In this document: one piece after another, positions 1 through 16,264 of the stretch
Numbering within the stretch: the first letter of the stretch is position 1
Layout of the letters: every line of letters starts with the position of its first letter
Virus genome (UHGV): UHGV-0349264
Direction: 5' to 3' (one strand)
Length of the DNA: 16,264 bases
Origin: a virus
Position numbers and translations under genes: made by a program
The notes under the pieces: model-generated
Seen by the model: the letters and a program-made list of their open reading frames with translations, nothing else
Told to the model about the DNA's origin: nothing
The model's database searches: none

Positions 1-92
1 CAATGAGATGTTTAATCTGGATTCACTCCAGAAGTGATCACCACCCTGTCTACAGAGCCAGATGTGAAGGATGATGAGTAAAATTATCGCTA

Positions 93-560
93 TCATCGAA
101 GGCATTGCGTCCTGATGTACTCCTGAAGCGTTCTCAGTGCTGTTTGGTCGCGGATAATTCCGTCCCGGACACCGAGAACGTTTCGTCCAGCAACTGGAGA
201 GAGTTCGACGGTGGCATCATTGCCCATGCCGGAGGCGCTGGAGGTTTCGGCTGAGGATGGCACAGGGCATTTTCCTTTGACGAGCACCCTGCCACCATTA
301 TCAAGCTTGCGCCGAAGAGCATCATTTTCAGCTTTCGCATCAGCTAACTCCTTCGTGTATTTAGCATCGAGTGCATCAGCAGTACGCTGGCGCTGCTGCA
401 TGTCAGTAATGGTGGCAGTCGCCTGCTTCAGCTCACTGACTTTTTTATCGCGCTGCTCTTTGTAGGCGATGGCGTTATCACGGTAGTGATTAACAGCCCA
501 TGACAGGCAAACGATGATGCAGATAACCAGAGCGGAGATAATCGCGGTTACTCTGCTCAT
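93..560 (-). CDS. Rz: Rz-type i-spanin (inner-membrane spanin subunit)
   Basis: 155-aa ORF directly downstream of the endolysin with a 4-nt overlap. The N-terminal TM segment and first ~60 aa ([30 protein letters not shown]...) match lambda Rz as I recall it; the C-terminal half diverges. Confidence 0.85.
134..340 (-). CDS. Rz1: Rz1-type o-spanin lipoprotein, embedded in the +1 frame of Rz
   Basis: ORF wholly inside Rz in another frame. It has a signal peptide with lipobox (LIMVAGC) and a proline-rich stretch ([11 protein letters not shown]), the classic Rz1 architecture. The exact start codon is uncertain. Confidence 0.7.
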
Positions 561-1033
561 ACCTCAATCTCTCTGACCGTTCCGCCAGCTTCTTTGAATT
601 TTGCAATCAGACTGTCAGCCTTATGCTCGAACTGACCATAACCAGCGCCCGGCAGTGAAGCCCAGATATTGCTGCAACGGTCGATTGCCTGACGGATATC
701 GCCACGGTCAATCATCGGTAAAGCGCCACGCTCTTTAATCTGCTGCAGTGCCACAGCGTCCTGGCTTTTGGGAGAGAAGTCTTTCAGGCCAAGCTGCTTG
801 CGGTAGGCATCCCACCAACGGGAAAGAAGCTGGTAGCGTCCGGCGGCTGTTGATTTGAGTTTGGGGTTTAGCGTGACAAGTTTACGAGGGTGATCGGAGT
901 AATCAGTGAATAGCTCTCCTCCTACAATGACGTCATAACCATGATTTCTGGTTTTCTGCCGTCCGTTATCAGTTCCCTCTGACCATGCCAGCATATCGAG
1001 GAACGCCTTACGTTGATTATTGATTTCCACCAT
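557..1033 (-). CDS. R: Endolysin, lambda R-type lytic transglycosylase
   Basis: 158-aa product ([35 protein letters not shown]...) is near-identical to lambda R as recalled. It overlaps the holin upstream and Rz downstream. Confidence 0.95.
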
Positions 1034-1340
1034 CTTCTACTCCGGCTTTTTTAGCAGCGAAGCGTTTGATAAGCGAACCAATCGAGTCAGTACCGATGTA
1101 GCCGATGAACACGCTCGTTATATAAGCGAGATTGCTACTTAGTCCGGCGAGGTCGAGAAGATCACGAATGAACCAGGCGATAATGGCGCACATCGTTGCG
1201 TCGATTACTGTTTTTGTAAACGCACCACCATTATATCTGCCGCGAAGGTACGCCATTGCAAACGCAAGGATTGCCCCGATGCCTTGTTCCTTTGCCGCGA
1301 GAATGGCGGCTAACAGGTCATGTTTTTCTGGCATCTTCAT
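1017..1340 (-). CDS. S: Class I holin, lambda S-type with dual-start motif
   Basis: 107-aa product starting [32 protein letters not shown]..., with three TM segments and a charged C-terminus. The Met-Lys-Met dual start is typical of S107/S105. Confidence 0.95.
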
Positions 1341-1582
1341 GTCTTACCCCCAATAAGGGGATTTGCTCTATTTAATTAGGAATAAGGTCGATTACTGATA
1401 GAACAAATCCAGGCTACTGTGTTTAGTAATCAGATTTGTTCGTGACCGATATGCACGGGCAAAACGGCAGGAGGTTGTTAGCGCGACCTCCTTCCACCCG
1501 CTTTCACGAAGATCATGTGTAGAAGGCCGCAGCATAACTATCACTGATGAATTCAGGATAGCCATTGGCTACGGCTCAGTTA

Positions 1583-1658
1583 TGGTGCTGGTTAACGGAC
1601 TTGAACCGCTACCCATTCGCTTACAAGGCGACTGCTCTACCATTGGAGCTAAACCAGC
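1583..1658 (-). tRNA. tRNA-like gene, anticodon UGU (Thr), with encoded CCA
   Basis: Hand-folded 76-nt cloverleaf on the minus strand: acceptor GCTGGTT/AACCAGC (7 perfect bp), D-arm GCTC-CAATGGTA-GAGC, anticodon arm GTCGC-CTTGTAA-GCGAA, T-arm AGCGG-TTCAAGT-CCGTT, discriminator A, CCA. Confidence 0.7.
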
Positions 1659-1663
1659 ATGTT

Positions 1664-1738
1664 TGGCGGGACAGCGTGGACTCGAACCACGATAAGAAGG
1701 TTAACAGCCTTCCGTAATGACCTTTATACGACTGACCC
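1664..1738 (-). tRNA. tRNA-like gene, anticodon GUU (Asn), with encoded CCA; one acceptor-stem mismatch
   Basis: 75-nt cloverleaf: acceptor GGGTCAG/CTGTCCC (U4-U68 mismatch), D-arm GTAT-AAAGGTCA-TTAC, perfect anticodon stem GAAGG/CCTTC with loop CTGTTAA, perfect T-arm CGTGG-TTCGAGT-CCACG, discriminator G, CCA. It starts 3 nt after the tR' T-tract. Confidence 0.6.
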
Positions 1739-1740
1739 AA

Positions 1741-1801
1741 AGAAAAAATCCCGAAACAGTTCGCAGGTAATAGTTAGAGCCTGCACAACGGTTTCGGGAT
1801 T
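1741..1801 (-). terminator. tR'-like intrinsic terminator ending the short pR' transcript
   Basis: Minus strand reads AATCCCGAAAC...GTTTCGGGATT followed by TTTTTT: an 11-bp stem with a large loop and a U-tract, about 190 nt downstream of the pR' -10. Confidence 0.7.
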
Positions 1802-1935
1802 GCATTTTGCAGACCTCTCAGCCTGCGATGGTTGGAGTTCCAGACGATACGTCGAAGTGACCAACTAGGCGGAATCGGTAGTAAGCGCCGCCTCTTTTCA
1901 TCTCACTACCACAACGAGCGAATTAACCCATCGTT
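1741..1935 (-). ncRNA. 6S-like short late leader RNA (pR' to tR'), expected to carry the qut region
   Basis: Interval from the predicted pR' start to the tR' U-tract is ~190 nt, matching the lambda 6S RNA arrangement. No ORF of significance on this strand. Confidence 0.5.
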
Positions 1936-1941
1936 GAGTCA

Positions 1942-1970
1942 AATTTACCCAACTTTATTCAATAAGTCAA
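1942..1970 (-). promoter_or_regulatory. Late promoter pR' (-35 TTGACT, 17-nt spacer, -10 TAAATT)
   Basis: Minus strand reads TTGACT-tattgaataaagttggg-TAAATT, immediately downstream of the Q stop codon. Confidence 0.65.
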
Positions 1971-2012
1971 TATCATGCCGTTAATATGTTGCCATCCGTG
2001 GCAATCATGCTG

Positions 2013-2636
2013 CTAACGTGTGACCGCATTCAAAATGTTGTCTGCGATTGACTCTTCCTTGTGGCATTGCACCACCAGAGCGTCATACAGCGGCTTAACA
2101 GTGCGTGACCAGGTTGGTTGGGTAAGGTTGGGTATTAGCATCGTCACAGCGCGATATGCTGCGCTTGCTGGCATCCTTGAATAGCCGACGCCTTTGCATC
2201 TTCCGCACTCTTTCTCGACAACTCTCCCCCACAGCTCTGTTTTGGCAATATCAACCGCACGGCCTGTACCATGGCAATCTCTGCATCTTGCCCCCGGCGT
2301 CGCGGCACTACGGCAATAATCCGCATAAGCGAATGTTGCGAGCACTTGCAGTACCTTTGCCTTAGTATTTCCTTCAAGCTTTGCCACACCACGGTATTTC
2401 CCCGATACCTTGTGTGCAAATTGCATCAGATAGTTGATAGCCTTTTGTTTGTCGTTCTGGCTGAGTTCGTGCTTACCACAGAATGCAGCCATTCCGAATC
2501 CGGCTTGTGATTGCGCCATCCCCATAGCAGCCATCACATCAGTACCGGAAAGAGAGTCAGAAGCCGTAGCCCGTGGTGAGTCGCTCATCATCGGGCTTTT
2601 TGGCGAATGAAATTTAGCTACGCTTTCGAGTCTCAT
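2013..2636 (-). CDS. Q: Late-gene antiterminator Q (lambda type)
   Basis: 207-aa product MRLESVAKFHSPKSPMMSDSPRATASDSLSGTDVMAAM... with the Cys-rich zinc-binding region (CRDCHGTGR...CGRCKGVGY). It matches lambda Q as recalled and lies directly upstream of pR'. Confidence 0.95.
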   Translation of the reverse strand: MRLESVAKFHSPKSPMMSDSPRATASDSLSGTDVMAAMGMAQSQAGFGMAAFCGKHELSQNDKQKAINYLMQFAHKVSGKYRGVAKLEGNTKAKVLQVLATFAYADYCRSAATPGARCRDCHGTGRAVDIAKTELWGRVVEKECGRCKGVGYSRMPASAAYRAVTMLIPNLTQPTWSRTVKPLYDALVVQCHKEESIADNILNAVTR

Positions 2637-2821
2637 CGTCTTCCCCTCTTGCCCTGTTTGACCATCAGGACGCCGTTAACTATTACATGACGCTCACCTT
2701 TGCTGTCTCTGTTGTACTTGAGCACTGTTCCTCTTGCACAGGAAAGCCTCCTCGCCACTTCGGTCTGATTGCCTCGTGTCTGGATAAGAAGTTCTGGTAT
2801 CGTTTGAATTGTGGCGTTCAT
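2633..2821 (-). CDS. ninH: NinH-like small HTH protein
   Basis: 62-aa ORF with ATGA overlap onto Q. The motif TIPELLIQTRGNQTEVARRLSCARGTVLKY resembles lambda NinH (..GNQTEVARRL..RGTV.KY..). Confidence 0.7.
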   Translation of the reverse strand: MNATIQTIPELLIQTRGNQTEVARRLSCARGTVLKYNRDSKGERHVIVNGVLMVKQGKRGRR

Positions 2822-3180
2822 ACGTTCTCCAGTTCGGTGATTTTTATTCCAAGCCTTCCGCCTGGTACTTTCACACCACGAATTACGCGAATGTCATCGA
2901 ATTGCTCGTCGTCTTCCGCAAATCCGGCGTGGATAAGGGAGTCGAGTAAACCTTTCAGGATGTTGTCGAGGTCGCGGCGGCGGGAGTCTGGAACGTCTGC
3001 GATGACTTTGATACGGAGTCGTGATTTGGTGAAAATGTCTAACTTGAGTTGGCGAATGATTTGCTGAACGTCTTTTCGGTATTTCTGGCCTTTATCGCTG
3101 ATGTAGTATTGGCTTCCCCGTCTTCGCCAGTAGGTATTCACCGACGGCGGGTAAGGAAGCACAAACTGATATTCGTTCAT
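2818..3180 (-). CDS. rusA: RusA-family Holliday junction resolvase
   Basis: 120-aa product with the conserved RusA core (PDSRRRDLDNILKGLLDSLIHAGF..DD). Its size and nin-region position match rusA of lambdoid prophages. Confidence 0.9.
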   Translation of the reverse strand: MNEYQFVLPYPPSVNTYWRRRGSQYYISDKGQKYRKDVQQIIRQLKLDIFTKSRLRIKVIADVPDSRRRDLDNILKGLLDSLIHAGFAEDDEQFDDIRVIRGVKVPGGRLGIKITELENV

Positions 3181-3467
3181 GGCTTAATCTTCCCCTCCTT
3201 CAGCAGTATCGCCTGCGTCCTGATCACGCCTTCGAGGTGGTAAAGTCTGGCGTCTTTGTTGTCGAGGTTATGGGTGCGTCGGTCGATTTCATCGTGACAC
3301 GCGCTACAAGCCCATGCGCCGATCAGGTCGTCAGGCTTCATTCCCGTTCCGCAAATTCCAGCCATCCGGTAATGTGCCAGAACTGTAGTTTCAGGATTGC
3401 CATTGCATACGCCGTAAATACGTACCTGGCATTCTCTGCCGCGTGCTTCTTTGCGTAGATTAGCCAT
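3177..3467 (-). CDS. ybcO: YbcO-like (DUF1364) Cys/His-containing protein, putative nuclease
   Basis: 96-aa product MANLRKEARGRECQVRIYGVCNGNPETTVLAHYR...CSACHDEIDRRTH resembles DLP12 YbcO as recalled. It overlaps rusA by 4 nt. Confidence 0.75.
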   Translation of the reverse strand: MANLRKEARGRECQVRIYGVCNGNPETTVLAHYRMAGICGTGMKPDDLIGAWACSACHDEIDRRTHNLDNKDARLYHLEGVIRTQAILLKEGKIKP

Positions 3468-4189
3468 TAAGCAGCCTCCCCGGTTACTTTCAGCATTCCG
3501 TTATCGAGCAGCTTTCTGGTCAGCCACTGTTGACCACGCCCGGTGATTTTTGTGGTGAACGATATCTGTATTCCGTGATTTGTGTTGACCGCTGTTTCTT
3601 TCACTGTGAAATAGCCGCGATCCATATATTCCTGCATTGGCACATTGCGCCGGGAACCTGAAGCAATAAGGATTTTGTGATCGCGCATCCACGCAAACAG
3701 TTTGTTTGGACCAATTCCAACAACCTTTGCAAAGTTTCCAATCAAAATTCCGCTGGCCTCGCCAACGCGATCGGCAAACTCAACTTTAGGTGCGGCAATT
3801 GCGAGCTGGTTTTCCAGTTGCATTTTCTGCTCAGCAAGATCAGCAGCAAGGCGCAACGCTTCTGGTAGCGTTTTGGGGATATTAACCGCAGCTTCTTCAA
3901 GCTCTCGCCAACGGTCAACAAGACGAGCGGTGAATTCCGGCGACAACTGAGCGACGACAATAATGCTGTCTCGCTTACCTTGTTCGCCCTCAAAAACGTA
4001 AGCCTCTACGCCACGAAGTAATCCTAAGTTATTGATTTTTTCGAAAACCACCATTGGGGGATTTCGGATCACACCTCGAGCCGCCAGTCGTTCAATAGAT
4101 TGTTTCACCTTGTCATGACGACTTCCCACCAACTCAGCGATTTCAATGCTTGTCATTTTGATGGCATTGCCATTTATTAACTCATTCAT
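3467..4189 (-). CDS. Antirepressor-like protein: N-terminal Rha-type regulatory domain plus C-terminal KilA-C/ANT-like domain
   Basis: 240-aa ORF. The N-terminus (TSIEIAELVGSRHDKVKQSIERL) looks like the phage Rha regulatory domain and the C-terminal half looks like the KilAC antirepressor domain. Its start overlaps the ninF stop (ATGAATGA) and its stop overlaps the ybcO start. Confidence 0.7.
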   Translation of the reverse strand: MNELINGNAIKMTSIEIAELVGSRHDKVKQSIERLAARGVIRNPPMVVFEKINNLGLLRGVEAYVFEGEQGKRDSIIVVAQLSPEFTARLVDRWRELEEAAVNIPKTLPEALRLAADLAEQKMQLENQLAIAAPKVEFADRVGEASGILIGNFAKVVGIGPNKLFAWMRDHKILIASGSRRNVPMQEYMDRGYFTVKETAVNTNHGIQISFTTKITGRGQQWLTRKLLDNGMLKVTGEAA

Positions 4190-4352
4190 CGTCTTCTTCC
4201 TCGTACATTGAGCTATTCGGATCGCTCATCAGTTCTGCGCAGCAATCGGAGCACACGTGAACTTCCAGTACATGCAGCTTCTGACCGCAGTTAGCGCACG
4301 TTAAAGCCCGCTCGACGCTTTCTTGTTCGTAACTTCGATTTGGGTCAATCAC
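4182..4352 (-). CDS. ninF: NinF-like zinc-ribbon protein (GTG start)
   Basis: Not in the supplied ORF track (under 60 aa). Hand translation from GTG at 4352 gives [56 protein letters not shown] (56 aa), which matches lambda NinF as recalled. RBS GAGGAA lies upstream. Confidence 0.75.
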
Positions 4353-4531
4353 CTTGTTTTCCTCGCACGTTCTCTAAGCCACCGGATATCCCACAGGTGA
4401 GCCGTGTAGTTGAAGGTTTTTACGTCAGATTCTTTTGGGATTGGCTTGCGTTTATTTCTGGAGCGCTTCGTTGGAAGGTATTTGCAGTTTTCGCAGATTA
4501 TGTCGGTGATACTTCGTCGCTGTCTCGCCAT
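4349..4531 (-). CDS. ninE: NinE
   Basis: 60-aa product [60 protein letters not shown], essentially lambda NinE as recalled. Confidence 0.85.
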
Positions 4532-4671
4532 ACGTCCTCCTTTTCCTGCGGTAGTGGTAAAACTCCTGTTGGTGTTCTTTCACACCGGAGACACCATCGA
4601 TTCCAGTAAGGTTGATTTGGTCTGAAGCGGTTATCTTCTTTGCATTCACCGCACCGATCACATCGCATCAT
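4498..4671 (-). CDS. ninD: NinD (zinc-finger protein); start taken at the internal Met of the 77-aa track ORF
   Basis: The C-terminal 57 aa ([57 protein letters not shown]) match lambda NinD in length and sequence as recalled. The upstream extension overlaps ninB and is probably not translated. Confidence 0.8.
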
Positions 4672-5108
4672 GCTGCCCGGTCTCCCCATCGCGCTTTCCA
4701 TTCCAGAGCCAGTCGCGCTTCGTCTGACCACTTAACGCCACGCTCTGTACCGAATGCCTGTATAAGCTCTAATAGCTCCGCAAATTCGCTTACACGCATC
4801 CTGCTGGTTGACTGGCCTATTACCACAAAGCCATTCCCGGCAAGGTTAGGAACAACATCCTGCTGCTTTAATGCTGCGGTAAACACACACTTCCAGCTTT
4901 CTGCATCCAGCCAGCGACCATGCCATTCAACCTGACGAGAGACGTCACCAAGGCAAGCCCAAAGCTTTCGATTCTGGTCTAAGCTGCGGTTGCGTTCCTG
5001 AATGGTTACTACGATTGGTTTGGTTGGGTCTGGAAGAATTTGCTGTACCGCGTGAATAGCGTTTTGCTGATGTGCTGGAGATCGAATTTCAAAGGTTAGT
5101 TTTTTCAT
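4668..5108 (-). CDS. ninB: NinB (recombination mediator, Orf family)
   Basis: 146-aa product from the internal Met ([55 protein letters not shown]...), matching lambda NinB as recalled. ninC and ren are absent. Confidence 0.9.
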
Positions 5109-5123
5109 GACTTCCCTCTCCCC

Positions 5124-5156
5124 CAAATAAAAAGGCCTGCGATTACCAGCAGGCCT
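5124..5156 (-). terminator. tR2-like intrinsic terminator between the helicase gene and ninB
   Basis: Minus strand: AGGCCTGC-tggtaatc-GCAGGCCT (8-bp GC-rich stem) followed by TTTTTATTT. Confidence 0.6.
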
Positions 5157-5181
5157 GTTACAAGCTCAGTGATGTAGATGG

Positions 5182-7575
5182 TCATACGTCAGCCCCTTGT
5201 GCATATCGTCTGCCACGTGCAGCAGGTGCATTTGATGTTGTGCAAATCTGTCTGGCTTCATCCTGGTCACATGCAACAAAGTGTCCGTTGCAGAACCGCT
5301 GGTAAACCGTACCAAGCGAGCCAAAACGGTTTTTTGTCACAATGATTTCAGCAAATGGCGCGGCGCTACTGTTCTCGTCATATACCGCTTCCCGATAGAG
5401 CATGATGATTGAGTCTGCGTCCTGTTCAATGCTTCCTGAATCACGCAAATCTGCGTTTGTCGGGCGTTTGTTTGGTCGCTTCTCAACATCGCGCGAAAGC
5501 TGACTCAGGGAGATAACAGGCGTTTTCAGGTCTTTCGCCATCGCCTTCAGGCTTCCGGAGATGTGAGCAATTGCGAGATCGTTGCGATCTGCTTTAGGCT
5601 TCTCAATCAGGCCAAGATAATCCACCATGATGAGTGACAGGTTTGGATTTTCCTGTTTATGCCGTTCTGCGATTGAGCGTATTTCTTCGACCGATAACCG
5701 AGAGGCATCGACTACCCATACATCCAAATCTGCAAGCTGACTCATGCCGTTAGCAACACGCGCCCAGCCTTCGTCATCCATCGATGCAGGATTTCGCAGT
5801 ACGCTAACCGACATCCTCCCGGCGTTGGCAATGCTTCGCTCTGCAATCTGCAATGCGCTCATTTCCATTGAGAAAATCAATACCCCGCGCCGGACGTCAG
5901 AACCAGGAATAACGCGGCTTGCCACGCCTTCGGCAATCTTCAGCGCCAGTTCCGTATTGTGCGTAACGATGTAATCCGTTGTCACATAGAGATGACTAGG
6001 ATGGCTTACCATGATGCAGAGACACTCTTCTGGCTCAACAACTTCAACCGATTTGATACCCACACCAAGGTTACCAAGCCTGTTAATCCCGAGATTTTTA
6101 CGTAAACGTGGTGAGTGAATTTGCTCTATCAAAGATGATGGCAACTTCATGCTGACCATGTGTGCGTCAAGTCCGGCATGCTTCTCTCCTTTGTACGTGT
6201 AAACTATTCCCGTCCTGCTGGATTCTTTGGCGGTTCCACCTAAAGATCTAACAAGCCTTACTAATCCTTTAGCTAATTTCTGACTTGATGAACTAAAGCG
6301 GATGCATCCGGACTTCTCAACCCAGCCATCTGTCTCGAGCAGGCCAGTTAAAACACCGGTACGTATTTCTTTGCTAGCACTAAAAATTTCTTCTGGGATT
6401 TCCTTCTCGGACGCACCTTTCCCGATCACCCCAATGCCACGTAGTTTGTCCAATAGTGGGTTCTTCTGGCCTTTTTGGTTACTTATCAAATAATCATTCT
6501 CTCCTACCTTAACCAGTCGCAGTGGTGCAATTGCATCACTCATGCGGCTCAGGACATATTCTTCCGAGTTGGTGAATTTGATGCCTTTTATCAACGAACC
6601 GTCACCAAGTAGAGCCCCAATAACCCAACCATCAAGGGGAATATTTTTACCAAAGTCTCCGGTCAAGGATGGCACTCTTATTCTTCCCTGATAACGTGTT
6701 TTTTGTAGCATCCCAGCCAGCGCATCAGTATCAACAACGCGTTTACCAGTAAATCTTGATGATGAAATTTCCCATAAGTGGTTGTCGGCACATTTCACGC
6801 TACGTCCGTCTTCAAAGGTGACTAAATATGTGAATTTCTTCCCTTGCGGGAAGACGCCAATTACCTCCGAAGGAAGCCCGTCTATTGACGCGATGCGATC
6901 GCCAATTTTGACTTCTCCGTGAGTAGTCCAGGTGCCATCTGCAAGTAAAATCCCTTCGCTTAGCGCCATTGCTTTCCCCATACCAGGACGAGCAGCGATT
7001 ATCACAAGGTCTTCTGCGTTCATCCCTCCGGTGATGGCATCAAGTTCTTCGATTCCGGTCTTCAGGGTATCTGACTCTTCTCCGTTCCTCAGACGCCTGT
7101 CAAGCGTGTCAGTGTAGTCAGTGATGATTTCCCCTAACCGCACCGGTTTAACCTCGTCACGGGGCTTTCTGATGGCTGAGAGACGCTTTACAAGCTCATC
7201 CATCGCCTGACTCGATGCGTCGATGGTTCCGCTCCGAATTGGTTCACGCATTTCATCCATGATTTCCAGCACCAGACGGCGGTGATAGTTATCCGCGACC
7301 ATTCCGGCATATCCCTTCAGGTTTGCGGCACTCGGGCAGTTTTTGCTGGTCATCAGGATTGACGTGAAATGCTCCTCTCCGCACTCCTCGGCAACCAGCA
7401 GCGCGTCGATTAGGTTTCTGTTTCTCGCCTGCTTGCGGATAACCTCGAAGGCTTTTCTGTAGAGCGGAATTGAAAACGCTTCCGGCTCAAGCGTTGCCAG
7501 AACGTCACTGGCGGTTGGAGTTAATCCACCAATCAGCAAGCCACCGATAACGCTCGCTTCGATATCCTGTCTCAT
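5182..7575 (-). CDS. dnaB: DnaB-family replicative helicase interrupted by an in-frame intein in the Walker A P-loop
   Basis: 797-aa ORF. Residues 1-201 (ending ..[13 protein letters not shown]) and 541-797 ([64 protein letters not shown]) align with the DnaB N- and C-terminal domains. Extein total is 458 aa, similar to P22 gp12-type helicases. Confidence 0.9.
5956..6972 (-). other. Intein (339 aa) with LAGLIDADG homing-endonuclease domain, inserted between Lys and Thr of the helicase P-loop
   Basis: The insert begins [15 protein letters not shown] right after GMGK and ends ..DYIVTHN, followed by Thr that restores GMGK-T. Two LAGLIDADG-like motifs are present ([23 protein letters not shown]). 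Block B reads H-L-W, block F contains ECLC, and block G reads T-H-N. Confidence 0.75.
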
Positions 7576-8393
7576 GCAATCCCCCTGTCTGCAAACTTCC
7601 CTTCCCGAACTCCCGTTAACGAATCTTCTCTCAGCAAGTAATCAAAATCAGCCGTCCAGCCCGTGTCGTTGTCTCCGAAGTAAAACGGCTTGGCCTGATG
7701 TACAAACGCCCTGACATACGCTCTGAAACCGTCCACGTTTGGCGTTTTCAGTTGTGGGATGATTTTCTTCAGGCGGCGTTTGCGTTTCTCGTTGACCGCA
7801 ACAGCGTGTGGAAGTCTGTCACCGACTTCGGTGTTGTAGGCGTTCAGGAAGGATTCGTAGTCGATTCGTTCTGCCTTGCGACGTTCAGGTTTAACCTGCC
7901 CATCGCCGCCCCCGTTAGGGGGTAAGGGGGTATTTGTATTTATTGTCTTTTGTATATTGTCTTTTGTGTTTAGCTGACTTGGCTTATACCCATTAGCCGA
8001 CTTGGCTAATGTTTTATTAGCTGTTTTAGCTAATGTTAAGCTGTCCTGGCTAATCCACTGCGAAACCACCTTGTTCACTCCGATTTTCACGCCATCAGCA
8101 ATGAGGAATTTACGCTCAATAAGCTGGCGCTTGGCAGCGCAAACATGAGTGTGATGAATACCTGTCATGGCTGCTATCTGCGTGTTTGTGAGTCGATCCA
8201 TCGGCTTATTGAATCCGTATGTCTTGCGCATGATAGCGAGCATCACCTTCAACTGCCGGACGGTTAAATCAGCCATCAGCAGACTGTCGGTAATCTCGTT
8301 AGCAACGCGCATGAAACCATCTTCGGTATCTGCCACGCGATGCTCCACGACCTCCAGTTGAGGCCTGTAATCAGCTAACTTAACGACGCCCAT
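7572..8393 (-). CDS. O: Replication initiator, lambda O-like (replisome organizer)
   Basis: 273-aa ORF immediately upstream of and overlapping the helicase. The N-terminal domain resembles phage O proteins, the central low-complexity linker is encoded by the iteron array, and the C-terminal domain is non-lambda. Confidence 0.85.
7928..8054 (-). repeat. Replication origin inside the O gene: four ~16-bp iterons plus adjacent AT-rich region
   Basis: Direct repeats AGCTGACTTGGCTTAT (7972), AGCCGACTTGGCTAAT (7995), AGCTGTTTTAGCTAAT (8019), AGCTGTCCTGGCTAAT (8039), followed in the O direction by an AT-rich tract (7928-7970, tatttgtatttattgtcttttgtatattgtcttttgtg). Confidence 0.65.
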
Positions 8394-8541
8394 GTTTCAC
8401 TCCTGCTTTGGCTAGTCTGTAAACACCAACAAGGCGCTCTGCGAACGCCCTGTTATTTGCTGCGGCTACCACTAATCCCTCAGGTGAATCAGGGTGTCGA
8501 ATCTCTTCTTTTTCCTGGTATTTCTTACGACGTTTTGTCAT
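8380..8541 (-). CDS. Small basic hypothetical protein (53 aa) between cII and O
   Basis: Hand-translated: [61 protein letters not shown] sits 5 nt upstream of the ATG, and the stop overlaps the O start. Below the ORF-track size cutoff. Confidence 0.3.
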   Translation of the reverse strand: MTKRRKKYQEKEEIRHPDSPEGLVVAAANNRAFAERLVGVYRLAKAGVKHGRR

Positions 8542-8573
8542 AATTACTCCTGTGGATTGATCCAGTAATTCCC

Positions 8574-8870
8574 TCAGAATTGCATATCAATTTGCTTAAA
8601 ATCCTCGGTGGCAGCCGGGGATTTTTTCTTTGTGATTTCATCAAGCGCATACTTAAAAGCCCTGCTAATCGGACTGATGTCTGATGCCATTCCGAAAGCA
8701 CACAAGACCGAAGCAATAAACCGCCAGTCCGTTCTGCTTATCTTCGATTCATGACAGCCAATCATCTTTGCCAGACCGCGCTGTGTAAGCGTTGACAGGT
8801 TGATGAGTAAATCTGTTTCTGCGCGATCAACGTCGCGCTGTGATAGTTTGCTGTAACTTGTTCGTTCCAT
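8574..8870 (-). CDS. cII: CII-like transcriptional activator
   Basis: 98-aa ORF after cro. HTH region LTQRGLAKMIGCHESKISR and C-terminus KKKSPAATEDFKQIDMQF resemble lambda CII (..KKRPAATERSEQIQMEF) as recalled. Confidence 0.8.
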   Translation of the reverse strand: MERTSYSKLSQRDVDRAETDLLINLSTLTQRGLAKMIGCHESKISRTDWRFIASVLCAFGMASDISPISRAFKYALDEITKKKSPAATEDFKQIDMQF

Positions 8871-8955
8871 TTCTTAAGATTTCCAATAGTGAATAGTTAG
8901 TTGAAAGGTATGCGTGGAAACGCATATGGCCTTAGTTGGTCAGATATCTTGGGAC

Positions 8956-9001
8956 TCGCTTTTCAGCGACGTAGGACGAATGTCCGTTATTACAAAGAGC
9001 G
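8956..9001 (-). promoter_or_regulatory. Candidate nutR (boxA-like CGCTCTTTG and boxB-like hairpin UCGC-UGAAAA-GCGA)
   Basis: Minus strand between cro and cII: CGCTCTTTG at 9001..8993, then a stem-loop tcgctgaaaagcga at 8969..8956. Same boxA/boxB spacing and GAAAA-type loop as the nutL candidate. Confidence 0.4.
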
Positions 9002-9011
9002 GCTCCGCTTA

Positions 9012-9227
9012 TTAAGCGGCTTTGTGCTCCGGCGGGAACACGTCATCAAGACTTACTTTTGCGCCTAACTTGTTTAGACACGCAACAAGAGCACGGCATG
9101 TTTTAAGGTCTGGGAAGCGACGACCAGATTCCCAATGTCCGATAGCTCCCTGTGTGCATCCAACTGCCTTAGCAAGTGTTGTTTGAGAGATATTCAGTGA
9201 CTCTCGATATTTTCGTAGGTTGCTCAT
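9012..9227 (-). CDS. cro: Cro-like repressor (XRE-family HTH)
   Basis: 71-aa ORF divergent from cI, with RBS GGAGG. HTH ISQTTLAKAVGCTQGAIGHWESGRRFP shares a TQGxIGHW signature with the cI N-terminus. Confidence 0.8.
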   Translation of the reverse strand: MSNLRKYRESLNISQTTLAKAVGCTQGAIGHWESGRRFPDLKTCRALVACLNKLGAKVSLDDVFPPEHKAA

Positions 9228-9252
9228 ATGCCCTCCATAGTAACCACGAATA

Positions 9253-9282
9253 AAAAATACAATATGTACTTCTCAAATACAA
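9253..9282 (-). promoter_or_regulatory. Candidate PR promoter (-35 TTGTAT, 17-nt spacer, -10 TATTTT) with overlapping operator
   Basis: Minus strand: TTGTAT-ttgagaagtacatattg-TATTTT, about 25 nt upstream of the cro RBS. The 15-mer AGTACATATTGTATT (plus 9256-9270) overlaps the -10. Confidence 0.5.
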
Positions 9283-9337
9283 GTAAAAATACACATTGTG
9301 CATGGATGGTTCCAGTACAGAGCGTAATAATAAGGAC

Positions 9338-9997
9338 ATGAAAATGAAATGGTATGAACTGGCTAGATCCAGAATGAAAGAGCTCGGCATAACTCAAGAG
9401 AAGTTAGCCGAAGAGCTAGGTATGACGCAGGGTGGAATTGGACACTGGTTGCGCGGATCTCGTCATCCATCTCTTAGTGATATTGGTGTGGTGTTTAAAT
9501 ACCTTGGTATTGATAACATATCATTCAACCACGACGGGACATTTTCACCTGTTGGCGAATACTCATCGGCCCCAGTTAAAAAACAATATGAGTACCCTGT
9601 TTTTTCTCATGTTCAGGCTGGGATGTTCTCTCCAGAACTCAGAACCTTTACCAAAGGTGATGCGGAGAGATTGGTAAGCACAACCAAAAAAGCCAGTGAC
9701 TCTGCATTCTGGCTTGAGGTTGAAGGTAACTCAATGACCGCACCAACAGGTTCCAAACCTAGTTTTCCTGACGGGATGTTAATTCTGGTTGACCCTGAGC
9801 AAGCTGTTGAGCCCGGCGATTTCTGCATAGCCAGACTTGGTGGTGATGAATTTACCTTCAAGAAACTGATCAGGGATAGCGGTCAGGTGTTTCTACAACC
9901 ACTAAACCCGCAATATCCAATGATCCCATGCAATGAGAGTTGTTCCGTTGTGGGGAAAGTTATCGCCAGCCAATGGCCTGAAGAGACGTTTGGGTAA
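9338..9997 (+). CDS. cI: CI-type prophage repressor (HTH N-terminal domain plus S24/LexA-like C-terminal domain)
   Basis: The C-terminal ~135 aa (..[85 protein letters not shown]) match lambda CI as recalled; the N-terminal ~85 aa do not. Start placed at ATG 9338 (or 9344) after RBS AAGGA; the track ORF begins further upstream at 9296. Confidence 0.9.
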
Positions 9998-10370
9998 AGA
10001 GGATAGATGGAGTTTAATGGCCATGAGTATCAAGCGGTCAAAAAGAAGTTCATCTATTCATTGAAAGCATAAGGCCATCTGAGTATATCCGTAATGATCT
10101 GGATATTGTCTATAACATCAATGACCGGACGATAGATATCGGTGAGCAGCGTCCTGTATGGCAGGGTGAGGCAGGTGAAAAAACGTCCTGCCATCAACAA
10201 GAATCAAGTGCATCCGCTCTCTGGACAGATGGAAAATTTATTGGATGCAAAAAGATATGAAATAACACCTGTATAGCACGGAGCTTTCTCTGACCGATGC
10301 ACTTGAAGTTGTTAGGGCTGACCCAGCCTGCTGTTTCTTTAGGTAAGAGAAAAGAGATTTAGGAGATGAA

Positions 10371-10398
10371 AGGTCGCAGAGGTGCGGCCTTTTTTATT
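10371..10398 (+). terminator. Intrinsic terminator downstream of cI
   Basis: AGGTCGCA-gagg-TGCGGCCT (8-bp stem including one G-U pair) followed by TTTTTTATT. Confidence 0.65.
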
Positions 10399-10437
10399 GA
10401 GAGTGGATCTTGAACGGAAATTCTCAAGACTTGAGTC

Positions 10438-10466
10438 TTGCATGCAAATCAATTCCTGGATAAACT
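10438..10466 (+). promoter_or_regulatory. Candidate sigma70 promoter for the 173-aa gene (-35 TTGCAT, 17-nt spacer, -10 TAAACT), overlapped by dyad-symmetric elements
   Basis: TTGCAT-gcaaatcaattcctgga-TAAACT about 33 nt upstream of the ATG. Overlapping palindromes CAAGACTtgAGTCTTG (10425-10440) and TCTTGA..TCAAGA (10408-10429). Confidence 0.45.
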
Positions 10467-10498
10467 CGATCTGAGTCAATAACTTAGAGAGAGAGCAA

Positions 10499-11020
10499 AT
10501 GGCAAAGTCAAACGTTAGCGTGCAGGCATTCAAGGACTTCCTTGAAGAGCTTATGTCGCTGAACATAATGAAGGAGGCCACCGCTCGAAATTTAAAAAAC
10601 TCATCCGCTCGCCTCTTAACGGTAGTCCAAGAAGAGGAAATGGGTGATGTTACTCAGCTTGATGTGAATGAGCTTGCCGAGCGATACATCAACGCAACTG
10701 AGCCGAAGCCTAGCGACAGCAGCATTACTGCATATAAAAGCCGCATGGAAAGTGCAATCAAAAAGTTTGTAGCTTTCCAGTCTGGTGAAGAAATCCCATA
10801 CACTCCGATTGACAAAGAATCCAGTGAGGAAAAAGATTTGACTGGCGAACCAACAAAAGTCGAAGGCAAGGCTAATGCACTTCATACCTATGATCTTCCA
10901 GTAGTTCTTCGACCTGAATCAGGGGTTACAGTAACGATTAAAGGCATTCCTAACGATATCACAAACGAAGAAGCCGAACGCATCTCTTCAATTCTGAAGG
11001 TTTACGTTCGGCCTCAATAA
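10499..11020 (+). CDS. Hypothetical 173-aa acidic protein in the cI-pL moron (rex) slot
   Basis: Clean ORF with no significant overlapping ORF of known function, its own promoter and upstream terminator, and an AG-rich RBS region. No motif I can recognise; hydrophilic, no TM segment. Confidence 0.75.
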   Translation: MAKSNVSVQAFKDFLEELMSLNIMKEATARNLKNSSARLLTVVQEEEMGDVTQLDVNELAERYINATEPKPSDSSITAYKSRMESAIKKFVAFQSGEEIPYTPIDKESSEEKDLTGEPTKVEGKANALHTYDLPVVLRPESGVTVTIKGIPNDITNEEAERISSILKVYVRPQ

Positions 11021-11193
11021 TGCAAAAGCATTCAGCACAATGTCCAACTCCCCAGTCCGACATTGATGCTGTTTAACCAGAGCCTCCAAAAGGAGCCCTT
11101 GTTAAGGTACACAATATTTGCGATGTAACCTTAGCGCGTCTGGTACATTTTTTCAAGCGGTTGTAGGGCTGCCGCCAATATGAGAAAACACAG

Positions 11194-11316
11194 ATGTCTA
11201 CATACAATTTGAATGACCAATTCGATCGAGAAGTTCATGTGAATGCCTATGAACGGATAAGGCATGGAAATCTTGAACATGTGTGTGAGCATTATCGCTC
11301 AAGGCCACACCGCTAA
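11194..11316 (+). CDS. Possible 40-aa ORF ending 5 nt before an intrinsic terminator
   Basis: Hand-translated MSTYNLNDQFDREVHVNAYERIRHGNLEHVCEHYRSRPHR. Weak RBS; it may be non-coding. Confidence 0.2.
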   Translation: MSTYNLNDQFDREVHVNAYERIRHGNLEHVCEHYRSRPHR

Positions 11317-11321
11317 TCATC

Positions 11322-11350
11322 AACCCGGCCTCCATGCCGGGTTTTCTTTT
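11322..11350 (+). terminator. Intrinsic terminator closing the moron transcription unit
   Basis: AACCCGGC-ctccat-GCCGGGTT followed by TTCTTTT. Confidence 0.6.
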
Positions 11351-11531
11351 CCTCTCGCCCCAAAAAAACACATAACCAATTGTATTTATTGGAAAATAAA
11401 TAGATACAACTCACTAAACAACGCAATTCTGATCTCTCCTTACATCGCCGAGGCAATACACCCACGCTAAAAAACAATACTATTAAATACAAAGCGTTGT
11501 AAAAAACCGCCCCGTTTTAGAACAAATTGTA

Positions 11532-11560
11532 TTGACCAAGTGGAGTACATATCGTACTAT
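11532..11560 (+). promoter_or_regulatory. Candidate pL promoter (-35 TTGACC, 17-nt spacer, -10 TACTAT) with overlapping operator
   Basis: TTGACC-aagtggagtacatatcg-TACTAT. The 15-mer AGTACATATCGTACT (11544-11558) matches the OR 15-mer at 13 of 15 positions and overlaps the -10. Confidence 0.5.
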
Positions 11561-11606
11561 TTAACCATCAGCAGGACGCTGGAAGCCAAATGGAACAGAC
11601 TGGCAG

Positions 11607-11651
11607 GCTCTTTAAACAACGTCGACTCTCGACTACGTGGCTGAAAAGCCA
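11607..11651 (+). promoter_or_regulatory. Candidate nutL (boxA GCTCTTTAA and boxB hairpin UGGC-UGAAAA-GCCA)
   Basis: GCTCTTTAAACAA at 11607, then stem-loop tggctgaaaagcca at 11638-11651, between pL and N. Confidence 0.5.
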
Positions 11652-11749
11652 GATCACCCAACCACATAAGCTGTGGGATGCAATGCCGAAGCAACCGTCT
11701 CAGGAGGAGCTTCGAGATTGCATCGCCAAAGTTTATTCGGGAGGAATCT

Positions 11750-12022
11750 ATGTCCAGAAAAACAGAATTTAAAGGCACCGCAGCTTCTCGCCGTAGAGCT
11801 CGTCGCGCAAACCTGCAAAGTCAGGAGGCGATTAGCTCCGACAAACTACACAGGCCAACCCCATCACGAGTGGTCTTACAATGCAAACGCAAACCAGCAA
11901 TGAGAGCAGAAGTAATAACACTGACAACGTTGACCAGAAAATATGAAGGCTCAACTTGTCTTCCAAATGTAGCTCTTTACGCGGCAGGCTACCGTAAATC
12001 CAAACAACTGACAGCAAGATGA
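11750..12022 (+). CDS. N: N-type transcription antiterminator, P22 gene 24-like
   Basis: 90-aa product from the internal ATG after RBS GGGAGGAA. It has an N-terminal arginine-rich motif (TAASRRRARRANLQ) and a C-terminus LPNVALYAAGYRKSKQLTAR resembling P22 N (..LPGVALYAAGHRKSKQITAR) as recalled. Confidence 0.85.
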   Translation: MSRKTEFKGTAASRRRARRANLQSQEAISSDKLHRPTPSRVVLQCKRKPAMRAEVITLTTLTRKYEGSTCLPNVALYAAGYRKSKQLTAR

Positions 12023-12080
12023 CTTGTGTTGGTCGCCAGAAAATGAAATTAGGCAGCAAACCACTTATTTGAGGTGATAT

Positions 12081-12167
12081 ATGGAAGAAGAATTTGAAGA
12101 GTTCGAAGAGCATCCTCAGGATGTGATGGAACAATACCAGGACTACCCTTATGACTACGACTATTGA
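12081..12167 (+). CDS. Possible 28-aa highly acidic peptide
   Basis: Strong RBS GAGGTGA 4 nt upstream of the ATG. Hand-translated MEEEFEEFEEHPQDVMEQYQDYPYDYDY. It overlaps the start of the next ORF, so only one of the two may be real. Confidence 0.25.
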   Translation: MEEEFEEFEEHPQDVMEQYQDYPYDYDY

Positions 12168-12351
12168 TAAGAATCAATGGTGTGGACAATTCAAGCGATG
12201 CAATGGATGCAAGCTGCAATCGGAATGCATGGTTAAGCCTGAAGAAATGTTTCCTGTAATGGAAGATGGGAAATATGTCGATAAATGGGCAATACGAACG
12301 ACGGCAATGATTGCCAGAGAACTTGGTAAACAGAACAACAAGGCTGCCTGA
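12151..12351 (+). CDS. Small Cys-rich (zinc-ribbon-like) hypothetical protein
   Basis: 66-aa ORF with Cys spacing C-x5-C-x2-C-x5-C (WCGQFKRCNGCKLQSEC), lying in the early-left operon after N. Confidence 0.5.
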   Translation: MTTTIDKNQWCGQFKRCNGCKLQSECMVKPEEMFPVMEDGKYVDKWAIRTTAMIARELGKQNNKAA

Positions 12352-12378
12352 TGGTGGCCTTTATTTTTAAGGAGCTAT

Positions 12379-12621
12379 ATGAAAATTAAAACTATGGCAG
12401 CAAGCCCATTAAGCGGTCGTATTTTTCAAGGAACATTAAACACTGAAAAAGGAATGTGGGTAGGAAAGAAAGAAGATGTCACCGAACAAGCGATTAAGGC
12501 AGTAACTGAACACCTGATGATAAAAGACCGGAAATATGCATACGAAACGAATGATGGCAAATGGGTGATAATAATGCATCAACTGGTTGATGAATTACCA
12601 GAAGAGTTTATTGCTGATTAA
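12379..12621 (+). CDS. Hypothetical 80-aa protein
   Basis: Clean ORF with strong RBS AAGGAG 5 nt upstream. Function unknown. Confidence 0.65.
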   Translation: MKIKTMAASPLSGRIFQGTLNTEKGMWVGKKEDVTEQAIKAVTEHLMIKDRKYAYETNDGKWVIIMHQLVDELPEEFIAD

Positions 12622-12749
12622 AATTATTTTGGCATAAACAACAGAATAAACACTGCACTGTGTATTCATTCCAACGAGTGAATACACGGAGCAATGTCGC
12701 TCGTAACTAAACAGGAGCCGACTTGTTCTGATTATTGGAAATCTTCTTT

Positions 12750-12776
12750 GCCCTCCAGTGTGAGGGCCTTTTTATA
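12750..12776 (+). terminator. Intrinsic terminator within the pL operon (tL1-like position)
   Basis: GCCCTC-cagtgt-GAGGGC followed by CTTTTTATAT. Confidence 0.5.
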
Positions 12777-12839
12777 TGCATACCAATAACGCTTCACTTG
12801 AGGCGTTTTCGTTATGCAATCAAACAGAAGGAGCATCCT

Positions 12840-13010
12840 ATGCAACAGTTCGCTATTGCAGGGGCGGCATCGGTTCGCCCTTTCAACCCGATTTTATCGG
12901 TACAGCATTCACGAAAAAATATTTTAACCGGAGCAGACTTTAAACAACCAAGAATGAAAAGTTTGCTCGAAAAGCTTTGGGATATTTTGAAACAACAAGG
13001 CCGTCCATGA
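12840..13010 (+). CDS. cIII: CIII-like small protein (putative FtsH inhibitor)
   Basis: 56-aa product from the internal ATG after RBS AAGGAG. MQQFAIAGAAS... and ..LLEKLWDILKQQG resemble lambda CIII (MQYAIAGWP...WKRLIDILNQPG) as recalled. Confidence 0.55.
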   Translation: MQQFAIAGAASVRPFNPILSVQHSRKNILTGADFKQPRMKSLLEKLWDILKQQGRP

Positions 13011-13120
13011 GTTTTACAGATAACTGGTCAGACGAAGAATTCATTCGTCAGATGAACAAAATGCTCAATCAGCACAAAGAACAGGAGAAAGATGATGATT
13101 CTGACTCTGAATGATAAGCG
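13007..13120 (+). CDS. Possible 37-aa acidic peptide
   Basis: ATGA start/stop overlap with the cIII-like gene. Hand-translated MSFTDNWSDEEFIRQMNKMLNQHKEQEKDDDSDSE. Confidence 0.3.
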
Positions 13121-13403
13121 TGAAATATCGCAAATAATCGCAAGTTTTACTGATGAAGATTACGAACGAATCAACAGTGAAGTTGATCGCCTCTGCAAAC
13201 GTTGCGACCCAATAAGCGAAATGCTTCGCTCATATAAACCAGATGAACACACTAAGGACGCTGTCGACTGGCTGGAAGATGATGACTGTAACTATCAGGA
13301 AAAAGCCGCTGAATGGTTCTGGGATGCAATAACCGAAAGAGTTAAGGCTGAATATGCCTTCGCAATATTCAAACGCAGACATATTTATGGAGAAGCAGCA
13401 TGA
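13092..13403 (+). CDS. Hypothetical 103-aa acidic protein immediately upstream of, and coupled to, recT
   Basis: Clean ORF whose stop overlaps the recT start (ATGA). Contains CKRC and DDDC motifs. Function unknown. Confidence 0.6.
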   Translation: MMILTLNDKREISQIIASFTDEDYERINSEVDRLCKRCDPISEMLRSYKPDEHTKDAVDWLEDDDCNYQEKAAEWFWDAITERVKAEYAFAIFKRRHIYGEAA

Positions 13404-14311
13404 GCAATATCGTTGAATTCGTTAAACAGCAGGAGCAGTTATTCTGCGGAGCATTGACTGAACAGACGGTGACATGGGCTAAGGAAAGCCAGTTTGCAAT
13501 TCAGTATTTCCAGAAAAATGATTACCTGGCTAAAACGGCACTGGCAAATCCAACCAGCGCACAGAACGCCATCATCAATGTTGCGGCGATCGGCATCACC
13601 TTAAACCCGGCCAGCAAACTTGCTTATCTGGTTCCGCGCGACGGCATGGTTTGCCTTGATATCAGCTATATGGGATTGCTCCATATTGCAATGGAGTCTG
13701 GTGTTATCTCATGGGGTCAGGCAAAACTTGTTCATGCTAACGATACCTATGAGTCAAACGGGCTTGATAAAGCACCAACCCATAAATACAACGCCTTCGG
13801 TGATCGTGGTGATATCGTTGGCGTTTACTGCACAGTTAAGACGCCAGCAGGTGATTATCTAACGGAAGAGATGAGTCTGGCTGAAATTGATGCTGTAAGG
13901 AAAACAAGCAAGGCAGCATTCAGCGATAAAGGACCATGGGTAAATCACTGGAATGAGATGGCGCGAAAGACGGTCGTAAAGCGTGCAAGCAAGTATTGGC
14001 CTAAGGCATCACGTCTTGATAGTGCTATTCACGTACTAAACGAAGAAGAAGGTGTGTGGACTGAACCAGTTATGCCGCACAAATCAGAGGAAGATATCCG
14101 CGAAGATGAACGGAAACGCCAGCAGGAAATAATGGATAAAGTACAACTTCTTTGCGATGAAATGGCTCAGGCAGAAAACATGGATGATTTGAAGCGATAT
14201 TTTGCAGAAGCATATCGCCTAACATCTGGAATGAAATTACAGCAGAACGTACAAGCCATTTACATAGAATGCAAAGCGAAACTGGAGGTTGCCAGTGAGC
14301 AAACTATATGA
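13400..14311 (+). CDS. recT: RecT-family single-strand annealing recombinase
   Basis: 303-aa product. The motif GPWVNHWNEMARKTVVKRASKYWP matches the conserved RecT core (GPWVTHWEEMAKKTAIRRLFKYLP in E. coli RecT as recalled). Confidence 0.9.
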   Translation: MSNIVEFVKQQEQLFCGALTEQTVTWAKESQFAIQYFQKNDYLAKTALANPTSAQNAIINVAAIGITLNPASKLAYLVPRDGMVCLDISYMGLLHIAMESGVISWGQAKLVHANDTYESNGLDKAPTHKYNAFGDRGDIVGVYCTVKTPAGDYLTEEMSLAEIDAVRKTSKAAFSDKGPWVNHWNEMARKTVVKRASKYWPKASRLDSAIHVLNEEEGVWTEPVMPHKSEEDIREDERKRQQEIMDKVQLLCDEMAQAENMDDLKRYFAEAYRLTSGMKLQQNVQAIYIECKAKLEVASEQTI

Positions 14312-14777
14312 AATAGCCAATGAATACGCAAAATTGATGGATTCAGATTTAGAACCAGAGATGATTGCTGACACAATAGAAGGCATGGAAGGAGAATTTA
14401 CCGATAAAATAGAGCAACTTCTCGCCATTATTAAAAATGAATCTGGTTATGCTGAACGCCTCAAGGACGAGGCAAAGTCACTGAATGAACGAGCAGCAGT
14501 AATTCAAAATAAGATTGATAGCATTATGGCATATATAGCCTCATCGCTTGAAATGGTTGGCAAGAAAAAGATTAGAGCAGGTATTCACCAGGTAACAATC
14601 CGCAAACCGTCAGAAACTGTAGAAATCATCGACTCAAGCGCCCTTCCTCCTGAATACGTTGAGTTTGAAACGACAATTAAAGCCGACAAGTTGGCAATCA
14701 AGCACCAACTAAAAGCAGGATTAAATATCCCCGGTGCTCAACTCAAAGTTGGGAAACCTTCACTTCTTATCAAATAA
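14295..14777 (+). CDS. Hypothetical coiled-coil protein; size and position suggest a Gp157-like family member
   Basis: About 160 aa, predicted helical/coiled-coil. Probable GTG start at 14295 after RBS GGAGG (the track ORF starts with TTG at 14289). The family call is from recollection only. Confidence 0.55.
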   Translation: MSKLYEIANEYAKLMDSDLEPEMIADTIEGMEGEFTDKIEQLLAIIKNESGYAERLKDEAKSLNERAAVIQNKIDSIMAYIASSLEMVGKKKIRAGIHQVTIRKPSETVEIIDSSALPPEYVEFETTIKADKLAIKHQLKAGLNIPGAQLKVGKPSLLIK

Positions 14778-14788
14778 CGGTATCGCCT

Positions 14789-15103
14789 ATGAAAAAGACT
14801 CCATGGGAGAAATGGGAAGTCGATTTCTTGCGCGAGGTAGCGGCGACAATGCCAGTTGAAGTTATCGCAGAAAAACTGGAAAGGACTGAAAAAGCAGTAA
14901 TGGCGAAAGCAACAAGGATTGGCGCTGACATTGTTAGCCGACTTCGTGGAAGACGCTGGACAAGAGCCGAAGTATCAATTTTCGGTAAGTTCTCTGCAGA
15001 AGAAATAGCAATTGCAACCTGCCGCTCAATTTATTCAGTAAGAGCTATGCGATACAAGCTAAAAAAACTCGATGAAGAAAGAGCAGGCATACAAATAAAT
15101 TAA
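14789..15103 (+). CDS. Hypothetical 104-aa protein with an internal two-fold repeat (possible tandem HTH/SANT-like)
   Basis: The two halves align (..WEVDFLREV..VEVIAEKLERTEKAVMAKATRIG versus ..WTRAEVSIFGKF..AEEIAIATCRSIYSVRAMRYKL). Confidence 0.55.
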   Translation: MKKTPWEKWEVDFLREVAATMPVEVIAEKLERTEKAVMAKATRIGADIVSRLRGRRWTRAEVSIFGKFSAEEIAIATCRSIYSVRAMRYKLKKLDEERAGIQIN

Positions 15104-15119
15104 CATGGAGTAATTAACA

Positions 15120-15401
15120 ATGAAGCTAAACATCGACCTAGGAAAATACGTTATTACCGGAACCAAACACGATCTGATTCTTAGCGAAAGAGGAATTATC
15201 AAAGAAGGCGAGAATGCAGGGAAAGAAACACTAAGTCGTATCGGTTATTACAGCAAGTTTGAGCATCTGGTTAAAGAGTTATGCAACCGTGAAATCCTGT
15301 TATCTCAGGCGCAGACGCTACAGGATATTCAGCAGCATATCGAGACTTTAGGTATGTCACTTAGCATGGCTATTGACCAGTTCGTGGAGAGTAAATCATG
15401 A
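15120..15401 (+). CDS. Hypothetical 93-aa protein
   Basis: Clean ORF with RBS GGAG. Function unknown. Confidence 0.6.
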
Positions 15402-15565
15402 GAGGACTTACATACAATCCCGGCATTCTTCCGGCAGAAATGATTATTCGTCAACGCGTAAAGCCAATGCCATCGAGAGAGGAATTGCTTAAGCGAAATT
15501 CTTTTCTGTCAGTGAATCAAAACAAATATCTGAATGCGATGTGGCGCAAAGGAGGCAACCAGTGA
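15398..15565 (+). CDS. Possible 55-aa protein
   Basis: ATGA overlap with the upstream ORF. Hand-translated [55 protein letters not shown]. Confidence 0.4.
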
Positions 15566-16167
15566 GCAAGATTAACTATCAAGCACTGCGTGAAAAGGCA
15601 GAGAAAGCAACATGTGGCGAGTGGTCGCTCGAATATGGAGAGGGCCGATTTGATGGTGATGATGCACTAATTCATCGCGAGGCTGATGGATATATTCCCA
15701 TTTGCAGAATTGAAGGAGCGCATCCTGAAAGCGGTTTCGATGAAGATTTCCAAATGGAACAGCAGGCAAATGCTGAATTCATCGCCGCAGCCAATCCGGC
15801 TACCGTGCTGACACTGCTGGACGAGCTGGAAACAGCAAAAAAGCGCATAGCAGAACTGGAAGCCGAACCCGTAAGCCAAACTTACAAGTTGAACGAGCTA
15901 TCGGGCAACTCTCCGGTAACTCCGGATGGTTGGATAAGATGTAGTGAGCGAATGCCAGAAATGGGAGAGCGACAATGCTATGTGTTAGCAGCTGACTTTA
16001 AAAACAACTACCCGCCAAACATCCCCAACACTCAGGTCGGTGTATATGGCGACTGGTTTAATGATGGCAATCCCACTTGGGATGACGGTGATGGCGAAGA
16101 CCTGTATCTCAAAGAGGTAACCCACTGGATGTCGCTACCAGAACAGCCTCGATTAAAGGAGCTATAA
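15562..16167 (+). CDS. Ea22-like early protein with C-terminal DUF551-like domain
   Basis: Probable GTG start after RBS AGGAGG. It has a central coiled-coil ([18 protein letters not shown]) and a C-terminal motif (..[18 protein letters not shown]) typical of DUF551 proteins in lambdoid early-left regions, as recalled. Confidence 0.65.
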
Positions 16168-16264
16168 TAGTGAACTATTATATCTATTTGTATTAAAAGA
16201 GTTTTTATAAAATAAATCTTCCAAAGCATGTAAAAACACTGTTAATCTTAACGTGTGTGAAACG

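What the first reader, a model, noticed from the sequence alone, without database searches (positions are those of the whole stretch)
1583..1738. Two tandem tRNA-like genes (Thr-UGU and Asn-GUU) inserted between tR' and the holin gene
Immediately after the tR' U-tract are two back-to-back cloverleaf sequences, 75 and 76 nt, separated by 5 nt, each with an encoded CCA. They lie on the late-transcript strand, so they would be expressed by Q-mediated read-through together with the lysis genes, analogous to the tRNA genes seen downstream of Q in Shiga-toxin phages. As I recall the lambda sequence, the flanks (pR', 6S region, the approach to S) are lambda-like while this segment is not, which suggests a cassette replacement. 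The upstream copy has a U-U mismatch in its acceptor stem and an imperfect D-stem, so it could be a decaying or suppressor-like copy.
Basis: partly seen in the sequence, partly recalled or inferred. Interest (0 to 1): 0.5.

Follow-up and report, generated by a model that had tools for sequence, protein, structure and literature searches.

The report
Phage 21-type Asn/Thr tRNA cassette
These are two genuine phage tRNA genes (Asn-GUU and Thr-UGU) sitting between the late terminator and the lysis genes of a lambda-like phage; they are identical to those of phage 21, whose Thr tRNA was recently shown to replace the host tRNA that the rival phage P2 destroys, so the finding is real but already known.

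Summary
ARAGORN and Rfam both call tRNA-Asn(GUU) at 1664-1738 and tRNA-Thr(UGU) at 1583-1658, both on the minus strand. That is the late-transcript strand, because the window is reverse-oriented relative to lambda. The genes are 75 and 76 nt, 5 nt apart, each with an encoded CCA, and they start 3 nt after the tR' U-tract.

About 160 nt of lambda sequence is replaced, not added to, and the boundaries fall at the tRNA ends. Both tRNAs are base-for-base identical to phage 21's. The same cassette is annotated in 369 of 5426 complete E. coli genomes and described in Sf6, SfI and ST64T.

The upstream copy is not decaying. Across about 125 loci the stems change by compensatory substitutions, while the odd mismatches (Asn U4.U69 and U13.U22, Thr G27.A43) are retained.

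Govande et al. 2025 showed that phage 21's tRNA-Thr resists the P2 Old nuclease and rescues cells from it. Old kills by cutting host tRNA-Thr(UGU). The Asn partner's role is inferred: host tRNA-Asn(GUU) is a secondary target of PARIS AriB. Codon supplementation remains a compatible rival. Verdict: already known, low interest.

The parts
2013..2636 (-). Q late-gene antiterminator (lambda type), upstream of the cassette
   Evidence: Pfam PF03589 Antiterm, E 6e-58. The Q-S interval is about 95% identical to lambda outside the cassette.
1942..1970 (-). pR' late promoter (TTGACT-17-TAAATT)
   Evidence: The only sigma-70-like site on either strand in 1300-2100. Identical to the lambda sequence in the alignment.
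1739..1800 (-). tR' intrinsic terminator (end of the 6S RNA): 10-bp outer stem ATCCCGAAAC/GTTTCGGGAT, inner hairpin, U-tract. The inner 33 nt (1758-1790) are inverted relative to lambda.
   Evidence: RNAfold gives -28.1 kcal/mol for the hairpin. The inner segment matches the reverse complement of lambda's at 32/33 positions and the forward orientation at 8/33.
1664..1738 (-). tRNA-Asn(GUU), 75 nt, encoded CCA, discriminator G73, U4.U69 and U13.U22 non-standard pairs, anticodon stem GAAGG/CCUUC
   Evidence: ARAGORN. Rfam 55.3 bits. Identical to phage 21. Covariation across 20 alleles.
1659..1663 (-). 5-nt inter-tRNA spacer (AACAT)
   Evidence: Read from the sequence. A 5-nt spacer occurs in 96 of 117 arrays that have a second tRNA.
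1583..1658 (-). tRNA-Thr(UGU), 76 nt, encoded CCA, G1-C72 and C2-G71, anticodon stem GUCGC/GCGAA with a G27.A43 mismatch (4 bp) and no CNG motif; equals 'tRNA-Thr21'
   Evidence: ARAGORN. Rfam 61.5 bits. Identical to phage 21. Covariation. Anticodon-arm comparison. Experimental data for tRNA-Thr21 in PMC12445682.
1341..1582 (-). Lambda-homologous leader between the cassette and the S start; homology to lambda resumes at about 1581
   Evidence: Alignment with lambda.
1017..1340 (-). S holin, the first late gene downstream of the tRNAs
   Evidence: Pfam PF05106, E 7e-30.

Best explanation
The segment is the phage 21-type late-operon tRNA cassette: two functional elongator tRNA genes, Asn(GUU) then Thr(UGU). 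They are transcribed from pR' only when Q lets RNA polymerase read through tR', and are then cut out of the late transcript by the host tRNA-processing enzymes.

The Thr tRNA decodes ACA in place of the host's single tRNA-Thr(UGU) (ThrU). Its anticodon arm lacks the paired CNG motif and has a shortened stem (G27.A43). Because of this it survives the Toprim nuclease Old of prophage P2, which kills lambda-infected cells by amputating the anticodon arm of ThrU. Late-protein synthesis can therefore continue.

The Asn tRNA most likely does the same job for host tRNA-Asn(GUU). That host tRNA is a slower substrate in the P2-Old comparison and a secondary but biologically relevant target of the related nuclease AriB of PARIS.

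Steps shown here: the genes, their position, their identity to phage 21, conservation of the cloverleaf, and conservation of the unusual anticodon-arm features.
Steps shown by others on the identical Thr sequence: protection from Old toxicity and resistance to cleavage in vitro.
Steps inferred: Q-dependent expression and processing, benefit at the level of the phage, and everything about the Asn copy.
For: - Real tRNAs.
- Identity to phage 21: both tRNAs are 100% identical to AJ237660.
- Experimental data on that sequence (PMC12445682): phage 21's tRNA-Thr(UGU), 'tRNA-Thr21', protected cells against P2-OLD. It was not cleaved without ATP, and cleavage was much reduced at 150 mM K+, with Site 1 nearly fully resistant. 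[quoted passage not shown] All of these features match the window sequence.
- Host versus window anticodon stems: host thrU (ACUGA/UCAGU) and asnT (GCGGA/UCCGU) both carry the paired CNG motif; both window tRNAs lack it.
- AriB: it cleaves host Lys(UUU), Thr(UGU) and Asn(GUU) at 40|41 within U36-A-A-U-C. Changes at positions 39 and 41 make T5 tRNA-Lys resistant (PMC12409363). The window tRNAs read UAAGCG (Thr) and UAACCU (Asn), so both differ at 39 and 41.
- Selection: G27.A43 is retained in 20/20 Thr alleles while the acceptor stem changes compensatorily (4 pairs, 15 cells, 0/500 shuffles). For Asn, 5 pairs and 22 cells change compensatorily (0/500).
- Conserved architecture: the cassette follows a terminator U-tract in 107/124 loci, behind at least three unrelated terminator/Q modules. 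The only promoter-like site is pR'.
- Recurrence: the same Asn->Thr tandem occurs in the unrelated temperate phage P1.
- Broader pressure on this tRNA: Thr(UGU) is also a secondary target of the prophage nuclease HepS, which lambda-type tail tips activate (PMC13043305).
Against: - Rescue by phage tRNA-Thr was only partial. [quoted passage not shown]
- The tests used plasmid-expressed tRNA, not a phage carrying the cassette.
- The phage 21 Asn tRNA has not been tested against any nuclease.
- About a fifth of Asn loci carry the stem GCAGG/CCUGC, which restores a paired CNG (CAG/CUG). CNG avoidance is therefore not conserved for Asn.
- The cassette lacks tRNA-Lys(UUU), which is required to bypass PARIS of strain B185.
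- No Gam or Abc2 homologue, the known Old trigger, was found in the part of the pL operon inside the window.
- Q itself has 4 ACA codons and must be translated before the tRNAs can be made.
- ACA is 2-3 times more frequent in lambdoid genes than in the host sample, so plain supplementation would also be useful.
Confidence: 0.65

Rival explanations
1. Codon supplementation is the main function. The tRNAs simply raise the supply of tRNA-Thr(UGU) for the rare ACA codon, and of tRNA-Asn, during the burst of late-protein synthesis, independent of any nuclease. This is compatible with the best explanation and could act together with it.
For: - ACA per 1000 codons: window ORFs 16.0, HK446 late genes 11.2 and early genes 17.9, against 5.4 in a 50-kb K-12 sample.
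- SfI authors report ACA at 17.3% against 7.1% in the host (PMC3636060).
- Phage L authors note that 24 of 25 Asn codons in the capsid gene are AAC (PMC8022706).
- HK446 late genes are Asn-rich: 51 per 1000 against 38 per 1000 in K-12.
- Expanded arrays add Arg(UCU) and Gly(UCC), which also read rare A-ending codons.
Against: - Lambda, which lacks the cassette, has the same ACA excess (late 10.3, early 15.7 per 1000), so carriage does not track codon usage.
- ACA is richest in early genes, which are translated before a late-operon tRNA exists.
- The SfI authors found no Asn codon bias and called the Asn gene's significance unclear.
- From general knowledge, E. coli has four Asn tRNA genes, so Asn supply is unlikely to be limiting.
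- Supplementation does not explain why the G27.A43 mismatch is kept in 20/20 alleles, or why positions 39 and 41 differ from the host in both tRNAs.
- Over-expressing host tRNA-ThrU gave little or no protection from Old.
Confidence: 0.3
2. The upstream (Asn) copy, or both copies, are decaying pseudogenes or suppressor-type tRNAs.
For: The Asn copy has two non-standard pairs and a lower Rfam score (55.3 bits) than host asnT (72.6 bits).
Against: - The mismatches are fixed features of the family (4:69 in 19/20 alleles, 13:22 in 20/20), while five other pairs change compensatorily.
- The window allele is the commonest one (81 of 124 loci).
- The anticodon GUU, U33, A37, G18-G19, the T-loop GGUUCGAGUCC, G73 and the CCA are all intact.
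- The score is above that of the genuine host tyrU (53.4 bits).
- The anticodons are sense anticodons, not suppressors.
Confidence: 0.03
3. The tRNAs mainly serve as RNA-processing punctuation. RNase P and RNase E cleavage at the cloverleaves would separate the 6S/qut leader from the lysis mRNA, or interact with an antisense transcript, with decoding being secondary.
For: - The position is invariant, immediately after the terminator and before the holin, behind different Q modules.
- Antisense signal opposite the tRNAs was reported in a Kapi1 lysogen and in BTP1 (PMC12922286).
Against: - Lambda and many relatives express the same lysis genes without any tRNA at this site.
- Anticodons and synthetase identity elements are strictly conserved, which pure punctuation would not require.
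- tRNA-Thr21 needs to function as a tRNA to rescue; an anticodon requirement was shown for the analogous Thr6.
- No promoter-like site was found on the opposite strand.
Confidence: 0.05

Closest known systems
Phage 21 late-operon tRNA pair (tRNA-Asn, tRNA-Thr21), GenBank AJ237660
   Same: Both tRNAs and the spacer are 100% identical over 156 nt. Same order, and the same position immediately after the short terminated late leader RNA (the 'aRNA' in phage 21, 6S in lambda).
   Different: The upstream module differs: Q21/pQ/aRNA in phage 21 versus lambda Q/pR'/tR' here. The tRNAs are not annotated in the phage 21 record.
Asn(GUU)+Thr(UGU) tandems downstream of Q in Sf6, SfI, ST64T, PS3, HK446, mEp506, Kapi1 and prophages of E. 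coli and Salmonella
   Same: Same cassette at 96-100% identity. Described in PMC3636060, PMC8022706 and PMC8787464. PGAP annotates it as tRNA-Thr | tRNA-Asn in 369 of 5426 complete E. coli genomes.
   Different: The virion modules differ (sipho-, podo- and myovirus) and so do the Q types. Some relatives have altered arrays: phage L has Asn plus a 72-nt second gene that ARAGORN does not call, and a Klebsiella phage has Asn-Phe-Thr-Arg.
Nuclease-resistant phage tRNAs of T5 and other coliphages that neutralise PARIS AriB, P2 Old and retron-Eco7 PtuAB
   Same: Same logic: same anticodon as the targeted host tRNA, with substitutions in the anticodon stem at or near the cut sites.
   Different: Those are mostly large tRNA sets in virulent phages. 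This is a minimal two-tRNA module in a temperate phage under late (Q) control, and it lacks tRNA-Lys(UUU).
P1 tRNA-Asn / tRNA-Thr tandem (AF234172, 69348-69501)
   Same: Same two anticodons, same order, adjacent genes (2-nt spacer), and also in a temperate coliphage.
   Different: The sequences are only distantly similar (Thr about 80%). P1 Thr keeps a paired CUG/CAG motif and a full 5-bp stem. The genomic context differs (C1-controlled ban region).
Stx-phage tRNA genes downstream of Q (ileZ-argN-argO of 933W; cited from general knowledge, not fetched here)
   Same: Same positional class: tRNA genes between Q/tR' and the late genes of a lambdoid phage.
   Different: Different tRNAs (Ile and Arg rare-codon readers) and an unrelated sequence.

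Membership tests
Bacterial elongator tRNA (Rfam RF00005) | Cloverleaf scoring above the curated gathering score of 29 bits | tested here: met
   61.5 bits (Thr) and 55.3 bits (Asn), both full-length model matches. ARAGORN calls both. Genuine host tRNAs score 53-75 bits.
Bacterial elongator tRNA (Rfam RF00005) | Stems maintained by compensatory substitutions among homologues | tested here: met
   Asn: 5 pairs and 22 cells with changes on both sides, 0/500 shuffles, and no more than 2 such cells in any slid control. Thr: 4 pairs and 15 cells, 0/500 shuffles. Caveat: Asn columns 8-38 were fixed by the search pattern, and the alleles are closely related.
tRNA-Asn (AsnRS substrate) | Anticodon G34-U35-U36 and discriminator G73 (identity rules taken from the established literature) | tested here: met
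   The sequence shows GUU and G73 followed by CCA. G at column 72 in 19 of 20 alleles. Aminoacylation itself is not testable with these tools.
tRNA-Thr (ThrRS substrate) | G1-C72, C2-G71, G35 and U36 (identity rules taken from the established literature) | tested here: met
   All are present. The 1:72 GC and 2:71 CG pairs are invariant in 20/20 alleles. Function of the identical sequence in E. coli is implied by its rescue activity (PMC12445682).
Lambdoid late-operon Asn-Thr cassette (phage 21 / Sf6 / SfI type) | Located between Q with its terminator and the holin gene, in the order Asn then Thr, with high sequence identity to the phage 21 genes | tested here: met
   Gene order Q, pR', tR', Asn, Thr, S. 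100% identical to phage 21. 95 of 126 related loci have Asn-Thr, mostly with a 5-nt spacer.
Nuclease-resistant replacement tRNA (anti-P2-Old) | Same anticodon as the targeted host tRNA, altered paired CNG motif AND shortened anticodon stem | tested here: met
   Thr: UGU anticodon, no CNG on either strand, and G27.A43 giving a 4-bp stem. These are the two features the paper shows to be jointly required. Asn: no CNG in the window allele, but a full 5-bp stem, so only one of the two features is present.
Nuclease-resistant replacement tRNA (anti-P2-Old) | Experimentally resists cleavage and rescues cells or phage | not testable with these tools
   Reported for the identical tRNA-Thr21 sequence when expressed from a plasmid (PMC12445682). 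Not reported for the Asn gene or for a phage carrying the cassette.
Nuclease-resistant replacement tRNA (anti-PARIS AriB) | Substitutions at or around the 40|41 cut site within U36-A-A-U39-C40|N41, and the full target set Lys+Thr(+Asn) supplied | tested here: inconclusive
   Positions 39 and 41 differ from the host in both tRNAs (Thr UAAGCG, Asn UAACCU). The cassette has no tRNA-Lys(UUU), which is required against PARIS of strain B185. Cleavage was not tested.

The most novel reading that the evidence does not exclude
The Asn-Thr pair is a matched, minimal counter-defence module. Both tRNAs, not only Thr, would be nuclease-hardened replacements tuned to the overlapping target set of OLD-family Toprim tRNases carried by P2-like prophages and P4-like satellites (P2 Old; PARIS AriB). 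The module would be placed under Q control so that it rescues late-protein synthesis, and it would move as a unit between lambdoid phages by recombination exactly at the tRNA ends. This would explain why the 'unexplained' Asn gene always travels with Thr, and why the same pairing arose in P1. It would also give lambdoid phages a route to resist P2 interference without losing Gam or Red.
Probability: 0.35. Interest if true: 0.5.

Novelty: already known. Interest (0 to 1): 0.22.

Why it matters
The cassette is a compact, widespread example of a temperate phage carrying tRNAs for phage-versus-phage warfare rather than only for codon tuning. It occurs in about 7% of complete E. coli genomes. The Thr half of that story was published in 2025 for this exact sequence. 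What remains open is modest. Does the Asn partner play the same role? Does the cassette protect a phage rather than a plasmid-bearing cell? For annotation, the tRNAs are missing from several reference records, including the HK446 RefSeq entry, the phage 21 record AJ237660 and phiv205-1.

Tried and rejected
- **Is lambda's alternative segment a degraded tRNA pair?** It is about 163 nt, nearly the same length as the cassette. ARAGORN finds nothing. Rfam at E<=10 finds no tRNA-like match. The alignment is at chance level. Rejected.
- **Can codon usage discriminate the hypotheses?** ACA is enriched equally in a carrier (HK446) and a non-carrier (lambda), so it cannot separate supplementation from counter-defence.
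- **Does the window encode an Old trigger?** PHROGs, Pfam and BLASTP against lambda Gam found no Gam or Abc2 homologue. The pL operon runs off the window, so this is inconclusive.
- **First IMG/VR pattern scan.** It had one N too many and found nothing. The corrected scan gave 120 or more loci.
- **Papers and files not available.** Supplementary files of PMC12445682 are not held, so the printed tRNA-Thr21 sequence could not be checked. Identity rests on the GenBank phage 21 record and on the described features (C28U/G42A, short stem) matching. Lindahl 1970 (PMC283090) and Sargen & Helaine 2024 (PMC11840918) are not held. I could therefore not check whether phage 21 itself plates on P2 lysogens.
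- **Independent promoter for the tRNAs.** None was found.

Full report
**1. The observation**

ARAGORN finds exactly two tRNA genes in the 16,264-base window. They are tRNA-Thr(UGU) at 1583-1658 and tRNA-Asn(GUU) at 1664-1738, both on the minus strand. Rfam's tRNA model gives 61.5 bits (E 1.8e-11) and 55.3 bits (E 8.6e-10) against a gathering score of 29, and these are the only Rfam hits in the window. With the same model, E. coli K-12 thrU scores 73.8, asnT 72.6, glyT 64.9 and tyrU 53.4. The window genes therefore score lower than their host counterparts but fall inside the range of genuine tRNAs.

The sequence shows lengths of 75 and 76 nt, a 5-nt spacer and an encoded CCA on each gene. The Asn gene starts 3 nt after the U-tract of a strong hairpin. 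The window is the reverse complement of the lambda map. Q (2013-2636), S (1017-1340), R (557-1033) and Rz (93-560) are all minus-strand, so the tRNAs lie on the late-transcript strand in the order Q, pR', tR', Asn, Thr, S. The only sigma-70-like site on either strand between 1300 and 2100 is pR' (TTGACT-17-TAAATT, 1970->1942).

**2. Replacement, not insertion**

The Q-S interval is about 95% identical to lambda on both sides. Lambda covers only 78% of it, in two pieces, with the same overall length (711 versus 715 nt). In the pairwise alignment, identity holds through the tR' stem and U-tract, collapses to chance level, and resumes at window position about 1581, which is 2 nt beyond the CCA of the Thr gene. 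About 161 nt (1582-1742) therefore stands in place of about 163 nt of unrelated lambda DNA, and the junctions coincide with the tRNA ends. Lambda's alternative segment has no tRNA signal by ARAGORN or by Rfam at E<=10.

**3. What it is related to**

The 156-nt cassette is 100% identical to phage 21 (AJ237660). There it sits directly after the short terminated late leader ('aRNA') and is not annotated. It is 96-100% identical in HK446, mEp506, phiv205-1, Kapi1 and many Salmonella P22-like phages. It is present in 369 of 5426 complete E. coli genomes, annotated as tRNA-Thr | tRNA-Asn.

The literature already describes it. [quoted passage not shown] See also phage L (PMC8022706) and Kapi1 (PMC8787464).

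Pattern scans seeded on the Asn D-arm and anticodon arm returned 6 species-representative genome contigs and at least 120 IMG/VR contigs. Of these 126 loci, 95 carry Asn-Thr. The rest carry Asn alone, Asn-Gly(UCC), Asn-Phe-Thr-Arg(UCU) and similar arrays. The window alleles are the commonest ones: Asn in 81 of 124 loci and Thr in 60 of 106. In 107 of 124 loci a run of T lies within 20 nt upstream of Asn. At least three unrelated terminator modules precede the cassette: the phage 21/P22 type, lambda tR', and a Klebsiella type. The cassette is a mosaic module that recombines at its own edges.

**4. Not decaying**

I tested the cloverleaf on 20 distinct alleles of each gene. For Asn, five pairs show changes on both sides (22 cells), and 0 of 500 shuffles reach the observed covariation score or cell count. 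The two non-standard positions are family features: 4:69 is non-standard in 19/20 alleles and 13:22 in 20/20. For Thr, four pairs co-vary (15 cells, 0/500 shuffles), and G27.A43 is unpaired in 20/20 alleles.

There are two caveats. Asn columns 8-38 were fixed by the search pattern. The alleles are also closely related, so the shuffle counts are not probabilities. The slid-partner controls are nevertheless near zero.

Identity elements known from the literature are present and invariant: for Asn, G34-U35-U36 and G73; for Thr, G1-C72, C2-G71, G35 and U36. The anticodons are ordinary sense anticodons, so 'suppressor-like' does not apply.

**5. How it most likely works**

Govande et al. 2025 (PMC12445682) showed that the P2 Old protein kills during P2-lambda interference by cutting off the anticodon arm of host tRNA-Thr(UGU), called ThrU. 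[quoted passage not shown] Phage tRNA-Thr(UGU) genes rescue the cell because they resist cleavage and replace ThrU. Resistance requires both an altered CNG motif and a shortened anticodon stem.

They tested phage 21's tRNA explicitly. [quoted passage not shown] It was not cut without ATP, and Site 1 was almost completely resistant. [quoted passage not shown]

The window gene is that sequence. Host thrU has the arm ACUGA-CUUGUAA-UCAGU. The window Thr has GUCGC-CUUGUAA-GCGAA, with U28-A42, a G27.A43 mismatch and no CNG on either strand. For the Thr gene, the mechanism is therefore experimentally established on the identical RNA, though from a plasmid and with only partial rescue.

**6. The Asn partner**

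Here the mechanism is inference. Host asnT (GCGGA/UCCGU) also carries the paired CNG motif. It was one of three tRNAs compared with ThrU in the Old kinetics experiment, where ThrU was cleaved fastest.

Independently, AriB, the Toprim effector of PARIS, depletes Lys(UUU), Thr(UGU) and Asn(GUU). It cuts at 40|41 in the context U36-A-A-U-C. T5 versions of all three tRNAs are needed for full rescue, and changes at positions 39 and 41 make T5 tRNA-Lys resistant (PMC12409363).

The window tRNAs read UAAGCG (Thr) and UAACCU (Asn) at positions 36-41, so both differ from the host at 39 and 41. The window Asn stem GAAGG/CCUUC has no CNG.

Several points count against a simple story. About a fifth of Asn loci have GCAGG/CCUGC, which restores a paired CNG. 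The Asn stem is a full 5 bp. The cassette has no tRNA-Lys. No nuclease assay exists for this Asn.

Two observations support a shared selective pressure. The unrelated temperate phage P1 also carries an adjacent Asn(GUU)->Thr(UGU) pair. Thr(UGU) is also a secondary target of a third prophage nuclease, HepS, which lambda-type tail tips trigger (PMC13043305).

**7. The rival: codon supplementation**

ACA occurs at 16.0 per 1000 codons in the window's ORFs. It is 11.2 (late) and 17.9 (early) in the carrier HK446, and 10.3 and 15.7 in lambda, which lacks the cassette. In a 50-kb K-12 sample it is 5.4.

Lambdoid phages therefore depend heavily on the single-copy ThrU. That makes supplementation useful, and it also explains why ThrU is a good target. 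Carriage does not track codon usage, and the richest ACA users are early genes translated before a late-operon tRNA exists. Over-expressed host ThrU does not protect from Old. Asn content is higher in HK446 late genes (51 versus 35-38 per 1000), but this is one genome.

I regard supplementation as compatible and probably contributory. It does not explain the conserved anticodon-arm peculiarities.

**8. Verdict**

The feature is already known. It is annotated in hundreds of genomes, described in several phage papers, and the function of the identical Thr gene has been demonstrated. Two questions remain open: the role of Asn, and protection at the level of the phage. Both are directly testable with a lambda strain carrying this 161-nt segment.

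Noticed in passing
window 1758-1790 (within the tR' hairpin, 1739-1800, minus strand): The inner 33 nt of the tR' terminator hairpin are inverted relative to lambda: 32/33 match the reverse complement and 8/33 the forward orientation. The 10-bp outer stem arms and the overall fold are preserved (-28.1 versus -29.2 kcal/mol). In IMG/VR loci that have the lambda-type tR' upstream of the cassette, the loop is in the lambda orientation, so both orientations exist in nature. This looks like a flip by recombination between the inverted stem arms.
   Followed up: partly
window 5956-6972 (minus strand), inside ORF 5182-7575: The DnaB-type replicative helicase is 797 aa. It equals HK446 DnaB (458 aa, 95-99% identical) plus a 339-aa insert exactly in the Walker A loop (GMGK|...|TELALK). 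The insert starts AMALSEG (Ala1), ends VTHN followed by Thr, and contains a LAGLIDADG homing-endonuclease domain. It is probably an intein; the Ala1 plus W/C/T pattern resembles class 3 inteins (recalled from memory).
   Followed up: partly
L134 (IMG/VR) region around the cassette; also 8 loci with Asn-84 nt-Gly(UCC), e.g. L016 5473-5706: One Thr allele is a chimera. Nucleotides 1-25 are the phage Thr gene and 26-76 are identical to host thrU, followed by a glyT-like tRNA-Gly(UCC). This suggests recombination between the phage cassette and the host thrU-tyrU-glyT operon.
   Followed up: partly
L002 681-752 (Salmonella phage L cII-101): In P22-like phages of the L/ST160 type, the second gene of the cassette is a 72-nt sequence annotated tRNA-Leu(UAA). 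ARAGORN does not call it and it does not fold into a clean cloverleaf. It may be a degenerate or atypical derivative at the Thr position.
   Followed up: partly
L003 601-920 (Klebsiella phage ST16-OXA48phi5.2): This is an expanded array, Asn-Phe(GAA)-Thr-Arg(UCU), downstream of Q. Its Asn and Thr genes are homologous to the window's and show compensatory stem changes. Related arrays with Gly(UCC) occur in IMG/VR.
   Followed up: partly
L007 1425-1578 (phage P1, AF234172 69348-69501): P1 carries an adjacent tRNA-Asn(GUU)->tRNA-Thr(UGU) tandem in the same order, with a 2-nt spacer. The sequences are only distantly similar, and the P1 Thr keeps the paired CUG/CAG motif.
   Followed up: partly
L009 (HK446, NC_019714) about 35100-35260; L004 1501-1656 (phage 21, AJ237660): The tRNA genes are missing from the feature tables of the HK446 RefSeq and GenBank records, the phage 21 record and phiv205-1, although the sequence is present. 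This is an annotation gap.
   Followed up: no
window 13092-13403 (+): A 103-aa ORF of unknown function (phrog_3486, no Pfam hit) lies between cIII and RecT, where kil and gam sit in lambda. No Gam or Abc2 homologue was detected in the window's pL operon. The recombination module is RecT plus Sipho_Gp157 rather than Red.
   Followed up: partly
L013 (contig labelled MAG Segatella copri) and L017 (contig labelled MAG Collinsella sp.): Short contigs binned into Bacteroidota and Actinomycetota MAGs carry the enterobacterial Asn-Thr cassette. They are most likely mis-binned lambdoid phage or prophage contigs.
   Followed up: no
window 1341-1740, plus strand: A published transcriptome of a Kapi1 lysogen reports a clear antisense signal opposite the tRNAs and the small ORF before the holin, with a similar signal in Salmonella prophage BTP1 (PMC12922286). 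The consensus scan found no promoter-like site on the plus strand here.
   Followed up: no

Follow-up and report, generated by a model that had tools for sequence, protein, structure and literature searches.

Between ninF and the ybcO-rusA-ninH-Q genes of the prophage analysed here (the window, that is, the whole stretch of 16,264 nt of UHGV virus genome UHGV-0349264) lies an open reading frame of 240 codons. A sequence-only reading had taken it for an antirepressor gene of the Rha/KilAC type that replaces ninG-type content and whose product could act in trans on the repressors of co-resident prophages. Which gene is this, and is its product an antirepressor? The position itself was borne out by the list of open reading frames and by the Pfam annotations of the same-strand neighbours (NinB, NinD, NinE and NinF upstream; YbcO, RusA, NinH and Q downstream). 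We designate the gene roi (Table 1), since its product shares 90% identity with HK022 Roi and the gene order of the two phages is the same. It is a copy of roi as known from lambdoid phages of the HK022/HK97 type, and we consider it very probable that its product works by the Roi-IHF DNA-binding model proposed below.

The identity to HK022 Roi extends over 240/241 aa (E 8e-161) and is complete over residues 66-240; the two proteins differ in residues 22-65, the region of the predicted recognition helix and wing. The HK022 record lists ninE, ninF, roi (annotated as 'DNA binding protein'), ybcO, RusA, ninH and Q in the order of the window, and HK022 Roi shares with the window protein the nin position, the overlapping junctions and the Pfam profile of a Rha-like plus a KilAC domain. 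A 1,351-bp query from ninE to rusA matched 423 phage records, and in the full-length matches the gene is annotated as roi, Roi protein or DNA-binding protein Roi (HK022, HK97, HK620, HK629 and mEpX1; an ortholog annotated roi also occurs in VT2-Sakai). HK75 and other phages have the ninE-ninF-roi-ybcO-rusA block too. Of 5,426 complete E. coli genomes, 583 carry the ninE-rusA block with at least 80% coverage, and several IMG/VR viral contigs encode proteins 100% identical to the window's Roi over all 240 aa. The gene is already known: it was named in 1996, and roughly one complete E. coli genome in ten has it in this exact arrangement. As a discovery roi is of little weight, and the useful outcome is a correction.

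Table 1. Coordinates in the window of roi, its parts, its neighbours and the pL arm.
Feature	Position	Strand	Basis or detail
roi coding sequence, 240 aa	3467..4189	(-)	ORF list, ATG start; ortholog of HK022/HK97/HK620 roi
N-terminal Rha-type winged helix-turn-helix domain (by transitive homology), residues about 11-101	3887..4159	(-)	
Allelic (mosaic) patch, residues 22-65: turn, predicted recognition helix, beta-hairpin wing	3995..4126	(-)	
Long linker helix between both domains, residues 108-144	3758..3868	(-)	AF2 model
C-terminal KilAC/ANT domain, Pfam residues 126-228	3506..3814	(-)	PF03374, 113.3 bits
IHF core consensus AATCAATAACTTA (WATCAANNNNTTR), roi nt 153-165	4025..4037	(-)	Candidate site, sequence match
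ninF, upstream neighbour	4182..4352	(-)	Pfam NinF, 51.7 bits
ninF/roi junction	4182..4202	(-)	Shine-Dalgarno-like GAGGAA 4197-4202; 8-nt overlap ATGAATGA 4182-4189
roi/ybcO junction TAATG, 1-nt overlap	3465..3469	(-)	Sequence reading
ybcO/DUF1364 putative nuclease, downstream neighbour	3177..3467	(-)	Pfam YbcO, 150 bits
rusA	2818-3180		Pfam RusA, 62 bits
tR2-like intrinsic terminator, between helicase gene and ninB	5133..5156	(-)	8-bp stem, 6 GC pairs, then TTTTTATTT
pL arm	11678-16167	(+)	N-like antiterminator 11678-12022, ral 12151-12351, cIII-like gene 12735-13010
pL arm, continued		(+)	RecT 13400-14311, Mu Gam-like gene 14289-14777, Ead/Ea22-DUF551 gene 15541-16167

HK022 Roi is reportedly a dispensable, site-specific DNA-binding protein of the HTH type. 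Its site is said to lie inside its own gene, adjoining an IHF site, and IHF is said to stabilise the binding. In IHF-deficient hosts Roi reportedly prevents lytic growth of HK022, a block that is said to be lifted by single amino-acid changes in Roi with changed DNA binding, and the C-terminal half of the protein reportedly resembles P1 Ant1 and KilA. In the passages of PMC3430580 and PMC4587872 that cite it, the reference for Roi is Clerget & Boccard (J Bacteriol 1996, 178:4077). Rha, to whose family the N-terminal domain belongs, was defined by a phenotype of this class: the title of its reference (Henthorn & Friedman 1995, cited in PMC8951638) speaks of products 'inhibitory for phage growth in E. 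coli IHF mutants'.

The sequence-only reading had expected both a Rha and a KilAC domain, and the KilAC domain was confirmed by Pfam: ANT/KilAC (PF03374) scored 113.3 bits against a gathering cut-off of 25.3 and aligned over profile positions 1-106 of 108. The Rha domain came out less directly. Phage_pRha (PF09669), the family of Rha of phi80 and P22, was matched by residues 12-99 over its full profile (positions 1-91, E 4e-6), but at 27.7 bits against a gathering cut-off of 29.9. Precomputed Pfam annotations give PF09669 for proteins near-identical to Roi. Because 42 of the 44 aligned full-length Roi homologs match Phage_pRha (best E 8.8e-18), the N-terminal domain is probably of Rha type, by transitive homology. 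Roi further matched PHROG 63, 'anti-repressor Ant', at 4.5e-96, and searches of Roi against NCBIfam and against the PADLOC defence models gave no match.

AlphaFold2, run with 44 diverse homologs, gave a model of mean pLDDT 90.5 that predicts an N-terminal domain consisting of a strand (11-13), helices 14-21 and 25-37 (the HTH), a beta-hairpin (46-67, the wing) and helices spanning 68-101. In the C-terminal domain the model places a pair of short helices, then a hairpin (194-215) and one last helix. Searches of PDB by Foldseek, sequence and profile gave no hits. The KilAC family is very large, with 6,844 clusters at 50% identity (E below 1e-3).

The gene is closely packed between its neighbours. 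Upstream, the supposed overlap of the roi start with the end of ninF holds for the reading frames, which share 8 nt, but not for the codons themselves: the roi ATG lies 2 nt ahead of the ninF TGA and the two share no bases. Downstream, the roi stop does overlap the ybcO start, by 1 nt in TAATG. Overlaps of 1-34 nt mark every one of the eight junctions between ninB and Q, and tight coupling is therefore common to the nin block at large and does not set roi apart. A translational coupling specific to roi was rejected on these eight junctions.

The idea that roi replaces ninG-type content did not hold either. The order ninF-roi-ybcO-rusA was found in 49 of 78 roi loci, and in a further 28 of the 78 roi is directly followed by a 201-aa NinG (Pfam 300.6 bits) through the same TAATG junction. 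Because roi joins ybcO or ninG through this one junction, it is no substitute for ninG; it is with the ybcO-rusA pair, not with roi, that ninG alternates. RusA and NinG/Rap are both junction-resolving enzymes. A recent insertion of roi at the expense of ninG was rejected, since TAATG joins roi to both genes. Directly 5' of roi, ninF is absent in 27/78 loci, 26 of which are among the 28 ninG loci. In the one locus that was examined in detail (IMG/VR contig 2648501392_000002, 1416-3495), an antirepressor-like gene with ORF6N plus P22_AR_C domains precedes roi and ninG, an arrangement of Stx phages in which two 'antirepressor-family' genes stand side by side.

Regarding expression, a strong tR2-like terminator precedes the nin block to which roi belongs, and the phage has an N-like antiterminator; the assignment of roi to the delayed-early pR transcript in the sequence-only reading agrees with both. 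No LexA box was found within 2.9 kb of roi with one mismatch allowed. The search for an own promoter on the roi strand upstream of the gene yielded only a weak 9-of-12 match inside ninE, and promoter-like sites upstream of roi are fewer than in shuffles of the same region. Given where it lies, and with no convincing promoter to serve it separately, roi would be transcribed from pR in dependence on N antitermination. The repressor gene of the prophage (9296-9997, plus strand) encodes HTH_3 plus Peptidase_S24 (99.5 bits), the architecture of lambda-type CI, which inactivates itself by RecA-stimulated cleavage. Since roi lies behind tR2 in the pR operon and has no control of its own, it would be expressed only after CI has been removed, and so would have no role in starting induction.

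At the terminator, the listed TTG start of ninB (5126) overlaps the T-tract, and translation of ninB probably begins instead at the ATG lying 18 nt further downstream.

The comparison of roi genes covered 78 of them: 76 from IMG/VR loci, that of HK022 and one from an E. coli genome. Their nucleotide diversity falls mainly in nt 61-240, and nt 1-60 and the KilAC half are almost invariant, the latter among 56 distinct genes. In residues 22-65 we detected at least four alleles. The commonest, with 21 identical N-terminal sequences and about 27 near-identical variants in a set of 77 genes, is that of the window, and the allele of HK022 is rarer; between the two phages the patch DNA is visibly diverged, with a length difference of 3 nt, while the remainder of roi is nearly identical. 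Because the predicted recognition helix lies within these diverged residues, the DNA target of the window's Roi may differ from that of HK022.

The IHF core consensus is matched perfectly just once in the 16-kb window, inside this patch (Table 1). By chance about one match would be expected per window, and an estimated 0.02 within the 723-nt gene. The consensus recurs at the same position of roi in HK022 and in 23 of 23 distinct nucleotide variants of the patch, covering all four alleles; nucleotide changes within it fall on N positions, and its flanks diverge. As a predicted site, it fits the published IHF site in roi. A search inside roi for a repeated or palindromic Roi operator returned only short, unconvincing repeats, none of them shared between alleles.

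Taken together with the HK022 background, these observations suggest the following model. Roi consists of a Rha-type winged HTH, a long helix and a KilAC domain, and is encoded in the nin block behind the tR2-like terminator. As in its HK022 ortholog, it would bind its own gene together with IHF, and where IHF is lacking it would block lytic growth. The Roi-IHF complex on roi may serve autoregulation, may titrate Roi or may slow read-through towards Q. The allelic patch of recognition helix and wing would set the DNA specificity, and the conserved KilAC half would be the effector, possibly directed at the host and harmful when Roi is unchecked.

It is possible, though we hold it doubtful, that Roi is mainly a host effector, its KilAC half hitting a host protein (damping RecA/SOS in the manner of Listeria AriS, or blocking cell division in that of phi11 Gp07, CreP and P1 KilA) and its N-terminal domain together with IHF limiting the dose. 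A nearly invariant KilAC half next to an allelic N-terminal patch is in line with this, and such an effector would account for the harm done by unrestrained Roi in IHF-deficient hosts. P1 KilA points the same way: it is 67% identical to Roi over 130 aa (E 9e-66; C-terminal Roi residues 104-233) and is annotated with 'product can kill host', its gene lying upstream of repL. In both proteins a putative DNA-binding domain at the N-terminus precedes KilAC; that of KilA is a KilA-N domain and that of Roi a Rha-type domain. Against a mainly host-directed Roi, the HK022 escape mutations reportedly altered how Roi binds DNA, and this makes DNA binding the core of the phenotype; enterobacterial KilAC proteins are without any known host target, and Roi matches no defence or toxin family.

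More distant relatives bear on the same question. Both AriS of Listeria phage phi10403S and Gp07 of S. aureus phage phi11 combine, like Roi, a variable N-terminal putative DNA-binding domain with a conserved KilAC domain, and AriS-like proteins include pRha-KilAC variants (PMC9043618). The KilAC domain of AriS alone damps the SOS response in Listeria, probably via RecA (PMC9043618). In E. coli, filamentation or growth arrest follows from KilAC alone, as seen for the KilA-C domain of phi11 Gp07, which causes filamentation (PMC5944126), and for Acinetobacter CreP, a KilAC-only bacteriostatic inhibitor of division (bioRxiv 10.1101/2024.01.05.574328). These activities argue for a host effector, but AriS and Gp07 are distant Firmicutes sequences, and SOS inhibition and filamentation are activities of theirs. 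Because KilAC proteins differ in their shown or annotated activities, 'antirepressor' is a family name and no predictor of function.

This bears on the antirepressor that the sequence-only reading had in mind. A true antirepressor would bind residual CI of its own phage, or CI of a co-resident heteroimmune prophage, after derepression, and would thereby reinforce or spread induction; we consider this quite unlikely for Roi. The KilAC/ANT score of 113 bits and the PHROG label 'anti-repressor Ant' favour it, as does P1 Ant1, an annotated antirepressor that is 59% identical to Roi over 165 aa (E 2e-66; Roi residues 73-234, linker helix plus KilAC). In the P1 record Ant1 is annotated as antagonising the C1 repressor, in an Ant1/Ant2/C1 complex. 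The likeness extends to an IHF site, annotated inside the ant1 coding sequence (48945-48957 of the P1 record) and found as a consensus match inside that of roi. However, the N-terminal part of Ant1 is unrelated to that of Roi and is without a Rha domain, and P1 ant stands under the control of the C4 antisense RNA and icd in the dedicated immI operon; roi, by contrast, belongs to the pR nin block and has no regulation of this kind. To our knowledge, C1, the target of Ant1, has no counterpart in this prophage and is unrelated to lambda-type CI. We also know of no report of antirepressor activity for Roi, whose published characterisation is that of a DNA-binding protein, and the shared module is 67% identical to that of P1 KilA, an annotated host killer, and inhibits SOS or cell division in the distant relatives cited above.

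The control of roi argues in the same direction. Of a functional phage antirepressor such as P22 Ant, P1 Ant1, Gifsy GfoA/GfhA or 186 Tum one would expect a control circuit that does not depend on the target repressor, be it a LexA box, an immI-type repressor or an antisense RNA, but roi has neither a LexA box nor separate control and lies behind tR2 in the pR operon, and LexA-controlled systems pair with a non-cleavable repressor, whereas the CI of this prophage carries Peptidase_S24.

A further argument comes from the immunity types that accompany roi. In 10-kb flanks we detected CI-like genes in 52 loci, representing 15 types in a small and phylogenetically non-independent sample. Allele A of roi occurs with 10 CI groups, one of them a truncated fragment, and thus with at least nine types; allele B occurs with six and allele C with eight, and each of the three commonest CI types (0, 1 and 2) was found with alleles A, B and C. 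Linkage between N-terminal alleles and CI type was not seen in these 52 loci, a small sample of non-independent members. Because alleles A-C are spread over so many CI types, the variable patch appears not to be matched to the phage's own repressor, the only one that this comparison covered. The proposed antirepressor function leans on a family name and on the homology to P1 Ant1, and it is weakened by the position of the gene, by its control without a LexA box or a convincing own promoter, by the S24-type CI and by the spread of the alleles over CI types.

Antirepressor cross-talk in trans is known between Gifsy prophages of Salmonella (PMC3121763). For Roi, it would mean that the protein made by a derepressed prophage acts on the repressors or operators of co-resident heteroimmune lambdoid prophages, with the patch choosing the partners, and if so an induction cascade could run through the many prophages of an E. 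coli cell. In a milder variant, the patch and the embedded IHF site would form a self-contained cassette, a 'protein plus own site' that times read-through to Q. We hold these readings to be very unlikely, and nothing in the present results points to cross-talk in trans after induction.

That the ORF is a decaying or functionless passenger of a defective prophage is an extremely improbable reading, which can appeal to the natural dispensability of roi, broken by IS629 insertions in some Stx2a phages (PMC4587872), but which sits badly with an intact frame of 240 aa behind a Shine-Dalgarno-like sequence and a start codon, with 100% identical proteins in several viral contigs and with the strong conservation of the C-terminal half among 56 distinct genes.

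Elsewhere in the window, the DnaB-like replicative helicase (797 aa; 5182-7575, minus strand) contains an in-frame LAGLIDADG intein of about 339 aa (about 5956-6972), which follows directly after the Walker A motif GMGK, begins with Ala and ends ...VTHN|T. The helicase gene is 97.9% identical in many Stx2a-converting phages. Between cI and the gene of the N-like antiterminator, an ORF of 173 aa (10499-11020, plus strand) gave no match in a Pfam search; its one match was PHROG 2602, a group of unknown function, and its place corresponds to that of lysogen-expressed genes of the rexAB type in lambda. The recombination module is of the RecT/Gam-like kind and not lambda Red, because the pL arm carries RecT and Mu Gam-like genes (Table 1). 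The Q antiterminator and holin genes flank two tRNA genes, tRNA-Thr(tgt) and tRNA-Asn(gtt) (1583-1658 and 1664-1738, minus strand), which occupy the place of the tRNAs and stx in Stx phages.

Follow-up and report, generated by a model that had tools for sequence, protein, structure and literature searches.

The replicative helicase gene of one lambdoid E. coli prophage raises the question of why a P-loop, the part of the protein that binds ATP, should be split by an in-frame block of 339 residues that lies between the Lys and the Thr of its Walker A motif (GMGK/T). The gene is contained in a window of 16,264 nucleotides, the whole stretch of UHGV virus genome UHGV-0349264 that was analysed. 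A preliminary description, made from the letters of this window, had proposed that the block is an intein of class 3 with a LAGLIDADG homing endonuclease, and that it may be a mobile element. We consider it probable (about 0.85) that an intein of class 3, functional and with a LAGLIDADG endonuclease nested in it, occupies the Lys/Thr site of Walker A in the prophage helicase.

The helicase gene and its insertion point

The coordinates and the sequence strings quoted in the preliminary description, including the 797-residue helicase frame and the insert, are all present in the window (Table 1). Since precursor residue 202 is encoded by 6970..6972 and residue 540 by 5956..5958, the limits given for the insert, which comprises residues 202 to 540, are exact. 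In silico removal of these 1017 nucleotides restores GMGKT and leaves a protein of 458 residues, as had been claimed, and this is also the length of the intein-free product annotated as 'replicative DNA helicase' in E. coli L65 and 19A14. The join is gapless against both, with seven residue differences from L65 and six from 19A14. A 600-nucleotide stretch spanning the in silico spliced junction is found as one contiguous match, at ~98% identity, in 669 complete E. coli genomes, and the helicase shares 98% nucleotide identity with genes annotated as 'replicative DNA helicase'. Agreement of this order lies well outside what chance would produce.

Pfam places the DnaB N-terminal domain (PF00772) at residues 3–95 of the precursor and DnaB_C (PF03796) at residues 540–762, the two being parted by residues 203–540. 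The NCBIfam DnaB and phage_DnaB models (TIGR00665 and TIGR03600) each match in two stretches and score below their cut-offs because the insert interrupts the helicase. The protein has the make-up of a DnaB-family replicative helicase, with a DnaB N-terminal domain, a RecA-like C-terminal domain and a Walker A motif that is intact once spliced. The GC content of the insert is 45.5%, compared with 53.1% and 51.3% in the exteins.

Table 1. Positions of the helicase, extein, intein and endonuclease features in the window
Feature	Position	Strand	Basis
Precursor gene, 797-aa DnaB-type (HK97 P / P22 gp12-like) replicative helicase with intein	5182..7575	-	ORF list, Pfam, NCBIfam
N-extein, residues 1–201, ending in ARPGMGK of Walker A (Lys-1 6973..6975)	6973..7575	-	Colinear with intein-free L65, 19A14
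Intein, 339 aa, HINT splicing domain with nested LAGLIDADG homing endonuclease	5956..6972	-	AlphaFold2, Foldseek, PDB sequence matches, GC
C-extein, residues 541–797 and stop codon, remainder of RecA-like ATPase domain	5182..5955	-	Pfam DnaB_C; colinear with intein-free alleles
Splicing block A, Ala1 (6970..6972)	6934..6972	-	Ala in 32/33 aligned family members
Splicing block B, His65 (B:10, 6778..6780), Trp67 (B:12, 6772..6774)	6766..6807	-	Aligned to Bethlehem His65, Trp67
LAGLIDADG homing endonuclease, intein residues ~82–300	6073..6729	-	Pfam LAGLIDADG_3, Hom_end; HMMER against PI-SceI
LAGLIDADG motif 1, containing GALLGDG (Asp124)	6592..6624	-	
LAGLIDADG motif 2, containing GLLETDG (Asp215)	6322..6354	-	
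Splicing block F, Cys319 (F:4, 6016..6018), predicted branch-point nucleophile	5980..6027	-	Aligned to Bethlehem Cys320
Splicing block G, Thr337 (G:5), His338, Asn339 (5956..5958), extein Thr+1 (5953..5955)	5953..5976	-	

Fold and catalytic residues of the insert

The AlphaFold2 model of the insert (pLDDT 95.1) finds the yeast intein PI-SceI as its top Foldseek match (E 9e-19, TMq 0.75), while the class 3 mini-inteins MchDnaB-1 and Msm DnaBi1 match at TMt 0.75–0.81, with further matches to the TliVMA and PI-PfuI inteins and to Hedgehog HINT. Sequence matches in the PDB are to gp41-1, PI-SceI and DnaB inteins. On this model the insert is an intein with a HINT fold, the splicing halves of which flank a nested domain. 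The profile search of residues 202–540 that had been proposed as a check on the intein reading returns LAGLIDADG_3 (E 1.5e-6) and Hom_end (E 1.4e-4) for the isolated insert, both over the cut-off.

A full-length tblastn match (E 1e-14, 27% identity) relates the insert to the Bethlehem intein, the characterised prototype of class 3, and the alignment upholds the splicing signature of the preliminary description. His65, Trp67, Cys319, Thr337, His338 and Asn339 share columns with residues mutated in Bethlehem gp10 (P1, H65, W67, C320, T339, H340 and N341), in which His65 and Trp67 proved essential (PMC2807308). Both of these block B residues are invariant across the 36 sequences of the family alignment, as are Cys319, Thr337, His338 and Asn339. 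As residue 1 is Ala, the intein has no N-terminal nucleophile; Thr+1 is the P-loop Thr of the helicase. Judged by sequence, the insert would belong to class 3 as set out by Tori et al. (2010; PMC2807308), since all four features are present: no Cys, Ser or Thr at position 1, Trp at B:12, Cys at F:4, and Thr-His-Asn from G:5 followed by Thr+1. Block B has Ala at position 7 in place of Thr, Ser or Asp; in the Bethlehem prototype this position tolerates S62A (PMC2807308). Block F contains a second, non-conserved Cys (Cys317), two residues upstream of Cys319.

The nested domain has the architecture of a monomeric LAGLIDADG endonuclease with two motifs, each closing on a catalytic acidic residue, arranged as an alpha-beta-beta-alpha-beta-beta-alpha pseudo-dimer, and its structural matches are PI-SceI, I-DmoI and I-Tsp061I. 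In the HMMER alignment to PI-SceI, the endonuclease motifs correspond, and so do the pair of catalytic Asp residues and the block D lysine (Lys190 here). Across the intein family, Asp124, Lys190 and Asp215 vary little or not at all. The intein is predicted to cut the intein-free allele site-specifically, with indirect support from the purifying selection on this domain and the pattern of spread described below.

Population pattern and alternative readings

The site is occupied in ~3.5% of the 693 helicase-site alleles in complete E. coli genomes; intein-bearing prophages are found in 24 of 5426 such genomes and the intein-free allele in about 12%. The 20 listed intein-bearing genomes contain no second copy. 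A large protein search with the intein served solely to gather family members: its matches are all shorter than 600 residues, with no full-length precursor among them, and the 100%-identity match is an N-terminally truncated PGAP product of 453 residues, so this search was not used to estimate occupancy. Eight empty-site genes that appeared non-intact were left out, and a pseudogene reading of them was dropped, as they are a product of fixed-coordinate extraction on alleles of differing length.

Several features of the occupied alleles support the earlier suggestion of a mobile homing element. Nucleotide diversity is 0.6% in the intein compared with 2.45% and 1.85% in the flanking exteins, and synonymous divergence is likewise lower in the intein. 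The divergent allele L132 is 72–74% identical to the studied allele in its exteins and 88.6% identical in its intein. Five intein-bearing alleles are closest, in their exteins, to an allele that lacks the intein. Of 21 intein-bearing alleles, 19 have ACG as the +1 codon, whereas 119 of 120 empty sites have ACC and none has ACG, an association of the wobble base with intein presence that gives p = 1e-21 in Fisher's test when related alleles are counted as independent. Taken together, these population results point to an element that is functional and mobile, with a signature of horizontal spread. Recombination of whole gene segments, rather than endonuclease-driven homing, could account for part of the low intein diversity.

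Among the other readings that we weighed, the least tenable makes the block a normal accessory domain, one that is not spliced, in a long form of the helicase. Apart from a first residue that is neither Cys nor Ser, nothing speaks for it, and we regard it as refuted by near-identical alleles that lack exactly these 1017 nucleotides and by the HINT and LAGLIDADG fold; the block, moreover, divides the GKT that is invariant in the P-loop, and the same element is present in unrelated host proteins (primase-helicase, PhoH, terminase and SNF2). It is very improbable that the interruption leaves a dead helicase gene in a prophage that uses host DnaB or does not replicate. RefSeq PGAP labels the intein-bearing helicase as pseudogene fragments, calling the pieces incomplete in YP3, RM8352 and other genomes, but the 797-residue frame is whole in all 20 full-length alleles (17 from IMG/VR, those of E. 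coli YP3 and RM8352, and that of the window), and we therefore attribute the label to a pipeline that does not model inteins. This reading was rejected on the intact frames together with the conservation of every catalytic residue, a dN/dS of 0.065–0.11 in exteins and intein alike, and the presence of the allele in 49 records of Stx2a-converting phages as well as in O157 and O103 Stx2 phages. L132 was taken as the reference for dN/dS of the intein because dS is saturated between the window's intein and that of Leminorella grimontii, a comparison for which no ratio could be computed.

The intein might instead splice without its block F Cys, with Thr+1 attacking the N-terminal junction directly in the manner of the class 2 KlbA inteins and the W/C/T triplet being purely structural. 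We think this improbable. KlbA inteins also begin with Ala1 (PMC2807308) and the chemistry proposed here is drawn from homology; against this, KlbA inteins do not have the triplet, whose presence correlates with the absence of an N-terminal nucleophile (PMC2807308), the F:4 Cys is retained by all 36 relatives and is required by the Bethlehem, Dra Snf2 and Msm DnaBi1 inteins (PMC2807308, PMC6195587), and Thr+1 would be a weak nucleophile for direct attack on an amide. A more serious alternative, although still an unlikely one, is that the intein splices while its endonuclease is inactive, its patchy distribution reflecting vertical descent, mosaic recombination and occasional precise loss. In its favour, mosaicism is pronounced among lambdoid phages, matches of the window to other phages are piecewise only, and few sites are occupied. 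Decayed endonucleases are common among inteins. Msm DnaBi1, for example, has lost its endonuclease (PMC6195587). However, purifying selection is as strong on the endonuclease domain as on the HINT splicing domain (dN/dS against L132 of 0.093 and 0.064, respectively, and 0.083 overall), Asp124, Lys190 and Asp215 are conserved, and the intein is three to four times less diverse than the exteins, synonymous sites included. The fall in divergence from L132 coincides with the intein edges, and the +1 wobble base is the only one linked to the intein, as expected of a short co-conversion tract. We therefore favour an intein in which both splicing and the endonuclease are functional.

Relatives, proposed mechanism and significance

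The nearest relative found beyond E. coli is an unannotated intein of 340 residues in a prophage helicase of Leminorella grimontii ATCC 33999 (L008 2299..4767). It too interrupts a DnaB-type helicase, in a gene that adjoins a replication-initiator gene and NinB, and has the same K/A and HN/T junctions. It is 71% identical to the intein studied here, whereas identity falls to 28% in the N-extein and 39% in the C-extein, making the inteins far more alike than the genes that house them. The replication protein P of the Stx phages Min27 and phi24B, and of Shigella flexneri prophages, carries an intein (noted for phi24B in PMC3430580), the 'EP-Min27 Primase' of InBase, with 50% amino acid identity to ours over the whole 339–342 residues. 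The two have in common the junctions (GK/A and THN/T), W/C/T, both LAGLIDADG motifs, the block F string ECLCIMV and an ecological niche, both being found in the replication module of lambdoid and Stx prophages of E. coli. Their host proteins are not orthologous and extein similarity is undetectable: the P protein is a TOPRIM primase/gp4-like helicase, unlike the DnaB/HK97 P/P22 gp12-type helicase found here. The Min27 gene also appears truncated past the intein: its C-extein has only 147 residues, and a 'DNA primase' ORF, separate from it, comes next. Partial ShP-Sfv Primase inteins have been named (PMC2807308).

The Bethlehem intein, in which experiments have demonstrated splicing, the need for the block F Cys and endonuclease activity (PMC2807308, PMC5050341), shares the His, Trp, Cys, Thr, His and Asn columns, Thr+1 and a LAGLIDADG endonuclease. 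It differs in having Pro1 after Gln-1 and in its terminase host, where the site, TerL1-c, is not the P-loop K/T but is located in a helix of low conservation (PMC5050341). The preliminary description had traced class 3 to a mycobacteriophage DnaB; the Bethlehem 'DnaB' intein is actually in gp10, the terminase large subunit (TerL), and the DnaB-like helicase gp61, considered as a possible host of the prototype, carries no intein. Host family and P-loop site are shared with DnaBi1 of M. smegmatis, M. leprae and M. chimaera (DnaB site b; PDB 6bs8, 6rix), which has Ala1, the WCT triplet and, as its +1 nucleophile, a Mg-coordinating Ser/Thr (PMC6195587). Alongside the structural similarity, sequence similarity to DnaBi1 is at E ~1e-5. 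The mycobacterial inteins are cellular, endonuclease-less and ~140 residues long; their +1 residue is Ser and their block B carries DxxH. The intein studied here is phage-borne, keeps its endonuclease and has Thr+1 and Ala at B:7, and it offers no demonstrated counterpart of Cys48, the redox partner in Msm DnaBi1. PI-SceI, the yeast VMA1 intein, has the same two-domain HINT and LAGLIDADG arrangement but is of class 1, with Cys1, eukaryotic, equipped with an extra DNA-recognition region and only ~15% identical.

The view that such an intein is unusual in this setting was thus overstated, as the Lys/Thr junction of the P-loop is described as the 'classic' position for inteins (PMC5050341), a class 3 intein occupies it in mycobacterial DnaB too (PMC6195587) and the Min27/phi24B intein is a close counterpart (PMC3430580). 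The literature searched describes no intein in a DnaB-type helicase of Stx or lambdoid phages; the one it does describe is in P of phi24B and Min27. The element is a new instance of a well-known family, not a new kind of element.

If the homologous Bethlehem and Msm DnaBi1 inteins are a guide, the 797-residue precursor would be unable to bind ATP because its P-loop is split by the intein. Cys319 (F:4) would attack the peptide bond between Lys-1 and Ala1, giving a branched intermediate with a block F thioester, from which the N-extein would be handed to the side chain of Thr+1. Cyclisation of Asn339 would then free the 339-residue intein, and an O-to-N shift would complete GMGKT in a 458-residue helicase with the architecture of the intein-free alleles. 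As the P-loop is complete only after splicing, phage replication would depend on it. The freed intein or the precursor is predicted to cleave intein-free alleles, whose empty target site reads ..CGTCCTGGTATGGGGAAAACCGAACTGGCGCTGAAG.., between ..CCTGGTATGGGGAAA and ACCGAACTGGCG.., and repair of the cut allele from an intein-bearing copy would spread the element among lambdoid phages.

More speculatively, the intein may be something beyond a selfish passenger, although we think this doubtful. With the P-loop blocked until splicing and a cysteine as the initiating nucleophile, splicing could be conditional, perhaps redox- or metal-sensitive as in mycobacterial DnaBi1. If so, it would gate replication of Stx2a-converting prophages, and thereby the copy number of the toxin gene, after induction; carriers include O121:H19, O157:H7 and O103:H25 Stx2a-converting phages. 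The endonuclease might also, or instead, act as a weapon between phages, cutting the intein-free helicase of co-resident or superinfecting lambdoid phages. Cys317 and Cys61 lie near Cys319.

The pseudogene label in RefSeq means that pipelines for prophage intactness will wrongly score these phages as replication-defective. Our general understanding of inteins is unchanged by the find. Yet E. coli, the standard host for work on inteins, holds a native one in a prophage replication gene. Nearly identical empty sites number in the hundreds, occupied alleles come to a dozen, and a divergent DnaB and a non-orthologous primase-helicase each hold a sister intein. The locus is therefore suited to the study of class 3 splicing, of homing and of jumps between P-loop proteins, and the genetically easy host makes it a tractable natural system.

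The insert and its host gene

Pfam identifies DnaB N-terminal and DnaB_C domains in the 797-aa helicase ORF, with the DnaB_C match split into two stretches that flank residues ~203-540 and LAGLIDADG_3/Hom_end matches inside the gap. The preliminary description had placed an intein at residues 202-540, between the lysine and threonine of the Walker A motif; the coordinates are exact, every sequence string that it quoted is found in the window and removal of the 1017 nt restores ..ARPGMGK-TELAL.. and a 458-aa protein. The gapless extein join that it proposed was confirmed against the intein-free genes annotated as 'replicative DNA helicase' in E. coli L65 and 19A14, both exactly 1377 nt in length, from which the in-silico spliced gene differs at 34 and 38 nt (7 and 6 residues), respectively, with zero gaps; the 19A14 prophage is otherwise 99% identical. 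The insertion is precise. The intein is AT-richer than the host gene (GC content 45.5% versus 53.1% and 51.3% for the exteins).

The helicase gene resides in the early region of a lambdoid prophage. In addition to a replication protein O homologue, the window encodes cII, cro, an S24/HTH cI repressor, NinB, a KilAC antirepressor, antiterminator Q, RecT, Ea22-like genes and two tRNAs, and the same tRNA pair is located between the Q and holin genes of the related 19A14 prophage. The best complete-genome match to the window is an E. coli prophage (99% identity across 74% of the window), and the identical 797-aa protein is present on ENA metagenome contigs.

Coordinates of the features discussed (window unless a locus is named)
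Feature	Location	Strand	Remark
Helicase precursor ORF, 797 aa	5182..7575	minus	mis-annotated; also L001 6001..8394 and L002 3001..5394
Intein	5956..6972		residues 202-540
Thr+1 codon	5953..5955		first C-extein residue
Cys61	6790..6792		block B
Cys317	6022..6024		
Cys319	6016..6018		predicted catalytic block F cysteine
Replication protein O homologue	7572..8393		helicase neighbour
tRNA-Thr(TGT) and tRNA-Asn(GTT)	1583..1658 and 1664..1738	minus	between Q antiterminator and holin
Leminorella grimontii ATCC 33999 DnaB-like helicase, 822 aa	L008 2299..4767		unannotated; 340-aa intein at the same P-loop position
Phage Min27 P and next ORF	L003 14575..17483		

Class 3 signature and predicted fold

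A 2010 study (PMC2807308) defined class 3 inteins, together with their WCT triplet (Trp B:12, Cys F:4, Thr G:5) and the way they cluster in helicase P-loops. The class had been said to be first described in a mycobacteriophage DnaB, but the prototype of that study is carried by the terminase large subunit of Bethlehem (gp10), as residues 1, 62, 65, 67, 319-321, 324, 328, 330 and 339-341 of the 341-aa gp10 insert exactly match those named in the paper. This intein, designated TerL1-c, has been shown to splice and to cleave DNA (PMC5050341). When 36 family members are aligned with MAFFT, His65, Trp67, Cys319, Thr337, His338 and Asn339 of the window intein occupy the columns of Bethlehem His65, Trp67, Cys320, Thr339, His340 and Asn341, and none of the six varies. 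Alanine occupies position 1 in 32/33 sequences and the +1 residue is threonine in 34/36. The W/C/T signature initially noticed coincides with that of the prototype, whose own first residue is Pro1. Of the two cysteines in ECLC, the second is at F:4 and the first, Cys317, varies among family members. At block B position 7 the residue is alanine, and the prototype tolerates the equivalent S62A substitution (PMC2807308).

An AlphaFold2 model of the intein, built on an alignment of 26 family members, has a mean pLDDT of 95.1 and a pTM of 0.92. When compared with the PDB using Foldseek, its top match is PI-SceI (E 9e-19, TMq 0.75), followed by the TliVMA, PhoVMA, PI-PfuI and PI-PkoII inteins, the class 3 mini-inteins MchDnaB-1 and Msm DnaBi1 (TMt 0.75-0.81), I-DmoI-type LAGLIDADG enzymes and finally Hedgehog HINT; by sequence, the gp41-1 intein is the best PDB match, ahead of PI-SceI and the mycobacterial DnaB inteins. 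These matches bear out its assignment as an intein with an endonuclease. The endonuclease residues Asp124, Lys190 and Asp215, invariant or nearly so in the family alignment, have counterparts in PI-SceI, where they align to LAGLIDADG and block D positions. The element agrees with class 3 in every feature of sequence and structure checkable here and is predicted to splice by class 3 chemistry; judged on the same basis, both the original observation and its mechanistic reading are correct.

The predicted catalytic block F cysteine lies in a CxC arrangement, which is ECQCI in many relatives, and block B contains Cys61, where relatives often have CC. Splicing of Msm DnaBi1 is redox-sensitive because its catalytic cysteine can form a disulfide; Cys61 and Cys317 could have a similar role in the window intein.

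Occupancy and annotation in E. coli, and probable spread

A 600-nt spliced-junction query gave one contiguous match in 669/5426 complete E. coli genomes, whereas the full intein-containing gene is found in 24, so that ~3.5% of sites are occupied. The 20 intein-bearing E. coli genomes listed each have one copy of this helicase type, and none contains both an occupied and an empty site. The 2394-nt ORF is intact in 17/17 full-length IMG/VR copies, in E. coli YP3 and RM8352 and in the window. In E. coli YP3, O121 RM8352 and the other intein-bearing genomes, RefSeq/PGAP nevertheless either breaks the gene up into two or three pseudogene fragments labelled 'incomplete' or predicts a 453-aa protein (WP_370663521.1-type) whose start is a methionine within the intein. 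Since the frames are intact, the pseudogene call is an annotation artefact.

The intein is less diverse than its exteins: across 11 distinct but closely related intein-bearing alleles, nucleotide diversity amounts to 0.6% for the intein, 2.45% for the N-extein and 1.85% for the C-extein, and synonymous sites behave likewise (dS 0.03-0.05 versus 0.06-0.15). The divergent allele L132/L139, from IMG/VR metagenome contigs, is 72-74% identical to the window in the exteins and 88.6% identical in the intein, the shift coinciding with the intein boundaries. Relative to L132, the intein has a dN/dS of 0.083, its HINT part 0.064 and its endonuclease part 0.093, values that point to purifying selection on the whole and on both parts. 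The L132/L139 helicase allele is ~26% divergent in nucleotide sequence from all other collected alleles, its intein only 11%.

For five intein-bearing alleles, including that of the window, the nearest extein relative is intein-free. Among IMG/VR alleles, the Thr+1 codon is ACG in 19/21 occupied alleles, whereas empty sites have ACC in 119/120 and ACA in the other one (Fisher p = 1e-21, with the caveat that related alleles are not independent observations). Of the extein polymorphisms, this wobble base alone is linked to intein presence; no linkage was found at the next variable positions, 33 nt either side. The linkage may be the trace of a co-conversion tract of very small extent, or the base may contribute to recognition by the endonuclease. 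The intact frames, low intein diversity, L132 contrast, purifying selection, scatter among alleles, wobble linkage and distinct composition fit an element that would have spread recently and horizontally over existing helicase alleles while still being selected for both predicted activities. The population pattern therefore supports the earlier suggestion of a mobile homing element.

Relatives, host proteins and significance

Homologous inteins were detected by tblastn in 713 phage genome records, in host genes that include helicases, SNF2 proteins, terminases and gyrase of mycobacteriophages, jumbo phages and others. A protein search added relatives hosted by DnaB, PhoH and further NTPases, almost all of the form GK/AQPL...HLW...QCI...THN/T (slashes marking the junctions). 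The closest relatives, 98.6-99% identical, come from 51 phage records; O121-type Stx2a-converting phages account for most of these, and O157 Stx2a phages and TL-2011a are also among them. The intein of the Leminorella grimontii prophage DnaB is 71% identical, with exteins only 28% and 39% identical, and that of the Min27 P primase-helicase is 50% identical at GK/A...HN/T, with no extein similarity to the window helicase. These two relatives indicate that the lineage has moved between diverged, even non-orthologous, P-loop helicases of enterobacterial prophages.

The start of the Leminorella helicase gene is overlapped by an upstream ORF in the slot occupied by replication protein O in the window, and a NinB-like ORF adjoins it, as in the window. 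In Min27, P stops 147 aa beyond the intein, and the next ORF, separate but overlapping, is annotated 'DNA primase'. A length of 968 aa is reported for phi24B P (PMC3430580), and Min27 P may contain a frameshift after its intein. In PhoH-family hosts (P0027, P0029, P0040-P0043, P0047, P0049, P0051, P0054, P0056, P0059 and P0068), related class 3 inteins follow a conserved ..MRGR/ motif rather than the Walker A GK/, implying that the same lineage uses a second insertion site in this family.

The preliminary description considered such an intein unusual. That judgement does not hold: the P-loop K/T junction is a classic insertion site (PMC5050341), and in mycobacteria DnaB itself has a class 3 intein there, DnaBi1 (PMC6195587). 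In the literature searched, no paper describes this intein of the lambdoid and Stx2a phage DnaB-type helicase. The element is a new, currently mis-annotated class 3 intein of a kind already known. One outcome is the correction of RefSeq pseudogene calls for clinically relevant Stx2a phages, and the locus provides a natural E. coli system for studies of class 3 splicing and homing.

Follow-up and report, generated by a model that had tools for sequence, protein, structure and literature searches.

A lambdoid prophage CI repressor with a VT2-Sakai/Nil2-type head and a lambda-type C-terminal half

Described relatives of the repressor and layout of the window

In phages 434 and P22, Cro and the repressor head are paralogues with recognition-helix residues in common. 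The repressor head and tail of these phages are separable modules, and domain swaps between them have been engineered. The tails of the 434, P22, and engineered-swap repressors are about 39-46% identical to the tail of the repressor described here, in which the swap is natural.

Lambda CI was placed by Fagerlund et al. (2022, PMC8951638) in the same clade I as the Stx-phage repressors considered here, with 61% overall identity. In phage epsilon34, the repressor tail is about 80% identical to those of lambda and HK97, and the head shares about 50% identity with those of L, VT2-Sa, and Nil2 (PMC2629481). The same study inferred lambda-like inactivation by RecA and a different operator specificity. 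In vitro, lambda CI binds the VT2-Sa operators weakly, i.e., at 3.7-6.4 µM vs. 0.2-3 µM for its own operators (PMC10742460). The gene sequence, the resemblance to lambda CI, and the division into two modules had all been recorded before, and the discordance of head and tail has been published for epsilon34. The repressor type is annotated and well populated, and its build is textbook lambdoid modular mosaicism. New from the present analysis are recurrent crossovers in the tail and a cargo slot with two homology arms.

The gene at 9338-9997 corresponds to RefSeq WP_001302016, in clade I of the Stx-phage CI repressors. More than 40 phage records have this gene at 100% nucleotide identity, including Nil2, the Stx1-converting phage (AP005153, BAC77937), Stx2 II, 1717, 2851, YYZ-2008, and the PA series. 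The Nil2-type phages have the same downstream cargo, and their cI shows no difference except for the public start codon. The cI of VT2-Sakai is near-identical, i.e., 99.8% in nucleotides over the C-terminal segment and 98.8% in amino acids in the head. OR and full-length cI of this type were found in 776 of 5426 complete E. coli genomes. Because the phage records were sequenced independently and the gene is full-length in so many complete genomes, the chance that the hybrid is an assembly or sequencing chimera is close to nil. The repressor governs induction, hence toxin release, in a large group of Shiga-toxin phages and is therefore of medical relevance.

Lambda CI (NP_040628) resembles this repressor in 135 of 136 tail residues, in the divergent cI-OR-cro layout, and in the predicted PRM geometry. 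However, the lambda head is 21-30% identical and has an N-terminal arm, the lambda operators are of the TATCACCGCCAGTGGTA type, and rexAB follows cI, whereas an HTH_3-type Cro and a 173-aa ORF are found here. The repressors of the Salmonella phages epsilon34, c341, and vB_SosS_Oslo (Oslo) have the same length and architecture and a similar published operator consensus (WTACRAWWTGTAT), and Oslo has a homologous cargo ORF after cI. Their tails, however, belong to a different allele family (75% nt). Judged from sequence, their head specificity is probably either different from that of the present head or overlapping with it.

The window, i.e., the whole stretch of 16,264 nt that was analyzed, is the early region of a lambdoid prophage (Table 1). 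The layout and motifs read from the sequence correspond to a lambdoid bistable switch, with divergent cI and cro, three 13-mers in OR, three in OL overlapping a PL-like promoter, and N downstream, the operators being putative as targets of CI and Cro. CII and O lie beyond cro. Outside the immunity gene, the window is a different mosaic, and the best single phage record covers at most 56% of it in one place.

Table 1. Coordinates of the features in the window (nt, numbered from the first letter of the stretch)
Feature	Position	Strand	Remarks
Q	2013-2636	-	
Antirepressor	3467-4189	-	
DnaB-type helicase	5182-7575	-	
O	7572-8393	-	
cII	8574-8870	-	
cro	9012-9227	-	71 aa, HTH_3-type, paralogous to CI head
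OR (putative operators)	9257-9327	.	13-mers at 9257-9269 (ATACAATATGTAC), 9289-9301 (ATACACATTGTGC), and 9315-9327 (GTACAGAGCGTAA)
Alternative annotated start ATG	9302		231 aa; RefSeq and Sato (AP005153)
cI repressor ORF	9338-9997	+	219 aa
Non-lambda HTH_3 head and first part of linker	9338-9586	+	VT2-Sakai/Nil2-type immunity determinant
Alternative annotated start ATG	9344		217 aa; annotated in phages 683R2 and Oslo
Mosaic joint in inter-domain linker	9575-9587	.	Just 5' of conserved YEYP motif; DNA identity step
Lambda-type module	9587-9997	+	Distal linker with cleavage site, and S24 catalytic/oligomerization domain; 135/136 aa match lambda
Ala94-Gly95, predicted autocleavage site	9617-9622	+	Lambda Ala111-Gly112; within VQAGMF, identical to lambda
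Leu112	9671-9673	+	Lambda Trp129 (mature numbering); sole aa difference from lambda C-terminal half
Ser132, catalytic by alignment	9731-9733	+	Lambda Ser149
Lys175, catalytic by alignment	9860-9862	+	Lambda Lys192
Variable cargo slot	9998-11321	+	rexA-rexB position in lambda; holds the 173-aa ORF
173-aa ORF	10499-11020	+	
Conserved block	11322-11438	+	Lambda 35708-35826, just past rexB stop; hairpin and T-run at 11322-11352
OL (putative operators)	11487-11560	+	13-mers at 11487-11499, 11520-11532, and 11545-11557
N	11678-12022	+	N peptide family
recT		+	

The DnaB-type helicase of the window is a separate case. The protein is 797 aa long and, outside an insertion, about 99% identical to HK97 gp55 (458 aa). 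The insertion occupies codons 202-540 (about 5953-6972), i.e., exactly 339 aa, and splits the Walker A loop between GMGK and T. LAGLIDADG and homing-endonuclease domains are found within it, and its last residues are YIVTHN, with Thr as the next residue. It is a probable intein with Ala as the first residue instead of Cys or Ser, and we take it to resemble the class 3 DnaB inteins. A literature search on this insertion found no report. The same insertion was present, at 98.6% identity, in 51 Stx2a phage records, where the gene is annotated merely as helicase or hypothetical.

The two modules of cI and the joint between them

With a probability of roughly 0.9, the gene encodes a functional prophage repressor of the VT2-Sakai/Nil2-type immunity region, which is a natural two-module protein with a recombination joint in its linker. 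The head module, i.e., cI codons 1-83 together with cro and OR, would be inherited as one specificity unit. The tail module, i.e., codons 84-219, is of the same allele family as lambda CI and carries the Ala-Gly site, the Ser/Lys dyad, and the surfaces for dimer, tetramer, and octamer formation. The joint would have arisen by recombination between two repressor lineages.

The ORF is open over its length. In the Pfam search, HTH_3 was found at residues 11-58 (E 1.9e-10; bit score 41, cut-off 23) and Peptidase_S24 (PF00717) at residues 87-209 (E 1.1e-28). With an HTH_3 head, an S24 domain with its Ser/Lys dyad, and Ala-Gly in the linker, the protein has the sequence features of the LexA/CI-type autocleaving S24 repressors.

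The original prediction held that the repressor matches lambda CI from about residue 90. The match is real, but it begins earlier; in BLASTP against lambda CI, residues 84-219 correspond to lambda residues 102-237 with a single exception. The Ala-Gly region and the catalytic Ser and Lys, which were also said to match, do align with their lambda counterparts. From YEYP to the stop codon, the tail is 99% identical in amino acids and 93.1-94.6% in nucleotides to lambda and HK97, where at least 95% and at least 90%, respectively, define the lambda C-terminal module. Its matches in the PDB at E 1e-65 to 1e-96 were 3BDN, 8GMU, 1F39, and 1KCA, and 2HO0 was also among the best; all are lambda repressor structures. 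The tail is not equally close to other S24 repressors, as its amino acid identity is 99% to lambda vs. 80% to epsilon34/Oslo, 64% to TL-2011c, 46% to P22 c2, and 39% to HK630.

Because the segment that carries these activities in lambda CI is identical in all but one residue, RecA-stimulated self-cleavage, formation of dimers, tetramers, and octamers, and cooperative binding would be expected as in lambda. The exceptional residue, i.e., W129L in lambda numbering, lies in the linker and could alter the kinetics of cleavage. Trp is kept at this position in phages 683R2, Louie, and Oslo.

At the DNA level, the only match to lambda within cI is a gapless one at 9587-9993, with 93.4% identity over 407 nt. 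In 30-nt windows, identity to lambda was 13-40% up to 9548, 53% at 9563, and 83% at 9578, and then 87-100%. Pairwise alignment with lambda thus located a discrete joint nine codons upstream of the Ala-Gly site, where a stretch of about 20 nt takes identity from the random level to about 93%. Among the head-less matches listed from E. coli genomes, all start at query position 360, which is position 9587 of the window. On the other side, the similarity to lambda stops at the cI stop codon, and the next lambda-like stretch is the conserved block. The two halves also have discordant trees, i.e., epsilon34/Oslo (48-52%) rather than lambda (21%) is the neighbor of the head, whereas the tail is nearest to lambda. 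A mosaic joint inside cI, as originally proposed, is supported by these comparisons, because synonymous similarity is kept 3' of 9587, in the tail, and absent 5' of it, the relationships of head and tail are discordant, and the listed head-less matches begin at this very position.

The tails of lambda and the window differ by 27 synonymous changes and one non-synonymous change (dS 0.39, dN 0.003, dN/dS 0.008). The tail is under extreme purifying selection, and the divergence between the two tails is old. Together with the distant homology of the heads, this selection would suit a history in which a single ancestral cI diverged in place without recombination, with a fast head under selection for new specificity and a slow tail. 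That history is nevertheless very improbable. The tail dS is merely 0.39, yet upstream of 9575 the DNA is no more alike than random sequence and differs in length by 18 codons, and variation in rate cannot remove synonymous similarity so abruptly, i.e., within about 20 nt. The discordant trees and the existence of natural crossover products, which are described below, also speak against it.

Head, Cro, and operators

The head was 96-100% identical in Stx phages and other coliphages, 48-52% in the epsilon34/Oslo-type repressors, 25% in the TL-2011c type, and 21% in lambda. The prediction had called the N-terminal HTH domain unrelated to that of lambda, which does not hold. The head aligned with the lambda N-terminal domain at 30% identity over 50 aa (E 8e-8), and the lambda N-domain structures 1LLI and 1LMB were among its best PDB matches. 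It is therefore a distant HTH_3 homologue of the lambda head, with 21-30% identity. Because its N terminus is about 18 residues shorter, the lambda N-terminal arm has no equivalent in it.

CI and the adjacent Cro (CTQGAIGHWESGRRFP) both carry the signature TQGxIGHWxxGxRxP, as had been noticed at the outset, and the CI head and Cro are 35% identical over 62 aa (E 9e-13). The recognition helix TQGGIGHW would be common to CI and its paralogous HTH_3-type Cro, and the two proteins would read the same operators. These operators at OR and OL would have the form ATACA-N3-YGTAY, which is unlike that of lambda.

The gene falls outside the lambda immunity group. Its head is only 21% identical, no nucleotide similarity to lambda was detectable in the head-coding part of cI, OR, and cro, and the operator motif is different. 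It falls within the VT2-Sakai/Nil2 immunity type, with 100% nucleotide identity over 9228-9997 in the best-matching E. coli genome. The difference in operators supports, as far as sequence can tell, an immunity different from that of lambda.

In the whole window, the motif ATACANNNYGTAY at no more than one mismatch had seven matches vs. 2.25 expected, and five of the seven lie in OR or OL. This enrichment is moderate, being reached by 5 of 200 shuffles. At two mismatches, no enrichment over shuffles was seen (41 vs. 33). The operator 13-mers are conserved across alleles, whereas the spacers vary. The operators at OR and OL are already annotated as putative in AP005153 (Sato et al.). The OL coordinates were derived by motif, and those mapped from AP005153 differed by 1-3 nt owing to indels outside cI. 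The last two OL 13-mers are overlapped by the PL-like promoter, TTGACC-17-TACTAT at 11532-11560, which points to N.

From a PRM-like promoter with AATAAT at 9326-9331 as its -10 element, transcription would begin at A9338 and yield a leaderless mRNA. This start would put the center of the middle operator at -43, as in lambda, and that of the proximal operator at -17, a spacing that we presume to be close to the lambda PRM geometry. The acidic residues E21 and E25 align with E34 and D38, the positive-control residues of lambda, and activation of PRM by the repressor may be predicted from this alignment. The start codon can be considered in the same light. Between 9302 and 9337, six of six substitutions among alleles are non-synonymous, while the operator 13-mer there is retained, which argues that this segment is regulatory DNA rather than coding. 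The predicted geometry of operators and promoter and the substitution pattern favor a start at 9338 or 9344 over the public 231-aa annotation.

Recurrent exchange in the tail and the downstream cargo slot

The sample consisted of 80 IMG/VR loci with tails of at least 99% protein identity and the phage loci in hand. Among the 88 loci with tails at this identity, only two head types were found, i.e., lambda-type (67) and Sakai-type (21). In the phage collection, 98 records with tails of at least 95% identity were accounted for by the two head types (63 and 36 records). HK97 had been expected as a third head type on the same tail, but its cI is lambda-type.

The 408-nt tail had about 36-37 alleles with 88 variable sites and mosaic site patterns. 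The four-gamete test was failed by 268 of 903 informative site pairs, and the Hudson-Kaplan minimum was 11 recombination events in 408 nt. Individual phages show the same exchange. Phages 683R2 and Louie have a Sakai head with lambda-like polymorphisms from the first tail sites, and in phage E212 the pattern switches in mid-tail. In a locus of E. coli A41 (NZ_CP028735), a lambda-type head is followed by a tail with epsilon34/Oslo-like residues in its 3' third (QPVDPGDF, IKDSG, and QFPIIPCNENCNIVG). Exchange of the tail module therefore extends to the allele family of Salmonella phages, which is more distant.

The clearest crossover product is the contig IMGVR_UViG_2778261064_000020, which is the equivalent of 8087-11494 of the window. 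Its head, which is 99.7% identical to lambda in nucleotides, and its OR are lambda-type, and its tail has lambda-like polymorphisms up to 9700. Over 9701-11360 (1660 nt), the 173-aa ORF included, it shows no difference from the window, and the two part again at about 11361, within the conserved block. This contig is a natural recombinant with a crossover inside the C-terminal segment. The exchange between head and tail is thus recurrent and not a single fusion. Homologous crossovers recur in the tail because the two immunity types have about 410 nt of DNA in common there, at 91-95% identity.

Four downstream cargo classes were found with either head type, and 76 of 91 loci carried the conserved block, with identities of 82-99%. 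The variable cargo slot therefore lies between two homology arms, the shared tail and, as the second arm, this block. The block is also probably the terminator of the immunity operon. Tail crossovers would reassort immunity specificity against whatever lies downstream, and the tail and the block together would swap the cargo after cI. At the population level, the C-terminal segment is a homology tract through which lambda-like and Stx phages repeatedly exchange immunity and cargo, in line with the classical modular view of how lambdoid phages evolve, which it leaves unchanged.

The direction of the original transfer can be read in another way, i.e., lambda cI itself may be the derived hybrid, with the C-terminal module native to the Sakai/epsilon34-type lineage and gained later by lambda-type heads. 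The nearest non-identical relative of the window head, epsilon34/Oslo (48-52%), has a tail 80% identical to the shared module, and the downstream cargo is found in Oslo as well, with 86.5% nt identity. The nearest relative of the lambda head, the TL-2011c type (56-62%), has a tail just 64% identical. Because the shared tail is nearer to the Oslo tail than to the TL-2011c tail, there is a weak hint that lambda was the recipient. However, only two outgroups bear on this, recurrent exchange erases direction, and the cargo of Oslo is more similar than its tail (75.5% nt), so the region itself is mosaic. Lambda as the derived hybrid is a fair candidate with somewhat less than an even chance. It is compatible with the two-module explanation, which holds in either direction.

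A further consequence of the two-module explanation is suggested here only tentatively, and it is rather unlikely. Lambda-immunity and Sakai-type prophages that share one cell have near-identical dimerization and tetramerization domains and could form mixed dimers or oligomers that bind neither operator set well. The shared 410-nt segment could likewise serve as a standing recombination arm by which Stx phages switch immunity or cargo with harmless lambda-like prophages. If mixed oligomers did form, they would couple or destabilize the lysogeny of co-resident prophages and hence affect the induction of Stx phages.

The 173-aa ORF in the cargo slot had no match in Pfam or PADLOC. It matched PHROG 2602, a family of unknown function, and no other family. 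The ORF was conserved at 100% in 44 Stx-phage records, and it is a candidate for an exclusion or conversion gene expressed from the prophage. At 10368-10396 on the plus strand, about 370 nt past the cI stop codon, a GC-rich hairpin followed by TTTTTTATT (GGTCGCAGAGGTGCGGCC TTTTTTATT) was found by eye and was not listed by the scan. This hairpin may terminate part of the cI transcription ahead of the 173-aa ORF.

Follow-up and report, generated by a model that had tools for sequence, protein, structure and literature searches.

The locus between cI and pL in this phage raises the question of what its 173-aa protein does for the phage or the lysogen. The window, a 16,264-nucleotide stretch of viral DNA (UHGV virus genome UHGV-0349264), represents a VT2-Sakai/Sp5-type Stx phage immunity region and is 99.8% identical to VT2-Sakai/Sp5, Nil2, Stx2 phage II, 1717 and 2851. 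The stop codon of cI lies 1.5 kb from pL, and cI and N flank the region of the 173-aa gene, both on the same strand. The 980-bp unit containing the gene is present at ≥99% identity in 234 of 5,426 complete E. coli genomes, and a scan of species-representative genomes returned one locus only. A first-pass annotation of the window had regarded the gene as the best candidate for a previously undescribed exclusion or defence function. The gene itself is not new: its ORF is identical to H0093 of VT2-Sakai and ECs_1184 of Sakai, and as ECs1184, or ORF23 of Sp5, it has been reported as undeletable (PMC5155283) and as an RNA-binding candidate (PMC7618764). For four features described below we could not find an earlier account: the conserved RNA with its pseudoknot, the 40-aa gene that annotation has dropped, the mobile architecture in three parts, and the core-binding fold. 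The features of the region are as follows.

9344–9997, + strand: cI, with HTH_3 and Peptidase_S24 domains
10039–10340, + strand: decayed DUF3024 gene, 81–85% amino acid identity to SH2026Stx1 gp21, in two frames with an internal stop
10368–10398, + strand: upstream intrinsic terminator; hairpin 10368–10393 with 11 pairs, −15.9 kcal/mol, z = −4.1, followed by a U-run
10425–10440, strand-neutral: candidate operator palindrome CAAGACT-TG-AGTCTTG, an inverted repeat overlapping the −35
10438–10466, + strand: predicted sigma70-like promoter; −35 TTGCAT at 10438–10443, 17-nt spacer, −10 TAAACT at 10461–10466
10499–11020, + strand: ORF of the 173-aa protein H0093/ECs1184/ORF23
11021–11193, + strand: structured RNA "type 2" (173 nt), from fold and covariation
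11033–11071, + strand: hairpin H1 of the type 2 RNA
11076–11081 with 11139–11144, + strand: closing helix of the type 2 RNA
11083–11093, + strand: H2 of the type 2 RNA
11100–11136, + strand: H3 of the type 2 RNA
11157–11160 with 11172–11175, + strand: 3' hairpin of the type 2 RNA
11094–11098 (AGCCC) with 11166–11170 (GGGCU), + strand: pseudoknot of the type 2 RNA
11194–11316, + strand: 40-aa His/Cys-rich protein H0092, MSTYNLNDQFDREVHVNAYERIRHGNLEHVCEHYRSRPHR
11322–11350, + strand: downstream intrinsic terminator and right end of the cassette; hairpin 11322–11343 with U-tract, −14.3 kcal/mol, z = −5.3
about 11484–11560: OL/pL (pL at 11532–11560), as annotated in AP000422
3' of the cassette, + strand: N gene (PF25694)

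With high confidence, positions ~10425–11350 constitute one autonomous, horizontally mobile prophage cassette, and with equally high confidence its order is a palindrome-overlapped promoter, the 173-aa protein, a pseudoknotted RNA of ~170 nt, a 40-aa microprotein of metal-binding type and a terminator. The RNA begins directly after the stop codon of the 173-aa gene. Among related loci read with their downstream sequence, the order of protein, 148–174 nt spacer, small ORF and terminator is kept down to 33% protein identity, with one exception, a metagenomic contig. In one distant homologue, hicA-hicB lie directly 3', where the RNA and small ORF normally sit. The first-pass annotation had described a self-contained unit of upstream terminator, promoter, ORF and downstream terminator, and all four were recovered within a few bases of where it had placed them. 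Its view of the unit as autonomous holds, but the unit is not a single gene, since 11021–11321 carries a conserved structured RNA and a second gene rather than an empty 3' UTR.

The boundaries of the cassette were examined individually. The upstream terminator, which a simple consensus terminator scan did not pick up, ends the transcript of cI and the DUF3024 remnant, insulating the cassette from pRM read-through, and is itself outside the mobile unit. It is kept in Salmonella copies of the same slot and is missing 5' of the Pseudescherichia vulneris copy, which is located after Q. The TTGCAT/TAAACT promoter was not listed by a generic promoter scan, and TTGCAT-17-TAAACT is unconvincing by consensus alone because promoter-like sites occur in the region at chance frequency (8 found versus 7.8 expected in shuffles). 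Support for this predicted promoter is comparative. The −10 recurs as TAAACT, TAGACT or TAGAAT at a similar distance from the start codon in relatives down to ~40% protein identity, and DNA homology to the P. vulneris prophage copy begins at the −35 and ends just past the terminator. The inverted repeat at 10425–10440 is a candidate operator. The palindromes over the −35 differ among protein clades, with AAGACTnnAGTCTTG-like palindromes at the same place in relatives of 73–83% identity, and 12-bp GATC-rich inverted repeats over their own −35 instead in relatives of ~40% identity. At the right end, a hairpin terminator of the AACCCGGC...GCCGGGTT type closes almost every related cassette; the sole Rfam match in the window lies over its terminator and is a weak one to GadY, at 20 bits against a gathering score of 45.

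Related cassettes occur in at least five settings: the cI–N slot, the nin region after the replication genes, the slot between Q and the lysis genes (the stx slot), antisense among tail genes, and among chromosomal core genes. The one chromosomal copy has mpl on one side and darP/pmbA on the other, with no phage genes in view. Recurrence in the cI–N slot, named by the first-pass annotation as a point to check, was confirmed among the 41 loci of close relatives (≥54% identity) with enough flank, 40 of which have a cI-type repressor upstream and 37 of which have N downstream. Divergent copies (35–40% identity) also occupy this slot in SH2026Stx1 and L072/L073. Protein copies that are ≥99% identical have at least four different cI alleles and five different N alleles as neighbours. 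In the cI–N slot of Stx2 phage 86 (Stx2-86), the same DUF3024 gene is followed by a RuvC-like gene and stk instead of the cassette. The pairing of one protein with several cI and N alleles, together with stk in the slot of phage 86, indicates that the cassette does not co-evolve with the lysogeny switch as one of its parts. It has its own predicted promoter and its own terminator, with a conserved −10 position and homology that ends at the −35 and at the terminator; and, since its genome position varies and it is present in some phages and replaced by stk in another, the unit is a moron in the strict sense. The earlier description of an autonomous, moron-like transcription unit in the cI–pL slot is thereby upheld.

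Homologues of the 173-aa protein numbered 44 across Enterobacterales in a direct search and 653 representatives of 50%-identity clusters in a profile search; the best 150 of these 653 are nearly all 160–210 aa long and match across both domains. All homologues whose source name was checked are called "hypothetical protein". An AlphaFold2 model built from a 140-sequence alignment (pLDDT 89) comprises a core-binding (SAM-like) four-helix domain at residues 8–95, a variable linker of low model confidence at residues 100–128, and a beta-hairpin plus helix at residues 130–169, which contains the family motif P..LR....V.I.GLP.DLT..EA.RI. According to this model, the N-terminal domain has the tyrosine-recombinase core-binding fold, with 5–15% identity to any solved core-binding domain, while the C-terminal motif, in our own reading, may correspond to the strand and the first helix of the ribbon-helix-helix fold. 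The catalytic domain PF00589 gave no match in the protein or in 140 relatives. With a core-binding domain present, the R-K-H-R-H/W-Y catalytic domain absent, and only a beta-hairpin and one helix in residues 129–173, the protein is not a recombinase.

Searches of Pfam, NCBIfam, PADLOC and PHROGs with the 173-aa protein returned only PHROGs of unknown function and sub-threshold Phage_int_SAM matches, while PDB sequence and profile searches gave nothing meaningful, and Foldseek against BFVD gave nothing at E ≤ 0.001. Neither the domain searches nor the AlphaFold2 model contained an enzymatic or membrane domain. The first-pass annotation could not place the protein in any family, which remains true of Pfam, NCBIfam and PADLOC, but its N-terminal core-binding fold can be placed. 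The acidity that it noted is real for the window protein (pI 4.85, with all three regions at pI 4.5–5.6) but clade-specific: the family median pI is 9.1, and the family is basic overall because most members carry a basic linker.

The RNA downstream of the protein gene is supported by both folding energy and covariation. The window RNA has a minimum free energy of −52.2 kcal/mol (z = −3.9). In the type 2 alignment of seven sequences, 94% of cells are paired, compared with 27–43% when the 3' partners are slid; there are 11 compensatory pairs, the observed score was reached by 0 of 500 shuffles, and the covariance model found an unseeded copy at 154 bits. Type 1, with 20 sequences, is 89.9% paired against 35–42% slid, with 21 compensatory pairs including the pseudoknot helix, and again 0 of 500 shuffles reached the observed score. 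Type 3, from SH2026Stx1, Erwinia and others, has the same pseudoknot with the compensations UUACC/GGUAA, GAACC/GGUUC and AAACC/GGUUU. Because G-U pairs are frequent, the structure can be assigned to the + strand. One topology is found in all three types: one or two 5' hairpins are followed by a closing helix, inside which lie the 5' strand of the pseudoknot and an inner hairpin that ends in UAGCG(G), and then by a 3' hairpin whose loop is the second pseudoknot strand. The UAGCG(G) element is common to the three types, types 1 and 2 have a U-rich stretch with UCAAG ahead of the 3' hairpin, and within type 2 both UAGCG and UCAAG are invariant. The type 1 covariance model misses the type 2 RNA of the window and the reverse search also fails, so the assignment of the three types to one putative family rests on shared topology and short motifs, without a statistical match. 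No Rfam 15 family matched the spacer of the window or those of nine related loci, and a permissive scan of one type 1 copy was empty as well.

The RNA and the protein are closely linked. An RNA-only search, consisting of a 14-mer scan of viral contigs and a covariance-model filter, recovered 17 RNAs, and 17 of 17 lie 3–4 nt beyond a homologue of the protein, which makes protein and RNA an obligate pair within the data searched. Conservation of the RNA exceeds that of the protein. Several other readings of this segment were considered and rejected. A frameshift or read-through signal at the stop of the 173-aa ORF was discarded since the A-rich run there is not conserved, and an invertase-driven switch of hairpin H1 was discarded since the apical loop alone flips, as any palindrome would. 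The known EHEC prophage sRNAs (EcOnc/AsxR/AgvB, StxS, the Pas sRNAs and HnrS) lie elsewhere in prophages.

The third component, H0092, is annotated in AP000422 and missing from the current Sakai RefSeq annotation. It matches phrog_21154 (E = 5e-8), and the search for its homologues is limited by the fact that 40-aa ORFs are seldom called by gene callers. Its pN/pS is 0.07–0.16 in comparison with copies attached to proteins of 79% and 37% identity. Three unrelated small-ORF families occupy this position: the H0092 type of 40–44 aa, a 47-aa CxxC...CGC type and a 57-aa Arg-rich type. The 47-aa and 57-aa ORFs that replace H0092 at other loci are Cys-rich and basic, and the microproteins are in general hydrophilic, basic and Cys/His-rich. 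Purifying selection is evident in all three families (pN/pS 0.07–0.34), with synonymous sites near saturation. PDB sequence searches with the three microproteins found nothing, and the sole indication from Pfam was a weak match of the 47-aa type to a treble-clef zinc finger (E = 0.001). Proteins that are 73–83% identical to one another pair with all three small-ORF families and with two RNA sequence types.

Two published studies bear on the function of the gene. Mondal et al. (2016, PMC5155283), who deleted Sp5 genes in frame and without markers in a K-12 lysogen, did not succeed with ORF23 (ECs1184) or ORF21 (ECs1180). The authors read the failure for ORF23 as the gene being "required for stable maintenance of lysogeny" (PMC5155283); it is a negative result from one study, for a reason not known to its authors (PMC5155283). 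In a 2025 study of the Sakai RNA-associated proteome by TRAPP, ECs1184 just missed significance with an FDR of 0.065 (PMC7618764), and its PNK crosslinking signal was no better than that of the GFP control (PMC7618764). The proteome result suggests that the 173-aa protein is made in lysogen cultures.

From these data we infer, as a plausible reading that stops short of probable, a self-regulating cassette of the addiction or abortive type, with the protein restraining the RNA, the small protein or both. The whole unit would be transcribed as a single mRNA in the lysogen. The 173-aa protein, a putative catalytically dead relative of core-binding-domain proteins with a ribbon-like beta-beta-alpha domain, would bind nucleic acid, either its own palindromic operator, the adjacent RNA or both, and this binding would limit how far the downstream RNA and microprotein are expressed or active. 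Loss of the protein alone would then free a harmful downstream component, which would explain why ECs1184 could not be deleted although sister phages live without the whole cassette. As a toxin-antitoxin-like module, the cassette may stabilise the prophage or trigger abortive infection. Since sister phages lack the cassette while the protein gene could not be removed, the cause of non-deletability is best sought within the cassette; non-deletability argues against a dispensable accessory gene and toward an addiction-type property, whether or not this serves defence.

Counted in favour of the addiction-type cassette are the co-linearity of protein, RNA and small ORF, the linkage and covariation of the RNA, selection on the small ORF, the autonomous ends of the block, the core-binding fold without a catalytic domain, the undeletable ECs1184 and the proteome FDR of 0.065. 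The clade-specific −35 palindromes, the mobility and the hicA-hicB neighbour fit such a module as well. The acidic window protein (pI 4.5–5.6) would be unusual for a nucleic-acid binder and counts against it, as do the PNK signal at the level of the GFP control and a deletion failure that comes from a single study. No cassette component matches a toxin, antitoxin or defence family in Pfam, NCBIfam, PADLOC or PDB sequence searches, and PADLOC-DB 2.0 gave 0 families for both proteins at E ≤ 1. Cognate pairing of the type II kind is not seen either, as proteins that are 73–83% identical are joined to H0092-type, 47-aa or 57-aa ORFs. Such near-identical proteins with unrelated microproteins argue against the specific protein-protein neutralisation of classical type II systems, which the module, with no family match and mismatched pairing, does not fit. 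Control, if any, more likely acts on DNA or on the conserved RNA than through a protein-protein interface.

The main rival to the addiction-type cassette is a ribonucleoprotein regulator, which we judge unlikely. Here the protein and the adjacent RNA would form a particle acting in trans on host or phage nucleic acids, giving a quiescent prophage or a reprogrammed host, with the microprotein as cofactor, and deletion would be lethal through prophage induction rather than a toxin. Such a particle would account for the strict adjacency of protein and RNA, both in the RNA-only search (17 of 17) and at all protein-anchored loci, and UAGCG(G) in the three RNA types and UCAAG in types 1 and 2 could be binding determinants. 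The basic linker of most family members, the presence of ECs1184 in the RNA-associated proteome at an FDR of 0.065 (PMC7618764) and the reading of the deletion authors, that the gene is required for stable lysogeny (PMC5155283), point the same way, against which stands a PNK assay signal at background (PMC7618764). No target is evident. Moreover, a role in the lysogeny circuit of a given phage is hard to see for a cassette that is also found among tail genes, downstream of Q and, in one case, outside any prophage, and that sister phages do without. The function foreseen by the first-pass annotation, a lysogen-expressed superinfection-exclusion or anti-phage defence gene, is in our estimate decidedly unlikely; the 173-aa protein would be the effector, the small ORF would play an accessory part, and the RNA would serve only as a structured 5' UTR or to stabilise the transcript. 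Lambda rexAB occupies the same cI-adjacent slot, which is also used by stk in Stx2 phage 86. The moron anatomy, the use of several moron slots and the TRAPP detection of ECs1184 in Sakai cultures, which narrowly missed significance (FDR 0.065), agree with a defence gene, but there is no PADLOC match and no enzymatic or membrane domain, a pure exclusion gene is not expected to be undeletable, and an RNA better conserved than the protein makes a passive UTR unlikely. The analysis turned up nothing that speaks specifically for exclusion or defence. An addiction-type module could itself act as an abortive-infection device.

Very improbable, in our view, is a type I-like arrangement, in which the 173-nt RNA would be the self-inhibitory leader of a toxic microprotein mRNA (compare hok, zorO and tisB) opposed by an antisense RNA antitoxin; the 173-aa protein would then be either a neighbour with no part in the system or a regulator of transcription. 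A long, highly structured, covarying leader before a very small ORF and then a strong terminator would suit it, and in the predicted fold, by our own reading, the U-rich segment upstream of UCAAG pairs with a purine-rich stretch before the H0092 start. The microproteins, however, are hydrophilic, basic and Cys/His-rich and not membrane peptides; no conserved antisense promoter was seen, with the scan giving weak consensus matches at chance frequency; and the RNA was never found without the protein in the RNA-only search (17 of 17).

The cassette was compared with the closest known systems. The nearest known relative of the N-terminal domain of the 173-aa protein is the core-binding (SAM-like) domain of tyrosine recombinases such as lambda Int, XerC/D and IntI. 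The recombinase-derived SPbeta-type phage repressors MrpR and SroF keep a degenerate catalytic domain, whereas the 173-aa protein has none; it differs from all of these proteins in its C-terminus, a 45-residue beta-hairpin and helix, and in a gene tied to an RNA. With lambda rexAB and the stk of 933W and Stx2-86 the cassette shares the slot, the strand of cI and N and the possession of its own terminators, but it has no sequence or fold relation to them, is not confined to the slot and has no known exclusion phenotype. In P1/P7 immI (c4 RNA-icd-ant) and the Mu Com-mom leader, a neighbouring function is controlled by a structured RNA together with a very small protein (zinc-binding). The likeness of these two to the cassette is conceptual only, and the latter differs from immI in its gene order and in having neither an Rfam C4 match nor a downstream antirepressor. 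Prophage type II/III toxin-antitoxin modules resemble the cassette in being compact autonomous operons that have a palindrome at the promoter and move among unrelated sites, and the first gene of the cassette was reported unremovable (PMC5155283); as in type III, the RNA is an obligatory part. The cassette differs from them in having no toxin-antitoxin family homology, no tandem RNA repeats and a structured spacer of 150–175 nt between the ORFs, and its putative toxin would be a protein of 40–57 aa, drawn from three unrelated families that pair with the same protein.

A broader proposal is possible but on the whole doubtful: the cassette may be a three-component system of a class not described before, in which a core-binding-domain-only protein and a dedicated pseudoknotted RNA form a particle and work with an interchangeable zinc-binding microprotein. 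A DNA-recognition module of recombinases would then have taken on the RNA-dependent control of cell fate or of phage infection, mobile among enterobacterial prophages including the Stx2 phage of O157:H7 Sakai. Should the protein be confirmed to work with the RNA, the recombinase core-binding fold would have gained a new use; should the cassette be an addiction or abortive-infection module, it would matter for how stably Stx prophages are kept and how they spread. Annotation of the immunity region of Sp5/VT2-Sakai, the Shiga toxin 2 phage of a reference outbreak strain, goes back 25 years; beside cI this region holds a conserved RNA without an Rfam entry and a 40-aa gene dropped from the current RefSeq. 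ECs1184, the RNA and H0092 together apparently form a unit that cannot be broken without killing the lysogen, and the published puzzle of the undeletable ORF23 becomes directly testable.

A minor observation concerns the DNA between cI and the upstream terminator, where the DUF3024 remnant at 10039–10340 had been overlooked by the first-pass annotation.

The cassette is separated from cI by a strong terminator at 10368-10398, and pRM transcripts therefore probably end at this site. In the annotation of the VT2-Sakai record AP000422, the hairpin at 11322-11350 is designated the terminator of the pRM transcript. Features of the window considered alongside the 173-aa protein gene (ECs1184) are as follows.

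10039-10340, + strand: degenerate DUF3024 gene, in the interval from cI to the upstream terminator
11194-11316 (NC_002695 1,255,7xx), + strand: H0092, a 40-aa gene annotated in AP000422 (2000)
12379-12621, + strand: ECs1180, 80 aa, DUF7446, phrog_1578, directly downstream of N

The DUF3024 remnant matches gp21 of SH2026Stx1 in two different frames, with 85% and 81% amino acid identity. Its reading frame is broken by a frameshift at about 10180 and by an in-frame stop at about 10263. An intact DUF3024 gene is present in Stx2 phage 86, AU6Stx1 and Proteus prophages.

H0092 is absent from the current Sakai RefSeq annotation and was not counted as an ORF in the study of Sp5 gene deletions in a K-12 lysogen (PMC5155283), and the ECs1184 deletions would therefore have kept it. 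Apart from ECs1184, ECs1180 is the one early gene of Sp5 for which deletion is reported to have failed (PMC5155283), and it may therefore constitute a second self-contained, lysogen-expressed unit. ECs1180 is flanked by terminator-like hairpins, at 12340-12361 on one side and at 12750-12767 and 12788-12807 on the other.

Comparison of the 5' hairpin H1 of the spacer RNA (11033-11071 in the window) revealed two forms of its apical part that are exact reverse complements of each other, on a stem that is the same in both. The form CCAACTCCCCAGTCCG occurs in the window, L034 and the Pseudescherichia vulneris prophage, and CGGACTGGGGAGTTGG in loci L042, L069 and L074, while the apical part of the Salmonella copies L012 and L037, CAGACTGGGGAGTTGG, differs from CGGACTGGGGAGTTGG at the first two bases only. 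The two forms look like the outcome of palindrome flipping, and the loop sequence of H1 seems to be unimportant.

Among homologues of the 173-aa protein with ~40% identity, GATC-rich perfect inverted repeats of 12 bp (GATTCATCGATC ... GATCGATGAATC) overlap the promoters (L047 ~7850-7960, L055, L061 and L065). These repeats may be operators or Dam/SeqA-sensitive sites. A distant homologue of 188 aa on a metagenome contig (L176, 1087-2106) is followed 40 nt on by hicA and hicB, which take the place of the RNA and small ORF. Locus L177 (3001-3860) contains a complete cassette, comprising a 174-aa protein, a type 3 RNA, a 45-aa CxxC ORF and a terminator. Its neighbours are chromosomal core genes, mpl together with a DUF4432 gene at one end and darP with pmbA at the other, and no phage genes were found within 3 kb of the cassette. 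Separately, the stretch 9714-9797 (+ strand) of L009, inside the pL operon of a cassette-bearing Salmonella prophage, matches the Rfam family sRNA-Xcc1 (83 bits, E = 2e-13).

Follow-up and report, generated by a model that had tools for sequence, protein, structure and literature searches.

Several well-described systems resemble the locus that we analyze here. Lambdoid morons are genes with their own promoter and terminator that are expressed from the prophage; rexAB, lom and bor of lambda and stk of phage 933W are examples, and stk in 933W is among the morons that occupy the slot between cI and N. Class II activator sites are exemplified by those of CRP and FNR, centered at -41.5, and by the site of lambda CI at OR2 for PRM. 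We examined a stretch of viral DNA of 16,264 nucleotides (UHGV virus genome UHGV-0349264), which we call the window, in which a cluster of inverted repeats lies directly upstream of a gene for a 173-residue protein, ECs1184. The repeats form an array of hexamers that is a candidate module-specific operator on the predicted sigma-70 promoter of ECs1184, with the ECs1184 protein as its likeliest binder; this reading could well be correct, and we hold it tentatively. As a kind of element, the site is an ordinary member of the promoter-operator class. Two things make it interesting: the Stx-phage gene that it would control is undeletable and uncharacterized, and a recombinase core-binding domain standing alone may here serve as a regulator.

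The window is the immunity region of a Stx phage of the VT2-Sakai (Sp5)/phage 1717 type, and it is 99.8-99.9% identical to Stx-converting phages of the VT2-Sakai (Sp5)/1717/Stx1-phage immunity type. Annotated records of phages place cro at 9012-9227 on the minus strand, cI at approximately 9344-9997 on the plus strand, the OL operators at 11485-11559, and N at 11678-12022 on the plus strand. The gene for the 173-residue protein lies at 10499-11020 on the plus strand and corresponds to Sp5 ORF23, also called VT2-Sap23; in the EHEC strain Sakai it is ECs_1184 and is carried by the Stx2a prophage Sp5. We take its slot in this phage to be that of rexAB in lambda. When genome contigs were scanned with the ECs1184 protein, a single locus was found. 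Elsewhere in the window, the minus strand carries two tRNA genes at 1586-1738, placed as is typical upstream of stx in Stx phages, and an open reading frame for 797 residues (5182-7575) that follows an O-like replication gene (7572-8393). This open reading frame is unlike what is annotated at the equivalent position in two other phages: a DnaB-type helicase of ~458 aa (1377 nt) in phage 1717 and, in the Stx1 phage, the P protein of ~483 aa (1452 nt). Rfam searches, conducted with gathering thresholds for the whole window and with E-value thresholds for positions 9950-11500, returned only the two tRNAs and a sub-threshold GadY-like match at 11194-11352 (E = 0.41) that is probably due to chance.

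ORF23 is one of only two early-region open reading frames that proved undeletable in the Sp5 lysogen, and stable lysogeny has been proposed to require it (PMC5155283); a literature search on the neighboring ECs numbers gave nothing relevant. Sakai cultures are reported to have yielded the ECs1184 protein in the TRAPP RNA-associated proteome at an FDR of 0.065, which narrowly misses significance. A labelling assay indicated that it is not a strong RNA binder, and its association with RNA in vivo is at most weak (PMC7618764). This recovery suggests that ECs1184 is expressed from the resident prophage. Sequence searches with ECs1184 against Pfam, NCBIfam, PADLOC and the PDB gave nothing significant, a fold search of BFVD gave nothing at E <=0.1, and the only match in PHROGs is to a family of unknown function. 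The SAM-like family PF02899 of Pfam was matched below threshold (E = 0.047; 14.4 bits against a cut-off of 22.3), which does not make the protein a member by sequence. An AlphaFold model built from 27 homologues consists of a four-helix N-terminal domain (residues 8-95, pLDDT ~90) that has the core-binding (SAM-like) fold, an acidic disordered linker (residues 103-127), and a small beta-beta-alpha C-terminal domain modeled with low confidence (pLDDT 60-69). Judged from this model, the N-terminus of ECs1184 is predicted to be the core-binding, and thus DNA-binding, domain of a tyrosine recombinase; the model contains no catalytic domain.

The first-pass annotation of this DNA had called the gene a moron, and that description is well founded, as the gene is a mobile unit that has terminators on both sides and varied neighbors. 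The left boundary of the module is an intrinsic terminator at 10368-10399 on the plus strand, AAAGGTCGCAG-AGGT-GCGGCCTTT followed by a T-run, with an RNA fold of -15.9 kcal/mol (z = -3.8). Homology with Salmonella phage Oslo begins at position 10371, inside this terminator, and the hairpin is conserved in Salmonella, Proteus, Cronobacter, Serratia and phage SH2026Stx1 despite differing flanks. At the other end, a terminator scan identified a terminator-like hairpin (11322-11343) with a T-run (11322-11352, plus strand), which is likely the 3' end of the unit. Among relatives, the usual place of the unit is between cI and N; it is also found after a Q-like antiterminator (locus L172), after AlpA/DUF3024 (L174), and beside the integrase in Yersinia phage YP3. 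Given these varied neighborhoods and the terminator hairpin that precedes the gene in most relatives, we conclude that this is a mobile moron-like module.

Some further observations concern the ends of the module. In SH2026Stx1, the hairpin GGTCGCAGAGGTGCGGCC is conserved in sequence (L005, ~2365-2390) even before a homologue of 38% identity and after different upstream genes. The ~60 nucleotides before the terminator (window 10335-10367) are also common to SH2026Stx1, and a conserved transcript could have its 3' end there. An open reading frame for 40 residues (11194-11316) precedes the downstream hairpin and is also annotated in Salmonella phage Oslo. Most relatives contain a LexA-box-like sequence, CTG-N10-CAG (for example, CACTGAGTTCATATACAGTAG), after a -35 of the TTGAC type (L038 at ~2360-2440, L034, L026, L006, L040, L172, L175 and L036), and a second terminator (AACCCTCtgatGAGGGTTTTTTT) often follows it. 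The window lacks this unit, whose place in those relatives is after the conserved upstream terminator and before the gene promoter. The unit may give rise to a short transcript under SOS control, or it may provide the gene with an SOS input.

The predicted promoter of ECs1184 is weak by consensus. Its -35 hexamer, TTGCAT (10438-10443, plus strand), matches the consensus at 3/6 positions, and together with the -10 hexamer TAAACT (10461-10466, plus strand) at a spacing of 17 nucleotides it matches the sigma-70 consensus at 7/12 positions, which is under the threshold of the promoter scan; TCTTGC and TA(A/G)A(C/A)T at that spacing are nonetheless conserved family-wide. TCTTGC is invariant in an alignment of ten non-redundant promoters of the main group of homologues (alignment A5), the 17-nucleotide spacing is kept in relatives, and the -10 reads TAAACT, TAGACT or TAGAAT throughout the family, including members with 35-46% identity. 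The predicted transcription start is at 10473/10474, which corresponds to about 1,256,578 on the minus strand of NC_002695.2. It had been claimed that the inverted repeats overlap the -35 of the gene's own promoter, and both parts of this claim are upheld: TTGCAT is the only plausible -35 and is overlapped, and the -35 and -10 are conserved in the protein family down to 35% identity. A GATC (Dam) site at 10468-10471 lies between the -10 and the predicted start, where CGATC (10467-10471) is invariant in A5. GATC sites flank the -10 or the -35 in nearly all promoters of the family, and methylation may have a role. The promoter sequence was unmatched in the supplements of a transcription-start study of EDL933, a strain that may lack the gene. 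In E. coli strain 150 (L048, 1995-2015), a 136-bp deletion between AGAGA repeats takes out the terminator, the dyads and the promoter and fuses the gene to the cI read-through region, and in a second natural variant, strain 2159 (L047, 734-1947) IS1203 is inserted at approximately window position 10371, just upstream of the terminator and promoter.

All three inverted repeats that had been noted upstream of the gene are present in the sequence. The first, TCTTGA/TCAAGA, lies at 10408-10413 and 10424-10429 with a spacer of 10 nucleotides, and its left arm is part of GATCTTG (10407-10413), a distal copy of the hexamer that includes a GATC site. The second is a central 16-bp palindrome, CAAGACT-tg-AGTCTTG, with half-sites of the form AAGAYT at 10425-10431 and 10434-10440 and a spacer of 2 nucleotides. 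The third is the palindrome TTGCATGCAA at 10438-10447. The central palindrome covers the first three bases of the -35, its center is ~41 bp upstream of the predicted start, and the dyad (10425-10440) occurs as a single copy in the window.

The repeat cluster is statistically unusual only to a mild or moderate degree, and its main support is comparative. Among 5000 dinucleotide-preserving shuffles of the 59-nucleotide region, the probability of at least as many inverted repeats is 0.003 and that of an arm of at least 7 is 0.05; 0.7% of the 59-nucleotide windows across the 16 kb score as well. CTTGA/TCAAG pentamers reach their window maximum at the promoter, with 6 per 250 bp against 0.66 expected. 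The window has 8 compact palindromes (arm of at least 7, spacer <=4), where random sequence would give 5.2 ± 2.3, so that a single 7+2+7 palindrome is unexceptional by count in 16 kb. One such palindrome lies within the ECs1184 coding sequence, where a perfect 8+2+8 repeat, TTCAAGGA-ct-TCCTTGAA, spans the FKDFLE codons at 10529-10546. It has TCAAG/CTTGA pentamers in common with the promoter dyads and is largely retained in relatives, and it is probably a coding by-product, since the FKDFLE peptide is conserved. Other compact palindromes and repeat-rich spots in the window are TATAATAGTGAACTATTATA (9+2+9) at 16163-16182, TATTTATTGGAAAATAAATA at 11383-11402 just upstream of OL, TATGCGTGGAAACGCATA at 8909-8926 upstream of cII/cro, and, within the O-like gene, a cluster of repeats at 7971-8050, possibly the iterons of ori.

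Homologues that are 52-83% identical to ECs1184 are found in prophages of Salmonella, Cronobacter, Yersinia, Proteus, Providencia, Morganella and Serratia. The blocks that are invariant in A5 are A.TCTTGC, which comprises the right half-site and the -35, TGG.TA.AA at the -10, and CGATC; in the 5' UTR and RBS, TCAA..AC.TA..G.GAG is also invariant, and the spacer between the -35 and -10 varies freely. Both half-sites of the central dyad (AAGAYT or GAGACT beside ARTCTT) are present in 9/10 main-group Enterobacterales lineages of the alignment. The left half-site is CAAGACT with a 2-nucleotide spacer in E. coli, Salmonella and L174, TAAGACT with a 1-nucleotide spacer in L026, Cronobacter and Yersinia, (T/C)AAGATT with a 1-nucleotide spacer in Proteus and Morganella, and GAGACT with a 1-nucleotide spacer in L172; it is lost in L175. 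Thus the spacing is 2 nucleotides in E. coli, Salmonella and L174, 1 nucleotide in six lineages and 4 nucleotides in L044, and in Serratia the dyad is replaced by a direct pair of hexamers. Such variation does not fit a rigid dimeric operator. The first-pass proposal of an operator for a dimeric regulator therefore stands in part: the dyad does lie on a promoter element and its half-sites are conserved, but their spacing and orientation are not fixed.

The substitutions seen in the dyad are from C to T in one half only, and this occurs in either half, giving the consensus AAGAYT/ARTCTT. Since these changes do not preserve pairing, they point to a degenerate protein half-site and not to base pairing. 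The other two repeats are conserved less widely than the central dyad, so that the picture of several interlocking repeats applies to one of them across 9/10 lineages and to the others in a single clade or in E. coli. TCTTGA...TCAAGA is retained only in the E. coli/Salmonella/L174 clade, where its left arm, (G/A)ATCTTG, is a third copy of the hexamer; this distal arm is AATCTTG in Salmonella and L174, and the 9-11 intervening nucleotides vary freely in sequence and length. In the other clade, a direct copy, (A/G)AGAYT, located 4 nucleotides upstream of the dyad replaces the distal arm. The palindrome TTGCATGCAA is specific to E. coli, being TTGCATATGA in Salmonella, TTGCAAATCT in Proteus and TTGCGTACAG in L026, and from this comparison it is probably fortuitous.

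Extra hexamers occur at positions that vary with the lineage, namely -50, -56, -82 and -92 from the ATG; the copy at -50 is found in Cronobacter, Yersinia and L044, and that at -56 in Proteus, Morganella and L175. When 6-mers were counted without bias, AAGACT was the most repeated one in the homologous upstream regions, and the hexamer motif set is enriched 30-fold over the background of the flanks and locus. In the metagenomic relative L044, the -35 carries a perfect 16-mer, AAGACTGATCAGTCTT, and another copy lies over the -10. Scans of viral and metagenome contigs with 5'-UTR motif patterns returned known contigs or chance matches and no new diversity.

A different inverted repeat is found at the same promoter in a distant subfamily of 35-46% identity, in which DUF1627/DUF977 lies upstream and DinI downstream. 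The promoter skeleton is that of the main group, with a -35 of TTGATC/T, 17 nucleotides, and a -10 of TA(A/G)ACT, and the -35 is bracketed by 13-nucleotide inverted-repeat arms, GGATTnnnCGATC and GATCGnnnAATCC. These arms are present in L081-L098, ~60-90 nucleotides upstream of the homologous gene, and have GATC (Dam) sites embedded in them. Among 10 distinct sequences, the arms show 12 changes on both sides against 4.2 in shuffles, with 0/500 shuffles as high; the signal collapses in slid controls, and the arm motif is confined to that promoter within ±1.5 kb. A symmetric element that tracks the gene, with a specificity that changes with the gene, is what the operator of a co-evolving, module-encoded protein would look like.

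Given these comparisons, the central palindrome is probably a binding site for a regulator, and that regulator is perhaps ECs1184 itself. The phages that carry the module have CI proteins that are 18-70% identical (19-67% when only the HTH region, the N-terminal 70 residues, is compared), and their ECs1184 homologues are 54-83% identical. Because CI diverges to this extent and the contexts vary as well (Q-like, AlpA/DUF3024, DUF977/DinI), the gene product is the only protein that is constantly linked to the site. As ECs1184 is also predicted to bind DNA, autoregulation is the most economical model. What follows on the transcription start, on protein binding, on which protein binds and on the direction of control is our inference. 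The AAGAYT/ARTCTT hexamers and the central palindrome would constitute a putative protein-binding site on the -35, and the terminator, operator/promoter, gene and second terminator would travel together as a single mobile unit, so that the binder would be tied to the module and not to the immunity type of the phage. The core-binding domains of ECs1184 would each occupy one hexamer, and these DNA-contacting domains would be joined through the flexible linker of ~30 residues to a C-terminal domain that we assume may dimerize. Domains tethered in this way would accommodate hexamers whose spacing and orientation vary between lineages. The assumption of a flexible tether is needed, since the variation in spacing, the direct repeats of Serratia and the loss in L175 are unusual for a classical dimer operator. 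Binding at approximately -41 could block RNA polymerase, a negative autoregulation that we slightly favor, or could bring about class II-type activation of the weak -35.

The strongest alternative is that the promoter is weak and constitutive and has no dedicated regulator, the conserved block being an extended -35 or upstream element and the symmetry and hexamers being by-products of TTGA/TCTTG-rich sequence and of descent. We consider this doubtful, and it deserves serious weight. The right half-site overlaps the -35 and would be conserved in any case. The palindrome count of the window is near random expectation, two of the three originally noted repeats are unconserved, and the promoter is retained where the dyad is lost (L175) or absent (L076/ENA35). 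We saw no compensatory change in the main-group dyad, and its conservation could therefore reflect shared ancestry together with the constraint on the -35; taken as a whole, the promoters (67-93% identical) are not better conserved than the coding sequence (76-83%). However, the left half-site lies outside the -35 and is still found in 9/10 lineages while the neighboring spacer is free to vary, and the extra hexamers recur at new positions. In addition, the symmetry-preserving covariation in the distant subfamily is hard to explain without a symmetric binder.

A less probable alternative, which we regard as unlikely, is that a conserved host factor of the Enterobacterales, either a transcription factor or a methylation-dependent protein acting with the GATC sites, binds the hexamers and ties the moron to host physiology. 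The dyad is present in E. coli, Salmonella, Cronobacter, Yersinia, Proteus and Morganella regardless of phage background, its position at approximately -41 and the poor -35 would suit an activator-dependent promoter, and GATC sites are recurrent in the promoters of the family. Against this, the operators differ sharply between gene subfamilies (AAGACT, TTCATCGATC and TAGGCCGATC) and do so with covariation, and such subfamily-specific, covarying operators are the signature of a co-evolving phage protein and not of a conserved host factor. We also know of no E. coli factor with an AAGAYT half-site, which counts against a host factor. In a comparison by eye, none of the motifs of CRP, FNR, LexA, IHF, the DnaA box, RcsB and H-NS fits, and none is conserved.

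It is highly improbable that the dyad is an extra operator for the phage CI or Cro. It is located in the immunity region directly downstream of cI, but the OR/OL 17-mers (AATACAATATGTACTTC and others, of the TACA-N5/6-TGTA type) have no similarity to it, and it is retained with unrelated CI proteins (18-23% identity, in Yersinia, Morganella and Serratia) and in contexts that have no adjacent cI. The earlier suggestion that the regulator is not CI is thereby borne out, both by the difference from the annotated OR/OL 17-mers and by the persistence of the dyad across the divergent CI proteins described above. We likewise give very little credence to the repeats being a nucleic-acid structure (hairpin, cruciform or RNA element) or a recombinase core site: the dyad symmetry is perfect and the adjacent gene encodes a predicted recombinase-type core-binding domain, but the single-strand fold of 10404-10470 is no better than that of shuffles (z = 0.40), there is no T-run, and the half-site changes are not pair-preserving. 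Transcription of the dyad is also unlikely, given that a strong terminator shortly precedes it and the predicted start comes after it. On the basis of the fold and the absent T-run we rejected the dyad as an intrinsic terminator or stable hairpin, and we rejected a tyrosine-recombinase core site since the 1-2 bp spacer is too short for an overlap region of 6-8 bp and ECs1184 is devoid of a catalytic domain.

Should ECs1184 be the binder of the hexamers, as we tentatively propose, Stx phages would have a second regulatory circuit that is independent of immunity type, and a recombinase core-binding domain would have been reused as a transcription factor. Without such binding, the conserved block would be no more than an extended promoter in front of a moron of the ordinary kind. 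A broader and rather speculative extension, which we think unlikely to hold in full, is that ECs1184 is the founder of a widespread class of stand-alone tyrosine-recombinase core-binding regulators that act on AAGAYT arrays at their own promoters and maybe at other targets, with lost control leading to the undeletable ORF23. Under the same extension, the targets of other subfamilies might be the GATC-containing repeats, and binding might be sensitive to Dam methylation.

We compared the locus with the closest known systems, among which we count the integrase-fold prophage repressors MrpR/YopR of SPbeta and SroF of phi3T. Like the lambdoid OR/OL operators of lambda CI/Cro and of the Stx1/Stx2 phages (AP005153), the ECs1184 site is a short dyad on a promoter hexamer, located in the immunity region and present in more than one copy near the promoter. 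In contrast to those operators, its dyad is unrelated in sequence to the OR/OL of this phage and independent of CI type, its half-sites vary in spacing and orientation, and it would control a single accessory gene and not the early operons. Class II activator sites resemble it in that the dyad is ~41 bp upstream of the predicted start, over a weak -35, whereas the 16-bp dyad fits neither the CRP nor the FNR consensus and its position is relative to a start that is only predicted. As with lambdoid morons, ECs1184 is an autonomous unit between cI and OL/N that has two terminators and is found in different neighborhoods. It differs from them in that its promoter has a conserved, operator-like cluster of hexamers and in that its product is predicted to resemble a DNA-binding protein and not a surface or exclusion factor, and the gene is reported to be undeletable in Sp5 (PMC5155283).
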